Of a DNA stretch of 64,000 nt, positions 1-64,000 are shown in pieces. The position numbers were made by a program, and so were the translations under genes. Below the pieces are notes generated by a model that searched no databases, was not told where the DNA came from, and saw only the letters and a program-made list of their open reading frames with translations. This DNA comes from Cetorhinus maximus (Eukaryota), in assembly GCF_964194155.1 (NCBI RefSeq), contig NC_135905.1:8928001-8992000 (forward strand), given 5' to 3'. The number at the start of each line of letters is the position of its first letter. The first letter of the stretch is position 1.

Positions 1-190
1 CCATTGGGCAACTAGCTGCTGATAGTAATGGTGCTGAGGGCATAAATGTTTGTTTCTTTTGAAGAACAATTGGCACAAAGGCCAGCAAAAAAACAAAAAA
101 ATAAAAATGGCCCAGAATGGCCTTAATTCCTTTATACTAATGTTCCAATTAAATGAACCCCTGCCAGAATTCGCCTTCAGTGTCATTCGC

Positions 191-332
191 GAGGTGTCAG
201 CTGTGGCTCAGTTCATAGCACCCTCGCCTTTGAATCAGAGGGTTGTGGGTTCATGTCCCACTCCTGGAAACCAAGTACTGTGATTGTACTCGAAAGAGTT
301 GCAATCTGTGGCTGTTGATAACTCGAAAGAGT
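191..332 (+). mobile_element. Short tRNA-derived SINE variant (SacSINE1-type head, atypical double-hairpin tail)
   Basis: tRNA-like head GGTGTCAGCTGTGGCTCAGTT...GGTTCATGTCCCACTCC; flanked by a perfect 15-bp direct repeat TTCAGTGTCATTCGC (176-190, 333-347); near-identical second copy at 24123-24253. Confidence 0.75.
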
Positions 333-1354
333 TTCAGTGTCATTCGCTCTGGACATCCTCCCTGTATTAAAGTTAATAGGTTCCAAGCAGGACATCCACA
401 CTCCATTTTCATATTTAAATAAAGTTTACACCTGTTCCACACAGAATCTTTGATTTCCTGCCTGAAGCCTCATTGAAAGTATGAATGGCATGCAAAATGG
501 GTGATCAGTTGGGACTGATTACTGTCAATTTTTATAACTCGTTATGCTCCATCACCACCCCTTTCTGGGTTGTAACTGGTGTTGTCATCCTTGTCCATCA
601 TGTGTGGTGACCAGAGCAATGGCTAAACAAAGTCCATCACCAGAGGTCAAAGTAATACCACGAGCAGATGTTAGAGTAGCCAAAGCTTTCTTTAAGGATG
701 CGGACAATTCAAAGGGAGTATTTGGCATGTCCTCATTAATTGAGGCTCAGAAAGCAGAACCAGAGTTAAACAAGTTAGCACAGTCAGCTCACACTGAAGT
801 TGAGGCTAAAGGAGTTCCGGAGTGCTATTACATTAAAAATGGAGTTCTGATGAGGAAGTGAAGACACCCTCACAGACCTGTGGATGAGGAATGGACAGTT
901 GTTCATCAGATAGTGGTACCACCCAAATATCATAAGGAGATATTGCGAGTAGCACATGAAATTCCTACAGTAGGGCATGTAGGAATACGGAAAGCCCAAG
1001 CATTGATAAACAGACATTTTACCTGGCCAAGACTTCATAAGGACATAGTGCAATTTTGTAAAACGTGTCATACATGTCAGGTAGTAGGTAAACCTCAACA
1101 TATAATCAAACCAGCACCTTTAATACCCATACCAGTTTTTGAAGAACCATTCAGTCGGGTATTAGTAGGTTGTGTAGGGCCATTACCCAAAACGAAAGCA
1201 GGACATCAGTATATCCTTACAATCATGGGTATGACAACCCGATTTCCAGAAACTATTCCTTTAAGAACAATTATAGCTAACGTGGTAGTGGAAAAGTTAA
1301 CTCAGTTTTTCACTTGTTATGGTCTACCAATTGAAATACAACCTGATCAAGCTT

Positions 1355-1565
1355 ATAAGAGCCATAAGACATAGGAGCAGAAATTAGGCCATTCGGCCCA
1401 TTGAGTCTGCTCCGCCATTCAATCATGATAAGTTTCTCAGCCCCACTCTCCCGCCTTCTCCCTGTAACCTTTGATCCCCTTACCAATCAAGAACCTATCT
1501 ATCTCGGTCTTAAATACACTCAATGACCTGGCCTCCACAGCCTTCTGTGGCAATGAATTTCATAG
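1355..1565 (-). mobile_element. CR1-type LINE 3'-end fragment inserted into the integrase
   Basis: ATAAGACATAGGAGCAGAAATTAGGCCATTCGGCCC reverse tail; target-site duplication AAGCTT at 1349-1354 and 1566-1571; removing it restores integrase DQASNFMS. Confidence 0.75.
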
Positions 1566-2882
1566 AAGCTTCTAACTTCATGTCTAAAATTTTCCAGGAC
1601 ATAATCAGTAGTTTAGGTATCAAACAACTAAAGTCTACACCTATCATCCACAGACACAGGGAGCTTTACAGAGATACCATCAGACTCTCAAGACCTATTG
1701 CCATGAATATCCAAAGGATTGGGACAAGGGATTAGATTTCTTACTATTTGCTACCAGAGATTCTCCAAATGAATCTAGTGGATTTAGTCCATTTGAATTG
1801 ATCTATGGTCATGAAATAAGAGGTCAGTTAAAAGTGATTAAGGAAAAGTTTCTAAAGCAAAAAGATGAATCCTCCATGTTTGATTATGTGTCCATATTTC
1901 TAGAAAGACTCACAGGAGCACGTAAAGTAGCTGAAATACATAACTGTGTGGTTCATTTAGGCAATGTAGTTATAGTAACACATGGGAAGAACATGTAAAG
2001 CAATTAGAGGGCCTGTTTAAGCAATTGCAGTTGGCTGGCTTACTCATAAATCTGGCCGAAAGCGAATTTGCAAAAACAAGGATAACTTACCTAGGTCACA
2101 TCGTAGGGCAAAGGCAAGTGTTGCCAAGGACAGCAAAAGCGAACGCTTAATAGATTTCCCTATTCCTAAAACTAAACGAGAAATTATGAGATTTTTGGGA
2201 ATGTGTGGGTTTTATCGGAAGTTTGTGCCTAACTTCAGCTTCTATCAATTTGTTAAGAAAATAGGAAAAAGTGGTATGGTCAGCAGAATGCCAAACAGTG
2301 TTTGAAAAGCTGAAGGCAACCTTAATAAACGAACCAATGTTGGCCGCCCCGACTTACCAAAACTTTTAAAATGGCAATTGATGCTAGTGACTTGGGGGTA
2401 GGTGCAGTCCCATTACAAGATGATAAATTAGGGATAGAGAAGCTGGAGTGCTACTTTTCCAAGAAACTAAATCACTATCAGAGAAAGTACTCTACAATGG
2501 AAAAAGAAACTCTAGCATCGCTGTTGTCTCTTCAACACTTTGAAGTTTACGTGCAACACGATAACAAAGAAACACTAATCTACACTGACCACAATCTGCT
2601 GGTTCATTGAAAAGTTTAAAACTCAAAATGCGAGACTGTTTAGACGGAGTCTATTGTTTCAACCATTCAATGTAAAGATTGTTCACGTTGCCAGCAAAGA
2701 TAATGTGATTGCGGTTGCATTGTCCTGGATGTACAATACTGAAATAAGTTAAAGGGGTAAGAAATGCTGAAGATTGTACTAGGAGGAGGAAGGATGAATG
2801 GAATTAAGTTTTGTGTTTTGTTGTCCATATGTCACATACCTTATGATGAAATGTCGTTTCATCTCTTTTAAGGGTGGAGGCA

Positions 2883-3740
2883 TGTAAAGAACATACCTTT
2901 TTATTTCTGTTGGACTGTGGATTAAAATTACAATGGCTGCAGTTTGAAAGACATGTCTACTGGAACAGTGTGAGGGATATATACAATGTTGCTGTTCTGG
3001 AACAGAGTGTGCCATGAAAGACAGAATGGTGCCAAGGAAGAGTCTGGTCTAACGGAACTGCCTAGCAACAACATTTTAATTGGCTCCTAACCAGGTCCCC
3101 AGGGTATGTGAGAGAGCAGTGCAGCAGAAAAGCTCCTAGCCTGAAAAGAGAAAAGACCTAAAACTTCTTTCGCCTGTGTGTGTAAGACTCTAGTAATTCT
3201 ACAATAATAGCTAGCTATTTTTCTCCTCTCATTTCTCTGTAACCTGCTATCTTTCTGAAAAACCCCTGTCAAGAGGAAAAGGGGAAAATCGCCATTAGAG
3301 ACATTGAAAAGCAAGCGCTCAACCAGTGAACTAAAGACTGAAAGTGCTGGGAAGACCACCTTGCGTCATCAACAAAGAACTGAAAGGAATTTGAAAGACA
3401 TCGATCAAAATCAACCCATCGAATTCTGTACTCCGGAATTGGTGCTTTGAAATGTTTTACCCTTAAAATCTATGTTTTTGTGCATCTTATGTGTCTTCCT
3501 TGTGTGTGTATAGGGATTTAGGAAGGAGTAAAGTTTAGGTTATAGTGTTAGAAATTAGCAGTTCATATTTCTTTCTTCTGCCACTGGTTAAAGACAATTT
3601 GTTCAATAAACAGTTATTTACTTGTTAAGTTTACAAACCTGGTGCTCGTATTCTGTTAACCTAAATTAAACAATTAGATGGTTTGATCAGACTTTTGCCG
3701 TGGCTCGGGGAACAGTGGGGCTTGATAGTGTCACGACTCA
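2883..3740 (+). repeat. 3' LTR of the Gmr1-type element (right boundary approximate)
   Basis: Purine tract AAGGGTGGAGGCA immediately before TGTAAAG at 2883; AATAAA near 3605. Confidence 0.55.
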
Positions 3741-5279
3741 CTGGGGATAGTGCGCTGTAATATCTTATATCTATGGCCCCTACTTTTGGTTTCCTCCACA
3801 AGTGAAAACATCTCTGCGTCTACTTTATCAAATCTCTTCATAATTCTCTCAGGTCACCCTTCAGCCTTTTTTCTAGAGAAAAGAGCCCAGCCTATTCAGC
3901 CATTTCTGATAGTTATAAACTTTCAGTTCTGATAGCATTCTTATGTATTGTTTTTACACCATCTCTAGTTTCTCTAGATCCTTTTTATAAGGAGAACTAT
4001 GCACAGTATCTAAACATGTTTTATTTCTCTTCCAATTTGTACGTGTACTGTATTACACTGAATCATTATATTTTGCTCAAATTATAATTCTGTTCTCCGC
4101 TGTGCACATTTCAACAAATTGCTGACATCAATGATAAATACACCATACTAAAATGAAGCATTTTGACAATTGACATTATATCAAAGAGCAGCAAAATGCA
4201 CACAGAGAGAGTGGACTGAAACATTGTCTTGCTGCATTGCGACCCATGTCATTGGGGGAACAGTACAACATCCAAGCCTGATCCTGATATCCACACAAGC
4301 CACACTTAGACTAAGAGATCACTGCAAAGAGATCAGGACAGGGAACCCTGGCTGATTTTCCACAACCCCAAGCACGGAGCAGAGGATAATTAGACATTTC
4401 CGCTACCACTCCAGCCAGCTCGGAACAGACAGGGCTAATAAACCTGATCTGCTTAGCCAAACTAGTCAATGCATTAACCAGCAGAGAGATTGAGGGGGAT
4501 ATAATGGACCTTTCCTGGGTACTTTTATTTTGTTAATAAATCAATATTTATGGTACTGACAGAATTTTTTGCCAGTTGAGGTTTTGATAGCTTGAATAGG
4601 GAAAAACGTTTTCTCCTAATATACATTTGCAGTGTTGGAATAAGGAATGCTTCGCTATGGGGAATGGCTGAGGCAGAGAAATTGCACCTGGGATAAATTT
4701 TAGAGGTGGAGGAAAACACATAGCAAAGAGAAACTGGGAGCAGGACAATGATTCATTTTGGATTTCCCAGAGTTGGCACAGACAGAATGGGCTGAATGGC
4801 CTCCTTCTGTGTGGTAAACTTTTATGGCAGCATTTGGAGCCCTGCAACCATTCGTTGCAATATGTGGGCACCATGGCCTAGACTTTGATTGCTGTAATTG
4901 TGACAACTGAGGTTACCCATTTAAAATAACAACACCTGTTAAAATAATACCAACCGGAACACCCAGGCTTCTACATAACAAATGTTCATATTGAACGGTT
5001 GCAGTAAGGTTCCCCCATGCAGATGGTCTTATTGATGCCATATCTATTATTGAGAGAAACAGGTGCTACAACAGTGATTTACAGCAGTACTTGTGATACA
5101 CGTTTACTGTTGACCTAAAGCATTTCCGCTTTGCTTCAATGCTAAACCTGTGCAGTATGAATCAGACGGTAGGGTAAAACCTGACTCCACAGTATGTGCT
5201 TAAAAGGCTCATTCCTCCAGGGGGTGTCAATCCCATTTGCTTTGGTGGCAGGTTAGGACTCAGCTCCAGATTCAACGAA

Positions 5280-5680
5280 TACCTCAATTTATTGTGGTGC
5301 CTTTCACACCCTCAGAATGCTTCACAACGACTGAAGTGCTTTTGAAATGCAAACTCGTCAGCTAATCTGCACACAGCAAAGTCTACTAACAGCAATGAGA
5401 TAAATGACCAATGAGTCAGTTTTGTCGGTGTTAGTTCAAGGACAAATATTGGCCAGGACGCTGGGAAAACACTTTGCTTTTATTCTGAAATGGCAATGGG
5501 ATCTGTATGTTCACCCAAACAAGCAGATGCAGCCTCGGTTTTAATATCTGATCTGAAAGACAACAGTCCCTCAGCATTGCACTGATCATTCGCCAAGGTT
5601 CTGGGTTCAAACCAGAGAGGGACTTCAACTCTCAACTTTCTGACTCAAAGACGAGAGCAGTACCAACAAACTAAGCAAAA
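5280..5680 (-). mobile_element. SacSINE1/DeuSINE-type SINE, diverged
   Basis: Reverse complement of the family core (AAATATTGGCCAGGAC, GCACACAGCAAA, CAGCAATGAGATAAATGACC). Confidence 0.7.
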
Positions 5681-6582
5681 CTGCCTTGCATGAATGCTGT
5701 AGCTGTTGTGCAGATGCATCCTATGCTAACAGCAAGAGACAAGGACATTGCTCTCTGTGCAGTACCAATCAACTTCACAGGTTCTGATTATACCAATCCA
5801 TTGAGAATAACCCAATTTTTTGAGGTTCAGTGAAATGACTGATGTGTATTATTAGAAATTGCTTAAACAACATACCTCAACATTCACTTAAACTAAAACA
5901 GGTAGAACTAAGAAGTTCAGCCCCTCTGACGGACTATAAAAAAATAAAGCCCGGAGCTAAGTATTTACAGGATACACAGCAAACTGTACAAGTTTCAGAA
6001 CCCCTGTAACTGTGTGTGCGCTTTCTACTTCAAGGCACATAAGGTACAGCCTTAGAATAAGTGTGGTAGCATGCTTCAAGTTATCCAGTAATAAGCTGTT
6101 GGTGGATCAGATTTGAGCCTTCTTATCGCCACAAGTAGCCAAATCATAAATGAATAGGATCAATTGTTAGCACTTTGATCTGGAGTTAGCTTTTATATTA
6201 GCATCCAATTTACACCACACTTTTAGCATGGATACAAAGCTGAAAAAGCTACACGCCGACAGTAAATCTGCAGTGTAAATGAAGCCATAAATCACTGCTT
6301 ACAACACCTGTTTCCCTCGTGAACTCTGGAAAAGCAAACCATTATAAATTTACATTTAGCACTTAAAGAAAAACAAAAATGTGGGCAAAAGCCTCCAGAG
6401 AGAACATATCTGATACAAATGCCACTGACAGACTGACATTAATGGTATAATGACCAGATGGGGGTACCATTGGCCATTCCTTCTGGTACTGACGTGCCAA
6501 ATTCAATTTCGGAATATGCCACAGTGCGATCTCAACCCTTGATTTCAGGGTTGTTAGCCGCAGTACCATAGTCATTAATATG

Positions 6583-6826
6583 TAGGGCTGTCAACTCTAC
6601 TTGAACCTATTCTTGGAAGTTTCAAAATATGACAGCCCACTTTCAAGCACTTTGTTTTTCCACCTCTAATAATTTTATAGACAAAAACATGCAATGAAAA
6701 TGAAAAAAATATATATGCTTTTTAATGGCTCTAAGACTTTTCTCCCAGGTTGCCATCAGCAATGACCTGGAGAATAATCTTTAATTCCTGGAGACTCCAG
6801 GACAATTCTAGAGGGTTGGCAATTTT
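6583..6826. mobile_element. Old hAT (Tip100-like) MITE
   Basis: Imperfect terminal inverted repeats TAGGGCTGTCAACT ... GGGTTGGCAATTTTA. Confidence 0.45.
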
Positions 6827-7049
6827 ATCTATCAGTGAACACACCAAGGACTTTCACTTATACCAGCTGCATCTTAGTACAGCACCACAAAGTGCATTTT
6901 ATAGTGGGCTTCTGGGGGTCCTGTGTAAGTTATTTCTAAGCTCCAATTTTTTGTTCATTTAATCTCCCTGAGCAGATTCATTGGGGGAAAATTGCTAGCT
7001 CTGGCTCATCCCAGCTTTGGTTCATTCTAGGGTGGTTCAGAATACAAAA

Positions 7050-7490
7050 AAAAACTTGCATTTATACAAAGCTTTACACGATGTCATGACACTCTAAACC
7101 TATTCCTAACCACTTCTGAAGTCACTGTTGTAATGCAGGAAACGTGGCAGTCAAGTTACACACAAGCTCCCACAAACAGCCATGAAACAAATGTCCAGAT
7201 GATCCATGTTGTTAGGTCTTGGTTGAAGGATAAATATTGGCCAAGACACTAACAAAACTCACCTGCTCGTCAAAATTGTGCCTTGGGTCTTTTACGTTCA
7301 CCTGAGAGCAGAGATTGGTTAACTGCCTCACTCAGGAGGAGCATTTCCAACAGTGCACCACTCTCGTGGTGTTGCGATGAAGTGTCAAAACCAGGTTATG
7401 TAGCCAAATCTCTGGAGTGGGGCTTGATCCCAGGGTCTTCTCATTTGAAGCCAAGGGTGTTACCACTGAGTCGAGGCCGAGACATCATTG
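7050..7490 (-). mobile_element. SacSINE1/DeuSINE-type SINE
   Basis: ACTTGCATTTATA tail, GGATAAATATTGGCCAAGACAC core, CTCTGGAGTGGGGCTTGA tRNA-head end. Confidence 0.75.
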
Positions 7491-7954
7491 TCAACACTCA
7501 TGGTCACGGCCACTGATTTGCTGTTTTCATGGAATGTATTCCCTAAAAGGCTAGCAAAACTTCTGAAACCCCATGTAATAAAAACCGCATTTAACGTAAA
7601 CCAATGTACCAAATGCTAAACACCAGGAACTGCAGAACCTAATTCCAAAAACATGGTCAAAAACTCCCGAACCAGTTTGCTTAAAGACAGGATTAAATGT
7701 ATTCAGTCATTGTAAATTCGTGGCCCAGCTCTTTATGCGGTCTCAGGTTAACATCTCATCCAGAAACTCTGACACTGCAGTACCCGAAGACTGCGCTAAC
7801 CCAGATTACTTGCTTGCGTCTCTGGAGCAGCAACTGAACCCACAACCTATCGACTCAGAAGTGAGAGTGCTACTAATGAGCCAAGTCAGAGGGAGATGGG
7901 GATTTTGTGCAGGAGGAACAGTAATAGATGCCTCAGTGTGTGAATGCTACAACT

Positions 7955-8815
7955 GGTGTCAGTTGTAGCTCAGTTGGTAGCATACTAGCCCTGCATCAGA
8001 AGATCGTGGGTTCAAGACCCACTGAAGAGAATTGAGCATAAGATCTAGGCCAGGGCTTCCGAAATGTGGATTGTGAATACCAATGCGATTGCAAGGTGAG
8101 ATTTTGGGGTCATGAGCTCCGTTACATCAATGGCTGTCGCGGAGCTCGGACTCAATGCGAACAGCTGCGAGGTCCCTTTAAATCCTCGTCTTTTTTCTAA
8201 TGGCGTGCGTGGTCTAACGGACAGATCTTTGAGGCCTGATTGTTGCTACAAAAAAATAACTGTGAAAAGGTAGTTTTTAAAAAAAAACCTTGCTGTTTAA
8301 ACGCTTTCAGCCAGGCTCAACTTCACTTCCACCTGCCCCGCTCAGCAGCTGAAGCCGAGACACCCCGCCCCCCCCAAAAACCCCGGGCAGCTTCTCACTC
8401 TGGGGCTCATGTGAAGTCTGGGGCATTATAATGGGATCACACTGGTAAAAAATTTTGGAAAGCACTGATCTAGGCTGATACTCCCGCGCTTTACTAAGAA
8501 AGTGCTAAAATGGAGGTGGTGCCATCTTTCGCATGAGGTGTTAAACAGAGACCGTGTCTGCTCTCTCAAATGAAGGTAGAACATTGTATAATGCTATTTG
8601 AAGAAGGGCAGGGGAAGTTTACCCTGGTTTCCTGGCCAATATTTATCCCTCAACCAACATCACCAAAACAGATTATCTCATTGCTGTTTGTGGGTGCTTG
8701 TGGTACACAAGTTGGCTGCAGCGTTTCCTACATTATAACAGTGACTGTACTTCAAAAATGTTTTTTTTGGCTGTAAAATGCTTTTAAGATGTCCTGAGGT
8801 TACGAAAGGTGCCTT
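7955..8815 (+). mobile_element. SacSINE1/DeuSINE-type SINE split by a hAT MITE
   Basis: Head GGTGTCAGTTGTAGCTCAGTTGGTAGCA; body resumes at 8468; core CCTGGCCAATATTTATCCCTCAACCAACATCAC. Confidence 0.8.
8051..8467. mobile_element. hAT (Charlie-like) non-autonomous DNA transposon
   Basis: TIRs CAGGGCTTCCGAAAT / ATTTTGGAAAGCACTG; perfect 8-bp TSD ATCTAGGC at 8043-8050 and 8468-8475. Confidence 0.8.
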
Positions 8816-10744
8816 CCTTTAACTGTAGCTCATAGAAATCTACTTATGAAGCCACAGTGTAAACTGAATGGGGTCAGGTCAAGAGGTTACAAGCAAACAG
8901 AGACAGAGGTGTGAGGATGTTGAGGTGAGCAAGAGATAAACATCGGGCGGCAATAAGCTGCATAATCCTGTTCTGCTATCAGCTCACCACAACTTAGGAG
9001 GTAGAGACTATATCATTTGCTTTTGAGATGAATAGGATTTTCCAGCATTGTTGCCAAAACAGATGTTAACGAAATGGGTAGTAACAAGGGACAAGTTTTT
9101 TGGTGGTGCAACGTACCCCAAATATTTGATCAATCACTTCTTATTTTCAGCGTTGTTATATTTCATCAGTGACTGATCACAGTTTGAAAGTAACATTAAT
9201 CCCTCCCATTTGCTCTGTGCCTCACACCTAAGTTTAAAGTACTTAGGCTGTCTGAGTGACAGAAATTCTATATATCATACAGTGAATTCAAGCCCCGCAC
9301 TCGCACCCTGCCTGGGTATTGACCACATTCCACTGGCACACTGCTTGCATTTTATCGAGCTGCCTCTCCACCTTCTCGGAGTGATGTCAGCTGTAAATAA
9401 TTCACTAATGTTACAATCTGTTCTAATGAATTCCCTGCATTACCGTTACCAGACACATTTCTGTTTGTGCAGCGAGCGATACATACACGCCTCTATCCTC
9501 AGCTCATTAATTCACTGTGTCCTCTCTCTCAATCCTACACTACTGATTCTTCCAATCTCTACATGAACATATCAGTTCCCCCGCCCCCCCCCGTGTTCTT
9601 TTTCTCCTGAGCTCCTATTTTAAGGGGTAGTTGGTCTCCCTGTCCATGGATTTCTTGCCCTCTCCAATATTCTCTTGCATTATCCTTTGGGTGCAATGTC
9701 TCAGTGAACCCCTGAAAGGCTCCAGCATCTCATATCACTGGGCATCCTTCACCCGATGATCTGTAAAGACCATATACATTTGAGAGGGGGCTTCACATCG
9801 GAACGCAGTCTTTCCCCTGCCAAACATGCCCTCAAACACGAATTTTGTAGCGGGGCTGGGGGACTTGGATTGCAATCCAGAGCGGAAACTTGATCAACAA
9901 GGGTAATGTGGATAACTGCTCTACCATGGCAGAGATCAACTAACTCAACACAGCCCACACACTGAACCTAGGGCTTGGCTCAGTTCCATACAAGATACTG
10001 TCCTTACAGCTGAGGAACCAGGGAAAGCCAATGTCCCCCTTCCACTAAAGTCTGTTTGTAATGGGTCAGTTGTTCTCTTCCCATCTCATCATACTATTTT
10101 GTCCAAGTCAAGAGTTTCTGGAAGATAGTCTGTATATGGGTAATAATATGTCATGGGCATTTAAGTATATAATTGCTTCCAGACTATTATTATTACTACA
10201 GAGGATAACCTGAAATATAAAATCTGATTTCTAGCACTTGGCTGTATGGTATAATTCTTCCTCTGCTATATATAATCTGACCATATCTCTTCAGCTGTCC
10301 CTCTGTAGCATGCTTCTTCCCAATAACATTACCCTTTGCTGTGCAATGTAGCATTTGCTCTCTGTCCCCATTCCATCATTTCAGCACTTCTAAGCTACAA
10401 TTCCATGGGAGTACTGCAATGTAGAAAGTGTGACTGTGTGAATGAAATATGAAATTGAGGACTCAGCTACCTGTTCTGGTGGTGGAAGTGAACGCTGATG
10501 GTTCAAGGGAACCATTGGAAGATGGTCAGGGAGGATTCTCAGTGCTGTGGCTAACCTTCCTTCCTCAATTATCACCAAAAACAAACTGATTGGCAATTTT
10601 TCTCATTGCTGTTTGTGTGATCCTGCTGCGAGCAAAATGGCTGCCACATCTGGCTAGATAACAAACTTTACATCAAATTCACTGTAAATGAAGCACTTGG
10701 AACAGTTTTAGATTGGGTATATTATAAATTGAACTCTCTTTTTA

Positions 10745-11170
10745 AAAGAAAAATTTGCATTTCTTATAGCATCTTTCATGACTTCAGGCACCCCAAAGTA
10801 CCACACAACTAATTAAATACTTCTTGCTGTGTGGTCATTGTTGTAAAAAGGAAATGCAACAGCGAATTTTCACACAGCAAGCACCCACAAGTCAAAAGAG
10901 CAAATAGTCTGTGTTCATGGTGTTGGCTGAGAACTAAATGTTGGCCGGGACACCAGGGAAAACTCCCCTAAACTTCTTTGAATACCTGAAAGGGCAGAAG
11001 GGGGTCCCGGTTTAACTTTCATCCAGGAGACAATGTCTCCAACCATGCAGCACTCCTCAACACAAGATCAGAGCTCCAGCCTAGATCTTGTGCTCAAATC
11101 TTGAGTGAGGTATGAACTCAAAACTTCTGAATCAAGGGGTGAACGTGTTAACAGAGTCTTAGCTGATGGT
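10745..11170 (-). mobile_element. SacSINE1/DeuSINE-type SINE
   Basis: AAATGTTGGCCGGGACACCAGGG core; CAGCCTAGATCTTGTGCTCAA. Confidence 0.7.
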
Positions 11171-11447
11171 GATAATACTTTAAATGGTAATGTAGACAAA
11201 AATCCCACACCTGTGATATGGTTGGATGATAAGATGTGAAAATAATTGATCAAAATGCCACTAAGCTGAGTTATTCTTGGTGATGTTAGTAGGTGTATAT
11301 TGAATTTATTTGTACAGCATTCGTCATAACAACTTTAATGTCACAAATTCGTTAAGTGCTTATTTTTCTACCTGGTCCCTTTTAAAAAAATATTTGGTGG
11401 TTGAGAATTTTATGGTACACAGTATTCTGGTTTTGGTATATAGACTG

Positions 11448-14400
11448 TGCTGGGTTTCCCCTCTGGAACGCACTATGCTGAACTTCCCCTCTGGGGCAGC
11501 CTGGGCTGCATCTCCCCCTCTGGGGCAGCCTGGGCTGCATCTCCCCCTCTGGGGCAGCCTGGGCTGCATCTCCCCCTCTGGGGCAGCCTGGGCTGCATCT
11601 CCCCCTCTGGGGCAGCCTGGGCTGCATCTCCCCCTCTGGGACAGCCTGGGCTGCATCTCCCGCTATGGGGCTGAGCGGGCTGGATCTCCCCTCCGGGGCT
11701 GACCGGGATGCATCTCCCCTCCGGGACAGCCTGGGCTGCATCTCCCCTCTGTGACAGCCTGGGCTGCATCTCCCCTCTGGGACAGCCTGGGCTGGATCTC
11801 CCCTCTGGGACAGCCTGGGCTGGATCTCCCCTCTGGGACAGCCTGGGCTGGATCTCCCCTCTGGGGCTGACCGGGCAGAATCTCCACTCTGGGGCTGACC
11901 GGGCAGGATCTCCCCTCTGGGGCTGACCGGGCAGGATCTCCCCTCTGGGGCTGACCGGGCAGAATCTCCCCTCTGGGGCTGACCGGGCAGAATCTCCCCT
12001 CTGGGGCTGACCGGGCAGAATCTCCCCTCTGGGGCTGACCGGGCAGAATCTCCCCTCTGGGGCTGACCGGGCAGAATCTCCCCTCTGGGGCTGACCGGGC
12101 AGAATCTCCCCTCTGGGGCTGACCGGGCAGAATCTCCACTCTGGGGCTGACCGGGCAGAATCTCCCCTCTGGGGCTGACCGGGCAGAATCTCCCCTCTGG
12201 GGCTGACCGGGCAGAATCTCCCCTCTGGGGCTGACCGGGCAGAATCTCCGCTCTGGGGCTGACCGGGCAGAATCTCCCCTCTGGGGCTGACCGGGCAGAA
12301 TCTCCCCTCTGGGGCTGACCGGGCAGAATCTCCCCTTCGGGGCTGACCGGGCAGAATCTCCCCTCTGGGGCTGACCAGGCTGCATCTCCCCTTCGGGGCA
12401 GCCTGGGCTGGATCGTTCCTCTGGGATTGACCGGGCTGCATCTCCCCCTCTGGGACAGCCTGGGCTGCATCTCCCCCTCTGGGACAGCCTGGGCTGCATC
12501 TCCCCCTCTGGGACAGCCTGGGCTGCATCTCCCCCTCTGGGACAGCCTGGGCTACATCTCCCCCTCTGGGACAGCCTGGGCTTCAACTCCCCTCTGGGGC
12601 TGAATGGGCTGCATCTCCCCCTCTGGGGCAGCCTGGGCTGCATCTCCCCCTCTGGGGCAGCCTGGGCTGCATCTCCCCCTTTGGGACAGAATGGGCTGCA
12701 TCTCCCCCTCTGGGATAGCCTGGGCTGCATCTCCCCCTTTGGGACAGAATGGGCTGCATCTCCCCCTCTGGGGCAGCCTGGGCTGCATCTCCCCTCTGGG
12801 ACAGCCTGGGCTGGATCTCCCCTCTGGGACAGCCTGGGCTGGATCTCCCCTCTGGGACAGCCTGGGCTGGATCTCCCCTCTGGGACAGCCTGGGCTGGAT
12901 CTCCCCTCTGGGGCTGACCGGGCAGAATCTCCCCACTGGGGCTAACCGGGCAGAATCTCCCCTCTGGGGCTAACCGGGCAGAATCTCCCCTCTGGGGCTG
13001 AACAGGCTGCATCTCCCCCTCTGGGACAGCCTGGGCTGCATCTCCCCTCTGGGGCTGACTGGGCTGCATCTCCCCTCTGGGGCTGACCGGGCAGAATCTC
13101 CCCTCTGGGGCTGACCGCGCAGAATCTCCCCTCTGGGGCTGACCGCGCAGAATCTCCCCTCTGGGGCTGACCGCGCAGAATCTCCCCTCTGGGGCTGACC
13201 GGGCAGAATCTCCCCTCTGGGGCTGACCGGGCAGAATCTCCCCTCTGGGGCTGACCGGGCTGCATCTCCCCTTCGGGGCTGACTGGGCTGCATCTCCCCT
13301 TCGGGGCTGACCGGGCTGCATCTCCCCTTCGGGGCTGACCAGGCTGCATCTCCCCCTCTGGGACAGCCTGGGCTGCATCTCCCCCTTTGGGACTGAATGG
13401 GCTGCATCTCCCCCTCTGGGGCAGCCTGGGCTGCATCTCCCCTCTGGGACAGCCTGGGCTGGATCTCCCCTCTGGGGCAGCCTGGGCTGCATCTCCCCTC
13501 TGGGACAGCCTGGGCTGGATCTCCCCTCTGGGACAGCCTGGGCTGGATCTCCCCTCTGGGACAGCCTGGGCTGGATCTCCCCTCTGGGGCTGACCGGGCA
13601 GAATCTCCCCTCTGGGGCTAACCGGGCAGAATCTCCCCTCTGGGGCTGAACAGGCTGCATCTCCCCCTCTGGGACAGCCTGGGCTGCATCTCCCCTCTGG
13701 GGCTGACTGGGCTGCATCTCCCCTCTGGGGCTGACCGGGCAGAATCTCCCCTCTGGGGCTGACCGCGCAGAATCTCCCCTCTGGGGCTGACCGCGCAGAA
13801 TCTCCCCTCTGGGGCTGACCGCGCAGAATCTCCCCTCTGGGGCTGACCGGGCAGAATCTCCCCTCTGGGGCTGACCGGGCAGAATCTCCCCTCTGGGGCT
13901 GACCGGGCTGCATCTCCCCTTCGGGGCTGACTGGGCTGCATCTCTCCTTCGGGGCTGACCGGGCTGCATCTCCCCTTCGGGGCTGACCGGGCTGCATCTC
14001 CCCTTCGGGGCTGACCAGGCTGCATCTCCCCTTCGGGGCAGCCTGGGCTGGATCGTTCCTCTGGGACTGACCGGGCTGCATTTCCCCCTCTGGGGCAGCC
14101 TGGGCTGCATCTCCCCTCCGGGGCTGAGTGGGCTGCATCTCCCCCTCTGGGGCAGCCTGGGCTGCATCTCCCCTCTGGGGCTGAGTGGGCTGCATCTCCC
14201 CCTTTGGGACTGAATGGGCTGCATCTCCCCCTTTGGGACTGAATGGGCTGCATCTCCCCCTCTGGGGCAGCCTGAGCTGCATCTCCCCCTCTGGGGCAGC
14301 CTGGGCTGCATCTCCCCCTCTGGGGCAGCCTGGGCTGCATCTCCCCCTCTGGGGCAGCCTGGGCTGCATCTCCCCCTCTGGGGCAGCCTGGGGGGCATCT

Positions 14401-14800
14401 CCCCCTTTGGGACTGAATGGGCTGCATCTCCCCCTCTGGGGCAGCCTGGGCTGCATCTCCCCCTCTGGGGCAGCCTGGGCTGCATCTCCCCCTCTGGGGC
14501 AGCCTGGGCTGCATCTCCCCCTCTGGGGCAGCCTGGGCTGCATCTCCCCCTCTGGGGCAGCCTGGGCTGCATCTCCCCCTCTGGGGCAGCCTGGGGGGCA
14601 TCTCCCCCTTTGGGACTGACCAGGCTGCATCTCCCCCTCTGGGACTGACCAGGCTGCATCTCCCCCTCTGGGACTGACCAGGCTGCATCTCCCCCTCTGG
14701 GACTGACCAGGCTGCATCTCCCCCTCTGGGACTGAATGGGCTGCATCTCCCCCTTTGGGACAACCTGGGCTGCATCTCCCCCTCTGGGGCAGCCTGGGCT
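11448..14800. repeat. GC-rich mosaic minisatellite of 28/29-bp units (roughly 115 units) in HIF1AN intron 1
   Basis: Variant units CTCTGGGGCAGCCTGGGCTGCATCTCCCC, CTCTGGGGCTGACCGGGCAGAATCTCCC, CTCTGGGACAGCCTGGGCTGGATCTCCC, CTTTGGGACTGAATGGGCTGCATCTCCCC; degenerate units at the left edge. Confidence 0.98.
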
Positions 14801-14941
14801 GTTTTGGACAGAATCAGCTGGCTCTACCCAACACAGACAACCACCACCACCTTCCCCCTTCCTGTCCCCACATCCTGCCCTATGCAACCCCCCCCACCCC
14901 CTCTCCCTCTCCCTCCTCCACCTCCTCCTCCTCTCTGTTAC

Positions 14942-15073
14942 CTCATTGTCTATTAGCGCCTCGACCCGCGGATCGCTGTAGGACATCCTGGGGATGTCCT
15001 TGGTGGCGAAGGTGTACTTCCTCAGCTGAACCTCGCTCCAATGCCGGCTTTCATCTCCACTCCGCTCCGCCAT
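14942..15073 (-). CDS. HIF1AN: Hypoxia-inducible factor 1-alpha inhibitor (FIH-1), coding exon 1
   Basis: MAERSGDESRHWSEVQLRKYTFATKDIPRMSYSDPRVEALIDNE matches the FIH N-terminus (human [33 protein letters not shown]); GCCATGG Kozak; phase-0 donor GAG|GTAACA; head-to-head with NDUFB8 as in human. Confidence 0.92.
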
Positions 15074-15634
15074 GGCCTGCCGCCTGCCGCCTGCCAGGAG
15101 TCCGGCTCCGTGAAGAAGATCCGCACACACACAGACACACACACACCAACCAACCAAAAAAACCCCTCCCCCCCCACCCCAACCCCACCACCCCCCCCCC
15201 CCCCCCCCTCACTCCGGCTCCGCCAACAGCAAATCTCGCCTGACAGTCACCGCAGCGGCGGCGGAGCTCGAAAGCCCGGGGGTGGGGGAGGGTGGAAACA
15301 GGTCGCTGCGGCCTCGGCCGAAACGGGCGACCTCCTGGCGCAGCGCCCCCGCTAAGCTGGGAGGACAGCACCAGCTCAGTCCTTCGGGGGTCGGGGGGTG
15401 GGGAAGGAGCGGCGGCGGTGGCGGAACCTTAGCACAGCCCGCCCCCTGGAGGCCGGGAGGAATAAAAAATCGCCTCATTCTTCACTTGACACTACGGCCG
15501 GCCGGCCGGGTGTCCAACACTCATGCGCAGTACGCCCTTTCCTCCAACGCCTGCGCAGTGAAGGCTTCCCCCATCCCCATCCCCATCCGGGTTGCTCGTC
15601 TTCCTCCCACGCCTGCGCAGTGGGCCGAGGCGAG
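15074..15634. promoter_or_regulatory. CpG-island bidirectional promoter shared by HIF1AN and NDUFB8
   Basis: CpG-dense spacer between divergent ATGs; GC box CCCGCCCC; NRF1-like CATGCGCAG (15522) and ACGCCTGCGCAGTG twice (15547, 15609); YY1-like AGATGGCGG over the NDUFB8 ATG. Confidence 0.8.
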
Positions 15635-15725
15635 ATGGCGGTGAGTGCCACCTGGCTGCGCTCCTTTAGCAGGGGTGTAAGGCAGAGCCTGCAGCCGCCG
15701 AGGAGTTCGGCCTGTGTGAGGGCTG
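15635..15725 (+). CDS. NDUFB8: NADH:ubiquinone oxidoreductase subunit B8 (ASHI), exon 1 (mitochondrial transit peptide)
   Basis: MAVSATWLRSFSRGVRQSLQPPRSSACVRA, Arg/Ser-rich with no acidic residues; donor G|GTGAGT phase 1 joins exon 2 in frame. Confidence 0.88.
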
Positions 15726-16092
15726 GTGAGTATCAGTGATTCCATGGTAGGTTCCAAACTCCATTAAAGGGGAATGGTGACGTGGGAGTCGATGTAAGTG
15801 CAGTAACCTTGGAGATGGGGCAAGTGGGGTTAGGGGTCAGGCATAGGGTCAGCCTCAGGCACCACTTGTCTTATAGCTCTGGCTAAAAGCTTGGGGCAAA
15901 TGGCGGAAATCAGCTTTATTTTCAGTGAGGGATTGCAAAACTAGCTAAAAAATCTCTCAATTGTTAATTGTCAACCTGGCTGAGTGGAGCAGTAACAGTA
16001 AGAGTAGAGCCTCAGTCAGAAGGTCATGGATTCAATCCCCAATCCAGGCATATATATAATATACCTAAGTTCAGTTGTTAGGGCAGGTTTGG

Positions 16093-16225
16093 AAATAAAA
16101 TGCAAAATACTGTGGATGCTGGAGATCTGAAGTAAAAACAGAAAATCCTGGGAAAATTCAGTTCTGGCAGCATCGGTGGAGAGGGATCATGTTTTCAAGT
16201 CCAATATGACTCTTCTTCGGAACTC
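16093..16225 (-). mobile_element. Penelope-like element 3'-end fragment with degenerate hammerhead motif
   Basis: GCAAAATACTGTGGATGCTGGAGATCTGAA terminus; minus strand reads CCGAAGAAGAGTCATATTGGACTTGAAAAC. Confidence 0.6.
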
Positions 16226-16384
16226 TGGTTTGGAGATATTGTCTTTCGGACGAGACGTTAAACTGAACCACTGCCTGTCCGTTCAGGTGGATGTAAAGGA
16301 GTAGCAGAGGTCTCCAGCTGTGCTGGTTAACTCCTAACCACCGCCACCACCACCACCCCCCAAAGAGTGCCAACAACATCAATT

Positions 16385-16530
16385 CAAAAGCAAAATCCTG
16401 CGGATGCTGGAAATCTGAAATAAAGACAGAAAATGTTGGAAATACTCAGTGAGTCGGCCAGCATCTGTGGAGAAAGGATCCGTTTCAGGTCGATGACTGA
16501 CCTGAGTATTTCCAGAATTTTTCTGTTTAT
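16385..16530. mobile_element. Penelope-end-derived fold-back mini-element
   Basis: AAAGCAAAATCCTGCGGATGCTGGAAATCTGAAA...GGAAATACTCAG followed by inverted CTGAGTATTTCC. Confidence 0.6.
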
Positions 16531-17419
16531 GCCTGCAACATCAACTTGCTTTTATATGGCCCCTTTAACATTTTGATGTGACTTGGGACATTGGCTAGAA
16601 GTGTGATCAAAAAACTGAGCCAAGGAGGGAGATACGAGGAAGGGTGACCAAAATTTTGACACCGGATGTTGCTTTTAGGAAAGTCTTAAAGGAGTGTAGA
16701 GACAGAGGTGATGAGGTAGGGAATTCCAGATCATAAAAACAAATATTTACAGCACAGAAGGAGACTATTCAGTCCACCGTGTCTGTGCCAGCTGAAAAAT
16801 AGCTATTCAGTCTAATCCCACTTTCCAGTTTTTGGTCCTAAGCCCTGCAGGTTACAGCACCTTATGTGCACATCCAAGAATATTTAAATGTGATTAGGGT
16901 TTCTGCCTTTACCACATATTCAGGTGCTGAGTGATCATGGAGCCAAGGCAACCTAAGGCATTGCTGGGGGTGTATTGAAAAGGGTTTTGTGGTGGTGGGG
17001 GGATGTGGAATGCAAAAGAGGACAGTGGAACAGAAAGTTCGTGGGAGTTGTAAAGCTGGAGGAGGTTACTAAAATAGGGAGGGGGTGAGGTCATGAAGGG
17101 ATTTAAACACAAGAATAAGAATTTTAAATAGAGGTGTTGTAGGATGGGGAGCCAGTGTTTATCAGTGAGGATAGGAGTGATGGATGAACAGGAGTTGGTA
17201 TGAAATAGAATACTGGCAGTAGTATTGGTTATTTATGTTGGGTGGAGGCAGTAAGATGGACAGGAGAGCTTTGGATAAGTCTGTCCTTGAGGTAAGAGAG
17301 GCACGGATGAGGATTTTAGCAGGCCAAGTGAGGTAGGTTTGGAGGAGGACTATGTAAGTGGTGGTGTGTTTCAGTTCACTCAGAGTCTGAGTTGATGTGG
17401 CAACATGCACTTCTACATG

Positions 17420-17668
17420 CATGTTGTAGTCTGGAGCTATGGATAGCAATGTTAGAGTCTCCAACGTTCTTTGCATCACATGGCTGACCATGAATCTCTC
17501 CCGCTCTTACCACCTGCCATTGGCGTGTGTTGGAAGGATTTGCAGATTGATACTCAACCTGTTTGGCCGTGTTATGTTCTTTGGCCATCGAGTCCTGAGT
17601 TGGGGCTCGAACTTGGAGCTTCAGGTCCAGAAGCAGGGACGTGACCCACTGCACCACAAGACTGCCCA
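17420..17668 (-). mobile_element. Second tRNA-derived SINE family (further copies about 38690-38905 and 52645-52870)
   Basis: Minus-strand head GGCAGTCTTGTGGTGCAGTGGG...GTTCGAGCCCC; shared body GGAAGGATTTGCAGATTGATACTCAACCTGTTTGGCC in three places. Confidence 0.7.
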
Positions 17669-18073
17669 TTATGTAGGTGTAAGTAATAGTTTTTTGTGAT
17701 GCAGAGGATTTGGGGTAGAAAGCTCAGCTCGGAGTCAAATATGACACTGAGATTTCAAACAATTTGGTTCAGCCTGAGACAGTGGTGGGGCTGCGAATAG
17801 AATGTTGACAGCCTTGGCCCTTCACCTAGGTCCCTCAGCAAAATGAAGTCTAATTTCACAAGGGAGATATCTGAGGCATATGATGGACAGTGCCAACAAG
17901 TGTGGGCAGGTAGCTGTTGCCTTCCTGCTCCAATACATCTGTCTGCACAACGTGTGTCACTGAATCATGCTCTGCTTCCCAGGCAGGAGCGGGAGAAACT
18001 TTTTTTCAAAAAAAAAGAGTGGAAGGTTAACTTCCATTTTCTTTTCGTTAATGCTTTGTGTTTTGCTTCACAG

Positions 18074-18200
18074 CCTCCAGTATTTCTAAGGACATGCTGC
18101 CGGGTCCGTATCCCAGAACACCAGAGGAAAGAGCGAAAGCAGCTAAAAAGTACAATATGAGGGTGGAAGATTATGAGCCTTATCCTAATGATGGAATGGG
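18074..18200 (+). CDS. NDUFB8: NDUFB8 exon 2
   Basis: CAG| (A)[42 protein letters not shown] |GTGAGT; 127 nt. Confidence 0.97.
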
Positions 18201-20592
18201 GTGAGTGTATTTCTGCAAAATGTGTTTAATTATATCAGATAATGGAAATCAGAGGCGTACCAAAATTTCACGTTGAAGAAAATGTAATAGCTACTTACTT
18301 CAACAAAATTTAGTTTCTGCCTTTAATTGTTTTGATATGTTACCATATCTCAGTGAGGTTTCCCTTATCCAGTGAATGACTTGAGATAATCAGTATATGT
18401 TTTCTCTTGAAACTATTTATTAAGAAGTATTTACAGCTACATCATGGTAAGTACACGTTCTTGCACACCGTCTGCTCTGCGTCTTGCTGTCTGGGAGCCT
18501 CTTGGTCATCTGACTCTGATGCCATGCTTACATTATCATTACCAACATTGTCTCATTAACCTTTTACTCTACATTGATTTTTTAAAATATATTTGTTCAT
18601 GAGATGTGGGCGTCATTGGTAAGGACAACATATATTGCCCATCCCTAAGTGCCCTTGAGATGGTGGTAGTGAGCTACATTCCTTAGTACAATTGAGTGGA
18701 TTTTTAGGAGATTTCAGAGGGCGCTTAAGAATCAACCACATTTCTGTGGGTCTGGAGATAGTTATAGGCCAGACCGGGTAAGGATGGTAGATTTTCTTCC
18801 TTAAAGAGCATTAGTGAACCCGGAACAAAAACAGAAAATGCTGGAAAAACTCAGTAGGTCTAACAGCATCTGTGGAGAGAAAGACAGAGTTAATGTTTCG
18901 AGTCCGTATGACTCTTCTTCAGAGCTAAAGAGAAGTAAAAATGTGATGAAATTTATACGGTTAAATGGGGGTGGAGCAGGTGAAGTTGGATAGGAGGACA
19001 GCAATAGGTGGGGGCAAAGGAGAGATTGACAAAGATGTCATGAACAAAAGGACAAAGGGTTGTTAATGGTAGTGGTACTGGCTAAAGGAGGTGCTGATGG
19101 TGGCATTAAGAATAGAAAGCAGAATGTGATAATAGCAGGACAAGGGTAAGCACTCTGGAAAGAACAACATGAACAAGGGACAAGATGGCCCTAGTGGGGG
19201 TGGGGTGGGGGGAGGGGTCAGTGGTGGGAAAAAAGATCGAAAATAGGACAAAGGGCGGGGATAAAACAATGAATAAAAATTAAAATAAATAAAATTAAAA
19301 ATAAGTGGATAAAAAAAAAAAAAAAAATGAATTTTGAAAAAAGGGGATAAAAAAGGAGTGAGAATGAAGGAAAGAGTCCATGGTCTGAAATTGTTGAATT
19401 CAATGTTAAGTCTGGAAGGCTGTAGAGTGCCTAGTTGGAAGATGAGGTGCTGTTCCTTCAGTTTGCGTTGAGCTTCACTGGAACATTGCAGCAGGCCAAG
19501 GACGAACATGTGGGCATGAGAGCAGGATGGTGTGTTGAAATGGCAAGTGACAGGAATGTCTGGGTCATGCTTGCGGACAGACCAAAGGTGTTCCGCAAAG
19601 CGGTCATCCAATCTGCGTTTGGCCTCCAATGTAGAGGAGACCGCATTGGGAGCAGCGAATGCAGTAGACCAAATTGAAGGGTGTGCAAGAGAAGCGCTGC
19701 TTCACCTGAAAGGAGTGTTTGGGCCCTTGGACGGTGAGGAGGGAGGAGGTAAAGGGGCAGGTGTTGCACCTTCTGCGATTGCATGGGAAGGTGCCTTGGG
19801 AGGGGGATGAGGTGGCGGGGGTGATGGAGGGTTGGACCAGGGTGTCCCTGAAGGAACGGCCCCGACGGAATGCCGACGGGGGTGGGGTGAAGAGAAGATG
19901 TATTTGGCAGTGGCATCATGCTGGAGTTGGTGGAAATGGCGGAGGATGATCCTTTGAATTCGGAGGCTGGTGGGGTGAAAAGTGAGGACAAGGGGGGACC
20001 CTATCATGGTTCTGGGAGGGAGAAGAAAGTGTGAGGGCAGAGGCGCAGGAGATGGGTCGGACATGGTTGAGGGCCCTGTCAACCACAGTGGGTGGGAAAC
20101 CTCAGTTAAGGAAGAAGGAAGACATGTCAGAAGTGCAGTTTTGGAAAATGGCATCATTGGAACAGAAGTGACGGAGGCAAAGTAACTGAGAGAATGGGAT
20201 GGAGTCCTTAACAGGAAGCAGGGTGTGAGGAGCTGTAGTCAAAGGAGTTGGTGGGCTTGTAATGAATATTGGTGGACAGTCTATCACCAGAAATTGAGAA
20301 ATAGAGCTCAAGGAAGGGAAGTGTTGGTGATTGAGGGGTGGAAATTGGAAGCAAAATTGATTAATTTTTCCAGGCCCAGATGAGAGCATGAAGCGGCACC
20401 AAAACAGTCATCGATGTACCGAAAAAAGAGTTGTGGGAGGGGGCCTGAGTAGGACTGGAACAAGGAATATTCCACAAATCCCATAAAGAAACAGGCATAA
20501 CTGGGGCTCATGCGGGTACCCATAGCCACACCTTTTTATTTGGAGGAAGTGAGACAAGTTTAAGGAGAAATTGTTCAGTGAGAGAACAAGTT

Positions 20593-21435
20593 AGAGATCT
20601 TGGTGTACAAGTACACAGGTCCCTGAAGGCAGCAGTTCAAGTAGACAAGGTTGTAAAGAAGGCAAAAGCTAAAAGCAAAAAACTGCGGATGCTGGAAGTC
20701 CGAAACAAAAACAAAAATACCTGGAAAAACTCAGCAGGTCTGACAGCATCTGGTGAAGAGTCATACAGACTCGAAATGTTAACTGTATTCCTCTCCGCAG
20801 ATGCTGTCAGACCTGCTGAGTTTTTCCAGGTATTTTTGTTTTTGTAAAGAATGTATATGGAATGCTCTCCTTCATTGGCAGTGGTATAAAATATAAAAGT
20901 AAGGATATAATGTTGGAATTTTATAAAACACTGGTGAGGCCACAACTGGAGTATTGTATGCAGTTCTGGTTACCACATTACAGGAAGGACGTAATAGCTC
21001 TGGAGAGAGTGCAGAGGAGGTTTACAAGAATGTTGCCAGGGTTAGAAAAGTGTAGCTACGAGGAGAGATTGGATAGGTCGGGGTTATTTTCCTTAGAACA
21101 AAGAAGACTGAGAGGTGACTTGATTGAGGTGTACAAAATTATGAGGGGAATAGATAGAGTGGACAGGATAAAATTGTTTCCCTTGGTGGAGAATTCTAGA
21201 ACCAGGGGACATAGATTCAAGGTAAGTGGCAGAAGGCGCAGGGGGGACATGAGGAAGAACTTTTTTACGCAGAGGGTAGTGGGTGTCTGGAATTCACTGC
21301 CCAAGTTGGTGGTAGAGGCAGACACTCTCAACTCTTTTAAAAAGTACCTGGATCTGCACCTCAAGTGCTGTAAGCTGCAGGGTTATGGGTCGGGTGCAGG
21401 AAAGTGGGATTAGAAAGGGCACCTGGGTGGATCTG
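20593..21435 (+). mobile_element. CR1 LINE ORF2 C-terminal fragment nested in the Penelope element
   Basis: ORF 20862-21413 YKTLVRPQLEYCMQFW..LERVQRRFTRM..RRLRGDLIEVYKI..FFTQRVVGVWNSLP; the Penelope RT reads continuously across the insertion (AGTT on both sides). Confidence 0.9.
20670..20845. mobile_element. Penelope-end fold-back mini-element nested in the CR1
   Basis: About 50-bp inverted arms AAAAACAAAAATACCTGGAAAAACTCAGCAGGTCTGACAGCATCTG / CAGATGCTGTCAGACCTGCTGAGTTTTTCCAGGTATTTTTGTTTTT around CTGGTGAAGAGTCATACAGACTCGAAAT; TGTAAAGAA on both flanks. Confidence 0.8.
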
Positions 21436-22939
21436 AGTTCAGCCAGACAGAGGAGAGTGGTGGTGGATGGTGATTGTTCGGGCCTCTGTTCGAGGAAGAA
21501 GCAGAGGATCCTCAGATCATCCTGGTGGGGGATGGAGGTGTAGAAAGATTGGACGTCCATAGTGAAGAGGAGGCAGTTAGGGCCAGGGAACTGGAAATTG
21601 TTGATATAACGTAAGGCATCAGTGGAATCGCTGATGTAGGTGGGAAGAGACTGGACAAGGGGAGAGAGAATGGAGTCAAGATAGGAAGAAATAAGTTCTG
21701 TGGGACAGGAACAGGCTGACATGATCGGTCTACCGGGACAGTCCAGTTTGTGGATTTTGGGGAGGAGGTAGAAGCGGGTTGTCCAGGGTTGGGAGACTGT
21801 GAGGTTGGAAGCTGTGGAGGGCAGGTCTCCAGAGATGAGGTCAGTGACAGTCCTGGAAACAATGGCTTGATGTTCAGTGGTGGGGTCATGGTCCAGGGGC
21901 AGGTAGGAGAAGTGTCTGAGAGTTGGCGCTTAGCCTCTGCGAGGTAGAGGTCAGTATGCCAGACAACAACAGCACCACCCTTGTCGGCAGGTTTGATAAC
22001 AAAGTCAGGGTTGGACCTGAGAGAGCAGAGTGCGGCAATTTCAGAAGGAGACAGGTTAGAGTGGGTGAGAGGAGCAGAGAAATTGAGACAGCCGGTGTCA
22101 CGCCGACAGTTTTCAATGAAAAGATCAAGAGCAGGTAAGAAGCCAGAGAGAGGGGTCCAGGTGGAGAGAGAATACTGGAGGCGGGAGAAAGGATCAGTTG
22201 AATGGGGGAGGACTCTTGTCCAAAGAAGTGAGCACGGAGAATAAGGCGGTGGAAGAAGAGTTCAGCATTGTGCCGAGCCCAGAATTTCATTGAGGTGAGG
22301 GCGTAAGGGTATGAAACTGAGTCCTTTGCTGAGCACTGAACGTTCAGCATCAGAGAGGGGAAGGTCATAGGGTATGGTGAATACTCGGCAAGGGCTGGGA
22401 TTAGAAGACGGGATGGGGTCAGAGGACGGGAAGGGGTGGAGGGTCCTGGATGGACGTTGATATCAATGAGTTGTTGGAGCTTGCGTTCCTTAGCACCTGA
22501 AAGGAAGAGACAAAGTTTCTTGTTAAGGCGTTGGATGAGATGAATATTAAAAGGAAACTGGGGACAAGGACAGCTTAGTGAACGTGGTGTTGTTTTTTGG
22601 AAAACCAGTTGTTTCATGTGAAATGCACATGGGGGGAATGGGAGAACATACACAAGAGGGGCTGATAGAGGAAAGGAGGAATTTTTTAGAAAGGATTGGA
22701 AATAAACTGCTAAAACAATGACGAGAAGAGTGCATGTGAGAGGGAGAGGAAAAAAATGGACAAAGTGGAAATCGAACAGAAATGTGGTAGAAGGTGGAAA
22801 ATGTTCTTGCCAGTTGGAAGAGATGCAAAAAGATAGTAGGAGAGAGCGATTTTGTCTGTCACCAATGCCAGAAGATACAATCCCAGCCTTTCAAAACAAA
22901 ATTAATTGTGTCCAGTATTTGCAATTATGCTGACTTTAA

Positions 22940-23392
22940 AAAAAAAAATTCATTCGTGGGGTGTGGGCTTCACTGGCTGGGCCAGCATTTATTTCCCATC
23001 CCTAGTTGCCCTTGAGAAGGTGGTGGTGAGCCGCCTTCTTGAACCGCTGCAGTCCATGTGGTGTAGGTACACCCACGGTGCTGTTAGGAAGGGAGTTCCA
23101 GGATTTTGACCCAGTGACAGTGAAGGAACGGCGATATATTTCCAAGTCAGGATGGTAAGTGACTTGAAGGGGAACTTCCAGGTGGTGGTGTTCCCGTGTG
23201 TCTGCTGCCCTTGTCTTTCTAGATGGTAGTGGTCGTGGGTTTGGAAGGTGCTGTCCAAGGAGCCTTGATGAATTCCTGCAGTGCATCTTGTAGATGGTAC
23301 ACACTACTGCTACTGTGCGTTGGTGTTGGAGGGAGTGAATGTTTGTGGTGCCAATCAAGCGGGCTGCCTTGTCCGGGACAGTGTCAAGCTTG
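22940..23392 (-). mobile_element. Non-LTR LINE 3' end (same family as 31415-32145 and 49230-49485)
   Basis: IHSLQHQRTVAVVCTIYKMHC ... SKSWNSLP ... GLQRFKKAAHHHLLKGN with A-rich tail. Confidence 0.8.
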
Positions 23393-23814
23393 CAGAGGGT
23401 ATGTCCCCAGTTCCCATGTTTATTGAACTGAATAACAATGGATCGACCCAGTGGATAAATATAACTTTTATTTGGAGTTTGATGTGATTTCCTTTCTGTT
23501 TATACCAAAGGCGTCAGTAGAAAATATTGATGTGAAAAAGGTGATAGAAAATGAGCAGACTTTCCAACTGAATATTTTGTAGCGGTCCAGTTTGAAGATA
23601 TAGTTTCACTGGAAAATAAGCTGTGTAGTTATTGTGTGCTGGACAATGCTCCCATACCATGTTGTTTTTTCCCTTTAACACAGACCAGAGTTAATTTCTT
23701 CCCTTCCCTGTTTCCTGGAGTTACACTGGGCTCCTGGAGTGTTAGAACCTGAGTAACTATTGTAGCTTCAGTCAAGGTCCTTTAGGAGCTGAAAATTTGT
23801 TTCCTTCATAACAG

Positions 23815-23914
23815 ATTTGGTGACTACCCAAAACTACCGAATCGCTCGCAGCAAGAGCGAGATCCGTGGTACACCTGGGATGAGCCTGACCTGCGAAGAA
23901 ACTGGGGTGAACCG
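23815..23914 (+). CDS. NDUFB8: NDUFB8 exon 3
   Basis: CAG| FGDYPKLPNRSQQERDPWYTWDEPDLRRNWGEP |GTAAGC; 100 nt. Confidence 0.97.
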
Positions 23915-24122
23915 GTAAGCAGTGATGCTGAGTGCCTATGTAGCAAACCTGTCCAGGTGGCTCCAAGTTTATTGTTCCTGGCTAAAGTGTCGAAAACTTT
24001 TGAATAGTTTCTCTGGTTTAAAATAATTTTTCGACAAAAGAATGGTTTTTTTTAGAAAAAAGCAAAAGTGTTTTTTCTGTTCAGCTTCATACATAAAGCT
24101 AATCCTGATTCAGTGTGAGCTT

Positions 24123-24253
24123 GTGTCAGCTGTGGCACCCTCGCCTTTGAATCAGAGGGTTGTGGGTTCATGTCCCACTCCCGGAAACCAAGAACTGTGA
24201 TTGTACTCGAAAGAGTTGCAATCTGTGACTGTTGATAACTCGAAAGAGTTTCA
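24123..24253 (+). mobile_element. Second copy of the double-hairpin SINE variant
   Basis: Near-identical to 195-336 apart from a short deletion in the A-box region and about 3 substitutions. Confidence 0.75.
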
Positions 24254-24529
24254 AGTAAGGATCATTGGACACCAATCATGCATGCGGGAACGTTTGTTAT
24301 TTCTTTCCCTAATTTATGGTACTGAGATCATTAGAATATGTGATTGTCCTGGTTGCGATCAGTTAAGTAGGCAAAAATTGGGAATCAAACAAAGGATCTT
24401 CCTGGTCATATGGCTCAGTACCTCACAAGGTGCATTTGTCAACTGAACAATTGGGGCAAAAAGCTTTGATTATTTTGTTTTTATTGATTGAACATTCTGC
24501 ACAAGTTGTTAATGGTTAAAATGAAAGAA

Positions 24530-24945
24530 GGAAGGACAGATCTTGTGTTTGTAAAGTATCTTGATGTCCTCAGGATGCCCAGATGTGCTTCATAGACAAT
24601 TATTTGGAGGTGTAGTCACTTATGCAGGCAAACATTGCCAATTTGCACAGAACAAGATCCCACTAACAGCACTGAGAAGAATGACCAGCTAATCTGTTTA
24701 GGAATTGGTTGAGAGATAAATATTGACAAGGATATCAGGGCAACTCCCCAGTTCTTCAATGAAAAGTTAGCATGGAATATTTTACATCCACTTAAAGAAG
24801 CAAACAAGATCTCAGCTCACCATATCAACCAAAACCTCTGACAGTGCAGCACTCCCTCAGGCATGAACTGATTTGGTAGACCCAGATTATGGGCTCAAGT
24901 CCTTGGAGTGGAACTTGAAGCGATGATCTTCTAAGTGTGCCACCA
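24530..24945 (-). mobile_element. SacSINE1/DeuSINE-type SINE
   Basis: GAGAGATAAATATTGACAAGGA, ACAGTGCAGCACTCCCTCAG, GCTCAAGTCCTTGGAGTGGAACTTGAA. Confidence 0.7.
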
Positions 24946-25442
24946 TGAGAAAAGCTGCATACAACTGAAAGAATTTTAATTTTTTTTTTGTTCATAGTTT
25001 TGGTTCAGTTGGTAGCATTTTGTCTCTTGGTCAGAAGGTGTTGGTTCTAGATCACAAACCAAACCTTGAGCATGTCACTTGTGTCAATAATAGTGTAGTA
25101 CTGAGGAAATGCCATACTTGTGTGAGGTCCGATCTGCCTGTTTTGGACATAAAGATGCTGCCATGTTATTATAAGAAAACCTGGAAGATTGTCCTGTTTC
25201 CTGGCCAACGTACACCAGCAAGATAGCAGATTAGCTGCTCAGTCATCCAGTGGCGTAAAATGGCTTCAATATTTTACGTACCTAAATTGTGTCTGCTCTC
25301 TACAAAGTAATTTTTTTATGAGATACTTTGGTACACTTGAATGATTCAATAAGATGCCATATAAATATATATAATATATACAAATATATCTTTTTATTCT
25401 GTTTTAAACTTCACTTAACATTTTTAAAACTGCTTTTTCCAG

Positions 25443-25598
25443 ATGCACTGGGATTTTGACATGTTCATTAGGAATCGTGTGGACACCTCTCCAAGCCCTG
25501 TGGACTGGAGTACTATGGTCAAAACCTTGGGTGGCTTTGTAGGCTTGATGCTGTTCATGTTCTTCGTTGGAGAGGTATTTCCTTCATACCAGCCCGTG
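25443..25598 (+). CDS. NDUFB8: NDUFB8 exon 4 (transmembrane helix)
   Basis: CAG| MHWDFDMFIRNRVDTSPSPVDWSTMVKTLGGFVGLMLFMFFVGEVFPSYQPV |GTAAGT; 156 nt. Confidence 0.97.
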
Positions 25599-25796
25599 GT
25601 AAGTTTTAATTTGAAGCTTATGCCTAGTTAGTTTCTTATTTACTACCTAATTCTGTTTTATTGATGTTACCATGGTCAGTGCTCCTCTGTACTTCCTCCC
25701 TCTTCTTTTAAAGCTGCATATGCAGTGCCTTAGATAATTTTCCATTTCACGATATGCATGCTATGTTGAATTCAATACACCTCACAGTTACACACA

Positions 25797-26200
25797 AGCA
25801 AGATACTGTGGATGCTGGAAATCTAAATAAAAACTTGGAAATACTCTGCAGACCAGGCAGCATCTGTGGAGAGAGAAATTAATGTTTTAGGTCGATGACC
25901 TTCATCGGAACTGGAAAAGGTTAGAGATGTAACAGATTTTAAGCAAGTACGGAGATAAGGGAAGGTCTGTGATAGGGGTGGAAGGCAGGAGAGATTAAAT
26001 GACAAAAGGGTTGATGGTGTAAGGCAAAAGGAGATGGTAATGGGACAAGTAAAGAAACAGAAGATCATCCTAGAGGAGGTGTAAATGGCAACAGAAAAAT
26101 ATCACCAACATATGTTGCCTGAAAAAATGAGAACAGTGATTATGATCTGATATTATTAAATTCATAATTGAATCCAGAGGTTTGTGAAGTGTCTCATTGA
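25797..26200 (-). mobile_element. Penelope-like element 3' fragment
   Basis: Same terminus (GCAAGATACTGTGGATGCTGGAAATCT) and a degenerate hammerhead-like CCGATGAAGGTCATCGACCTAAAAC on the minus strand. Confidence 0.6.
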
Positions 26201-26219
26201 AGACACTGGATCAAATTCT

Positions 26220-27085
26220 ACATGTAAGCTTGAGGACATCCAACTCTACTTTTCTACAAAGTGTCTCTGTCTTTCCATTGCCTCTATCTTGTCAGACATT
26301 TGCTCCTTGATGAGTCGCCCACTTAAACGTTGGGAAGAGCGAAACCGTTGTTTTCAGTCCTCAAACTCTAGCCTATCAGTTCCATGCCTCTACCCCCTCG
26401 ACCTCACTGTCTCTTATTCAACAAGACATTGCAACTGTGGCATCATATTTGACCCCAACCTGAGCTTCTGTCCTTGTCCTCTCACCAACAAAGACTACCC
26501 ACATCCAACTCCATGCCATCTACCTGCACCTTGCCTTAGCCCACTTACTTCTGAACCCCTCCTCCATGCCTCCTCCAGACTAGATCGTTCCAATGCTGTC
26601 CTGGCTGTCCCCACATTATCTGCTGTCCATAAATTTCTATTCATCCAGCACTGCTGCCTATCTTGCAACAAACCCCACTCTAATCATTCCCATTCTTGGT
26701 GACCTATATTGCCACCAGCTCCCTAGTATGCGCGATTTAAAATTCTCATCCCCATGTTTAAATCGTTTCACGGCTTTGTTTTTCCTTACCCTGTAACCTC
26801 TTCCAGCCCTACAATTCTGCACTCCTCCAAACTCGCAAGCCCTATTCCAAAGTCCTACCGTTGGCTGCCTTACCATCAGCTGCCGAAGCCATATATCCTG
26901 GAATTGCTTCCCTAAACATTTCCACCTCCTGCATCTCCTTTAAGATGCTCCGGCAAATCCCACATCTTTTGACTTGCCCCTCCCAATATCTCCTCCTTTG
27001 GCTCAGCACCATTCTTTGTCTTATGCTTCGGTGACGTGCTTTGGGGAATGGTCTACATTAAAGGTGCTATATAAGTGCAAGTTGG
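26220..27085 (+). mobile_element. L2-type LINE 3' fragment, highly diverged
   Basis: Remnants EDIQLY, GIIFDPNLSF, LLHASSRLDRSNAVLA; tail AAAGGTGCTATATAAGTGCAAGTTG. Confidence 0.65.
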
Positions 27086-27349
27086 TCTTATGCAGGAGCA
27101 TTCCCTTATCTATATATCCTCCCGCTGGAAGTATATCTGTGTGGATCTTGAGTAAGGACAGGATTGCACCCATACCAGTTGAATAGTTTACTGGCACTCG
27201 CTGTCAAGGATCATATATAAATCCTCATGAGTCAGGAGAGGAGCCAGAGGATAAATATCTTCAGGAAGAGGGGAGAAAAATATCCAAAGGTGGTGTTGGA
27301 GTGGGTTAAGTTGTCTTGGCTGATATTTCAAATTTAATTCTCTTCACAG

Positions 27350-27442
27350 GCTCCTAAACAGTATCCCTACAATAATCTGTACCTGGAGAATGGAGGAGCA
27401 CCTGACAAAGAGCAGCCAGAAGTGCACAATTATAAAATATGA
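27350..27442 (+). CDS. NDUFB8: NDUFB8 exon 5 (last coding exon); spliced CDS 567 nt, 188 aa
   Basis: CAG| APKQYPYNNLYLENGGAPDKEQPEVHNYKI*; all five exon phases are compatible. Confidence 0.97.
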   Translation, partial: APKQYPYNNLYLENGGAPDKEQPEVHNYKI

Positions 27443-27538
27443 CCAGTTTTCCTTGTCTGATTGTAAGGTGCAGATCATTTTGGAAATGGTCTCTTATTCT
27501 GTACAGTGAATAATTTAAGGTATGAATAATAACTGAAT

Positions 27539-27574
27539 AATAAAATGATTGCCATCCTATTTATGGAAAATAAA
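27539..27574 (+). terminator. Candidate NDUFB8 polyadenylation signals
   Basis: AATAAA at 27539-27544 and 27569-27574, about 100-130 nt after the stop. Confidence 0.6.
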
Positions 27575-27949
27575 AATTAACTATGTTTTTGGAGGATTAC
27601 ACCAACTGATAGACAACATTAAAGGATCTAATTTATGACATTCCCTTGGAAGTTCAAGCTTTCACCAAAATAGATTTTGTAATGGTAGCAGATGTCTGAA
27701 TTCAAATTTTGAGTCACAACCTCTATTAGTCACATTACTGGACACAATGTGCCACCAAAGTTCCCATAACTTATCTAATTTATTACAAATCAAACAGATC
27801 ATCTTGCTTTATCAGAGGCAGCATAACATTGTCCTCAGCTGCAGATTGCAACAGAATCTGTTTTTCAATAGGAATCTATTTGTGAAAAAAAAACTATATT
27901 GCTTTAAATATTTCCATTCGCCTCATAGCTCCGACACGATTTCAATCAT

Positions 27950-29100
27950 TGTAAGACTCTTAAACAGGAGTTTTCACTTCCCTCTAAGGTCTGGACCCCG
28001 TACTGAGTTTCATGACATGAAACAAACATTGAACACAATTTCCACTTTATGTGGAAAACCTTTATTAACCCACTAAGCAATAGTATATACTTAACACCAG
28101 TTGCTTAGTCAGAGTTGCGTGCCAGAGCTCGTTCCTGGCTGGTCAGTCTGCTGAATGAATTTTTCTGGACGACTTTTTTTTGTGCAAAAATGTACTTTAT
28201 TCATAAAATATCTGAAAGAACAATACAAAACATTTCAAAATGGCCATCACTAAAAAGTGCAATAATATTCAAGTTTCCCACATAGATCATGTCGCACCCT
28301 GAGGTACTTCAGTACAATCAAGGGACAAATACAGACATTTCAAAATGGTCATAACAGAGTCAGACAGCGCAATGGTATTAAAGTTATCAACATAGATCAT
28401 GTTGTACTCTGAGGTGCTTCAACACAATTGTGATACATGTAATATTCACTGCATACATTCAGTGTGAATCATACAGCCTGAGGGGTCCTGTACAATTCCC
28501 AGCCCCTCGGTGCACTATGGCTGAAAGGTCTTAGACCGCAGCCTTTCCCCACTGCGCCTCTGAGGCGGCTATCCCGAGCTTTAGTGCATCCCTCACCACG
28601 TAGTCCTGGACCTTGGAATTTGCCAGTCTGCAACACTTGGTCGGGGACAACTCTTTGCACTGAAAGACCAACAAGTTTTGGGCAAGTCGCATTTCCCTGG
28701 CTTCAGCAGCGATGTCCTTATGCGCTTTCGCTTTATACCCCTTTCTGACCCTGGTCCCTTGACATAAAAGGTGATATGTTGAATGGGGTAATCCGATTGG
28801 GTTTCAGTGCTTTATTAATCCCACCATGGTGATACAAGACCACCTGCATGCGGTCATATCCTGCTCTCAGCAGGGGCTGTCTCCGGGTATCCACCAGTAA
28901 TCTGCATCTTGATAAAGCATGAAGAAAGCCATTTATACATATCCAGAGAGGCCATTGTCTCAGTGTTGTAGACAGTGTCTGGGTCACCACCTTAAGGCCA
29001 TACCCTGACGTATGCGTGTGTGTGTGTCCTTGTTTAGTTAAACTGTCTTTATTTTTAAAAAGTCTAATATGAGCCCCAGTGATGATATCTTCGGTCAGAA
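27950..29100 (-). repeat. Putative 3' LTR of the env-bearing element, interrupted by a Tx1 LINE
   Basis: Minus strand: purine tract AAAGGGAGAA (29110-29101), then TATAAA (28737-28732), AATAAA (28066-28061), ending ...GTCTTACA near 27950; boundaries inferred. Confidence 0.4.
28174..28684 (-). mobile_element. Tx1-clade LINE 3' end with poly(A) tail
   Basis: Minus translation AQNLLVFQCKEL..CCRLANSKVQDYVVRDALKLGIAASEAQWGKAAV*, then 3' UTR, AATAAA and A8. Confidence 0.75.
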
Positions 29101-29249
29101 TTCTCCCTTTGTCCTGATGTTGTCCTCACTCCATGTTCCTACCATTCCTTGAGCTCCACACACTGTTCCACACCACAACTGGACTATGTTTTACTTACAA
29201 ACAGAAATACAAGGGATATTAAAAATGCCTTGCATAATACAAGAGATAT

Positions 29250-30556
29250 CAAAATGCCTTACAGCATCCAAACTTAAGTGCATAATTTCGCATACAAACA
29301 TTACTACACTTGCGATTCTAATCCATTCACCTTATTCCGTCCCTTTGGCAATATTCACCTGTCCATGAGCAGAAACATGTGATAATACCCGTGTTCCCAG
29401 TCTAACATGTTAAGCTGGTGTAAAACAAAATGTTCCATCCCGGATAGAACAGATCAGACCTTCATACCGGTATTCCTGGTGTATGGTTGCAACACAATAT
29501 TTCCCCTTTCCTTTATATGCCACATGTATTAGGAACTCTTCCCCTGGTCATCATATGTAACTGGGCTCTTCCTGATCCCAAGTGAACTTGCAGGTTGGTG
29601 CTGCATTTTCAGTTACATCTTACGGGCAAATAAAAGTATCCCCTTTCTGAGTACGCCCAGACAAATCCGGGACTACCCAAGTGATCCCATCCACTTATGC
29701 CATGTACCTAGGCATTGGTCATAATGTGACATATGACCCTAATCCTCTACAACAATGTTTTCAATTCTAAAAAGAGGATTAGTGTTCCTTTAGGACAGGA
29801 TAGTACAAAACCAACCCTAGCATATCCATGGTACAGTTCCCCAGATGGCACTCATGTTTCATTGTGTATGCGTGCAAGAGTCCACTGATTTTACATACAT
29901 CAATGGTCAGTTGGTAAGTTGACAGCTCTAAGATGTCGATCAGTAACCCAGGAGGGAAGCCCCCCTACCGCAATCCTCTGGAGATTCTCTCAGGCCTGTT
30001 CCATCAACCAAGAACCATACATTGTGCAAACATAATTCTCAGCAGCCTCCACAAAGGCATTTTTATCCCCTCTTACAATTTCATTCATGTGGTAGGCATG
30101 CTCTTCCAATTCCCCCATCAAATCTTGCAAACGATTAGTCTTCCTCTAATTTATTCTGTTCCACATAATTCATCCCATTTAATATTTTCCTTAACCTATT
30201 TCGAACAGTATTTATCACTTTGTCTAAAATAGCTAAATCTAAACTATTTACAAATGATGTTCGGGTATTAAATATAGTTGAAGTGTCATTAATCGAAGTA
30301 CGTCTGACCTGCCCATGAGAGTGAGATTTGGTTTGATTCTCTGAACCCTTATACAGTCTAGTGCATTCATCCTCATCAATCACAGTGCTGGTTCATTCTC
30401 AAAATTCTCTCAAAACTTGAGAACATTCAATTCTGCAATGCTTGGGTTTTATGTTTACACCATGGAGGTAATCCCATATCCGTTAAATTAATCATCACCG
30501 ACACTACCCTCAGGGTGCACATCGTGATATAGTATCATTTGTGCTGGTGTAACAGC
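29250..30556 (-). pseudogene. Decayed env-like viral fusion glycoprotein of an endogenous retroviral/LTR element
   Basis: Minus-strand pieces: MILYHDVHP/VVSVMINLTDMGLPPWC; VRRTSINDTSTIFNTRTSFVNSLDLAILDKVINTVRNRLRKIL; RLQDLMGELEEHAYHMNEIV..YVCTMYGSWLMEQA*ENLQRIAVGGLPSWV; VVPDLSGRTQKGDTFICP; AYKGKGKYCVAT..YRYEGLICSIRDGTFCFTP; WIRIASVVMFVCEIM. Confidence 0.65.
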
Positions 30557-31414
30557 CAGTCAGTTCTCTGGGCCTGGGGTATGTCTGGGGCATCTCGCAT
30601 TACTATTTGTGCGAGGAAAGGCCAGGAGCTTCCGAGGCAGTGCCAGCTGGTTGCCCCACACTCTGCTCATTGAGCTACTTGAACAACATGGTGCCTGATC
30701 TTTATCCTCACACACACATCGATGCCACCCTATGAGCTGCAAATTGTTTCCAACAAAATGTCTTGTTGACTTGCCTGGGGTCGCCAACACCATCAAGAAC
30801 CAACAACAGCTTGGATTTATATAGCATCTTTAATGTGGTAAAACATCCCAAGGCACTCAGAAACAACATCAAACAAAATTTGACATTTACAAAACTAACC
30901 AACCCATCAGATTGCTCAAACTGTTTTTCTAACAACTTTGAGTGGTAATCTTGGCAGTTCACCTAGATCATCAAATGCCCTAAATTCTAGTTATCTGGAT
31001 AAAATAAAACACTAAATTACTGGTTTGTCATTTGTTTCTTTTTAATGTGATATTTCAGCCAAGAATTTTTCTAGAAAGGTCAAGAGTATGGTTTCAACTC
31101 TATTTCACAGTTGGTCCACCATTAACGGCCATGCCGTCAGTTCCCACAGCCCAAAGCTCTTGAATTCCCTCCCTAAACTTCCCTTTTTTAATACACTCTT
31201 TAAATCTTACCTCTTTGACCAAGATTTTGGTCATCTCTCCTAATATCACCTAATATGTCAAATTTTGTTTGATAATGTTCCTGTGAAGTGCCTTGTTAAA
31301 GGTACAATATAAAAGTACAAGTTATTGTGATGCAAGGAGAAACAATGTTTTCACCGCCTGATTACGTGCTATTAATCTGGGATTATTTTGCATTGAGCCA
31401 ATGGACTATCACCA

Positions 31415-32145
31415 GGTAATGACCATCTCCAACAAGAGAGAATCCAAACATGTCCCCTTGACATTCAATGGCATTGCCATCACTGAATCCCCCATTATCA
31501 ACATCCTGGGGATTACCATTGACTAGAAATTGAACTGGACCAGTCATTTAAATACTGGGCTACAAGAGCAGGTCAGAGGCTGGGAATTCTGCAGAGTAAC
31601 TCACCTCCTGACTTCCCAAAGCCTGTCCACAATCTACAAGGCACAAGTCAGGAGTGTGATGGAATGTTCTCCATTTGCTGGGATGAGTGCAGCTTCAACA
31701 ACACTCAAGAAGCTTGACACCATCCAGGACAAAGCAGCCCGCTTGATTGGCACCTCCAACATCCACTCTCTCCACCAATGCACAGTGTCAGCAGTGTGTA
31801 CTATCTACAAGATGCACTGCAGAAACTCACTAAGGTTCCTTTGACAGTACTTTGCAAACCCACAACCTCTACTACCTGAAAGGACAAGGGCAGGAGATGC
31901 ATGGGAACTCCACAACCTGCAAGTTCCCCTTCAAGCCACACGACATCCTGACTTGGAACTATATCACTGTTCCTTCATTGTCACTTGGTCAAAATCCTGG
32001 AACACCCTAACAGCACTGTGGATGTACCTACACCACATGGACTGCAGTGGTTCAAGAAGGTGGCTCACCACCACCTTCTAAAAGGCAATTAGGGATGGGC
32101 AATAAAAATTTCGGCCTAGCCTGCAACACCCTTGTTCCATGAAAA
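31415..32145 (+). mobile_element. Non-LTR LINE ORF2 3' fragment
   Basis: LSTIYKAQVRSVMECSPFAGMSAASTTLKKLDTIQDKAARLIG (ORF 31530-31844); 3' UTR CACCACCACCTTCTAAAAGGCAATTAGGGATGGGCAATAAA. Confidence 0.8.
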
Positions 32146-32749
32146 AATAATTTTTTAAAAAGTTTTTTCAGTACTAAGGGATATGGAAAAGATGGAGCTT
32201 AGGTAGAAGATCAACCATGATCTTGTTTTAGGGTAACCAACCGTCCTGGATTTTCCGGGACCATCCCATAATTCAGCCTCCCATCCAACGTCTGGTTCTT
32301 TCCGGGATGAATTTTGTCCCAGCTTTTCTACTGCAGACATCTGCTCGTACGTTGGGCATGATATGGGTGATGGCGTATAATAGTGTAGGTCCAGGGCTGT
32401 CTTGCGGCCTTCAGTGGTGGGGTCCAAGTTGGCAGCATCAGGATCGGAGCAGGTTGTAGGTTCTCCATGCTTCAATGACTCAGCAGCTAACCCCCCCACC
32501 CCACCCCACCCCACCATGGCCCACTCTCATGGAGCCACCAGAACCCCCACACCTCCAGTCTCATCCCCCTTGGCGGAGTGTTCCTTATTTTATCCACCCT
32601 GTCTAGTTTACATAGGATATGCGGCCCAACCAGTACATGTTGGTTTATATTCCTCCTCCCATTTTTCCTCATTTAAATCTACCATCGTAATCCTCTCTTC
32701 CCTCCTCATATACTCCATGTGCCTTACTACACTATTCAGTCAACCACTT

Positions 32750-33090
32750 CATCATCCTGTACCAAGATGGTGGACCCACCATTTCCAGCAATGGATGAGA
32801 TCTCACTCGCTGGCTCCTTTACCAAGATGACGGAAATCACCGGTTGCTGTACCAAGATGGCGGGGACGCATCGATTTTTTTCCCCTCTCGCCTTTACCAA
32901 GATGCCAGACTCAATCGGGTCCCTCTCGTCGGCTCCTTTACCGAGATGGCGAACTCAAGAGGTTTCCCCACCCCACTTCCCGGTGGCTCCTTTACCAAGA
33001 TGGCGCCGGCCGGGCTCCGCCCACCAGTCACGTGCCGATGCCCAGGCGGCGGGTGTGCAGAGTTGGCGCCGGCGCAGTTGCCACGTCGCG
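32750..33090 (+). promoter_or_regulatory. SEC31B CpG-island promoter with YY1-like motif array, GC box, E-box and CREB3/XBP1-type site
   Basis: Six ACC(A/G)AGATG(G/A/C) motifs (32761, 32821, 32851, 32896, 32940, 32994); CTCCGCCC 33015; GTCACGTG 33027; TGCCACGT 33079; the strongest CpG-rich stretch between NDUFB8 and the first SEC31B coding exon. Confidence 0.7.
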
Positions 33091-33094
33091 GCGC

Positions 33095-33171
33095 CTGCTG
33101 TCTGAGTGAGTGAGGGAGGGAGGTGTCGGTGGCGCGTCCGCCTCGGGGTTACAGGTAGCATCCCTCTGACG
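33095..33171 (+). other. SEC31B: Probable non-coding exon 1 of SEC31B (5' end approximate)
   Basis: Donor GACG|GTAAGC at 33172 within the CpG island; the first coding exon has an acceptor only 14 nt before its ATG, which requires an upstream UTR exon. Confidence 0.55.
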
Positions 33172-33824
33172 GTAAGCGCCGCGATGAGTCGGGGTGATGG
33201 ACTCCGAGAACCGGGTTAGGCGCGGAGGAGGGAGTGCGTGCCCACCGGCCAGCGGGCGGGCAGGCAGGCGGCAGGGCCTGGAGCTGCAAGGCCCGAGCTG
33301 GACCTGCAGGCACCGGCCCTGTGACAGCCCCGGGGGTCAGGGAGAGCGGCCTGGATCCCCCCTGTTGTCCTTTACCCTCCTTTACCTTGAACATCTGGGA
33401 GGTCTCGGGTCTGCAGCCAACCCCAGGGCTCCCTTTGCCCCAGTAAACCGGGACCCACAGCCACCCTCAGACTCCACTGTTTCCGATGCTCCTGGGGCTG
33501 GGCTCAGCTTCCCCCCCCCACCCATTTACCGCCCTTGGTCCCTATCACTTGTTGCCCTGTGTCCTATCCCACACCTGGGTCCTGCTCACCCAGCACCACC
33601 CCCTTCCTGTTGGTGACCCTCTGCCTCAGATTTAAACCCCAATAATTAAATCCCTTCGTAGCCTCCGCCCCACCCAACCTCTCCTGTTTCTCTGCCCCCA
33701 CCCCCTGCCCCCTTTGACCGCATCTCCTTCTCCATCCCAACTCCACCTTGCCTGGCACACCAAACTCTGAAATGCACTCACTTTGCCTCTCCACCCCTCT
33801 GTCCTCTTTTAAGACTCACCTTCA

Positions 33825-34250
33825 AGGTGTCAGCCTTTGACTCAGCGGGTAACACTGTCTTCTGAATCAAAGGGCTGTGGACTCGAGTCCCACCAAGAGA
33901 CGTAAACACAATCTAGCTTGGCACTTCAGTGCAATACTGAGGGGGTGCTGCACGCTTGGAGCTGCTGTTTCCCCGTATGAAACATGAAATTGAGATCCCA
34001 TCTTTCCTTTCAGTTGGATGTAAAATGCGTCATAACTATGAAGAACAGGGAATCCACCTGGGTGTCTTGGTCAACAATTATCCTACAACCAGCTGCAAAA
34101 ACAAATGACCTGATCAGTTATATTGCTGTTTGTGGAACTTTGATCTGTGCAAATGTTTCCAACATTGTAACACTTCAAAACAACTTAATTGACTGCAAAA
34201 TGTATTGAGATATTCTGTGGTCATGAAAGAGGCTATATAAATGCAAGTCT
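33825..34250 (+). mobile_element. SacSINE1/DeuSINE-type SINE
   Basis: Head GGTGTCAGCCTTTGACTCAGCGGGTAACAC; tail GCTATATAAATGCAAGT. Confidence 0.75.
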
Positions 34251-35585
34251 GAAAGCACTTAGCAGGTACGGAGAGAGAGAAACAGAGTTAATGTTTTAAG
34301 TTGAAGATCCTTCACCAGGTTTTCTTGAAGACTTCATGTGACACCTTCCCCTTTGAGATGGTGCCTATGTACAATTGCTGTGCTCGTTCCTGGTGATCAT
34401 GCCTAGGGTTTATGTGCCCTTCACCACCTTCATAGACACTGTTCGCTGTGTCCTCTTCCATTTCCCCCTGGAGCCCATACACACACTTCCTGCACTGAGA
34501 TATTTTCTGTGATCCCAATGCCCTGTTGAGGTTTGTGTTCTCGTCACAGGATCCCTGTCCCCTCCTCTCTCCTTAGGCACTTGCCTGTGATCCCAGTGTT
34601 GATTCTTCCCTTGAAGGTTGTGCTTCCAGTTCCTTGCACCAGCTCACAGGGTGTCTATGCCTTCCCTCCTTGCTAGACTCTTTTTCTGGTGTCCCTGTGG
34701 TCTCAGTCTCCTGATTTTAAACGCCCTCCAGATGACTGTGCCCAGGACACAATCTTTGTTCTTCCTCTGTGCTGTTTTGCATCTAAGTGCCACTCCATTG
34801 TTGAGCCCCAGATGTGGGTTTCTGTTTTGCAAAGTGCCCTTTAAATCACTGGTCCATGAAGCTGCTTTGGGCCACTGAGTTATTGGAATGCTGGCCCTAA
34901 CCATTAGAGCTTCTGCTTGATACTTTGAGCTGTTGGAAGAGGTTGATGCCCTTGGGTGACTGCTGGCAGTTTAAAAATAGTTTCTTTTATTCTTCCATGG
35001 GATGTGGGTGTCTTTTGCTAGGCCAGGATTTATTGCTCACCCAGAATTGCCCTTGAAAAGGTATAAAGTATATAAGGTATAAAGTATATTTTCTACTTTC
35101 AGTCTATCTTTGTTCAGTTTGAATTAACTGTTAATTTGATTATTTTTAGCAAACAACAACTTCTGTTTTATTTAAATTGCTCAATTCAAGTTACTCAATC
35201 TGATATTTTTTCAAGGTTAAATGATTTCAAATGAATGGAAGTTGACGACACAATACATATTGATCATTTCCCTCGATCCTTCTGGTATTGCTGCATCTGT
35301 CTGATACTATTTTTTTGATCCCTGTAGCATAAAAGTCTGGCTGACAGTCCAGTGTGGTGCTGAGGGTGTGTTGTACTGTCAGAGGTGCAATCTTTCAGAT
35401 GAGACGTTAAACTAAGTCCCAGCTGTGCTCTCAGGTGGATTTAAAACAGCGGTTCCCAAATGGGATCCCAGAGACAGCAAATGGGATTGCGGGCTTCCCC
35501 TCTTCTGATGCTGCATCTCACACTGAGGCACAGATGACGTCCAGCCATGCCCTTGCTCTGCTCATCTGTGCTTCCCTCTCTCTGT

Positions 35586-36752
35586 NNNNNNNNNNNNNNN
35601 NNNNNNNNNNNNNNNNNNNNNNNNNNNNNNNNNNNNNNNNNNNNNNNNNNNNNNNNNNNNNNNNNNNNNNNNNNNNNNNNNNNNNNNNNNNNNNNNNNNN
35701 NNNNNNNNNNNNNNNNNNNNNNNNNNNNNNNNNNNNNNNNNNNNNNNNNNNNNNNNNNNNNNNNNNNNNNNNNNNNNNNNNNNNNNNNNNNNNNNNNNNN
35801 NNNNNNNNNNNNNNNNNNNNNNNNNNNNNNNNNNNNNNNNNNNNNNNNNNNNNNNNNNNNNNNNNNNNNNNNNNNNNNNNNNNNNNNNNNNNNNNNNNNN
35901 NNNNNNNNNNNNNNNNNNNNNNNNNNNNNNNNNNNNNNNNNNNNNNNNNNNNNNNNNNNNNNNNNNNNNNNNNNNNNNNNNNNNNNNNNNNNNNNNNNNN
36001 NNNNNNNNNNNNNNNNTCTCCCTCTCTCGGCCTGTCTCTCCCTCTCCCTCTCTCGGCCTGTCTCTCCCTCTCCCTCTCTCGGCCTGTCTCTCCCTCTCCC
36101 TCTCTCGGCCTGTCTCTGTCTGTCCGTCTCTCGGCCTGTCTCTGTCNNNNNNNNNNNNNNNNNNNNNNNNNNNNNNNNNNNNNNNNNNNNNNNNNNNNNN
36201 NNNNNNNNNNNNNNNNNNNNNNNNNNNNNNNNNNNNNNNNNNNNNNNNNNNNNNNNNNNNNNNNNNNNNNNNNNNNNNNNNNNNNNNNNNNNNNNNNNNN
36301 NNNNNNNNNNNNNNNNNNNNNNNNNNNNNNNNNNNNNNNNNNNNNNNNNNNNNNNNNNNNNNNNNNNNNNNNNNNNNNNNNNNNNNNNNNNNNNNNNNNN
36401 NNNNNNNNNNNNNNNNNNNNNNNNNNNNNNNNNNNNNNNNNNNNNNNNNNNNNNNNNNNNNNNNNNNNNNNNNNNNNNNNNNNNNNNNNNNNNNNNNNNN
36501 NNNNNNNNNNNNNNNNNNNNNNNNNNNNNNNNNNNNNNNNNNNNNNNNNNNNNNNNNNNNNNNNNNNNNNNNNNNNNNNNNNNNNNNNNNNNNNNNNNNN
36601 NNNNNNNNNNNNNNNNNNNNNNNNNNNNNNNNNNNNNNNNNNNNNNNNNNNNNNNNNNNNNNNNNNNNNNNNNNNNNNNNNNNNNNNNNNNNNNNNNNNN
36701 NNNNNNNNNNNNNNNNNNNNNNNNNNNNNNNNNNNNNNNNNNNNNNNNNNNN
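35586..36752. repeat. N-gaps flanking a CT-rich tandem repeat (CTCTCGGCCTGTCTCTCCCTCTCCCT)n at 36017-36146
   Basis: Runs of N; low-complexity CT repeat. Confidence 0.9.
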
Positions 36753-37011
36753 TTTCTCCCTGAGTCATTCATTTTCTTCTACCCCACTTTATCCTTCATC
36801 CATTGAATCTTTTTACTGGATTTAATCTTGGCACTGGCACATCTTCTGAAGACCACTTAATGTCAAATGCAGGGCCACAACTGAGCTTGGGCTTGGGCTG
36901 TAGGAGTTGCCACACCTGACCGCTGGCTGACCTCTGTAGGAGGGAGGGGAGAGGGGCTGATTAGATTTTCGTGGGGTGGGGGTTGTGGGGCAAAGAGGGA
37001 CTGATTAGAAG

Positions 37012-37013
<2 letters not shown>

Positions 37014-37046
<33 letters not shown>
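37014..37046. repeat. (GT)n microsatellite
   Basis: About 16 GT units. Confidence 0.9.
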
Positions 37047-39229
37047 GGGAGAGTGGAGAGGGGCTTTACTGTGCCCTCTGTCGCAGGTAATATCGAGAGC
37101 TTGGCTGAAACCTACATGAGTACATAAAATAACATTTTACAAAATGCTTTAAAAACACATTTTCATATTTGTGTTTTTATTATATGTTGATCTATAATAT
37201 GCAAACTTTAATTACATACTGGGTGTTACTATGTTGCTTTATTTGCTGTTATCTTTTTGCCGGTGTCTGGATTCACAATTTTTAAGTGTTAAAATGGGGT
37301 CACACGGGGAAATAACTTGGGAAGCATTGATGTAAAAGATCCCGTGACACCAATTGCAGAAAGAGCGGGGGAAATCTTCTTGGTGTCCTGGCCAATTTTT
37401 CCCCTTCAATCAACATCATTGAAAAACATTATCTGGTCATTCTCACGTCGCTGTGAGCACTTTCTGTGCACAAATTGGTTGATGCATTTCCTCCATTACG
37501 ACAGTGATTACACTTCAAAAGTACTTCACTGGCTGTAAAGTGCCTTGGGGCAACCGGGGGTAGTGAAGGGCACGTTATAAATGCAAAACCTTCCCTCTTT
37601 GGTCCAGTGAAAACTTTTTCCACATCACTGTTGCATGACTATCTCTGGCAACCTTCTGGGCGCTTGTTCTCTGGAGGTGGCAACCTAGTTGTTCCCTGAT
37701 GGTGCTGAGTGTGATTGTATTGGTGAGACCAAAGCGCAAGGATTTATTTATTTATGCTTTTAAAAAATATATATATACTGTATTTCACACTGTTATTGGA
37801 TTTTATTTTATTGGTGTTGGAAAAGTTCCAGGATAAGCTGTTGTTTCCAGGAATGTTCCAGTGTGTCCGAGCAATGCTGTGCACTTGTTGGCATCTTTAA
37901 AAAGTTATCAGAAAATATCTTTGGTCGGTTATTGTGAAATACCGTGTCTCGTATATTAATCGGGTTGGTGTTAAAGATGGGTCGATTGTTCAACTTGAGC
38001 ATGGTTGGGACGCGGTTTGTTTTTGCAATTGTGCCCAGTTTTATGTGACGCATTTTAAAAAGCCTGTAGTGGCTCCTGCCACACTCTGCTGCAGGTACCT
38101 TGTAAACGTCCATCTTGCAACCAGCAAACGTGGCACCACTGCTTAATTTTTCTCTTGTGACAAAGTGGCGAAATTAGCCAAAAGTCGACGTTGCAAATTT
38201 GGATTGAGACGCTAAGCAACGCTTATGCTGCCTGAACTTTTACCCACAGGCAGAGCAATGCTGCGGTCACCTGAAGGTTAGCTGGAGGCTTATTGATTTT
38301 GCTGTTGTGCTAGATTGGTTGCTACCTTGGGGAAAGGCAAGATTTCCAAGAAAAATTACAGTAATAGCGATTTTCTCTCTTGTACACTTTTTGAGCTTTG
38401 GAGTTTAAATACCTATTTATAATATATTATATACCTGTATACAAATAAAATAGTCTTCCATCAACTTCAGTGGCCAGAAATGCTAAACCTTAGTGCCATG
38501 CTAGCTTCTGAGCTCGACTCCCTCCCTACCCTAATTAAAACTGGTTTCATTCATCTCTGCAATGTTGGCTGTCTCTGTGCCTTGTCTTCTGCTGCTCCTC
38601 CTTCAGGTACCTGCCTTAAGATAGCATCGGCAACCATGGATTTCTATTGGATTGGCCCATGGTTATGTTTGGCAAGATACTGTAGTGGTTTGCTGTTGCC
38701 TTCCGCAGTATGGCTGACCAGGAAACACTCTCACTGTTCACCACCTGCCATCAGGCACATTGGAAGGATTTGCAGCCGATAGTCAACCTGTTTGGCCACG
38801 TTGTGCATGCTCCTTCCATGGCCATCGAGCCCTGAAGTGGGACATGAACCCGGAGCTTCTGGCCCAGAGGTAGAGCCGCTACAACTGTGCCACAAGACCA
38901 CCTGCTGCTGCCAAAACCCTAGCCCCATCCTTCATCGCCTTAAGGCTTGGCTCCTCCAATGCCCTTCCAGCTGTCCTCCCCATGTCAACTTTTTACAAGG
39001 TCCAACTCTTCAAAGCAACCTCCCTCACACTGGAGTCCTGCACTGCCATTGCTGACATACTTTCCCCATTCCACTTGCTTTAGTGTGTCTGTCTCAAAAT
39101 TCTCAGCTTTCAAATATCTCCCTGGCTTTTCTCCATTGTACATTAGTAAATTCTTCAACCCTGCGTTCAGCATTATGACAATCTTGGCCAATAGAAGTTA
39201 CTGACTAAGCACAGATGTGACTATGGTGA

Positions 39230-39466
39230 AATAAAAATAAAAATAGCTGGAAAAACTCAGCAGGTCCGACAGCTTCTGCGGAGAGGAATACAGTTAACGT
39301 TTCGAGTCCGTATGACTCTTCATCAGAACTGGTGAAGAGTCATACGGACTCGAAACGTTAACTGTGTTCCTCTCCGCAGATGCTGTCAGACCTGCTGAGT
39401 TGTTCCAGCTATTATTTCTATTTTTGCTGCAGATTTCCAGCATCCGCAGTATTTTGCTTTTATCTT
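39230..39466. mobile_element. Penelope-end fold-back mini-element with two opposed hammerhead-like motifs
   Basis: About 95-bp inverted arms; perfect 14-bp TSD TGTGACTATGGTGA (39216-39229, 39467-39480). Confidence 0.85.
39291..39332 (-). ncRNA. Minimal type I hammerhead ribozyme motif (Penelope type)
   Basis: Minus strand CAGTT CTGATGA A GAGTC-ATACG-GACTC GAAAC GTT AACTG: intact CUGAUGA/GAAA core, 5-bp stem II, 5-bp stem I, palindromic AACGTT stem III. Confidence 0.65.
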
Positions 39467-40519
39467 TGTGACTATGGTGACTTTGTTTTAGCCATATTCA
39501 TTAATTTTAGTTAGAAAACGCCTTGCACAATAGAGGTGAATGCACTTTGTGTGTACTTACTTATCAAACTTATCAACAACTCATCAAACCATTCATTATG
39601 AACCTTGCAAAACCTGTCTCCCCTACCAGTTTATGGGAGTCTGGTATAAATTTATCAGAGACAGTACATCTTAGGCAAGGTCTAGGTTTTTGTCCTGTGA
39701 GCAGTGCTTAGACTTTATCAGAGTAATTCCTGCCTTGCACAAATGATATGCCAACCCTGCCCCTGCTCTCCATGTGGATCATGCCATGATGTGTCCTGTG
39801 GGATCTGTTCATTGTTGGTTTATCTTGCGTTCTCGTGAACTGGAGCAGTTATTTGTACTGTTCGACTTGAGCACAATAGCAACACCCCACTCCATGTAGT
39901 TTTGCTGGTGTGTCCAAGGTGCCAAAATCAGGTGTTTTCACCCATGTTAAAGACCATTCTAGCGGATGACCAATAACCAAAGTGCGCAGAACGGCCAGCA
40001 AACATTTTTGTTCTGTCTTTTGCCTTACCGTTTTTGCAACAAGCACGAAAAAAGATTAAAGTTCACATGCCCATATATGTAAATGAGTATCGAGATCACA
40101 TGCTGAACAACAGTGTCTATTACTCATAATTTACTAATAATTAACCACATGGTTAATGTACTAGACTGTGCTGCTTGTGCTCCCTCCTCTTCACCATTGG
40201 TGACTTCCTTTTAGGCTGCGATACTTCTTCCTTCTACCCTGTTCACCTTTGCCATACTCTTTCCCTGCTTTAAAAATCTCCTCATAACTCCCCTCTTTGA
40301 ACATGAATCCAATTACTCAAACTTGCCCCTCTCTCTCCCTCCCCATTTCCCACGCTCAGGGCACATTGTCTATGTTTCCTCATGTTAAAGGGCACGGAAA
40401 CTGTTTTCCTGTAAGTGAGGAACATTAAATAAATACCAGGTACTGTTGTAAACCTCATTTTGAACATTAGAAATTTCGCTTATTGTGGAGAATATCACAA
40501 GTGTAAGGGTTTTAAACTG

Positions 40520-40706
40520 TTGCTGAAAAAAGAGAGAAGCTGTTGAAACTTAACCAATCACAGCCAACTTGCTAACCAATCAGCACTCTTTTCTCATGCA
40601 GTGTATATTGTTGCTCCCTTTGAAATTTGGTAGTCTTGCATCTGTCCTGATGAGTGCAAGTTGAAAAGCGTTGATGGCATGTCTCTTTTTTTCAGCAATG
40701 CTCAGT
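40520..40706. mobile_element. Second Penelope family terminal fragment with inverted ends
   Basis: TGCTGAAAAAAGAGA ... TCTCTTTTTTTCAGCA; CCTGATGAGTGCAAGTTGAAAAGC hammerhead-like end; homologous to 45495-45606. Confidence 0.6.
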
Positions 40707-41212
40707 TTTTAAAGTAATTTGAATGATTTGATTACTGCAACTTTCCTTTATGGTTATGCTCTCCTGACATTTCAGGGAGGCTCCTGTGTTGATAAATGCT
40801 TTGGAGTTGGTCACTAAAAGTTTAGACAGCTTTTCCCCCAATCAGTTGCTTTGTTACCTAACAGTTTTGTAGCTAATTTATCAATTCACAGTTTGAGCCA
40901 GTAATGTGCAAGCATGACATAGGCTGTGCGTATTGCAAACACGGCAGCTAAGGTGGTCGAGGAATGGTGATGGACAGGAATTTCATCATCTATCATGTTT
41001 TTTGCTAGTACATCTTGTAAATGGTCAGCCAGAAGCTGCACTGTTTTATAAGGACAGGAGCATTATGCCATTCAATTACACAATACATTGTTATTCTGCT
41101 GAAAGTGTACATGTGCGTTTCTGTAAGACAACAAAGTTTAATTGATAAGTAAACACTGGAACTTAAAAGGTTGATTGCTATTCAAGCTAGAGCTGAGAAC
41201 CTTGTCTTCAAG

Positions 41213-41770
41213 AACATAAGAAATAGGAGCATAAGCGGACTATATGGCCGTGTGAACTTGCTCTGTCATTCAATCCGATCATGGCTGATCATTGGCCTTA
41301 ACACCACTTGCCCATCTGCTCCCCAGATCATTTGATTTCCTGACAAACCAAAAATCTGTCTATCTCAGCATTAAATGTACTCAGTGATGGTACATCTACA
41401 ACCCTCTGGGGTAAAGAATTCCAAAAAATCAGAACCCTATGAGTGAAGAAATTTCTCCTCACCCCAGTCCTAAATGATTGGTCCCTTATCCTGAGGCTGT
41501 GCTCCCATGTTCTAGATTCCCCAAACAGGGAATCTCTTAATATCTACCCTGTCAAGGTCCTTCAGAGTCTCATATGTTTCATTGAGATCTCCTCTCGTTC
41601 TTCTAAATTCCGGAGAATAGAGGCTTCATTTACTCAGCCTCTCATCATAGTACAACCCTCTCAACCCAGGGACCAATCTAGTGAACCTTCGCTGCAATCC
41701 TTCCTTAAATATGGAGACCAAAATTGAGTAGAGCACTCCTAAGTTTGGCTCACCAAAGCCTGTACAATTT
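41213..41770 (-). mobile_element. CR1-type LINE 3' fragment
   Basis: AACATAAGAAATAGGAGC tail; GAGTGAAGAAATTTCTCCTC..CTAAATG..TGTTCTAGA reverse ORF2 end. Confidence 0.75.
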
Positions 41771-44590
41771 GTTCATTGGGCAGATGTTTAAGAGTCTTCG
41801 GATATTGTGGCTCTGTTATTGTGTATTTTTTGGGAATTTCATTGCTTTTTTTTACTACTTTGATGTGTAAGACAAATAAGTTAAAATGTGGAACTCACTA
41901 CCACACTAGTCGTTGAAGTGAACAGCATAGTTGCATTTAAGGGGAATTTAGATAAGTACTTGAGGAAGGGAATAGAGAATATGTTACTTGAGTGACGGAG
42001 GCTAATGTGGAGCAAAACACTGGCATAGACCAGTTGGGTTCAATGGTCTGTCGCTGCTGTCAATTCTGCATAATTCAATGAAAGATACCCTAGATAATTG
42101 TGAATCTCCTATTGTATTGCATACAGTAAGTAATTGGATGCCCTGTCCTGCAAGGCTGAGAATATTGTATCATGTAAATGGTAATGTCAGCGTGTTGCTT
42201 TAAGTAATTCAGTACCACTTCACTTAATTTCTGGATGTATTTTTTTAGTAATTGTCAAGTCGGATGTGATTAGAGATGCATTATTGGAGGTGAAAGGAGA
42301 GGGAGCTGGTGAACTTCAGAAGACAACCAGCGGTGGAATTAAATCTTTTTGTCCCAATTGACAATGAAGGATATGATTGCACAAAGTATAATTCCTCATG
42401 TTACCTTCCCTCTAAGGAACTGTTTATGCTTTGTTCAGTACTTCTCTCCGAAGGACTGGCTATGATCAGCCTGATTATGAAGAGAATTGTTTGCGTTCAC
42501 CCACACTGTCACCAGTGCCAGCAAGGTGACTGAGCACACTGGTACCTCTTATGCCACAAGAATTGTGAGTATTTGTGTTGGAGTGGGACTGGCATCAGCA
42601 CTGAATACTTCAGCTTTGAAATCAACCTGTCATCAGAATCGTGCCAGAAATCTGCCCGTTTGTCTCTCACCAGACCATTGATTCCTTCAAAATGATGCAC
42701 TTGCTCAAAGATACAAGTGCGCCAGTAATCTCCCAGTGGCCTGCTCAGAAACTTCGAGCTGCCCCCGCCCCCCCCCCCGCCTCCACTATTTCTGATTTTG
42801 TTAACTCCGCCTTTCTCACTTCAGCCGAAGAAGGAAGGGTCACTCCAGGTGAGTTGAACACAAACTGAGCTAATCTGCAGTCTCCAGACAGACCCTTGGT
42901 CTTTTTCCTATGTTCTTTTCAGCTACCCGATTACACAATCCGTAAAACAGTTCTGAATATCAAATTGAGTACCCCTGTGAAACTCTATAGCCCATTTATT
43001 GGCGTGTACAATATGGTGAATGCACACTGTTCTGGACCCATCAGTATTTTAGTATTCACTTTTTGGCATGCACACTGATTCTCTGTGTCCGCTTGTGAAT
43101 GTAAATATTGCAAAAGTACTGCGTGGCTTATGTATGTGTCCAAGGGCTGGAGCATAACCAGCTTCTGGGAAAGTAGATTTGAATATGTAGGATGTTCAAG
43201 GAATTTCACTTTGGGCTTGAATTGCAGTGTTTGGCTGAGAGGGCTCAACTCTGCATCCCAGTATGTGGACAAAGTGTTTACACGAAGACACTATCTCATT
43301 AAGTGTTAACTTTTTATTTAATGGTCATAGGCACATGAGCACGTGGGACCTGCAACTACTTTTCTATGAACACTTGGCTCCCAGGAGCTGCCTCCAGCAC
43401 TCTTGTCAAAAACAGCCTGGAACTTTCTTTAGAAATTTTTTCTTGAGGCCATCTTGCCAGCCAGTTCTTCCCTGATTACTCCCACCATCGCACTTGACCA
43501 CCCTCGACCACACTTCCAAGGCCAAAAAGGCAGGCAGTGGAGTTAATTCTGAAGCTTTGCTGCTCTTGTACACTTAACGGTGTCGTTGTTCAAGTTTCAG
43601 AAAAATGTAACGGTTGACGTATTACAATGCTTTAAGCTGTGGACAAACAATCAGCAATACCGTTACAGATTTTGTGCTTTCAAACTTGGATTATAATCTG
43701 CAGAGAACAATTTGAGCTGCTCTACTCTTATGGTGAAAAAGTAACAGGTCTTGTGGCAGCGATGGGAGCAATTTCTGGTGATGAATTAAGAATACACAGG
43801 AGTGTACTGCTGCAACATTACAGCGTATTGGCAGAAGTGCATTGATAAAAAATACTTGGTGACAAGAATTGCTTGAACAAAAATCCTCTTCCACCAGGCC
43901 ACTTGAGACTTGGTTTGCAAGCTAGGACTGTAAACACCAGAGCAGCCAAGTTATACTCTCATTGGTAAAGTTTAATTTGGTGTTCTGCATGAGTGAAGTG
44001 CAGTAAAATGAGCGCTGGCAGGCTTGTTTTCTGCTTATTGTGTCCATCTGCTGCCAAATCTGATTACAGTGAAACCTGTAAATTAAGGGCATCCAAGAGA
44101 CTTGCATAGGTGGCATTCTTTTTTTTTGCAGGTACCCTTATTTTCAAATTTTGATCTCTCAATAAGTGTTTTTTTTTAAGTGCTCAATTATACAGGTTTT
44201 TCTGTGCTTTGGTGATATTCTCTATTCACCCCGGAATATGCGGTAACTGCTGAAAGCTGAGGAATGTTTCTAGGCCCTGGAGCTCACTCCTAAATTTAAT
44301 TCCTCTAGACTTTTCATTGCATCGATATGAAGGGCTGGTCCTCAAACTCTACAATGGGTCTCCCAGCTGCATAATATCACCCTCCCAGTCATGGTGTGCT
44401 GAAGCAAAATGCAGATGCTGAAAGTCTGAAATAAAAGCAAAAAATGCTGGGCCCAGTCTGGTAGCATCATGGAGAAAGAAACAGCTAATGTTTCAGGCCA
44501 CTGACCCTTCCATCAGAATATAGTCTGCTGTCTGATATCAGGCAGGTTTTCATGATCATTGTGTTTTGTTTATCAGGTCAATAAGATAAA

Positions 44591-44669
44591 ATGAAGCTGA
44601 AGGAGATTGAGAGGACAGCCATTCAGTCCTGGAGCCCTGCTTCCCACCATCCCCTTTATTTGGCTACAG
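44591..44669 (+). CDS. SEC31B: Protein transport protein Sec31B (COPII outer coat), first coding exon
   Basis: [27 protein letters not shown]; acceptor at 44576, donor G|GTAACT; 79 nt; position downstream of NDUFB8 indicates the B paralogue. Confidence 0.93.
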
Positions 44670-44927
44670 GTAACTTCAGAAGATTCATCCAAACCATATG
44701 AAATGTATTCTACACTGTGACCTAATAAACAGTTGCTGTTTTGGAATTAATGTTGATGTATAATTTTTGTGGATATTGAGGTGAAATACGGATTTAATGT
44801 CCTCTTTTTTAGAATTTTGTTTTAAGATATAATACTCTCTTTAAGATTCCTTCTCCTAAATACATGCTCCAGAAATCGAATGCTGGAAAATGGATTGCTT
44901 TCCCAATTAGTCATTTGGTAGCACAGA

Positions 44928-45606
44928 ACTTGAGTATTGCTGAAAAAAGAGACATGTCAAAACTTTTTGTCCATTCTAATTTATACTATGAGGAATGAGT
45001 CAACGAATGGCTGTCGCTTATTTTGTTTAGTTGAAACAGGTGCAATGTGTGTACATGTTCTTTCTGTCTGCAAAGAACAAGGCCCTATGTACTAAAATAT
45101 GTAGTTTCCAGTACACGCAAATGTGCCACATTGCAAGCCCTACTGATGATCTTAAATTGGTTGTCAGCATAATTCTGAGCACACTGAGGATTATTTAGCG
45201 AATGTGGCCCAATCGTGGAATCACATTTAATGTTGGACATTGTTTTGAGTTTTGCAAGTATGGGCTGGTTGGGTACCATGCCCATTGTGAATAGCAGCTA
45301 GGACATGCTGTTTGATACGATCTGGCAGTCTTTGAGTCGTACAGCCTACATACCTGGCATCACACTGGCACTGAAATTCATGTACCACATGTTTGTGCCA
45401 GTGTGATGGTTTAAGTTTCACACAGTGCTTGGCAGTTAACAGTCGGTCACCATCAATTGATGCATTCTCCATGGCAATGCCTGTATCAGAGTCCACTTGC
45501 CAACCAATCAGCACTGTCTTCTCATACAGTATAAATCGTTGTTTCCCCTTGCGAAGTGTCCTGATGAGTGCAAGATGAAAAGCTCCGACATGTCTCTTTT
45601 TCCAGC
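44928..45606 (-). mobile_element. Penelope-like element fragment (GIY-YIG) with inverted terminal repeat
   Basis: KHVVHEFQCQCDARYVGCTTQRLPDRIKQHV ... FKIISRA..HLRVLETTY; ends GCTGAAAAAAGAGACATGTC / GACATGTCTCTTTTTCCAGC are inverted. Confidence 0.8.
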
Positions 45607-46254
45607 TTTTCCAATTGGTCACTTGGTGTTCATTAGTGTCAGTTGTTTCAGGTACAGTATGAAGTTCTTTTTATTTTCCCCAGTAACGTGCCTCAGCCCT
45701 ACTGTCAGATAGACAAGCCACTGCTGGACTAGTGTGACTTTTCCAATCCCCTTTATAGCTTTGTGCCCTCTCAAAGTATAAGTGACAAGTTGTGGACCGT
45801 CTTATGCAGCCCCAGGTGATTGCAATTTTAAATTGGGACTGATCTAACCTCTGTTCATCTGTTGGGTTCCAACAACTGGAAGAGATTTTTATCCCCAAAG
45901 TCTGAGCTGTATTGAACCCAGCTTTCAGGCATGAAAGGATCATGTGCATTGTACAATGCCCGATGACATGGTTTTTGATGGTTTTCCAGCACTAATGTTG
46001 AAAGCCCTGTGGTGGCATAAGTGAACCACATCTTTTATTGAATGGCGCAGTGTCTTTAGTGCAATGGAATGTTTGACCACGTAAAGGGTTCGGTGAGGTA
46101 TTGTCCTTTATGTTCTGTTGCACAATATAAGAATCTCATGACTTCCTGACCTCCAATAGAATTTCACCTTGTTGAAGTAAGTGGGACCAGGACATAGTTG
46201 GTGGTCTGGCATTTCAGTAGTGTCAAAGTTTTATTATTAGAAGAAGGAAATAAA

Positions 46255-46540
46255 GAACTTGAACTTAAACAGCACCTTTCATGACCTCAATTGGGCTTTA
46301 CAGTCAACCTTTTGAAGTGTAGTCACTCTTGTAATGTCAGGAAAAGCAGCAGCCAGTTTGTGCACAGAAAGGTCTCACCAACAGCAAAGAAATAAATGAC
46401 CAGATATTTTTAGTGAGATTGGTTGAAAGATAAATACTGCTCAAGACATCGAAGAGAACGCCTCTGCTTTTCTTCGAATAGTGCCATGGGATCATTTACA
46501 TCCCACTGAGGGGCAGGAGGCTCTTGGTTTAGCACCTCAG
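46255..46540 (-). mobile_element. SacSINE1/DeuSINE-type SINE
   Basis: TTGAAGTGTAGTCACT, GCAGCCAGTTTGTGCACAG, ATAGTGCCATGGGATCATTTACATCC. Confidence 0.7.
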
Positions 46541-47321
46541 TACCAATAACAACTTGTATTTGCTTGGCACTGTTCACATAGTAAAACATTCCCAAGACGC
46601 TTTGCAGGAGTGTTATCAAAGAAAATTTGATACAATCTCATCCAAAAGCCATCAGCTCCCACAAGTCCTCAATAATGCACAGAACTTTCAGCCTAGATTA
46701 TCTACTGAAGCCTGTGGAGTGGATCCAATATTCCTCATTCTGGACACAATATAGCACCTAACACTCAGTGCCCCGGCGTTACATAGCCAGTCCATCAACA
46801 AGTAACGCTCCAGCCAGCCCAGCAGCTTGTAATGTATGCGGCCCAATTTTGAGACCCAGTGTTGCAGGGCATCCAACTTGAGACCCGATGACATAGCATT
46901 GTGCACTCAACCCACGTTTAAAGGCACAGCTTTGTGCGTCCAGCAACACAGTAATGAGTGCTTTATGTAAAGCAGCAGTTGGTTGAATTATTGTCTTTCC
47001 CTATATTCTGACAGTGACAGTACTTCAGTAAGTACTTAATTGCCGATAAGATGTCCTGAAGTTATGATAAGTGCTATTCTTCTGTACTGCCTGCTTGTTC
47101 GTATGCACTATGTTACTAAATCCTTGGCTGCTGTCTTAAATCACTTGAAAGACACGAGTGTTGCTGTCACAATCCAATGGACACCATCTGAAATTCAGTT
47201 CTGATAAAATAATTCCGCTAACAAAATAAAGGCCATAGCAGTTTTTAAATAGTTGTTTCAGTAGGCATGAGCCTATCAATTATTGTTAAAGTGTAGGTTA
47301 CACCTTTCTTTTGCATTGAAG

Positions 47322-47445
47322 GTACCTCGGCACAACAGTTGGATGCTACCTTCAGCACAAACGCAGCACTGGAGATCTATGAGCTGGACTTTTCAGATCC
47401 CTCATTGGATGCAAAATTGCGAGGCTGCCTACCTGCTACCAGCAG
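47322..47445 (+). CDS. SEC31B: SEC31B coding exon 2
   Basis: [41 protein letters not shown]; AAG|..|GTGAGT; 124 nt. Confidence 0.95.
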
Positions 47446-47931
47446 GTGAGTGCTTGGTGTATGTTCCTAAACACATGGTAATGAAAAAGACTCAGAACTT
47501 TTTTTTTTATTGCATATGCTCTTAGAAAAATAAAGACCCTGAGCAACTGAGATTAGAATTCACAGGATAACTTATCTTTGTCACTGTTAGAATGTCTTTG
47601 TGAGCATTCCTGTTTAGGGTATGTTGTTACATTCTTTCCTATACATCGTTGGAATGCAGGTCCACACTTAATCTAGTGAGCTAATGATCTCCTGTCCAAA
47701 AGAGGCTGGTTGCCTCTGCCTGCCATAAAAGGAGAAAGACAAATTGGAAGACCTGTCAACTGCACTTCTGGGCAGGCAGTTATAAAACAGTATTGGCAGG
47801 TCTCCTATGTGGACCCTTATCTTGGAAGTGGTGTGTGGCCAGGTGGGGTAGCTTTGATCAGGGTGAAAGTTGTTTAAATATAGAATTTATGTTCTTTTGG
47901 AAAAGTAAATCACATGTGGTAACTGTTACAG

Positions 47932-48118
47932 ATTTCACAAGCTAATCTGGAGCAACCATGGCACAAGCCCTAATGGAGTCATAGCAGCAGGAGGTGATAC
48001 AGGAACTATCACCCTTTACAGCGCAGAACAGATCCTCATATCGGGAAATGATCCCATCATTGGACAGAGTGAGAAGCATGCGGGTCCTGTCCGAGGACTG
48101 GATTTTAACCCCTTCCAG
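47932..48118 (+). CDS. SEC31B: SEC31B coding exon 3
   Basis: FHKLIWSNHGTSPNGVIAAGGDTGTITLYSAEQILISGNDPIIGQSEKHAGPVRGLDFNPFQ (WD40); CAG|..|GTATTG. Confidence 0.95.
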
Positions 48119-50324
48119 GTATTGAGACTACGTTTTCGTTTTGTTTTACAAGCAGATGCGCTTGAGCAACTCCTGAATTAACAGCTATCTGCCCTCATAG
48201 TTCTATAAACTGAAAATATTAATCCCATTGTGAAATTTTGGCAAATATAAAATATTGACTGAAAGTTCACAATATACTGGAACATGACAATATGTACAAA
48301 CTTGCAGCAGAAAGACTGTTGCAACCTTGCACATCCAAAAGTCTAGCAAATAGTTTATCCTGATAAAGTCAATGTTTTACTCCCAAATCAGGAGTGCAGT
48401 GTGCTGGATTCAGTGTAAAGCTTTCTCTACGCTGCTGATCATGCAGCCCCAGGTCTTGTGCAGCGTCATAACTTAGGAAACAGTTGATTAATAAGTACAG
48501 TATTTACCTTGTCATCTTTGGCATTCACCCCAGTAGATATATATGGCTGTATACATACCTATATATGTCTATGTCTGTATGTTATATCCCTAGGATAATG
48601 TTGCTGGGAGGTCCTAATATATGCAGGAACTCAGGCAACATAATCGCAGGGATCATTAGTAAAAATCACTTGAACAATATATCATTTTCTGACCTTGGAT
48701 TATTCTTTACCCTTTAGCCTTTTTTGTTGTTCTTGGTGAGAAATGTTACCGCTGTGAATTGGAACTCTCCCCATTTCAGGCACGGTGTCAAAGTCAGTCA
48801 CTGCCACGTTAGCTACAGTGCAAGAATAAGAGCAAAATTCCCTCTCTGCCCAATCAGCATCCCTCAGTCCAACCTCAAAAGATCACCGGTATCACTTTTC
48901 CTTTCCACTGCAGCCATCTTACAGACTCTCCTAATGAGTACCAACTTATGTTGAATTTAGGAATGCTTTGGTGCTTACGATGACCTTAAAATTTCACATT
49001 GTATCCTGACAATGAGCAGATGGTGGATACTTGCACCATGCTGGAGTTGAGCGCAGGTCTACCAAAATGGAAAATCTTTTGACCGCCTGACTGCTGCAAA
49101 GAAATTGTTAGAACGACAAGAGAAAATTCATTCGTATAATCCTGAGGTCCTGTAAGGATCTTTGGTTTTCGTATTGATGTGACTTCTCTGTGTTAAGGTG
49201 GTTACAGGAACTTTGGAAAGATACCAAACCTTCTAGGGCAGCAGATGCATGGGAACACCGCCACATGCAAGCTCCCCTACAAGTCATGCTTTATCCTGAC
49301 TTTGGAAATATATTGCCATTCCTTTATTGCCCCTGGGTGAAAAATTTGGAGCTCCTTCCCTTGTAGCACTGTGGGTGTACCTACACCACATGGGCAACAA
49401 CAGTTCAAAGCAGCTCACTTACCACCCTTCCTTGGGTGTTTAGGATTGGGCAATAAATGCTGTCTTTCCCAGTGATGCCCACATCTTATCAACAAGCAAT
49501 AAAAACAGATACGTACTATCAGAAACTGAGAGTTTGATTCTCCCGCCTCCGCCAACCCCCTCCTCTCATTGGAAATGGTTGAATGGATAAATTTTCCTAA
49601 GAACATGCTGACAGGAACAGCAAGAACTATTGATGTTCCTGATTTTAAATGTTCAACTCAATTTAGTGTAAAACGGCACTCCATTTTAGTTGCACCAATG
49701 GGCATCTTATCTGCTTAGAAATCTAGGCGAGTAGTTTTATCCTGTACAGTGTGTTCTTACAGGGTAGTATTTTTTCTGCCTTTGGTCTTCTAATTTCCCC
49801 AGTAAACAATTCTGTCGGATTTGGCATTTAACTATGCAATCTGAGTTATACTGACATGGCAGAGAGTTAAGATGGGCTCCCTCAAGAGTTGTGGTTTTCT
49901 GAGAAAACTTATCGAATAATAAGCGTGAAGTGTTGGGAGGCAGGGGAAAATCTCCGCAGCAATTACCCATGTCAAATGTGGAACAGTCAGATTAGTCTAA
50001 TGATTAGCTATGACCATTGAACCAAAAAATAAAACCCCAAAAGGTAAAGAATCTATGGTTAGAAAATACCGTATTGGTCAAGTGATGCTATCGGTTTAGC
50101 CCACGAGCTTTTTTTTTTATTAACGATCCCTGGTATTCTTATCTCATGCTGTAAAGTGACATGAATTGAACACTGACATGGACACAGATTTGGCCAATGA
50201 AGTTTCTCAAAAAAGAGCATTTTTCTGCTAGGATTTGAAGTTTCTGCTCATTTTTCTCTTTGGTTAGATCCCTCTGGCCAAAACCCATTGGGAGTATTGC
50301 ATTCAGTAGTGAATACCGCACCAC

Positions 50325-50822
50325 AGGCATCTATTGGCTTGGAGGGAGTGCAGTGCAGATTCACCAGAATGACACTAGGGCTCAAAGGGCTAAAATATGA
50401 GGGCTGTTAATGTAGCCTGGGGATGATACTTCCCTTGAGTATAGAAGATTAAGGAATGACCTAATAGAGGTGTTTGAGATGATTTCAGGATTTGATCGGA
50501 TAGATAGAGAGAAACTATTTCATTTGGTGAGTGAGGGCAGACAACAGGGAAATAATCATAAAGTTAGAGCTGTATCATTCAGGAGTGATGTCAGGAAGCA
50601 CTTCCTTTCACATAGGAAAGTGAGAGACTGGAGCTCCCATCCCTAAAAGAAACTGTTGTCGCTGGCGGTCAATTGAAAATTTTAATATAGAGCATATGAT
50701 AGCTTTTTTTTAACATAAGGATATTAAGGGATATGGAACCAAACTGGGCAAATAAGTGTTGGAATGCAAATCACCCATGGTGTAATTGAATGATGGAAGA
50801 GACTCAACTAACTGAGTGGCCT
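50325..50822 (+). mobile_element. CR1-type LINE 3' fragment
   Basis: TTGGAGGGAGTGCAGTGCAGATTCACCAGAATG ... GAGTGGCCTACTC..TTCCTATGTTCCT tail. Confidence 0.7.
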
Positions 50823-50903
50823 ACTCAGGTTCCTATGTTCCTCAAGTGTTGAGTTTAATTTTTTAATGTTATCTGTTCTGTTTTGTTTTCATATTTTCTT
50901 TAG

Positions 50904-50999
50904 AACAACCTTATGGCTTCTGGAGCTAATGATTCTGAGATATATATCTGGGATTTAAATAACTTCAATACACCGATGACACCGGGAGCAAAGTCCCAG
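50904..50999 (+). CDS. SEC31B: SEC31B coding exon 4
   Basis: [32 protein letters not shown]; TAG|..|GTATGT; 96 nt. Confidence 0.96.
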
Positions 51000-51428
51000 G
51001 TATGTTGAACTCATTACTAATGGTTAGCAATGCTGAACCTGTGTCTTTGATAACGCGGGTTATCAAAGAAGCACTTGGTCCAGGGGTGGGGCTGTCTGTG
51101 GGGTGTTAATGTACCCTAATTTTGAGTGCCAACCACTGTTGGTGGGTGCAGATATTTTAGGCTCCTTTGTGTGAGAGAAGCCACTTGAAAACAGAATGCT
51201 AGTCTTAATACTGCTGTGTTTAAGTCCTGGAGTGAATAAATTTTATGTGATTAAAATAATTGTCAGAATTACCCTCAGTATCAGTATTTGTGATTCAGTA
51301 ACTGGAACTTGCAATATTTTTCCAAACTGTGCATTATTGCACACTATAAGAATGTTCAGTTAACTTTTAATGCAATACAAGTAACATCGCTCTTTTGCTC
51401 TCTCTCTTTCCTGTCTATCCATCCACAG

Positions 51429-51437
51429 CAAAGAGAG
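51429..51437 (+). CDS. SEC31B: Candidate 9-nt cassette microexon (Gln-Arg-Glu) of SEC31B
   Basis: Long pyrimidine tract + CACAG|CAAAGAGAG|GTAAGG; lies in a phase-0 intron, so it preserves the frame. Confidence 0.5.
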
Positions 51438-54400
51438 GTAAGGATTGAAGTACACGTTCTGCAGATGTAGCCTGGTAACGTAGAGATCTGCAGAATTAAC
51501 CTCGTTTGTTCAATTTCTCCACTTTGGTTGCAGCCCTCCATCTTTGTCTGCTTCTTTGTCTGGCTTTCTCTTTACTCACCCTCCCTCTGTTTTGTTTCTT
51601 TCTTCGCAGCACAAACCACAGTTGTGTATATGTCTATCCCTATCTAGAGCATTGCCTGTGTATTTCTCTTCTCATTGCTCACAATGAGTGTGTACCCCCC
51701 TGCTTTGCCACCGCCTTTGTCTGCCATGGGCGTGTGCCTCCCTGCTCTGCCCTCCTTATCTATAGTGGAGCAAATCTTTGGCTTAATAGTAGGATCCTGA
51801 GTCAGAAGACTCAGGTTTGAATCCTGCCCCAGACAGTCCCAGTTGGTGGAGACAGGAGTTCCAGCTCTGAATTCTGAGTTGACGTGACAATTACACTCAT
51901 CCTGTGGGTGAGAGTCTCCTCCATTTCCCCACCCCACACTACCCTAACCCACCCACCATTGTATAGGTTATGGGGACCCATAAAGCCCTTCCGTCGTTTA
52001 TGGGCTTAATGCCTTTTTTGTCTGGTATAATGATGGTTATGCTCACAGATGGAGTGTTTATGCTAATCGGCCTGCAAATCCTTCTATTACTTCACAATAC
52101 TCTAAGAGTTGAATGTGAAGACATGAAAACAACATTTGCAATGTATGTGCCTATTCTCATTGTCTATAATGTGTAGTCTCTTTCTTCCTCTCCATTCTGT
52201 TCACAGTATTCACCATATGTGCGTTAGTCCCTTTCTACCTCCACTCTCCACATGATTCACAATGTCTGTGTCTCCACTGTGTCCAGACTCTCCACTGTCC
52301 AGGCTTTCAGCAATGTCTCCTTCCCATCAGGTTGTTTATGCCTTGCTGTGTTTCTGCCTACATTTTTGCTCATGCTGCTCTCTCCTTTAGCCACAGTGGT
52401 GCCCCTTCTCATCTCTCCATGCTGTTTGGTACTTGTCTACACGTTCTCTGATGTATGAGTGGTATTTCCGGTTGCATATTGGCTCTGGTGTCTCTTTACT
52501 ATTCCCCCCTTGGTTCTGCTCTTTCTATCCTCTTTCTACCTGTCTTGTGCTCTGTGCACAATTACATATAAAAATGTGGCAGAATTGTGTGATTTACATA
52601 CGAATTAGGAGCAGGAGTAGACCATTCAGTCCCTTGAGCCTGTGATGGTAGAGGCTGCAACGTTCTTGCCATCACATGGCTGGCCAAGAATCTCTCCCAC
52701 TCTTGCCGCCTGCCGTTGGTGTGTTGGAAGGAGTTGCAGATTGATTCTCAACCTGTTTGGCTGCGTTATGAATGCACCTTCATTGGCCATCAAGTCCTGG
52801 AGTGGGACTCGAGCTTGGAGTTTCTGGCTCAGAGGCAGGAGTGCTACCTACTGCACCACAAGACCTGCCAAGTATTGGATACATTGGGGGCCATATAAAA
52901 TGCTCACAGTAATAATAGAAATTCACAGCATAAAAGACTGAAAAATCAGGGTTAACAGATGATCAAGTGAGCAGTGGAGGGTGGCGTTAAGATTGGCAGG
53001 GCTATGGATAAGGCCATGTCTGCATAAAAATGCTAGGAATTGGGTAAACATGAGCAAAGCATTAGTTGGAGAGTTGATGGAAGTGCAGGTGCATGATTGT
53101 TGTTCAAAGGGCACCAGTGTCTCCACAGGGCACCAGAATGGCCCATGGAGAATGTGGTTCACCACTGATGTTCATTGATAGAAAACACCAGAGTGGGCAA
53201 GCAAATTAACAGCAAGAATTAGACAAGAACAGTGTACAAAACATGGACCACAGAATAGATTTCACAGGCAGCAGTCATGGAGGCTGTTCAAGATTAGCAA
53301 AGTTAAAATGTGAGATGAGCAAGCCAACCTATCCACAGTTTGTATGTTTAAATAAATAAACTTCACTCTAGTGTTGGCGCCGTGAGATTCAAAAGTGCTT
53401 CTTTACGAGCATAAACTGGGTTTCAGACTGATGGGATAAAAGTTTGTTACTTTAAAGCACTTTTACACCACAACAATTCAAGTGGTTAAATGCTGTGGTA
53501 CAAAGTCTACAGACCAGAAGGTCCCAAGTTGCAATTTTAATCTGTATTTTTTTAATTCTTTCATGGGATGTTGGCATCACTGGCAAAGCCAGCCTTTGTT
53601 GCCCACCCCAAATTGCCCTTGAACTGAGTGACTTTCAAAGCCATTTCAGAGGGCAGTTAAGAGTCAACCACATTGCGATGGGCCTGGAGTCACATGTAGG
53701 CCAGGCCAGGTAAGGATGGCAGTTCTCATCCCTTAAAGGGCATCAGTGAACCATGTAGATTTTTACGACAATCGGTTATTTTTTAATATTTGTTCGTGGG
53801 GTGTGGACGTCGCTGGTTAGGCCAGCATTTGTTGCCCAGCCCTAATTTCGCTTGAGAAGGTGGTGGTTAGCTTGAACCGCTGCAGACCGTGTGGTATAGG
53901 TACAGCCACAGTGCTGTTATTAATTGAATTTAAATCCACCAGCTGCTGTGATGAGATTTGAACCCATGCTAACAGAGAGGATTAGCCTGGGCATCATAGT
54001 TACCAATATGCCACCATCTCCCCCAGTAGCTACATGTTGAGCTAGATGATCTAAGCTGGGCTATTAAAATTAACTTCATTGCCTGGGATAAGAATTATGT
54101 TCCTGATTGCTGTCTGGTGAACCCTGCTAGAAGGTGTGTCGACGTTAGCTGAGGATAGGATAGGCACTGCTGTGATTCCTCTGTAGCTGAATAACTTGTT
54201 GACACTTGGCAACCTGACTTACACTTGGACATACTGGAAGGCTGTCCATGCCAATGGAAGAGTAGGAGTTTCCACCAGAATTTAGGGAAAATTGTCTTTT
54301 TTCAAGTTAAGTGCAGATTAATTAAGGCTCAAAATTGACCATAATTTTCCAGTGGTTTGAGTCTCATAATGATTGCTGTCATGGAAATGGAAATGTCATA

Positions 54401-55584
54401 TTGATGCATCTTGAGTTCAGAGTTAAGGCACATTTCTGAGGTACAACAGCGTCTTTTGTTTTGCACCTGGCCGTTCTGCACTTGACTGGGTACTTCTTAT
54501 CTTTGATGGCAGCAAGGGTGAAAAGTGGAGGAGCATTCCGATCGTCGGCATTGACTGGCTATGTCAGGATGAGCACAAATGTAGAATTTTTTTAAAAAAT
54601 TTAACATTTTGTAACGGACTTTTTGGCCCCCTTCACATTCTGCTTTACCTAGGAAATTCAGGCGACCAAATCTTAGAAATCCACAAATCCTATCAATCTG
54701 TGTTGGGCCATGAAGCAATGTTTGGAAGAGATGTGCAAAGTTATGTTCTTCTCTTCTTCTTCAACTCCATTCGACTACTGGTGCATTACTTGCTCCTCGT
54801 AGCCCAGCTATTTGCCTTGAGCCTCCCATCTTGCCTTTCCTAACTAGATAAAAGTGATAAACTTGCTCTTTCAATGATTTCTAGTGTGAAAGGGGCCAAA
54901 GCTAGGAGTTAACCCTGAATCTTCCAATTCAGCCTCTGTGTCAGATATGTGATCAGCTCCTTCATTTTTTCCCCCCCAATTTTCAGCTTACTATTATATT
55001 TTGTCTCCCCCTCCCTCTAACAAAAGAAATCCAGGTGAAAGGATGAATGTCTTTGAGGTCTGGTTGGTGTTTGAAGTCTCTGTTTTGTCTGGAGTATAAC
55101 TGTCCATTTCCTGCTACTTGCTCATGAATGCCCTTTGTCATCACTGACCCAGGACTGGTTCCCTGTCCCCCAATGTATTCAGTATAAAGGCTGGCCTTGT
55201 CTAAATATCTTAACAGCATTACTCACCTCTTTCATTCTCGTAATCCCTCAACTCTAGTCTTCTGACAGCATTTCTGCACCCCACCATTGGTAGTACTGCC
55301 TTGGCTCCATTGTCTTGAATTCCCTGCCCATACTCTTCCATTTTGCCATTTATCTGTCTTCTAAAACTCTACTTTTCACCCGCACTTTAGGTAATCCCTC
55401 TAATCTTTACCTCCTTGGCTTGGTGTCCTTTTTCCATTTCTGGAACGCCACGGGCCATTTTTAATGTTAATTGTTTAATATAGATACAAGCTGTTTCTTT
55501 TGTAACTTCTCGTGCCAGTGCTACTTCAGACTGCCATGGCTGTATGTTGCATGACCCCTGCTAAGTTTTTCTTTAAAGCTGTCT

Positions 55585-55717
55585 NNNNNNNNNNNNNNNN
55601 NNNNNNNNNNNNNNNNNNNNNNNNNNNNNNNNNNNNNNNNNNNNNNNNNNNNNNNNNNNNNNNNNNNNNNNNNNNNNNNNNNNNNNNNNNNNNNNNNNNN
55701 NNNNNNNNNNNNNNNNN
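55585..55717. other. Assembly gap / masked Ns
   Basis: Run of N. Confidence 0.95.
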
Positions 55718-55876
55718 ATCTGATCAGTTGGCGCTATTTCCGCAAATACAATTGCATGGGTTGTGAGGAGGGCTGGAAGTGCCTTTGAAGGATGAGTTGT
55801 ATGCTGCAGTTATAAACCATTCTAACTAATTCCGTTCTCTCACATTTGCTTAATGGGACTTTTTGAATTCATGCAG

Positions 55877-56017
55877 CCTTCTGAAGATATCAGCTGTGTA
55901 GCCTGGAATCGGCAGGTGCAGCATATCCTGGCTTCTGCCCATCCAAGCGGCAGAGCTGTGGTATGGGACCTGAGAAAGAATGAACCTATCATCAAAGTCA
56001 GTGATCACAGCAACAGG
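55877..56017 (+). CDS. SEC31B: SEC31B coding exon 5
   Basis: [47 protein letters not shown]; CAG|..|GTGAGT; SAHPSG is B-type. Confidence 0.96.
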
Positions 56018-56675
56018 GTGAGTGTATACTTGCTGATCCTTAATGCACTTTCCACTGCCTTGTGCCTTTGGGTGAAAATGTGATACTCCAATTGTTTATT
56101 GGAACTTAATTTACCAACTTATCTTTATTTAATTTTTGTGCAGTGAATATTTAAGAGAAACAAATGATTTGTGCTTTTCAAAAACAAAATCATTAGCACA
56201 AGCTGTGCACAGTGGGTGCGGGTTTGGATGAGTCCTACACTAACAGGTGAAATGCATCTGGGCTGCCTCAATCCAGTTCCTAGTAGGTATTGGCAAAATC
56301 ACCAAATTTCACTTGGATTGATACTAATGAGTAGCCTTACCGACCAATGCCAGGAATGGAGCTATCATACTATGGATTCTTCCTGTGAGACTGCGTTAAG
56401 ACACATTACTGAGGCACGAAAAGCTTTATTCAGTTTATAACTAGTGCTATACCTGCCCTAGTAGTGTCTATCGCTGACATTAAATCCCTGAAATGAGATT
56501 TCTAAACACTAGCATCCTTCACCTAATAGAGTCAGAGTTATTACAGCGCAGAAGGAGGCCATTCGGCACACTGAGCCTATGCCGGTAATGAGCATTGACA
56601 TTTGTCCAAATAAACCTAGAGCTGTGGGTTAGTTCCATGTGAAATAACTGGCATGGTTTCACTTGACTGTTGCAG

Positions 56676-56818
56676 ATGCGTTGTTCTGGAATGGCCTGGA
56701 ACCCTGAAGTTGCAACTCAACTTGTTCTTGCATCAGAAGACGATCGAATGCCTGTACTGCAGATATGGGACTTGCGGTTTGCCACTTCTCCCCTCAAAGT
56801 GCTGGAGAATCACACCAG
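56676..56818 (+). CDS. SEC31B: SEC31B coding exon 6
   Basis: [48 protein letters not shown]; CAG|..|GTATTT; 143 nt. Confidence 0.96.
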
Positions 56819-59004
56819 GTATTTAAACATCATTAAGGGACAACTGAAACACATGGGATTGCATATGCGCAATTCCAAACTTTGCTTTCTTAGGCGACAA
56901 AAGGCCGTGGTGGGCGAAGAGATGGGCTGTGTGGTGGTAGGGAATATGGTGACTCTATTGAGAGATGAGAAAACAGATCACATGATTGCTAAGAAACCAA
57001 GAGTAGAAGTGTGGATTAAGGATCTTGTGCACTCTGTTTTTGCTGGTTTGCATACAGTTGTTTCTCACAGTGAATGGTTTTGATATTTAACATTTGGGCC
57101 CCTCAATTCCCAGTCCTTTGTTTCTTGTTATTTTTGCTCTATTCTGCTTTATTATTTCTCTTGATTGTTTGTTCCTCTTTGTTCCCTGTTTTACTCAGTT
57201 CTTCCTTCATTTCTAACTTTCCTTTTTCTCATTTGTTTTTTGTGAGCCACTCCTTCCCTGGCCTTATTTATTGGACAGACTCGCTCATAGTTCTTCTGCC
57301 ACACTCCTGCCCATCCACTTTCCGCCTCCTGTCTACTTAATTGTCGGTTCATTCCTACACTCGTTTTCATGGTGAATGTGGAGAATACTACTGGGAGGTC
57401 GGGGTATCCGGGCCCCATAAACTCTGAAATTAGCTAGTTTATGCTATCAGAATCAGAACTGTTTCAGAGCTAGACTGAGGTAGCCCTGTCCTGCCCTTAA
57501 AGGCTATGAGAGAAGGATCAGACCCATCTGGTAGGAAAGGGAATTCAAGCTGTAAATCTGACAGAAACGTTTTCAAAATGAAAATATTCGTTCAGTAGTC
57601 AATTCAAGTTAAATACACATTGGCCCAAATCCCCTAGTCTCTGGATGGTCATATCCCGAAGATACCCTGGAAGATGTGATAGAGGAACCCTCAGAAGTCC
57701 CAACGTAAGGACTCTGTGGGAATTGATCAGGAAGTTTCAACTTCCAATGGGCAAATCCCCTGCGTCGGGAACCCTCTGAAAATGTCTCCAACTCAGAATT
57801 AGAGTCGGAGACTTCGGAGGATTCTAACTCACTTACTTGGCTAGTTACCCAGGAAATGTTAGATGGGAAAGAAACCATACCTAACCCTTGGGTAGCTATG
57901 CAACTGATTCCTCCCTGCCAAGGACTCCTCAACTCTCCCCCCGCCCCTCCCTGCCCAACCTCCCTGACCCTCCAACTCCCAACCTGACCAAACCTCACCG
58001 ACCTGCCACTCTACCCATGCTGCCACCTGTCCCACCCTACCACCCAACCTACTTAACTCACAGTCATTCACTTACACAAAAAAAAAAATTGCTGGAAAAA
58101 CTCAAAAGGTCTTGACAGCATCTGTGGAGAGGAAGACAGTGTTAACGTTTTGAGTCTTCATCAGAACTGAAGAGAAATAGAAATGTGGCGAAATATAAGC
58201 TGTTTAAGGGGGATGGGGCAGGTGGAACCTCATTCACTTACACACTGAAAAGCTATTTAAATGTCCGAAAGCTTTTCAATGTGTTATTTAATGAGACTTA
58301 TCAAAGTACCGCAGCTAGTGCCGTAAAAAGGGGACGTGGCTTGGCTTTCGCCAACGACCCACTCCCAGCACAGGTACGCTGCACATTTCTGAAGAGGCAC
58401 GGTTCATGGTCCAGGTGAGAAGTGCAGAGCTCTGGCGTTGGGTATAACGATTGGAGTGGCATGGCAGTCCCACAGTGATGGCCACTCCATGTCAGATTTG
58501 GCCCAAAATCTCATTTGGAGTGTGAAGGCTGGTTTGTCATGGGGAAAGGTTTACTGGCAGCTAGTACCAGCAGAGTACTGGGTTATAGGGAAGTATTGAA
58601 ATTTTTCAGCAGTTTTGTACTGGTCTAATTAATCCAGTGCTCTTGCCTCTTGATCCGTGCTGTAAGCTTCAAAAAGAGCTTCACTCAATTTCAAATGCAT
58701 AAAAGTGAAGATCACTGGTTTCAGCAGGCCGGGAAGGTGCTAAAGCTCTCGTACTGTCTTGAAATATTTGTATTACATAAACTTGTCCAGGAAAATAAAT
58801 TATACGGATTTGGAATTAATTTCCTGAATGGAATCCCCAAGAAGCATAACCTGGATCAAGCTGATCGGAAAACTGCTGCAAATGACTCAAAACTCTGGCA
58901 GCTTTAGGGCAACCAAGAGGGAAAGGATAAAAGAGAGACACGAGTCAGACTGAAAAAGAGTGGGCAAGAGTCCAGGGTCCAGGCAGAAGTAGAAGGAAAA
59001 AAGA

Positions 59005-59430
59005 AAGACTTGCATTTACATAGCTCCTTTCACAACCTCCGTACATCCCAAAGCAATTTACAGCCAGTGAAGCACTTTTAAAGTGTAGTCATTGTTGTAA
59101 TGTAGGAAACGCAGCAGCCAATTTGCACACATCAAGCTCCTGCAAACAGCAATGTGATAATGACCAGAAAATCTGGTTGATGTTGATTGAGAGGTAAATA
59201 TTGGCCAAGACACCAGTTGGCTCCACTGCTGTTGGAAATGGTACCATGAGAGAACAAGCAAGACCTTATTTTAATGTCTCATCTGAATGTCGGCACCTCC
59301 GACGGTGCAACACTCCCTCAGTACTGCACTGGCGTGTCAGCCTGGATTTTTATGTTCAAGTCTCTGGAGTGGGACTTGGACTTTCTGACTCAGAACTGAG
59401 GGTGCTACCAACTGAGTCACGGTTGACACA
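59005..59430 (-). mobile_element. SacSINE1/DeuSINE-type SINE, well preserved
   Basis: GACTTGCATTTACATAGC tail through GTCTCTGGAGTGGGACTTG..CTGAGTCACGGTTGACAC head. Confidence 0.8.
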
Positions 59431-60393
59431 GTGGGGAATACTGTCAGCCCATACAAGTAAGGGGACCCCAGCAGAGACTGGATGCCACTGCAGTTGTGCA
59501 TTCCTAGAGCCCAGGAGATAGCGACAAGGCTGGCCGAGGCGAGGAGTACCTGTAGCAGAAATGCAGCTTAATTCAACCCCTGGGATCTAAGAGAAGGCTA
59601 GGCTTTTGCAGGGTGTAAATCCCAACATAGAGTGAATAAAGAGCACTGTCATTTTTAAAAGTATTTTTGTTCTCATTATCATGTTGAGAGTAAATGGTAT
59701 AGTGGCTGGAAAGTAACAAGGCTATCAAAACATTACTAACACTTTGGCTGATTTAATTGGAATGTGTGCTCGGTGCAAGACGTCAATTTTCTAGGTTGAT
59801 AACATGTTATGATCCGAGTTGATACTGATACAAGTTGTTAATGTGTTCAAAACCTTAAAATGTGTCTAATAGGGACATCAGAAAGTGAAGGACTAGAAAA
59901 CTCTGCACCCCTGGCCATTTTCAGAGCCTGTCAGGCGGGAATTGTATGTCTGTAAATTACCCAGATGCTCGATTTGATGGATGCTTTAAATTTTTTGTGT
60001 GTGTATACCGTATTTTATTTAGGCGAGTGGACAGGTGGTTGCTCAGTCTTTTCCTGTAGAATTCACAGGCTAGCTGGTAAGGTGTGTAAGAGCAACCATT
60101 AGTGACTTTCCTTCCTTCCTCTCCTGCAAAGCAGTTACCTGCATTTTGCTTAGTGAATGTCCCATTTCTTGTGACTGGAAACTTGTGCTTCAGGAAATGT
60201 TTTGCCCAAGATGTCTGTTGTCTTCTCCTGTAACTTCTCTCCCTCCTCCACCCATCCAGCAATGCCTTAAGTTAGACCTTGTACTGCGAGGAATCACAGG
60301 AAACGAAACTGCACCCTGTGACTCTGCTACTTTTTTTTTAAAGTATAGGTTTTGTTCAATTTAATCTCTAATATTTATCATTCTATCATTCAG

Positions 60394-60493
60394 AGGCATT
60401 CTCTCAATATCGTGGTGTCAGGCTGATGCAGAGTTGCTCCTAAGCAGTGCAAAGGACAATAGGATCTTGTGCTGGAATCCCAACACTGGAGAG
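60394..60493 (+). CDS. SEC31B: SEC31B coding exon 7
   Basis: [33 protein letters not shown]; CAG|..|GTGAGT; 100 nt. Confidence 0.96.
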
Positions 60494-60750
60494 GTGAGTG
60501 ACCGTCACTTACAGAAATAATGAGTTCAATCTCGTGAAGAGCCATATGCAGTAGAAATAAATTTTTATGACTCTAGATGATGTAAAAGACCGTTAACTTC
60601 TGTATAAACCATGGTAGTTGATCTGTTAATGGGAACAAATTCTGGCTCAAGTAACACCAGCCTAATGGACAATTTTTCTAACTCTTACAATCTGATGTGG
60701 AGGTGCTCTGTTTTGAGCATACACTAACTGTTGTTGATAATTGATTTCAG

Positions 60751-60912
60751 GTGGTCTACGAGCTGCCAACCAGCAGACAATGGTGCTTCGATGTCCAGTG
60801 GTGCCCTCGAAATCCAGCAGTCCTCTCAGCTGCTTCCTTTGATGGGCGAATCAGTGTTTATTCTGTAATGGGAGGGAGCCTGGAAGCACAGAAACAAAGC
60901 CATGTTGATAAA
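60751..60912 (+). CDS. SEC31B: SEC31B coding exon 8
   Basis: [54 protein letters not shown]; CAG|..|GTAAGG; 162 nt. Confidence 0.96.
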
Positions 60913-60929
60913 GTAAGGTCCCACACACG

Positions 60930-61205
60930 GTCATGTGATGATGACCACGTAATCTGCTTTTGTGATGTTGATTGAGAGATAAATATTGCTCTTCTTCAAA
61001 GTGTGATCTTTTATGTCCAGCCGAGAGGGCAGCCTTGGTTTTACGTCTCAACCGAAAGATGGCGCCTCCAACTGTGCAGCACTCCCTTAGTACTGCAGTG
61101 GAGCATCAGCCTTGATTTTTGTGCTCAAATGTCTGGAGTGGGGACTTGAACCCACAATCTTTTAACTCAAAAGCTGAGAATGCTATTGACTGGACCACAG
61201 CTGAT
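60930..61205 (-). mobile_element. SacSINE1/DeuSINE-type SINE
   Basis: GAGAGATAAATATTG, GTGCAGCACTCCCTTAGTACTGCA, CTGGAGTGGGGACTTGAACCCACAA. Confidence 0.75.
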
Positions 61206-62008
61206 CCAGCAAATGTACATCACTGAGGTGAGAGGCATTGGAAGAACTCAAAACCATGACTGTTGGATGCTGTGTGTTTAACTTTCATAAAACAACCAAG
61301 ACTTGAATTTTCAAAGATGTTCCCTTTTTAAATAAAGTAATGGGTTATGTGTGATATTTTAGGAGAGTGGGAAGACGTTGACAATTTCTTATTCAGCAAT
61401 GCTGTTTTTTGCTGCATTCCCTATAAGCTTTGTTGAATTGTATTATTGCCCCACCATCATTTTGAGCTCCTCACATGCCTCATGCTAAAGTGTAGCCACC
61501 TCCAGCTGTGGAGGAAATTATTTCCTAGTGGGCACAGTCTTTTATGCTGCCCCCAATGATCCACTGACAGGGAGTATGGCTTTATGACATTTATTGCTGC
61601 AGTTACCCTGCTCTGCTCCCAAGATAACTACTTTCTCCTTGGTAACATTAATTTTAAGTGCGATATTGAATGCCGCAAGGAACCATGCCTTGATTGCAAA
61701 AACAGCCTTGAAGGTTTGCCTGTAACGCATTCGTTTTTCACGTGCTCCCAGGTTACTGACTCTCTCTTCACTATTTCCCCCCCCAACTCAAAAGTGTCAT
61801 GATGCCAATTGAACTGATTCAGATTAAACCCAGAGGTCTCAAATTTACCCTTCTCCTATCCCAATGCAAAATGCTCAATGACCAATGCAAATGCTCTGAA
61901 AATTAGAGAGCCATTTTAAGTGTTTGATTTTTACTGCTCCGTTCAAAGCTAGTGTTTAATTCACAAGAGCGCTCTAAAATGCCTTTTTGGTTTTGTTTTT
62001 GGATTCAG

Positions 62009-62161
62009 ATTTCTTCCTCGTTCAACAACTTGGACCCATTTGGCACTGGACAGACCCTCCCGCTTCTAGATATCCCACAGAAAGCAGTTCAGCCCACCGT
62101 GGTGCTTCCGTTGAAAAAACCCCCCAAGTGGATCCGCCGGCCTGTGGGGGCATCATTCGCT
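62009..62161 (+). CDS. SEC31B: SEC31B coding exon 9
   Basis: [51 protein letters not shown]; CAG|..|GTGAGT; 153 nt. Confidence 0.96.
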
Positions 62162-63885
62162 GTGAGTCGTGTCTTATTACGTAGGCCGTTTGATCGTTGA
62201 AACACTGTTCCCAATCTTCTCTGGTGTCAAGGCATGCCTGTACTTTAAGGTCTAACCAGCCGTCTAACTGTGGAGTTGTCACGTGTTGTACCTGAAACAG
62301 GAATGCCAAACCAATTACAGCATCAAACAAAGCCACAGGCGATGCAGCTGTAATATTAATATTCAGACCCTGTGTGAACAACCTGTTAGAGAAAAATGTC
62401 ATTGACTTGCTTCCTTGCTCCTACCCCTCCCCTCATTTTCCCCCCTAAAGTTGGCTGTTGGCTAGATTTGTTGTCAGAGCTCTGAGCTGTTAGTTATCCC
62501 ATCAGATATTCAGTATAGCACCACCATTTGGGCTATGTTTTATTCCACACTGCTCAGCTTGAAAACTTACAAAGGGTAGACTTTTCAGGTCAATCTTTGG
62601 CTAAAAGATAGCTTGTAAGGACATTTCCTTGTGCATTTTTCATTTGCTTTCCTCAAAAGCTGTTTTTTTTCCACACTTTGATGTGGCCATTCAGGGTCTA
62701 TATGATTTGCCAGGTCCAAGGAAATAAGCCAGAAAGTTGTCCAGAAAATGCGGCTCATTATACAGGCTTCTTCCACTTCTTACTACTCGAAGAGTGTCCG
62801 AAGCTAATCCACAAGATGGAGAAATCACATATAGTCTTAGCTTATTGATGGATCTGTTGGTTTTATCTCTGCAGTAATTTCCCGCTTAGAACAATATTAC
62901 GCTTTGGTGGTTTACCTTGAAATCTATTTATTCCAAATTTGCAAATGTTCGTGGGATAGAGGGCAATAAGCCCGCATCTTACCAGGCCTCAGCCAGTCAC
63001 AGCAAGCATGTAATCGGGTTATACTGGCAGTGCATGTGTGACAGTCATTGTGGTAGGTTTCAGCCTGGGACCAAACTGGGCCATTTCAAGAAAGTCGGAG
63101 AGCATTGTATCATTGTGGACATCTTTCCCCATTAAGAGCTGACTTCGTGTTTTCGAAAAATGAAACACTGTGTTTGTTTCTTTTTCGAAAGCAGGGAATG
63201 GCTCTGGGTGAGATTATCACTGCGTGATGCCAGGTAATATTCCACTGAATCATCATCTTGAATGAAGCCAAGTTCCTTTGAGTTTCACATGTATGAGCTT
63301 TTATCTGAGGCATCTGCAGAGTGCAAAAGATGTTATGTATAAAGTTGGGAAGATGCAGCAATGTCAGCCATGGCACTGAAAGCATTAAGCAGTAAAAGTT
63401 GGATTTCTCAAAGTTTGCCAAGATTCTCAGTGCATGTTTCCTGATTTCTGTGGGTCCCTTAGGATATTCTAGACCTAACAAGAAGTTGGTGTCCAAAAAA
63501 TGAGAACAAACTATTTCCGCAGTGTGGAGATGTCTTAATAAATTCAGAATATAGTTCCTGTGTACTGGCCCTGTTATGAAGTCAGTAAGATCAGTGTAGT
63601 AAAGTTAAAGAGCTCTGTATCTGCACCAGTTAATCTTATTCCTTAAAGGCAAAATCTCTTACTGAAGCCACATTTGTAGTTTCAGGCACATGCATGACCT
63701 TGGGGGATCTGCATTTAGACAATTGCAATTTAATCTGTTGGGCATGCTAAATTTATTTTAACATAGCTGAGAACGCTTCAGAGAGACTGGTTAAGCAAAG
63801 AATTTGAACCTTTGTAATTATACATAAAGAAGTCGAGGTTATCTTTCAGACCATGTCTTTTACCCGTGTGTCTTCAATATTGCAG

Positions 63886-64000
63886 TTCGGAGGGAAGCTG
63901 ATCACTTTTTCCAACTCGAAAGCTACTCCACCACAGATACAGCAGCCTGTTTCACGTCAAGTGTTTGTCAGTGTGGTTACTACGGAAACTGAATTTCTGT
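63886..64000 (+). CDS. SEC31B: SEC31B coding exon 10 (truncated by window end)
   Basis: CAG| FGGKLITFSNSKATPPQIQQPVSRQVFVSVVTTETEFL. Confidence 0.93.

Follow-up and report, generated by a model that had tools for sequence, protein, structure and literature searches.

Foamy viruses have a Gag without the CCHC knuckle and a Lys primer, snakehead retrovirus (SnRV) uses an Arg primer, and class III ERVs produce a 5-bp target-site duplication. Lokiretroviral RTs form a clade that is sister to those of all other retroviruses, and the integrase of lokiretroviruses is closest to CGIN1. The fold of the paramyxovirus and pneumovirus fusion protein (F) has previously been seen in the Env of two kinds of retrovirus, the lokiretroviruses and the foamy viruses. 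In the available part of PMC7947760, lokiretroviruses combine a tether and RNase H with an F-type Env that bears a basic cleavage site, heptads and a TM and that has a PF00523 match at the sequence level; they are recorded there from five host classes, with Chondrichthyes not among them and with none of three Orectolobiformes genomes positive. PFG is found in 24 of 24 lokiretroviral RTs in the alignment of that paper, and the RTs of SnRV, foamy, gamma and epsilon viruses have PQG, with LQYVDD in SnRV. SnRV-related ERVs (CmiERV lineage I) are reported from the elephant shark in the excerpt available of PMC4422223, and that of PMC8922424 states that clade Huo infects all vertebrate lineages.

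We have found that a stretch of the Cetorhinus maximus genome (64,000 nucleotides, hereafter the window) carries on its minus strand, from position 30789 to 27950, what is very probably the 3' end, a broken env followed by an LTR, of a dead, non-autonomous shark ERV copy, one likely related to SnRV (clade Huo/class III) and with an Env predicted to be a class I fusion protein of the paramyxovirus/pneumovirus F type. As an ERV the locus is unremarkable, a dead copy of a kind already known and presumably without present function; its Env, however, is of an unusual type. The env motifs quoted in an earlier note on this DNA do sit on the minus strand, where they are spread over three frames among stops and frameshifts. 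The env-like region is real and not a chance resemblance, having at least 30 genomic copies at 72-80% nucleotide identity; against an intact env protein it scores 64.7 bits, with shuffled sequences reaching at most 20.4 (n=50). It is the fossil env of an LTR retroelement, and other copies are tied to LTRs and pol.

The relic begins with the remnant of an N-terminal env domain (30594..30789, minus strand, as for all features of the relic) that is found in a set of copies we refer to as subgroup A. Homology to these copies stops at 30782-30789, the copies themselves stay alike further upstream, and the window element is truncated at its 5' end at 30789. The F2-equivalent part of SU follows (30312..30592); it begins CPRHTPG, is broken by stops and frameshifts, and aligns to residues 182-275 of the intact homologue P0007, in which the range of the structural model matched to F proteins begins at residue 189, near the start of this same part. 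The short N-terminal subunit of the earlier note is partly an artefact of the 5' truncation: intact homologues and fuller copies have an extra domain of ~180-190 aa before the F2-like part. In place of the INLT sequon given there, most sister copies have INLA, although intact homologues do have N-L-S/T at that place. The cleavage-like VRR belongs to a decayed basic site, QVRR (30300..30311), in the same column as the R-x-[KR]-R of the intact homologues, and R-x-x-R is still present in three of 20 scored copies. Beyond it lie the fusion-peptide position, the HR1 helices and the CxxYG/LPSW region (29911..30299), for which both models give long confident helices; the role of fusion peptide is putative, assigned from position. 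The Cys-rich beta domains of the F1-like subunit (29350..29910) are 33% identical to P0007 over 121 aa (E 4e-17) and also match the intact Cetorhinus protein encoded on C7 that is discussed below (tblastn E 4e-13).

The junction of a ~340-nt deletion, by which HR2, the Trp-rich segment and the TM were lost, lies at 29345..29352 and is followed by what is left of the env tail, a few codons that end in the stop (29304..29345). Because the ~340 nt that hold HR2 and the TM are missing, WIRIASVVMFV is not the remnant TM it had been taken for; it comes from translating the env tail and the 3' UTR out of frame. Similarly, AAAGGGAGAA (29110), put forward as the PPT, falls 153 nt inside the LTR, in U3. 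The polypurine-tract position is instead at 29264..29275, decayed in the window copy but occupied in most sister copies by a purine-rich AAGGGTGG-type tract directly 5' of the LTR. The LTR-like segment is in part what it was said to be: a 3' LTR (27950..29263, TGTAAG...CTTACA, ~800 nt when the insert is subtracted) begins at 29263, where 5' and solo LTRs also begin, with unrelated upstream flanks. The interval 28166..28684, however, with its AATAAA at 28201, was rejected as native LTR, since it is the 5'-truncated 3' end of a high-copy LINE with an A-tail (86-89% identity, 5458 candidates genome-wide) and is missing from most sister LTRs. We take this insert to be a Tx1/L1-like non-LTR retrotransposon. 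Such an element is present at about the same LTR position, with differing 5' lengths, in four copies (the window, L052, L071 and L050), and one element has the insert in its 5' LTR only; 27 other Tx1/L1-like copies that we checked are located elsewhere. The pattern suggests independent, site-preferring insertions.

The boundaries of the element were read from its relatives in the 4.0-Gb genome, in which the env-like stretch gave 57 matches; 40 of 66 candidates were scored, 30 loci were fetched, and upstream 10-kb stretches were taken for 20 of these 30. An anchor was found for 14 of the 17 loci with an alignment to the 3' end; 12 of these 14 stop with CA at 27950 and all continue into unrelated flanks, and three upstream LTRs begin TGTAAGG at the equivalent of window 29263, preceded by unrelated DNA. 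Uninterrupted LTRs measure ~800-860 nt. The layout LTR-PBS-gag-pro-pol-env-PPT-LTR is seen across copies, no single examined copy holding every part; the fuller copies that the earlier note had proposed searching for thus exist, with gag-pro-pol and LTRs linked to env. Within the fetched stretches no 5' LTR was found for L014, L007 or L011. In three 5' LTRs (L032, L033 and L123) a PBS starting TGG lies 6 nt after the LTR end and matches a genomic tRNA-Arg(TCG) at 16 of 18 positions in one and at 13 of 18 in the other two. We note that a 6-nt spacer between LTR and PBS is long, and that it is common to all three. Among solo LTRs for which both ends were located, target-site duplications were seen as a perfect 5-mer in one case and a perfect 4-mer in another. 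The K2P distance is 0.156 in one LTR pair and 0.164 in a second, a divergence that gives a loose date of ~36 My with the mammalian rate of PMC7947760, or one up to 10 times older, and equally loose, with the shark rate assumed in PMC4422223. There is also a younger sister family at many Cetorhinus loci, comprising dozens of less degraded copies with an RT identity of 58-66% and an Env that is 25-28% identical to P0007.

The copies fall into two subgroups. In subgroup B a zinc knuckle, RT, tether, RNase H and integrase lie upstream of an env that runs from a signal-like start through an N-terminal domain, a core of the window type, HR2, a Trp-rich segment and a hydrophobic TM to a short tail. 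The env-linked pol matches RVT_1 (E 2e-20), RT_RNaseH (E 6e-12), RNase_H (E 2e-8) and rve (E 2e-8) in Pfam, and the env-linked gag gives zf-CCHC at E 6e-4, its 20.3 bits falling just below the cut-off of 20.8. Subgroup A, that of the window, has an N-terminal domain unrelated to that of B, joined at window 30594; it was found at eight main loci, linked at every one to a window-type env. The two subgroups therefore share an env core and part at the start of the F2-like portion, a difference that is likely a module swap. Subgroup A keeps the LTR, PBS, 5' end of gag, integrase tail and env, as seen in two complete elements followed from 5' LTR to env; PR, RT and RH are absent from both, and 10 subgroup-A stretches gave no same-strand match to any of the three. 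Subgroup A is non-autonomous, and its class is inferred from the LTR, PBS, gag and integrase tail that it shares, since no RT was seen in it.

No member of this Env family is recognizable as F at the sequence level. Pfam found no meaningful family in the window frames or in a natural copy, PF00523/F gave no Pfam or PDB match for any family member, and PDB sequence and profile searches with the Env returned nothing significant. A word-index protein search had no match with a degraded env copy or with an RT piece, and with an Env profile recovered P0007 and P0026 only; the ESM Atlas gave one cluster at 0.82, which we treat as a lead only. A profile of 37 natural Env pieces retrieved 24 proteins among 1.84 billion, 22 of them from sharks or rays and one from a frog, and the family profile matches P0007 with an HH probability of 99.75 over 365 columns. 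The frog protein (P0011, Pelodytes ibericus, 723 aa) is a full-length family member ~30% identical to the shark gene.

The family is predicted to fold like paramyxovirus/pneumovirus F on the basis of the model of P0007, the intact homologue that carries the fold and is itself ~24-33% identical to the window-family copies (mean pLDDT 60.7, pTM 0.43, with values mostly of 70-90 over residues 181-250 and 361-600). Foldseek against the PDB placed hPIV3 F best (E 2e-10) and also returned the F proteins of RSV, henipavirus, NDV and hMPV; 247 chains were found at E<=0.001, all among the matches listed being F proteins, with a high rmsd of 15-30 A. In a viral structure library 13 matches reached E<=0.001; most were to F proteins, and foamy Env was also among them. 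In a wide VIA search, F proteins and foamy Env ranked within the top 15 (Z 11.3 to 5.9), with NDV F at Z 11.3 (rmsd 14.8, 344 aligned) and foamy Env at Z 8.3. For a degraded copy AlphaFold gave a poor model (pLDDT 48), to which Foldseek found nothing similar. The resemblance to F and foamy Env covers residues 189-626 of the intact homologue, at 9-14% identity; unlike the F proteins and foamy Env, the shark Env has an additional N-terminal domain and is encoded by an LTR retrovirus. As the intact homologue is predicted to fold like paramyxovirus/pneumovirus F, the earlier structural guess of an F-type rather than gamma-type Env holds. A gamma-type Env was rejected in its own right, there being no CX5-6CC and no ISD-like (CKS-17) motif in the window frames or in four intact homologues, in agreement with the first reading. 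We note that rank 1 for the P0007 model in the viral library was the glycoprotein model of a fish filovirus (Thamnovirus; E 7e-12).

The retroviral lineage of the window family was judged from RT motifs and one PDB ranking rather than from a tree, and on these grounds a relationship to SnRV appears strongly favored. The env-linked RTs read LPQGFHNSP, or a decayed form of it, together with an IQYVDD-type motif, and in the sister family 16 of 18 loci have a motif of the PQG/QYVDD type and none has PFG. RT motifs, host class and the possession of gag-pro-pol-env with LTRs all resemble the SnRV/clade Huo/class III group, including CmiERV lineage I, and the Arg primer of SnRV resembles the Arg-type PBS of the shark family. 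SnRV Env was absent from the results of our Env-family protein and structure searches, and the literature that we searched contained no report of an F-type Env fold in the SnRV/clade Huo group or in SnRV-like shark ERVs.

The earlier note had proposed a lokiretrovirus, which would be the first in a cartilaginous fish, and the Env does lend itself to this idea: the relation to Mononegavirales F that marks lokiretroviral Env is found in the predicted fold of the intact homologue, if not as a PF00523 sequence match, a tether and second RNase H are present, and a PGP-x-x-G-hydrophobic motif opens the F2 part both here and, by eye, in two lokiretroviral Envs in the available supplement of PMC7947760. 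Tether and RNase H are not diagnostic, however, since they are common to all retroviruses. The PFG of every lokiretroviral RT in the available alignment occurs in 0 of the RTs read here, in which PQG and QYVDD are found as in SnRV; the two lokiretroviral Envs in that material have F2 directly after the signal peptide, whereas the shark family alone has the extra N-terminal domain; and the host classes and Orectolobiformes genomes given there, as noted above, do not favor a lokiretrovirus in sharks. Membership in the lokiretroviruses is not supported by these motifs, and we consider it very unlikely. A foamy-like virus, or another unnamed basal retrovirus lineage not related to SnRV, is unlikely too, if somewhat less so. 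Foamy RT is the best RT match in the PDB (64 bits, against 42 for MLV and 39 for Ty3), and foamy Env also has an F-type fold, both in our structure searches and in PMC11468914. Foamy RT may nevertheless win by default, the RTs of SnRV and ERV-L being absent among the PDB matches listed. No solved structure is known for either. By eye, PTVA, FHxSPxIFHQ, xQYVDD and GxKINPKK match SnRV and not foamy viruses, and the Gag CCHC knuckle (zf-CCHC, near the cut-off) and Arg-type PBS of the shark family are unlike foamy viruses.

A different question is posed by the HR2-TM deletion, which removes ~340 nt from eight of the 23 copies scored at the junction (the window and seven sisters), shortening the anchor-to-anchor distance from 370-390 nt in full-type copies to 43-44 nt, with short direct repeats flanking the deleted part. 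That the same deletion recurs in eight copies, with a stop within a few codons after it, could be taken to mean that a TM-less subgroup-A env was retained for a purpose, to make a secreted protein that blocks receptors. Stops and frameshifts nevertheless run throughout all copies, the copies have diverged here to the same degree as elsewhere in the element (p-distance of the env core 0.19 within subgroup A), and two subgroup-A-type copies keep the TM region partly or wholly. We therefore rejected a secreted decoy, to which we give almost no credence; amplification of one defective genome would explain why eight copies have the deletion in common.

The SnRV-related reading leads to the following possible history. 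The viral Env would have formed a trimer, with furin cleaving it at the basic site, and its N-terminal accessory domain would have bound the receptor and been exchanged between subgroups at the F2 boundary; HR1 would extend to insert the fusion peptide, and HR2 would zip back. A defective subgroup-A genome may then have lost HR2 and TM by template switching between the short direct repeats, while helper proviruses may have gone on copying it in trans, tens of My ago or more. The window copy would afterwards have lost its 5' part, received the LINE and decayed. The 754-aa gene on C7, which belongs to this env family as a distant member, was probably captured by the host and has since likely been under purifying selection.

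This member is what a search for intact or domesticated copies, as the earlier note had suggested, brought to light. It is an intact env of the same family at a single locus of the Cetorhinus genome outside the window (L081:1495-3759, minus strand, corresponding to G000:C7:31581165-31583429); a strict first look with P0007 gave this one stop-free locus at 86% identity, the next matches being at most 64% identical. The protein is 754 aa long in Cetorhinus, and its counterparts measure 739 aa in Chiloscyllium punctatum, 754 in Scyliorhinus torazame and 754 in Heterodontus francisci; pairwise identities are 84.8-91.0% across these four sharks, which represent three orders or more. Neither pol nor paired LTRs were found within 10 kb of the gene, the sole matches, in all three frames, being to a SINE-type insert. 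Of several hundred differences in the ORF, 76 were listed and 42 of these are third-position changes (p 7e-5 for an expectation of one third), and contigs X1, X3 and X5 are gap-free over its 5' 1 kb; the gene is likely under purifying selection. Contigs from three of four runs of other organisms that we guessed to be RNA, none of them recorded as such, span most or all of the ORF. At an AG that precedes the ATG by 2-3 nt they depart from the genome into other sequence, which is the same in two of these runs, while a large run that is likely DNA, though its kind is unrecorded, continues past the AG. One contig from another organism also matches ~700 nt of the 3' flank, in pieces. From these contigs, the env is apparently transcribed and apparently joined to an upstream exon by splicing. 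The C7 protein is ~30% identical to the window env, and so its source was a related virus and not the window-family copies. Two broken relatives, L082 (C10) and L083 (C9), are nearer to the intact gene, at 46% and 64% identity, and are possibly fossils of its source lineage.

The C7 gene is thus likely a domesticated F-type env; its putative role is likely either that of a fusogen anchored in the membrane or that of an antiviral protein that blocks receptors. In having an intact single-exon ORF that is conserved across species and apparently transcribed, with no pol or paired LTRs nearby, it is like known domesticated env genes (syncytins, percomORF and gamma-type shark candidates); it differs from the gamma-type ones in its F-type fold and in lacking ISD and CX6CC. 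We found no report of the conserved gene in the literature searched, and a 2020 co-option survey by Wang and Han, which is said to cover 177 events, may list it. A screen reported in bioRxiv 10.64898/2026.05.06.723177 used syncytin queries and, in its available text, required ISD and CX6-7C, so that a gene of the C7 type would be invisible to it. That screen found no syncytin candidates in placental sharks and gives synteny between two Squalus species only, in contrast to the conservation of C7 across shark orders, and its main text, as available, is without paramyxo, snakehead, loki, Heterodontus or Chiloscyllium.

We are evenly divided about a broader, joint reading, in which an F-type Env is the norm in a large SnRV-related lineage of shark and ray retroviruses with swappable N-terminal receptor modules, and in which one such env was domesticated before bullhead, carpet and ground sharks split and has been kept as a spliced, cleavable, membrane-anchored host protein. 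That split dates to ~200 million years ago or more. The gene would then be a previously undescribed one, for a syncytin-like fusogen of non-gamma type or for an antiviral protein, and would rank with the oldest retroviral env genes that are known in intact form; its conservation makes it testable whether sharks use a captured F-type fusogen. The pairing of an F-type Env with a conventional, non-loki RT supports the F fold as an old retroviral envelope and not a peculiarity of lokiretroviruses, and it is relevant to the four scenarios of origin between which PMC7947760 does not decide. It also means that an F-like env is by itself not enough to identify a lokiretrovirus.

Lastly, we note two other features of the window. 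At 913-1353 on the plus strand there is an unrelated integrase-like remnant, 24% identical to the integrase of the ERV family of the env relic, and between 11300 and 14700 lies a GC-rich tandem array with a period of 28-29 nt.
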